From a virus (taxonomy: Duplodnaviria > Heunggongvirae > Uroviricota > Caudoviricetes), in the IMG/VR virus record IMGVR_UViG_2671180656_000004, positions 1 to 4,745 of that record: a stretch of DNA of 4,745 nucleotides; one strand, given 5' to 3'. The translations under genes and the position numbers were made by a program. Shown here in pieces: positions 1-4,745 of the stretch. Below the pieces are notes generated by a model. That model saw nothing but the letters and a program-made list of their open reading frames with translations, was not told where the DNA came from and did no database searches. Numbering within the stretch: position 1 is the stretch's first letter; each line of letters begins with the position of its first letter.

Positions 1-213
1 ATCATTGATTCAGCATCAGAAATTGAAGAATTACAGCGCAATACAGCAATAAAAATGCGTCGCCTGAACTACCAGACTGTATCCGCAACTCATTGTTGTG
101 AGTGTGGCGATCCGATAGATGAACGAAGACGCCTGGCAGTTCAGGGTTGTCGGACTTGTGCAAGTTGCCAGGAGGATCTGGAGCTTATCAGTAAACAGAG
201 AGGTTCGAAGTGA
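1..213 (+). CDS. TraR/DksA-family C4 zinc-finger protein, C-terminal fragment (5' end outside window)
   Basis: Frame 1 is open from base 1 to TGA 211-213 and translates ...HCCECGDPIDERRRLAVQGCRTCASCQEDLELISKQRGSK. Two CxxC pairs about 17 residues apart are typical of phage TraR/DksA C4 zinc fingers. The stop overlaps the next gene's GTG start (GTGA). Confidence 0.55.
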   Translation: MIDSASEIEELQRNTAIKMRRLNYQTVSATHCCECGDPIDERRRLAVQGCRTCASCQEDLELISKQRGSK

Positions 214-980
214 GCGAAATTAATTATCAGGCACTGCGTGAAAAGGCAGAAAAAGCAACTAAAGGAAGCTACATCGTAGGGCATACATCTGTTAACCAGC
301 ACGGCAATTTAACAGGAGTTTTTGTTTGCCAAAAATGGAAAGGAGAACCCGGTGGCGTGATTGCGGAATGTCATGTTAACTGCCTGATTGAATCAGATGC
401 TCAGGCTTATGCAAACGCTGAATTCATAGCAGAGGCTAACCCGGCTACCGTGCTGGAACTGCTGGATGAACGGGAAAGAAACCAGCAATACATCAAACGC
501 CGCGACCAGGAGAACGAGGGGATTGCGCTTACGGTTGGGAAGCTGCGTGTTGAGCTTGAAGCAGCAGAGAACAACCTTATTGATAGTGAATGCCATGTTG
601 CTGAACTGGAAGAAGCTCTACGCGATAAGCTGGCGTTACTTGAAGCCTCAGAAAAGCGCAACGCAAAATTACAAAGCGAGAATGCATACATCCGCAACCG
701 GTACAAAGAACTGGACCTATTAATCGGGAAAAACATTCTGGTCATGCAGGCTGCCATTATCGAATGGCAGGCAACTGGCGACGCTAAGAGCGGACTAGCA
801 TGGATTTATAACACACTGTTTGGCCCTGGCGAATTACCGGACGAATCTGAGAAAGATGCCCAGGCCTACTTTAATCGCAAATATGCACCGATTGACGAAA
901 AGCTTATGGCGCTTCACAAGTGGTTTTGGGAACAAAGTGAAGCCAAGCGCGCCGCTGGCATTCGCATCAAAGGAGAGTGA
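210..980 (+). CDS. ead/Ea22-like prophage protein with central coiled coil
   Basis: 256-aa ORF with GTG start at 210 preceded by AGAGAGG. N-terminus MSEINYQALREKAEKATKG resembles Ea22-like N-termini as I recall them. The middle (ELLDERERNQ...LQSENAYIRNRYKELD) has heptad-like charged/Leu periodicity. The position between a zinc-finger gene and xis/int fits the lambda ea region. Confidence 0.6.
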   Translation: MSEINYQALREKAEKATKGSYIVGHTSVNQHGNLTGVFVCQKWKGEPGGVIAECHVNCLIESDAQAYANAEFIAEANPATVLELLDERERNQQYIKRRDQENEGIALTVGKLRVELEAAENNLIDSECHVAELEEALRDKLALLEASEKRNAKLQSENAYIRNRYKELDLLIGKNILVMQAAIIEWQATGDAKSGLAWIYNTLFGPGELPDESEKDAQAYFNRKYAPIDEKLMALHKWFWEQSEAKRAAGIRIKGE

Positions 981-981
981 G

Positions 982-1497
982 ATGGCGTTAACACACCGAG
1001 AACTCTGTCAGATTGCGTACAAGTTCCTTAAGCGCAACGGGTTCAAGGTTTGCTTTCATGACCGCTTTATAGCCGTAACCAGTACCGGAGAACAGCCAGA
1101 TGCTATGGGATTCAGAAATTCAGCATCATGCCTGATAGAGGCGAAGTGTTCTCATGCTGACTTGTTGGCAGATAAAAAAAAGCGTTTCCGTAAAAATCCG
1201 TCTCTTGGAATGGGCGACTGGCGATTCTTTATTAGTGAGCCGGGAATTATTTCAATTGAGGATTTACCACCTGGCTGGGGATTACTTCACGTTGTTAACG
1301 GAAGAGTACGGAAAGTACATGGGTGGCCCAAGGGTAATTGCTGTTGGGGTAATCCTGACGATAAGCCATTTACTGGGAATAAGCAGGTTGAATGCGATTA
1401 CATGTTATCTGCATTAAGGCGCATGGAGTTGAGAGGGCACCTTAATGAAATATATGACGGTGTGATTGTTAATAAGAAAGAAGGAAACGCGGCATGA
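982..1497 (+). CDS. Hypothetical protein with N-terminal PD-(D/E)xK nuclease-like core
   Basis: ATG 982 lies 1 nt after the upstream stop with SD AAAGGAGAG at 969-977. The track's 820 start would overlap the upstream gene by 160 nt. Translation MALTHRELCQIAYKFLKRNGFKVCFHDRFIAVTSTGEQPDAMGFRNSASCLIEAKCS gives a helix Glu, a PD (codons 1096-1101) and an E-A-K (1138-1146) 12 residues later, in alpha-beta-beta-beta-alpha order. The C-terminal roughly 90 aa is unassigned. Confidence 0.6.
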   Translation: MALTHRELCQIAYKFLKRNGFKVCFHDRFIAVTSTGEQPDAMGFRNSASCLIEAKCSHADLLADKKKRFRKNPSLGMGDWRFFISEPGIISIEDLPPGWGLLHVVNGRVRKVHGWPKGNCCWGNPDDKPFTGNKQVECDYMLSALRRMELRGHLNEIYDGVIVNKKEGNAA

Positions 1498-2312
1498 TCA
1501 CTATTACCAAAGGGCGACTGCTGACAATCAAACAGTGGCGCGAAACATACGGACCTGGTAGCAACGTTGTACTGCCAGCAGAAGAAGCGGAAGAACTGGC
1601 ACGAATTGCTCTGGCAGCGCTGGAAGCCGAGCCGATAGGTTTCCGTTGCAGGCGCAATGATAACCTTGGTGATTGGAGTTACGTATATCATCGAGAGCCA
1701 GATGATTTTGAGCGCAAACATTTAGTGATAGAGGGCATTTACGCCGCCCCTCCAGCACCAGTAGTACCGGAAGAAAAACCAATGCCTAATCCTCTTAGCA
1801 TGTACGCGGTTGATGCTGTTGCCGCTATTGCAGAGGTGAGAGGCTGGAACGCCTGCCGTGCCGCTATGCTTCAGTCCGGAAACTTTCGGGAAAACAAGAA
1901 TTCGTCAACCAATAATTTTCGGGAAATCGCGGAAACGTCAACCAACTATCCGGTAATTCCTAGTGAGGTGTTGTCCGCAATCCTGAAGGTTGCCAAGATT
2001 CGTGCCGATGTCGATGATTTTGACGGTGACAGGCGAGGTATCGGTGATTGTCTGGATGAGGCTGAGCAAGAGCTTATCGTTACCATTAACAAATATGCCA
2101 GTCAGTTGGCAGTAGAGCCGGTAGTACCTGATGACGTTCGAGTGCAGACAGCCGTTCCGCCAGCTCCGGTAATACAGGCTGATATCGCGCAATCAATTGA
2201 AAATCTCAAGCAGAAGTTAGTGGAATGCAATCGCTATAACTACTGCGCAGATGCAGTTAAGGGCGTAGAGGATGCCTGCCGCGCTGCCATGCTTAAGGGA
2301 GATAAATCATGA
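1494..2312 (+). CDS. Hypothetical prophage protein with two internally duplicated modules (possibly DUF550-type)
   Basis: 272-aa ORF whose ATG overlaps the upstream stop (ATGA at 1494-1497). Two diverged modules share APPAPVV...Y.VDAV...ACRAAMLQ and VPPAPVI...Y.ADAV...ACRAAMLK. An acidic run DVDDFDGDRRGIGDCLDEAEQE lies between them. No family could be confirmed. Confidence 0.6.
   Translation: MITITKGRLLTIKQWRETYGPGSNVVLPAEEAEELARIALAALEAEPIGFRCRRNDNLGDWSYVYHREPDDFERKHLVIEGIYAAPPAPVVPEEKPMPNPLSMYAVDAVAAIAEVRGWNACRAAMLQSGNFRENKNSSTNNFREIAETSTNYPVIPSEVLSAILKVAKIRADVDDFDGDRRGIGDCLDEAEQELIVTINKYASQLAVEPVVPDDVRVQTAVPPAPVIQADIAQSIENLKQKLVECNRYNYCADAVKGVEDACRAAMLKGDKS
1881..1946 (+). repeat. Imperfect in-frame tandem duplication, 2 x 33 bp, inside CDS 1494..2312
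   Basis: Copy 1 (1881-1913) aactttcgggaaaacaagaattcgtcaaccaat and copy 2 (1914-1946) aattttcgggaaatcgcggaaacgtcaaccaac share about 24 of 33 positions. They encode NFRENKNSSTN / NFREIAETSTN. Confidence 0.5.
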
Positions 2313-2434
2313 TTAATCGTACCAAGCTGGAGCACATCCTCGAATATGCCAGACAGCAGAGGCATACTGGTCAGCATTGTAAAATTCCACCAGGGGATAT
2401 GGTTGAAATCATGGAGATTGAAGATAAGCTGTAG
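2309..2434 (+). CDS. Small hypothetical protein (41 aa), not in ORF track
   Basis: ATG 2309 overlaps the upstream stop (ATGA) and follows SD AAGGGAGA (2295-2302) with a 6-nt spacer. Translation MINRTKLEHILEYARQQRHTGQHCKIPPGDMVEIMEIEDKL has protein-like composition. It is below the ORF-track length cutoff. Confidence 0.35.
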   Translation: MINRTKLEHILEYARQQRHTGQHCKIPPGDMVEIMEIEDKL

Positions 2435-2630
2435 TGAGCGAATGCCGAACGATAAACAGTATGTTTGGTGTTGGGGGAAGTCTTACGGCTGGACTGAGTG
2501 CGATACCTTCGAAGGGTATTACGATTGTTCGAGAAACAAATGGTGGGCAGTTACTGACAATGGGGAAGAACCGGCATCGAAAGTAACCCACTGGATGCCG
2601 CTACCGGAGCCGCCGCAGGAGGTGAAATGA
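2403..2630 (+). CDS. DUF551-like small Trp-rich prophage protein (start uncertain: 2346, 2403, 2418 or 2442)
   Basis: The frame is open from 2346 and contains ...KISCSERMPNDKQYVWCWGKSYGWTECDTFEGYYDCSRNKWWAVTDNGEEPASKVTHWMPLPEPPQEVK. The CSERMP N-motif and THWMPLPEPP C-motif match my recollection of DUF551. ATG 2346 has no SD. TTG 2403 follows AGGGGA (2392-2397) with a 5-nt spacer. ATG 2442 would cut off the conserved CSERMP segment. Confidence 0.55.
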   Translation: MKSWRLKISCSERMPNDKQYVWCWGKSYGWTECDTFEGYYDCSRNKWWAVTDNGEEPASKVTHWMPLPEPPQEVK

Positions 2631-2713
2631 TGAATTGGCCTGAAGCATTCACCGCAGTTGGAGTTGCAATAGCGGTGGCATTTATTCTGTATTCGCTTTT
2701 CCGCTGGGGATAA
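2627..2713 (+). CDS. Putative 28-aa single-pass membrane peptide, not in ORF track
   Basis: ATGATG at 2627 overlaps the upstream TGA (ATGA) and follows a near-consensus SD GGAGGTG (2618-2624). Translation MMNWPEAFTAVGVAIAVAFILYSLFRWG is a roughly 20-residue hydrophobic helix with an aromatic/basic C-terminal end. It exactly fills the only 87-nt gap in this stretch. Confidence 0.35.
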   Translation: MMNWPEAFTAVGVAIAVAFILYSLFRWG

Positions 2714-2717
2714 AGGA

Positions 2718-2960
2718 ATGTTCGCTCTGATTCAACGTGGTCAGATATACACGGACAGAGCCGGATACCCTGTGGTGATTACTCGCAGTACTCAGCACTC
2801 AGTGTTCTTTCGACGCATGGACGGGCGCTCCGGACGGGTACGCATTGGTGAGTTCAACAACCTGTTCGAACATATTGACCAACAGGAGTACCGCAAAATT
2901 CTGGCGGGCACTGAGCAGGAAATGCGCCTGAAAAAATTACGCGCAATGCAACGGAGGTGA
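2718..2960 (+). CDS. Hypothetical small basic prophage protein (80 aa; possibly DUF4222-type)
   Basis: ATG 2718 is preceded by AAAGGAA (2711-2717). The 80-aa ORF is Arg/Lys-rich (MFALIQRGQIYTDRAGYPVVITRSTQHSVFFRRMDGRSGRVRIGEF...KKLRAMQRR). Its position just upstream of xis is typical for small lambdoid accessory proteins. The family assignment is from memory only. Confidence 0.55.
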   Translation: MFALIQRGQIYTDRAGYPVVITRSTQHSVFFRRMDGRSGRVRIGEFNNLFEHIDQQEYRKILAGTEQEMRLKKLRAMQRR

Positions 2961-2963
2961 TAC

Positions 2964-3098
2964 ATGCATACGGCTTTTGAGTTCTGGGTTCGCAAGACAT
3001 TCGGCAATCGCTACGACCTGACCCGTGATGTCGACGGCTTCTACTGCCGTGAAGTTGTGAAACGAATGTTTGACGTGTGGTGCCACTGCCGTGGATGA
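2964..3098 (+). CDS. Small hypothetical protein (44 aa), not in ORF track
   Basis: ATG 2964 follows a strong SD GGAGGTG (2953-2959) by 4 nt and sits 3 nt after the upstream stop. Translation MHTAFEFWVRKTFGNRYDLTRDVDGFYCREVVKRMFDVWCHCRG ends in a Cys/His cluster (C28, C40, H41, C42). It fills the gap before xis. Confidence 0.4.
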   Translation: MHTAFEFWVRKTFGNRYDLTRDVDGFYCREVVKRMFDVWCHCRG

Positions 3099-3116
3099 AA
3101 GTTTTATGAGGTTGGC

Positions 3117-3371
3117 ATGCAGACAATCATCTATCAGATAACCCCCAGCAAATGGTGTACGGAGAGAGTCCTTATTGCATCAACAGGGCTAAAGCCCGGC
3201 ACCATCGAGCGGGCCAGAAGAAAGTCATGGATGCAGGGAAAAGAATACCGCCATTACGCTGTAGAAGGTGATCCTGGGCATTACAGTGAATGCCTGTACA
3301 ACATCGAAGAAATTATGCGATGGATCGAAAACCAGAAACAACCAGGTGCCAAAAATGCAAGTTCCGGTTAA
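3117..3371 (+). CDS. xis: Excisionase-like protein
   Basis: 84-aa ORF immediately upstream of and co-directional with the integrase. GAGG lies upstream of ATG 3117. The small basic protein (ITPSKWCTERVLIASTGLKPGTIERARRK...) resembles the enterobacterial prophage excisionase-like family as I recall it. Confidence 0.6.
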   Translation: MQTIIYQITPSKWCTERVLIASTGLKPGTIERARRKSWMQGKEYRHYAVEGDPGHYSECLYNIEEIMRWIENQKQPGAKNASSG

Positions 3372-3404
3372 CCTGTTAATGCTCCTGGACGTCTGGGAGG
3401 TTTA

Positions 3405-4691
3405 ATGAGTAACGCATCATACCCGACAGGCGTTGAAAACCATGGCGGATCACTCCGTATATGGTTTCACTATAATGGCAAACGTGTCAGAGAAAACCTC
3501 GGTGTTCCTGACACAGCCAAAAACCGGAAGATCGCTGGTGAACTTCGCACTTCCGTTTGTTTTGCAATCAGAATGGGGAGTTTCGACTACGCCGCGCAGT
3601 TCCCTAATTCCCCTAACCTGAAACACTTTGGTCTGGGAAAAAGAGAGATAACCGTTAAGGCACTTTCGGAAAAATGGTTGGACCTTAAGAAAATTGAGAT
3701 TTGTGCGAATGCACTTAACCGTTACCAGTCAGTAATTAAAAACATGTTACCAATGTTAGGTGAAAAAAAACTGGTTTCATCCATAACAAAAGAGGATTTA
3801 CTTTTCGTAAGGAGAGATTTGTTGACCGGTTACCAAAAGCTTTCTAATGGAAAGACTTCTTCCATAAAAGGGCGCTCAGTGGTCACGGTAAACTACTATA
3901 TGACAACCATAGCTGGAATGTTTCAATTTGCAACAGATAATGGTTATACCTCAGGAAACCCATTTAACGGTCTGGCTCCCTTAAAAAAGTCCAAGGTAAA
4001 ACCAGATCCTCTCACCCGTGACGAATTTATTCGTTTTATTGAGGCTTGCCGTCATCAACAAACAAAAAACCTGTGGATTCTCGCTGTATACACGGGTATT
4101 CGTCACGGGGAGTTGGTATCGCTGGCATGGGAAGATATAGACCTTAAAGCAAGGACTATAACCATCCGTAGAAATTATACAAAACTTGGCGAATTCACTC
4201 CACCAAAAACCGATGCAGGCACCGGAAGGACAATTCATCTGGTTCAACCAGCTATTGATGCTCTTAAAAGCCAGGCGGAAATGACCATGCTTGGAAAGCA
4301 ACATTCTGTAGAGGTGAAGCAGAGGGAATATGGGAGAACTGCTGTGCATAAATGCACTTTTGTTTTTAGTCCTCAGGTAACAAAACAGCAGCAGTTGTCC
4401 GGACCTCACTACAAGGTTGACTCCATCAGGGAGTCATGGACAAGTATCTTAAAACGCGCAGGTCTGAGACACAGAAAATCGTACCAATCCAGGCATACTT
4501 ATGCATGCTGGTCACTTGCCGCAGGAGCTAATCCTAGTTTTATCGCAAGCCAGATGGGCCACACAAACGCACAAATGGTATTCAATGTTTACGGAGCATG
4601 GATGAAAGACAACAATCACGAACAGATAGAACTCCTTAACAAAAGACTATCTGAAAGTGTCCCATGTATGCCCCATAAGAAAGCAGGGTAA
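3405..4691 (+). CDS. int: Phage integrase, tyrosine site-specific recombinase (Rac/e14-like lambdoid type)
   Basis: 428-aa ORF with SD GGAGG (3393-3397) before ATG 3405. The C-terminal catalytic domain has box I Arg (YTGIRHGELVSLAWEDIDL), box II SRHTYACW, His in MGHTNAQM and the nucleophile Tyr in NVYGAW. The N-terminal arm-binding-type domain starts MSNASYPTGVENHGGSLRIWFHYNGKRVRENL. Confidence 0.93.
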   Translation: MSNASYPTGVENHGGSLRIWFHYNGKRVRENLGVPDTAKNRKIAGELRTSVCFAIRMGSFDYAAQFPNSPNLKHFGLGKREITVKALSEKWLDLKKIEICANALNRYQSVIKNMLPMLGEKKLVSSITKEDLLFVRRDLLTGYQKLSNGKTSSIKGRSVVTVNYYMTTIAGMFQFATDNGYTSGNPFNGLAPLKKSKVKPDPLTRDEFIRFIEACRHQQTKNLWILAVYTGIRHGELVSLAWEDIDLKARTITIRRNYTKLGEFTPPKTDAGTGRTIHLVQPAIDALKSQAEMTMLGKQHSVEVKQREYGRTAVHKCTFVFSPQVTKQQQLSGPHYKVDSIRESWTSILKRAGLRHRKSYQSRHTYACWSLAAGANPSFIASQMGHTNAQMVFNVYGAWMKDNNHEQIELLNKRLSESVPCMPHKKAG

Positions 4692-4724
4692 AATAAAAAC
4701 TTGCAAAATCAATTAGTTTACCCT
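4685..4724. other. 8-bp inverted repeat flanking an AT-rich 24-bp spacer just after the int stop; possible att-proximal or integrase-binding element
   Basis: agggtaaa (4685-4692) is the exact reverse complement of tttaccct (4717-4724). The spacer is ataaaaacttgcaaaatcaattag. Too weak and wide-looped for a clear rho-independent terminator. Its position matches where attL/attR-type sites sit next to int. Confidence 0.2.
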
Positions 4725-4745
4725 TAATCCCTGTCACGTTACGCG

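Follow-up and report, generated by a model that had tools for sequence, protein, structure and literature searches.

Organization of the locus

The window, the whole 4,745-nucleotide stretch of viral DNA analysed here (IMGVR_UViG_2671180656_000004:1-4745), covers the integrase-proximal end of a lambdoid (Stx-type) prophage, with all genes on the plus strand and pointing toward xis and int. Its closest phage records are YYZ-2008, VT1-Sakai and Stx1a-converting phages. The composition of the window is unremarkable and Rfam detects no RNA within it. The features of the window are:

55–213, plus strand: DksA/TraR-like zinc finger
210–980, plus strand: Ead/Ea22-like protein of 256 aa, the upstream neighbour in the same operon (PF13935, E 1e-35)
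971–975, plus strand: Shine-Dalgarno sequence AGGAG, read from the sequence, 6 nt 5' of ATG 982 and within the end of the Ea22-like gene
982–1497, plus strand: very probable divergent MmcB-like PD-(D/E)xK nuclease-family protein of 171 aa (PHROG 9263/631)
1494–2312, plus strand: modular protein of 272 aa, the downstream neighbour (PHROG 14306 and PHROG 60), with a 33-nt tandem duplication (repeat at 1881–1945)
2346–2630, plus strand: DUF551 protein
2718–2960, plus strand: DUF4222 protein
3117–3371, plus strand: excisionase
3405–4691, plus strand: tyrosine integrase

The open reading frame that starts at ATG 982 and ends with the TGA at 1495–1497 spans 516 bp and encodes 171 aa. It is a real and well supported gene: the frame of 171 aa called at 982–1497 on the plus strand by an earlier note on this DNA is confirmed by its ATG, by its Shine-Dalgarno sequence, which is kept in YYZ-2008 and TL-2011b, and by the RefSeq annotation of the same 516-bp gene in phage TL-2011b. 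A longer version of 225 aa initiating at TTG 820 was rejected, as it overlaps the Ea22-like gene and the homologues begin at M1. The Ea22-like gene stops at 978–980, and the start of the next gene (1494) lies inside an ATGA that overlaps the stop of the nuclease gene. Judging from this arrangement the nuclease gene is translationally coupled to both neighbours, the coupling with the upstream gene being indicated by the Shine-Dalgarno sequence inside the end of the Ea22-like gene. A promoter and terminator scan attributes to the nuclease gene no signal of its own above chance or background. Within the early-left operon of the phage, which runs toward xis and int, the gene is probably an internal cistron coupled in translation to its neighbours. 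As an internal cistron of that operon, it would be expressed after infection or induction and not in the quiescent lysogen; in lambda, the pL operon is repressed in lysogens.

Conserved residues and predicted fold

The translation places THRELCQ at residues 4–10, EQPDAMGF at residues 37–44, LIEAKCS at residues 51–57 and the basic stretch ADKKKRFRKNP at residues 63–73, with 12 residues between D40 and E53. The helix segment, the PD strand, the E-x-K found 12 residues later and the basic stretch all lie where the earlier note had put them. The corresponding segments of the gene are:

994–1035, plus strand: helix 1 (residues 5–18) with conserved H5 and L8, from DSSP of the model and from conservation
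1090–1152, plus strand: predicted catalytic core (residues 37–57), with E37-x-P39-D40 where strand 2 starts and E53-A-K55-x-S57 where strand 3 ends
1159–1191, plus strand: helix 2 and basic segment D60-L-L-A-D64-K-K-K67-R-F-R70, from the alignments with 3dnx and MmcB
1207–1431, plus strand: second half of the same domain (residues 76–150), with G76-M-G78-D-W-R81 on strand 4, P96-x-G-W99-G100-L101 on strands 5–6, the variable loop GWPKGNCCWGNPDD and a long C-terminal helix carrying E137 and R146-R147

The putative catalytic residues D40, E53 and K55 are encoded at 1099–1101, 1138–1140 and 1144–1146, respectively. Conservation was examined among 92 representatives displaying 32–60% identity to the query, and in an alignment of 12 proteins (27–61% identity to the query) from lambdoid, Ackermannviridae and Vibrio phages and from IncF, Acinetobacter and Pseudomonas plasmids, which also includes a genuine Ruegeria MmcB. 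In the 12-protein alignment D40, E53, K55, S57, D60, D64, G76, R81 and L101 are invariant. Among the 92 representatives D40, D60, G78 and R81 are invariant, while H5, E37, P39, E53, K55, S57, D64, K67, R70, G76, P96, W99, G100, L101, E137 and R147 are at least 90% conserved, E37 being nearly invariant. Such conservation of the motif is, at the level of the alignments, far beyond chance, and the check proposed in the earlier note, that the motif residues be kept among homologues, finds the D...ExK set retained across distant members. In contrast, the glutamate of helix 1 (E7) to which that note had assigned a role is not conserved, since position 7 is occupied by E, Q, K or R across homologues and the conserved residue of this helix is H5. 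The variable part of the C-terminal half is restricted to the Gly/Trp/Cys loop GWPKGNCCWGNPDD (residues 114–127).

An AlphaFold2 model computed from an 81-sequence alignment displays a mean pLDDT of 91.2 and a pTM of 0.85. DSSP assigns helices to residues 5–18, 58–64, 68–71, 119–123, 134–150 and 153–159 and strands to residues 23–26, 41–45, 48–54, 80–85, 100–105 and 108–113 of the model. The predicted core follows the order alpha-beta-beta-beta-alpha-beta and is restriction-endonuclease-like. In the model D40 sits where strand 2 begins and E53-x-K55 where strand 3 finishes, which is the canonical PD-(D/E)xK arrangement, and the positions on strands 2 and 3 together with the alignment with 3dnx suggest that D40, E53 and K55 cluster in space. 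The best-ranked Foldseek matches in the PDB are mostly PD-(D/E)xK domains, none of them at E ≤ 0.001, with the R2 retrotransposon endonuclease, AF1548, Hjc and XisH among the top matches. The predicted structure also matches 3dnx, the solved structure of the MmcB-like family. Viral models labelled 'DNA repair protein MmcB-like' match at E 1.6e-7, 1e-5 and 9e-4, and 'MmcB family DNA repair protein' is another label among the viral-model matches at E ≤ 1e-3. The restriction-endonuclease-like fold anticipated from the motifs is thus recovered by the model and by Foldseek, and the predicted fold and the conserved D...ExK together support a compact PD-(D/E)xK nuclease-like protein.

Inactive PD-(D/E)xK domains are common (PMC3424549), and the protein could be a catalytically dead member of the fold that only binds DNA or acts as a scaffold, for example as an accessory factor of a primase or helicase; the close linkage with the primase gene of virulent phages, described below, might mirror a protein-protein partnership of this kind. 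However, even very distant members retain D40, E53, K55, E37, D60 and D64 with little or no variation. An invariant set of acidic residues and lysine is the pattern that would be expected of an active enzyme, and a dead fold is considered highly improbable.

Relationship to the MmcB family

The protein is very probably a divergent member of the MmcB-like PD-(D/E)xK family, in both fold and family. The relationship emerges from profiles. The query alone matches no MmcB-like, Hjc or other model of Pfam and NCBIfam, even at E ≤ 1, and a single-sequence PDB search with it yields only noise (a lectin, a flavin reductase). PF06319, whose gathering score is 22 bits, is matched weakly by 29 of the 92 relatives (best E 2.9e-4), and one relative of fusion length, P0261, just passes its cutoff with 23.1 bits. 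The profile built from the 92 representatives matches 3dnx at E 3e-5, while a narrow profile limited to sequences of at least 59% identity to the query reaches 3dnx only at E 0.16, so that significance is obtained only with the wide profile. When the 92-representative profile is compared by hhalign with 33 MmcB-family proteins, all PF06319, the two align with a probability of 98.2% and an E-value of 5.8e-14 over 124 columns, spanning query residues 8–150 and MmcB residues 11–137. In a search with a 3dnx fragment every match belongs to PF06319 and is named 'MmcB family DNA repair protein'. The structure 3dnx is that of SPO1766 from Ruegeria pomeroyi. It is the structural representative of DUF1052, which corresponds to PF06319 and COG5321 (PMC3424549), a family related to archaeal Holliday junction resolvases (PMC1189080). 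Caulobacter MmcB is an SOS-induced PD-(D/E)xK endonuclease that is needed for tolerance of mitomycin C and cisplatin and has been proposed to work with translesion synthesis (PMC9578287); a part in crosslinker tolerance under SOS control is known only for the Caulobacter protein.

The likeness to MmcB extends over the catalytic D...ExK, the signature ExKxSxxDFxxDxK, an arginine on strand 4, a G-L pair on strand 5, a C-terminal A-x-R-R-L helix and a size of about 150–170 aa. D40, E53, K55 and S57 align with the D, E, K and S of 3dnx and MmcB. The extended signature reads IEAKCSHADLLADKKK in the query and IECKSSRADFQADAK in 3dnx, with E53, K55, S57, D60 and D64 invariant and with a leucine in the query at the F61 position. 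The C-terminal part of about 90 aa, which according to the earlier note matches nothing, is in fact the second half of the MmcB-like domain: it aligns with the C-terminal part of MmcB and 3dnx and comprises strand 4 with R81, the WGLL strand and the A-L-R-R helix. The phage and plasmid branch displays E37-x-P-D where MmcB has R-V-D, and carries the conserved H5, the W-G-L-L strand and the variable Gly/Trp/Cys loop at residues 114–127. The basic stretch KKxFRxxPxxGMG after helix 2 is an insertion of the phage and plasmid branch, facing a 7-residue gap on the MmcB side. This branch resides on phages, prophages and plasmids, whereas true MmcB is chromosomal, mostly alphaproteobacterial (PMC3424549) and, in Caulobacter, SOS-regulated (PMC9578287).

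By sequence, the proper home of the protein is PHROG 9263 (E 2e-122) and PHROG 631 (E 2e-93), clusters to which no function is assigned. PHROG 631 takes in all the homologues of Ackermannviridae, of Vibrio siphophages and of temperate Vibrio phages, which additionally match PHROG 5429 ('DNA repair protein') at E 1e-7 to 5e-15; unlike the virulent-phage homologues, the query itself does not match PHROG 5429. Fusions of the domain to a TniB-like ATPase, a dATP/dGTP pyrophosphohydrolase or an Ea22 N-terminus were set aside as uninformative or probably gene-calling artefacts.

A word-index search returns 313 homologues of the protein, and a HMMER search over 1.84 billion cluster representatives finds 3,316 at E ≤ 1e-3 and 2,531 at E ≤ 1e-10; the figure of 3,316 counts clusters at 50% identity and is a lower bound. 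The family is present in 928 of 5,426 complete E. coli genomes (17%), in 864 plasmid records and in every Ackermannviridae genome examined. Members of the branch are mostly named 'hypothetical protein' in the databases, while UniRef names a plasmid homologue 'YraN family protein' and PGAP labels one copy on a Photobacterium plasmid 'MmcB family DNA repair protein'. The annotators of Vibrio phage H8 had noted 'spo1766 structure' on its homologue. The resemblance to SPO1766 and MmcB has already been seen by other annotators in related phage proteins. A literature search covering MmcB, DUF1052, SPO1766, phage and leading-region nucleases found no paper on the phage and plasmid branch. The protein type is well known. 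Placement of this phage and plasmid branch with MmcB provides a testable biochemical hypothesis and defined candidate catalytic residues for a large unannotated family. That a prophage accessory region should carry one more PD-(D/E)xK nuclease is in itself unsurprising.

The minimal PD-(D/E)xK core and the size are shared with Hjc (PF01870) and with the AHJR-like nucleases, including YraN/UPF0102, and the beta2-beta3 region of Hjc, 'PD...(12)...iE.K', aligns with the family. The protein could be a resolvase dedicated to Holliday junctions or branches, a dimer like Hjc that would remove branches from phage DNA ahead of its packaging. In favour of this, the MmcB-like family has its origin among archaeal Holliday junction resolvases (PMC1189080), 55 of the 92 representatives match Pfam Hjc weakly (best E 1.3e-4), and the profile matches Hjc chains at E 0.1–0.4 over the beta2-beta3 region. 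However, every Hjc match falls under the gathering threshold and the query has none. In Hjc an acidic residue of helix 1 is catalytic, but no such residue is conserved in the present family, where E7 is variable and H5 is conserved instead. The gene contexts described below also bear on a dedicated resolvase, which is judged improbable overall.

Genomic contexts and proposed role

In virulent phages the gene is associated with replication functions. The gene for a homologue of about 205 aa immediately precedes that of a PHROG-47 DNA primase in Vibrio phage vB_VpS_C2 (Mardecavirus), Salmonella phage Vi01 (Kuttervirus) and Vibrio phage D509, and a single gene separates homologue and primase in Klebsiella phage phi1_175010 (Taipeivirus) and Dickeya phage Ds9CZ (Limestonevirus), the intervening gene of Ds9CZ being a homing endonuclease. 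The primase annotation in Vi01 and vB_VpS_C2 is confirmed by PHROG 47 and unconfirmed by Pfam. The primases of the two phage lineages are too diverged to align by BLASTP, and the adjacency is thus common to two very distant lineages. The block of vB_VpS_C2 comprises a DnaC-like gene, a polymerase exonuclease, two helicases, the homologue, the primase, a clamp, DNA polymerase I, RecA and SbcCD. No primase adjacency is found in lambdoid phages, nor in Vibrio phages VAP7, PJ32 and VHB1. A similar gene placement is known from the virulent phage T7, whose replication module encodes endonuclease I (gene 3), a PD-(D/E)xK resolvase, near the primase-helicase gene 4. The analogy with this small nuclease is one of gene placement only: no sequence relationship to T7 endonuclease I was detected, a lone 'endodeoxyribonuclease I' viral model matching at E 0.25.

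The replication block of vB_VpS_C2 would suit the dedicated resolvase discussed above, since its 20–69 kb region carries RecA, a 'Holliday junction DNA helicase' and SbcCD-like exonucleases and has no annotated resolvase. Against this, lambdoid phages normally have resolvases of their own, Rap/NinG or RusA, in the nin region, and it is hard to see what purpose a resolvase would have in the leading region of a plasmid, where the gene is also found.

In temperate elements the surroundings are more varied. The homologue of Vibrio phage D217 is accompanied by NinB/Orf, methyltransferase and HNH genes, while that of Vibrio phage H8 lies in the integrase-proximal early region and that of IncY P1-like phage-plasmids among Ea22-like genes. 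The gene immediately downstream encodes a DUF551 protein in TL-2011b and a primase, an HNH endonuclease or a protein of unknown function in other phages. The earlier note had linked the nuclease to the downstream repeat-module protein, but this coupling is not conserved, the neighbour elsewhere being DUF551, primase, HNH, hok and others, and a functional pairing with the 272-aa protein was rejected on the ground that the neighbour is not kept.

On plasmids, a 172-aa copy displaying 65% identity is located in the IncF leading region, the part of a conjugative plasmid that enters the recipient first, where in the one plasmid examined the copy overlaps the stop of psiA. The gene order is ssb, DUF905, ParB-like, psiB, psiA, the homologue and hok, with traM further on. 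The junction of psiA with the homologue occurs in 205 plasmids of PLSDB, compared with 4,575 that carry psiA. More distant copies, on a Pseudomonas megaplasmid and on a conjugative plasmid of Acinetobacter, have orphan methyltransferases close by.

These plasmid contexts raise the alternative of an establishment or counter-defence factor made once the DNA of the element enters the cell. Such a factor might destroy or process host nucleic acid, either a defence component or host or competitor DNA, or it might process the element's own incoming DNA to escape surveillance. The position right after ssb-psiB-psiA argues for this reading, as the plasmid leading region is enriched in anti-defence genes (PMC11541004), and so do the proximity to orphan DNA methyltransferases, seen on the two plasmids and in Vibrio phage D217, the location among Ea22-like genes in the variable accessory early region of lambdoid and P1-like elements, and the presence/absence polymorphism apparent from the psiA counts. 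In contrast, the PADLOC models reveal no likeness to known defence-related families, the closest characterised relative is a repair enzyme (PMC9578287), and the placement beside the primase and in the core replication module, seen in all five genomes of Ackermannviridae and Vibrio relatives checked and in Mardecavirus, points to housekeeping DNA metabolism. A counter-defence factor is regarded as rather unlikely; if correct, it would add a new enzyme class to the islands of plasmid leading regions.

The gene is frequently broken. In YYZ-2008 a 2-bp deletion and a substitution fall exactly in the I-E-A-K codons and result in two annotated ORFs, gp08 and gp07, and the same lesion is probably present in related O157:H7 Stx1 prophages. 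The 58-residue PHROG 16308 exists because this lesion splits the gene. C-terminal fragments of 111 aa form a cluster with 645 members, compared with 1,363 for the cluster that contains the full-length protein. Given such decay, the lysogen can dispense with the gene. This decay bears on the abortive-infection effector that was among the three functions suggested in the earlier note, namely a prophage toxin that cuts DNA when another phage infects and thereby protects the lysogen. The location in a prophage accessory region would suit such an effector, and the disruption of the O157 Stx1-prophage allele exactly at the E-x-K codons could reflect toxicity. However, frequent truncation argues against selection at the level of the host, the gene has neither promoter nor terminator of its own and is an internal cistron of an operon repressed in lysogens, no sensor or partner gene is conserved alongside, homologues are conserved in strictly virulent phages, and PADLOC-DB 2.0 returns 0 families at E ≤ 1. 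Of the three suggested functions, abortive infection agrees least with these observations and is very unlikely.

The best overall explanation, held with moderate confidence, is a single-domain, metal-dependent PD-(D/E)xK phosphodiesterase of the MmcB-like/archaeal-Holliday-junction-resolvase lineage that serves the DNA of its element. It is predicted to cut DNA in a structure- or lesion-dependent manner, with branched, gapped or damaged intermediates as substrates, and would thereby help the element to replicate, recombine or repair its own DNA at an early point of that DNA's activity in the cell. The role in replication or repair is suggested by the function of Caulobacter MmcB, by the position next to the primase or within the replication module and by the place after ssb-psiB-psiA. 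As a specific assignment, a replication/repair endonuclease is a tentative proposal with a sizeable chance of being right, and a role in anti-defence or establishment would account just as well for the contexts in leading regions and near orphan methylases.

The recurrence of the gene in three contexts, beside primase, in phage early operons and in plasmid leading regions, suggests a need that mobile DNA shares as it enters or replicates and that a small nuclease meets. A bolder and doubtful reading takes the MmcB-like branch as a shared 'early DNA-entry' nuclease of virulent phages, temperate phages and conjugative plasmids, which would target host nucleic acid or the junctions between single-stranded and double-stranded DNA when the entering DNA is first converted or replicated; the virulent-phage copies would do so in linkage with primase, the temperate-phage copies from early-left or nin operons and the plasmid copies from their place after psiA. 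This would constitute an undescribed establishment or counter-defence step, and the E-x-K inactivation in O157 Stx1 prophages would then reflect a cost to the host. If the favoured enzyme, the phosphodiesterase serving its element's DNA, repairs or processes replication intermediates, it would supply a component so far missing from the replication modules that ViI-like phages carry. Phages of the ViI-like type are used in phage therapy and biocontrol.

Mosaic structure of the window and broken alleles of the nuclease gene

The window is a mosaic, and among complete E. coli genomes and phage records none spans at least 80% of it in one piece. Compared with phage YYZ-2008, the window carries replacement sequence in the central part of the Ea22-like gene and in most of the gene for the downstream 272-aa protein. 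The two share the nuclease gene and the int-xis end at 97-99.9% identity. The mosaic segments are as follows:

Window 567-953, mosaic segment
Window 1509-2275, mosaic segment

Alignment of YYZ-2008 (NC_011356.1) 1659-2172 with window 954-1508 revealed that the O157:H7 Stx1-prophage allele, as read in this phage, carries a 2-bp deletion and a substitution at the I-E-A-K codons, which encode the predicted catalytic E53-x-K55, thus dividing the nuclease gene into two annotated ORFs:

gp08, 58 aa, one of the two YYZ-2008 ORFs
gp07, 95 aa, the other YYZ-2008 ORF

Truncated alleles of the nuclease gene are common, with 645 members in one cluster of 111-aa fragments, and several further truncated alleles each display different frameshifts.

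Homologues in a plasmid leading region and in virulent phages

The IncF plasmid pAV54_F (NZ_OQ344286.1) encodes a nuclease homologue in its conjugative leading region, with psiB-psiA immediately before it and hok after it:

pAV54_F 6977-7495, nuclease homologue, 65% identical

The homologue overlaps the psiA stop. In plasmids, psiA was counted in 4,575 whereas the junction of psiA with the homologue was counted in 205. A literature search for this IncF leading-region gene found no publication.

Among virulent phages, those of the Ackermannviridae and the Vibrio Mardecavirus phages have a DNA primase gene (PHROG 47) directly downstream of a homologue of approximately 205 aa, or one gene off. 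The homologues and annotated primases, by fetched locus, are:

L002 (vB_VpS_C2) 4863-5480, primase-adjacent homologue
L003 (Vi01) 3980-4597, primase-adjacent homologue
L004 (further phage) 3980-4588, primase-adjacent homologue
L009 (further phage) 2480-3094, primase-adjacent homologue
L011 (further phage) 2480-3163, primase-adjacent homologue
L003 (Vi01) 4597-5661, annotated DNA primase
L002 (vB_VpS_C2) 5477-6607, annotated DNA primase

The primases beside the homologue are too divergent for BLASTP alignment between them. Pfam gave no match at E <= 0.001 for the annotated primases of Vi01 and vB_VpS_C2, which are identified as primases by PHROG 47 only. In the homologue-bearing Vibrio Mardecavirus phage vB_VpS_C2, at L008 42007-42624 and among the genes around it, there are also genes for a QueD-like 6-pyruvoyl-tetrahydropterin synthase and a MazG, which hint at 7-deazaguanine DNA modification.

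Apparent domain fusions and neighbouring genes

In some database proteins (P0090, P0091 and P0100 of Salmonella, P0217 and P0137) the nuclease domain is apparently joined to other modules. The putative partners include an Ead/Ea22-like N-terminus, in proteins of 240-245 aa, a dATP/dGTP pyrophosphohydrolase (PF04447) and a TniB-like ATPase. These fusions may be genuine or may be gene-calling read-throughs.

Residues 147-244 of the Ea22-like protein (window 210-980) may represent prophage-derived sequence in the matched model or a shared domain. The gene for the 272-aa protein contains a 33-nt tandem duplication (window 1881-1945), whose copies are 78% identical and translate to NFRENKNSSTN and NFREIAETSTN. 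The same protein displays the ACRAAML motif twice, near residues 120 and 262.

Follow-up and report, generated by a model that had tools for sequence, protein, structure and literature searches.

Type I toxins such as Hok/Gef, TisB, LdrD, IbsC, ShoB and DinQ are peptides of 19–50 aa that contain one hydrophobic helix and are often borne by prophages or plasmids; in LdrD an aromatic/basic motif follows the helix at its end. Another group of very small membrane proteins comprises the inner-membrane regulators KdpF (29 aa), MgtS (31 aa), AcrZ (49 aa), MgrB (47 aa), CydX (37 aa) and PmrR (29 aa) of E. coli, which pack against a larger membrane protein. Phages themselves encode small membrane proteins directed at the host envelope, such as the exclusion proteins T4 Imm, lambda SieB and HK97 gp15 and peptides of the holin/antiholin type, all of them membrane-embedded accessory proteins that growth does not require. 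A further set of accessory products, Ea22, Ea8.5, Orf60a, Orf61, Orf63 and Orf73, stems from the exo-xis operon, which is under repression in lysogens. The exo-xis region is described as being driven by pL and expressed early, with high transcription of ea22 in Stx phages (PMC10834534). A review in which every protein of the exo-xis region was modelled does not mention a transmembrane protein (PMC8614690).

Here we analysed a small ORF in a 4,745 nt stretch of the virus record IMGVR_UViG_2671180656_000004 (hereafter: the window) that encodes a peptide of 27 or 28 aa with a single predicted helix. In size, in the single helix and in an aromatic/basic end like that of LdrD it resembles the type I toxins, but it has no family match, no antisense RNA, no promoter of its own and no structured 5′ region. 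Moreover, type I toxins are translationally silenced, whereas this peptide has a strong Shine-Dalgarno (SD) sequence and appears to be translationally coupled within an operon. The inner-membrane regulators share its size class and single helix, and their way of acting, by packing against a larger membrane protein, is the most likely one for the peptide as well. KdpF (TIGR02115) gave the best NCBIfam score, which at 14.7 bits (E = 0.024, one variant) lay well below the curated cut-off of 26.85 bits. However, the genes for KdpF and CydX lie within the operons of their partners, while the peptide is phage-borne, is located in an accessory region and has no consistently adjacent partner. The phage envelope proteins are, as is proposed for the peptide, phage-encoded, membrane-embedded and dispensable, but they are longer (~60–190 aa), and those expressed in lysogens have their own promoters (moron layout). 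Matches to PHROGs were at chance level only, one of them being to a holin family (E = 0.11). With the exo-xis products listed above the peptide appears to have in common the operon and early expression, and it shares their accessory nature and mosaic distribution; yet all described exo-xis/ea products are soluble, and the peptide is a predicted membrane protein.

The ORF and its probable place in the operon

The ORF, including its stop, occupies positions 2627..2713 of the plus strand, from an ATG to the TAA at 2711–2713, and its 28-aa translation as read from the window is MMNWPEAFTAVGVAIAVAFILYSLFRWG. An earlier note, made from the sequence of the window alone, had proposed an unannotated 28-aa peptide here, with an SD at the ideal distance 5′ of its start and with a start that overlaps the stop before it. 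The SD GGAGGTG is found 5′ of ATGATG on the plus strand at 2618..2624 (core GGAGG, 2618–2622), where it falls within the final codons of the DUF551 gene that precedes the ORF. The overlap is also real: the ATGA at 2627–2630 joins the start to the TGA of the DUF551/Ea22-type frame (2628..2630, plus strand), and this TGA overlaps both of two candidate starts. The first in-frame ATG (2627..2629, plus strand) yields the 28-aa product and is a feature of this allele, being missing in most family members and replaced by GTG in five close relatives. The second (2630..2632, plus strand) aligns with the single start ATG of all other family variants, yields a 27-aa product (MNWPEAF...RWG) and is probably the family-conserved start of the peptide. 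The GGAGG core lies 7 nt from this second ATG, for which the description as ideal fits, but only 4 nt from the first. All features named in the earlier note were found at the positions given there.

The upstream partner gene (2442..2630, plus strand) matches Pfam DUF551 (E = 4e-12) and corresponds to the C-terminal portion of an Ea22-type gene; its frame is open from 2346. A DUF551 end is borne by Ea22 variant 2 (PMC10834534). Alignment with EDL933 revealed a 41-nt deletion that splits the Ea22-type gene in the window. On the other side, 4 nt past the peptide stop (gap 2713/2718), begins a gene at 2718..2960 of the plus strand that matches Pfam DUF4222 (E = 9e-16) and phrog_285; the peptide-DUF4222 junction occurs in the form seen in the window in ~93 copies. 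Tight spacing continues in the neighbourhood, with ATGA overlaps at the junctions 1494 and 2309 and a gap of 3 nt at 2960/2964. The claim that the ORF fills the only gap longer than 4 nt in this part of the operon was roughly right, except that gaps of 18 and 33 nt precede xis and int and that one of 7 nt at 2434/2442 exists because of the deletion. All neighbouring genes share one strand, and a signal scan detected no promoter- or terminator-like site in 2200–3200. We infer that in the window the peptide gene, which shares its strand with the Ea22-type genes, xis and int, is co-transcribed with the early-left (pL) exo-xis operon.

A stop-free run of 27 random codons is expected with a probability of 21% at the composition of the window (p ~0.21). 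An ORF of this length is therefore within chance, and the case for a gene rests on the comparison with other copies.

Conservation and distribution of the family

Most family members were collected with the 84-nt DNA pattern ATGNNNTGGCCNGANGCN(N12)GGN(N39)MGNTGGNNNTRR, which fixes 8 residues. Apparent conservation is thereby inflated, but it was checked on the 19 unconstrained codons and on a set obtained by pattern-free tblastn, and both agree with it. The collection comprised 213 intact copies, drawn from phages and prophages as well as from IMG/VR and metagenomes, which represent 81 distinct DNAs and 43 peptide variants with the consensus MTWPEAFTTVGIAMAVALVVYSICRWG. Every copy matched by the fixed-length pattern encodes exactly 27 aa, without a single indel across the 81 distinct sequences; rare variants of 29–31 aa and two disrupted copies were found as well. 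The residues M1, W3, P4, A6, G11 and W26 are invariant, and although most of them are fixed by the pattern, the sequences obtained by pattern-free tblastn show them too. Among the variants, amino-acid replacements exchange one hydrophobic residue for another.

Substitutions between the copies follow the reading frame of the peptide. In this frame the dN/dS ratio was 0.24, where the remaining sense frames gave 1.06 and 2.0, and it was 0.33 when restricted to the 19 codons left free by the search pattern. Parsimony on a neighbour-joining tree placed 46, 43 and 108 changes at codon positions 1, 2 and 3, respectively (chi-square p = 1e-9), that is 2.4 times more changes at third positions than at first or second ones. 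The earlier note had listed a synonymous-site pattern at odds with coding as a possible refutation; the pattern found is consistent with coding. Divergent copies resemble one another from the SD at the 5′ end up to the stop codon at the 3′ end. In 6951 pairs of divergent copies, identity was 0.6–0.99 in the ORF and 0.25–0.35 in the flanks, close to the background of ~30%; it reached 0.79 at positions −12 to −7, where the SD is located, and dropped to 0.31 directly past the stop. Unlike its mere openness, the conservation of the small ORF is far beyond chance. Judged from these comparisons, 2627/2630–2713 is a genuine gene for a protein, as had been supposed, and its amino-acid sequence is under purifying selection, which acts in the peptide frame only.

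The same set of copies bears on the coupling to the preceding gene. The conservation of start and SD in homologous loci had been named beforehand as the point on which the proposal could fail, and both are kept: in 212 of 214 pattern matches the peptide start and the upstream stop overlap, although the upstream gene is of at least six unrelated kinds, and GGAGG occurs 5–10 nt 5′ of the start in 53 of the 63 distinct upstream contexts. Codon 2 begins with A in every copy, although it may encode T, S, N or I; on the tree, this first base did not change once and the second base changed 13 times. Such an arrangement suggests coupling to the preceding gene by termination and reinitiation. In the window this coupling may be weaker than elsewhere, because the gene on the DUF551 side is split by the 41-nt deletion. 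At least six unrelated C-termini adjoin the ORF on its upstream side, and about ten contexts follow downstream, in which the ORF is succeeded by a DUF4222 gene, by hok/sok, by one of several intrinsic terminators or by a different gene, which gives more than 30 upstream/downstream combinations. On this evidence, SD and ORF together behave as a self-contained cassette that recombination has placed downstream of many different phage accessory genes.

Host range was judged solely from collections of phages, plasmids and E. coli genomes. Of 5426 complete E. coli genomes, 1600 (~29%) carried a family member; so did 90–99 phage records, among them 933W, VT1-Sakai and VT2-Sakai, and 180 plasmid records, with P1-like plasmids among the carriers. 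Phi24B, the Stx phage in which this region has been studied best, lacks the ORF, which is therefore dispensable.

The peptide family is new to Pfam, PHROGs and NCBIfam, and annotation almost always misses the gene. The locus is blank in RefSeq/PGAP and in most GenBank phage records, so that the description as unannotated holds for these; a few GenBank submissions do call a 'hypothetical protein' here (e.g. ASL58468.1, ETI78407.1 and AOM45384.1). Searches of Pfam, PHROGs, NCBIfam, PADLOC and PDB sequences returned no match above threshold for the peptide. A Pfam scan at E ≤ 1 yielded sub-threshold hits to DUF883_C, B12D and PTR2 only, of which the glycine-zipper region of DUF883_C (PF19029) scored 13.2–14.0 bits (E = 0.04–0.07) against a gathering threshold of 27 bits. 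Thirteen variants searched against PHROGs gave scattered matches across seven PHROGs at E ≥ 0.0065, with no consistent family. A padded 31-aa query against 1.84 billion representatives recovered 14 small entries and no longer parent protein, and a 40-aa query padded with upstream out-of-frame residues matched only 2 protein clusters. In the searchable literature the peptide strings had no match. Neither the supplements of the RIBOseq paper on EHEC Sakai, a study that scored ORFs of at least 30 aa only, nor those of the Enterobacteriaceae microproteome preprint contain the peptide, and it goes unmentioned in reviews on phage small proteins and exo-xis proteins.

Predicted membrane helix and competing explanations

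The predicted transmembrane helix AFTAVGVAIAVAFILYSLF is encoded at 2645..2701 of the plus strand and spans residues 6–24 in the 27-aa numbering. Its 19 residues have a mean Kyte-Doolittle value of 2.28, in accordance with the hydrophobic helix followed by RWG that had been described before, and the best 19-residue windows of three variants range from 2.07 to 2.28. In 40 of 43 variants, positions 7–24 are free of charged residues. As judged from the net charges of the flanks only, −1 on the N-terminal and +1 on the C-terminal side, the topology would be N-out/C-in. One face of the predicted helix consists of the small residues G11, A13, A15 and A17, accompanied by an interfacial Y21; G11 is present in all 43 variants and A15 in 41 of them. 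Faces of the GxxxA type are common among membrane helices. Most likely, the peptide is a microprotein that spans the inner membrane once, is expressed early and is translationally coupled.

Taken as a whole, the best explanation is a genuine gene cassette for a 27-aa peptide that is coupled to the preceding gene, is expressed early and forms an inner-membrane helix packing through its small-residue face; we assign this reading a probability of roughly 0.8. Among its competitors, a depolarising or killing toxin of the type I kind (Hok, TisB, Ldr, Ibs, ShoB, DinQ), which would be produced upon induction and stop or kill the host, survives best, but we consider it unlikely. Size and shape fit such a toxin (27 aa, one helix, an aromatic/basic C-terminal end), about one quarter of the copies lie directly 5′ of a hok/sok locus, and a repressed early operon would tolerate toxicity. 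However, adjacency to hok is just one of about ten downstream contexts, no toxin family appeared in the Pfam scan at E ≤ 1 or in PADLOC, and no Rfam antisense RNA such as Sok was detected in the window at E ≤ 1. The gene has no promoter of its own, no stable RNA fold was predicted on either strand (z = 0.13 and −0.37), and an exposed strong SD together with coupling is the opposite of the blocked translation typical of type I toxins.

The position of the ORF between an ATGA overlap and a 4-nt gap, in the window and in ~93 other copies, would also suit a spacer whose translation feeds ribosomes to the DUF4222 gene, with the peptide as a by-product. This is very improbable in view of the constraint on the amino acids (dN/dS 0.24–0.33; W3, P4, A6, G11 and W26 invariant), and in many copies an intrinsic terminator or a convergent gene comes immediately after it, so that nothing for coupling lies downstream.

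Still less credit can be given to the idea that the locus is no gene but a conserved DNA linker promoting the exchange of lambdoid modules, or a non-coding or antisense RNA element. An 84-nt conserved block does sit between interchangeable modules in more than 30 combinations, and one antisense frame is mostly open with a pN/pS of 0.35. Against this stand the three-base periodicity of the substitutions, the zero indels among 81 distinct sequences and the retention of ATG, stop and sense-strand SD, and neither an Rfam match nor fold stability was found. The signal in the antisense frame is the expected mirror of shared third positions; the frame has no conserved start or stop and runs into non-homologous flanks. 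A conserved coding block may, in addition, double as a recombination site, the roles not being mutually exclusive.

Hardly credible is a membrane anchor added to the Ea22/DUF551 protein by programmed −1 frameshifting, for although the peptide is read in the −1 frame relative to the gene before it, and in the window this frame stays open over 23 codons 5′ of the ORF, the upstream in-frame open run varies from 1 to 49 codons (with stops 1–7 codons before the ATG in ~11 contexts), a slippery heptamer is absent, the upstream partners are unrelated proteins, and ATG and SD are conserved. One protein cluster had at first joined the peptide with 121-aa DUF551 proteins; these proteins lack the peptide, and the link arose artefactually from partial ORFs. 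We reject the readings as frameshift extension, antisense ORF and recombination linker on the frame-specific dN/dS, the SD/stop-bounded similarity and the variable upstream open run.

Proposed function and significance

Under the preferred reading of a coupled inner-membrane peptide, ribosomes that terminate at the TGA of DUF551 would re-initiate at the overlapping ATG, aided by the strong GGAGG. The peptide would enter the inner membrane as one helix, with its short acidic N-terminus (WPEA) facing outward and the basic RWG end in the cytoplasm. The face formed by G11, A13, A15 and A17 and framed by the aromatic residues W3, Y21 and W26 could then mediate helix-helix packing, either with a host membrane protein as the target or with the peptide itself as an oligomer. 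As an outcome, host membrane physiology may be altered early after infection or induction. The earlier note had suggested a depolarising toxin or a host modulator as possible roles. For this final step, the modulation of a host membrane protein is our tentative choice, at somewhat less than even odds; a membrane-damaging or depolarising toxin is possible but rather unlikely, and the rest of the expectation falls to other outcomes, e.g. the exclusion of other phages.

A more specific proposal, which we regard as doubtful, is that the peptide acts as an exo-xis/ea effector on a host inner-membrane complex, e.g. a protease, division or transport machine, and thereby tunes the lysis-lysogeny decision, induction efficiency or Stx yield; part of the published phenotypes of region deletions would then be due to loss of the peptide, via its coupling to ea22-type genes. 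As the peptide is short, easily synthesised and can be knocked out by a single nonsense codon, its role could be tested quickly.

With regard to annotation, similarity bounded by SD and stop, together with an invariant first base of codon 2, can rescue genes that fall below the length cut-off. About three in ten complete E. coli genomes, the phages 933W, VT1-Sakai and VT2-Sakai and P1-like plasmids carry a gene that is absent from RefSeq, Pfam, PHROGs and NCBIfam. How the exo-xis genes influence lysogeny, induction and toxin production is a subject of current study, and no membrane protein has been described among their products. Because of the coupling to the preceding gene, deletions or insertions in ea22-type genes may silence the peptide unnoticed.

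Gene order and reading frame of the small ORF

The window comes from a lambdoid Stx1-type prophage, in which it forms the exo-xis ('ea') end of the early-left operon; its genes are closely packed, all on the + strand. The end of a TraR/DksA-type zinc-finger gene (1-213) is followed by three Ead/Ea22-type genes (210-980, 982-1497 and 1494-2312), the N-terminal remnant of a split Ea22-V2/DUF551 gene (2309-2434), a DUF551 domain (2442-2630; Pfam E=4e-12), the small ORF read from the sequence (2627-2713), a DUF4222 gene (2718-2960; Pfam E=9e-16), a gene for 44 aa (2964-3098; phrog_3871, E=1e-32), xis (3117-3371) and int (3405-4691). The closest relatives, at 99.5% identity over 2300-3100, are CP-933V of EDL933, YYZ-2008 and VT1-Sakai. 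Taken in full, the window is mosaic: even the complete E. coli genome with the best coverage reaches 76% at most in any one place, this share being split over 4-5 pieces. Compared with EDL933 CP-933V, 41 nt of the Ea22-V2/DUF551 gene are missing at the junction 2420/2421 (2420-2442), leaving a 41-aa N-terminal ORF and a DUF551 part that needs a restart at 2442 or 2346; because of this deletion, the gene preceding the small ORF is probably a pseudogene or a split gene. The 256-aa Ead/Ea22-type protein encoded at 210-980 matches the PADLOC model 'DpdH' (residues 147-244, E=1.7e-36), a defence-system model that may simply include a common Ead/Ea22-like domain. RefSeq annotates the 44-aa ORF that precedes xis, behind the DUF4222 gene, and a separate PHROG exists for it; hence genes slightly longer than 27 aa are routinely annotated.

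The ORF, its peptide, the GGAGGTG element and the ATGA overlap with the preceding stop, all described in the earlier note, were found at the positions given there. GGAGG occupies 2618-2622 and the TGA of the upstream gene 2628-2630. An ATG occurs in frame twice, beginning at 2627 and at 2630, with spacers of 4 and 7 nt, respectively, from the GGAGG core; upstream, the peptide frame is closed by a stop at 2555-2557, with no further start codon between there and 2627. The window allele has an upstream gene shorter by one codon, which yields the additional ATG at 2627, a position occupied by GTG in some close relatives; for these reasons we regard 2630 as the likely start in the family, with 2627 as a possible additional one. 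An open frame of 81 nt is expected in 21% of random sequences with the composition of the window, so that the single sequence could not decide whether there is a gene.

The description of this ORF as unannotated holds for RefSeq and for nearly every phage record in GenBank, where 82-87 nt are blank at the locus (EDL933, YYZ-2008, BP-4795, Stx1a phages, phi330, 933W, Stx2 II, ArgO145, Av-05, two other E. coli chromosomes and an IncY plasmid), but not for a few submissions in which the ORF was called. Exact-sequence look-up returned ASL58468.1 (28 aa) and ETI78407.1 (27 aa), as well as a variant peptide in AOM45384.1 and others, labelled 'hypothetical' or 'bacteriophage protein'.

Family members and coding signature

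Translated searches of phage genomes detected the identical peptide in Stx1-type phages and peptides with 48-70% identity in 933W, VT2-Sakai, Min27, Stx2 I/II, ArgO145 and many others. A degenerate pattern derived from the invariant residues matched once in the window and in 0 of 200 shuffles; the family collection is partly pattern-ascertained. With this pattern, at least 428 members were confirmed among 600 candidates listed from IMG/VR, and at least 120 matches came from metagenomes. The retrieved DNA comprised 213 intact copies, corresponding to 81 distinct DNA sequences and 43 peptide variants, all of 27 aa, with the consensus MTWPEAFTTVGIAMAVALVVYSICRWG. The window allele forms a divergent branch and has F at position 24, where the consensus has C. 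Among 1.84 billion representative proteins there were only 14 entries, consisting of small ORFs, a few variants of 29-31 aa and evident mis-calls, and no longer parent protein containing the peptide. Length variants (proteins P0033, P0023 and P0026) are rare: in one protein of 31 aa AVAV is duplicated in-frame within the helix, another of 30 aa is extended by three residues at the N-terminus and a third of 29 aa by two at the C-terminus. Fusions with DUF551 proteins were only apparent, as the peptide is absent from their sequences. Two copies are disrupted, in POCJ13 (L014 1201-1284) by a change of codon 3 from TGG to TAG (W3 to stop) and in vB_EcoS-689R5 (L012 1199-1309) by a 1-nt deletion after the ATG. 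Over the POCJ13 copy, the opposite strand bears an annotated CDS; owing to its deletion, the 689R5 record carries a 36-aa CDS annotated in the wrong frame.

Pairwise dN/dS was 0.24 in the ORF frame versus 1.06 and 2.0 in the remaining two sense frames, which are interrupted by stops in nearly all copies. As eight residues are fixed by the pattern, the calculation was redone on the 19 unconstrained codons, giving a dN/dS of 0.33 and column entropies of 0.47/0.35/0.87 by codon position. To remove non-independence, a neighbour-joining tree was built from the 81 sequences and parsimony changes were counted along it; at unconstrained codons they numbered 46/43/108 at positions 1/2/3 (p=1e-9). Residues 7-24 are uncharged in 40 of the 43 variants, and substitutions preserve the hydrophobic core. 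The earlier note had named substitutions inconsistent with coding as grounds for rejecting the ORF; the low dN/dS in its frame and the third-position excess point the other way. On the antisense strand one frame is largely open, and its pN/pS is low. This is a known mirror effect, arising from shared third positions, and the antisense reading was rejected: the frame has neither a conserved start nor a conserved stop and would enter unrelated flanks.

A conserved unit with interchangeable neighbours

Conservation of the ORF and its ribosome binding site across loci, which the earlier note proposed to check, was borne out: of the 63 distinct contexts, 53 have GGAGG 5-10 nt before the start and 62 have a Shine-Dalgarno-like tetramer of some kind. 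The start and the upstream stop (TGA) are merged as ATGA in 144 copies, a TGATG or TAATG overlap occurs in 68, and only 2 of 214 pattern matches have no overlap, one of which (locus L118) is a chance match in an open frame and not a family member. Stop/start overlaps are an established means of coupling termination to reinitiation, reportedly treated by Huber et al. 2019. At residue 2 the peptides have T, S, N or I, but the codon's first base, left free in the search pattern, is A throughout, with 0 changes on the tree versus 13 at the second base; the invariant A is an imprint of the overlapping stop codon.

Boundaries were compared in 6951 pairs of copies with at least 8 differing positions in the ORF. 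Upstream, identity stays at a background of 0.25-0.35 from -90 to about -40 and rises to 0.4-0.5 by -13; it reaches 0.79 at -12 to -7 (GGAGG) and 0.6-0.99 within the ORF, and is 0.31 over the first six bases past the stop codon. Given the jump at GGAGG and the drop after the stop, the conserved unit is exactly the Shine-Dalgarno element plus the ORF. The upstream genes have at least six unrelated C-terminal endings, namely DUF551 tails (...PLPEPPQEVNQ), ...RNGLISVEDILR, the 933W L0139 type (...NDLKNIEQEVNR), ...DCVIAGIGVEVK, ...KKKGMNQ and ...AVWRLEVR, and most of the upstream proteins belong to no Pfam family. Downstream there is the DUF4222 gene 4 nt past the stop, a hok/sok locus, one of at least four different intrinsic terminators, another small gene or a convergent gene. 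Upstream and downstream contexts are paired in more than 30 ways, and a single peptide allele is found behind three upstream genes and ahead of five downstream contexts. Such modularity disfavours a role tied to one particular neighbour, and it fits a cassette that recombination has carried between mosaic phages. A hok/sok-type locus (hokW/sokW, hokD) starts right after the peptide stop in about a quarter of copies, as in 933W (L007/L008 1201-1650) and two E. coli chromosomes (L221 and L222); there, the hok promoter region would lie at or just past the end of the small ORF.

Host range was assessed in E. coli, phage, plasmid, IMG/VR and metagenome collections. With a 105-nt query, family members turned up in 1600 of the 5426 complete E. 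coli genomes searched, at up to 7 places each, 138 places being plasmid-borne. By translated search, 180 plasmid records carry a copy (Escherichia 154, Salmonella 25, Klebsiella 1); 174 are non-mobilisable, and most of those listed measure about 86-111 kb. The one examined, pIso00270_01, is IncY and P1-like. P1-like phage-plasmids share the layout of DUF551 gene and peptide, with an unannotated 82-nt gap (L223 2208-2586). The family also occurs in nin-region-like contexts behind replication genes. Copies with lambdoid Ead/Ea22-type neighbours are present in Av-05 (NC_025830, L010 1201-1284), TH18, 18-1-2, 19-1-2 and 'Actinobacillus phage vB_Apl-pPE4', records classed as Vequintavirinae or given a non-enterobacterial host; these could reflect true transfer, chimeric assembly or contamination. 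In Phi24B (HM208303, L224 2830-3735) there is no small ORF behind Ea22, the tail of which is of the same DUF551 type (...PPQEVNRG*). Phi24B is a model phage in exo-xis studies, and results obtained with it therefore say nothing about the peptide.

Predicted membrane peptide and candidate roles

At the level of sequence comparison, these data show a peptide constrained as a protein, with its own Shine-Dalgarno element, in a stop/start-overlapped cassette. A single membrane helix is predicted at residues 6-24 (best 19-residue window, Kyte-Doolittle mean 2.07-2.28). The N-terminal flank is acidic and the C-terminal one basic; since basic flanks sit on the cytoplasmic side according to the positive-inside rule, the predicted topology is N-out/C-in. 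One face carries small residues (G11 in 43, A13 in 31, A15 in 41 and A17 in 37 of 43 variants), and aromatics mark the two interfaces (W3, Y21 in 39 of 43 variants, and W26).

The main alternative to a modulator would be a membrane-damaging toxin resembling those of type I systems. Its size and shape fit, and for this reason toxicity is kept as a possibility, albeit an unlikely one: the peptide matches none of the toxin profiles, Pfam at E≤1 gives only three sub-threshold noise matches, no Rfam family occurs anywhere in the window, neither a promoter or terminator motif near the ORF nor fold stability on either strand was found, and the regulatory layout is opposite to that of type I toxins. 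That translation itself matters and the peptide is a by-product is very improbable in view of the amino-acid constraint and of copies with a terminator directly downstream. Still less credible is a DNA linker or antisense element, given codon periodicity, fixed length and the conserved start, stop and Shine-Dalgarno. A frameshift extension of Ea22 can be practically dismissed, as the upstream open stretch in the peptide frame varies from 1 to 49 codons and no slippery site was found.

Judged by its sequence, the peptide would work like the small membrane proteins with a single helix that enterobacteria and phages encode. It scores 14.7 bits against the KdpF model (cut-off 26.85) and fails membership in DUF883_C, PHROGs, PADLOC and PDB sequences. 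Only soluble proteins have been described from the exo-xis region (PMC8614690). On both grounds we file it as a putative new, unnamed family among such proteins. Transcription of the exo-xis genes is reported to be driven from pL and to be among the earliest, ea22 transcripts being particularly abundant in Stx phages (PMC10834534). Judged from this context, the peptide would be expressed with the early operon upon infection or induction and silent in the repressed prophage. The predicted helix, its small-residue face, the aromatics and the early-operon context together favour a role as a small membrane modulator, which may pack against a host membrane protein or self-associate.
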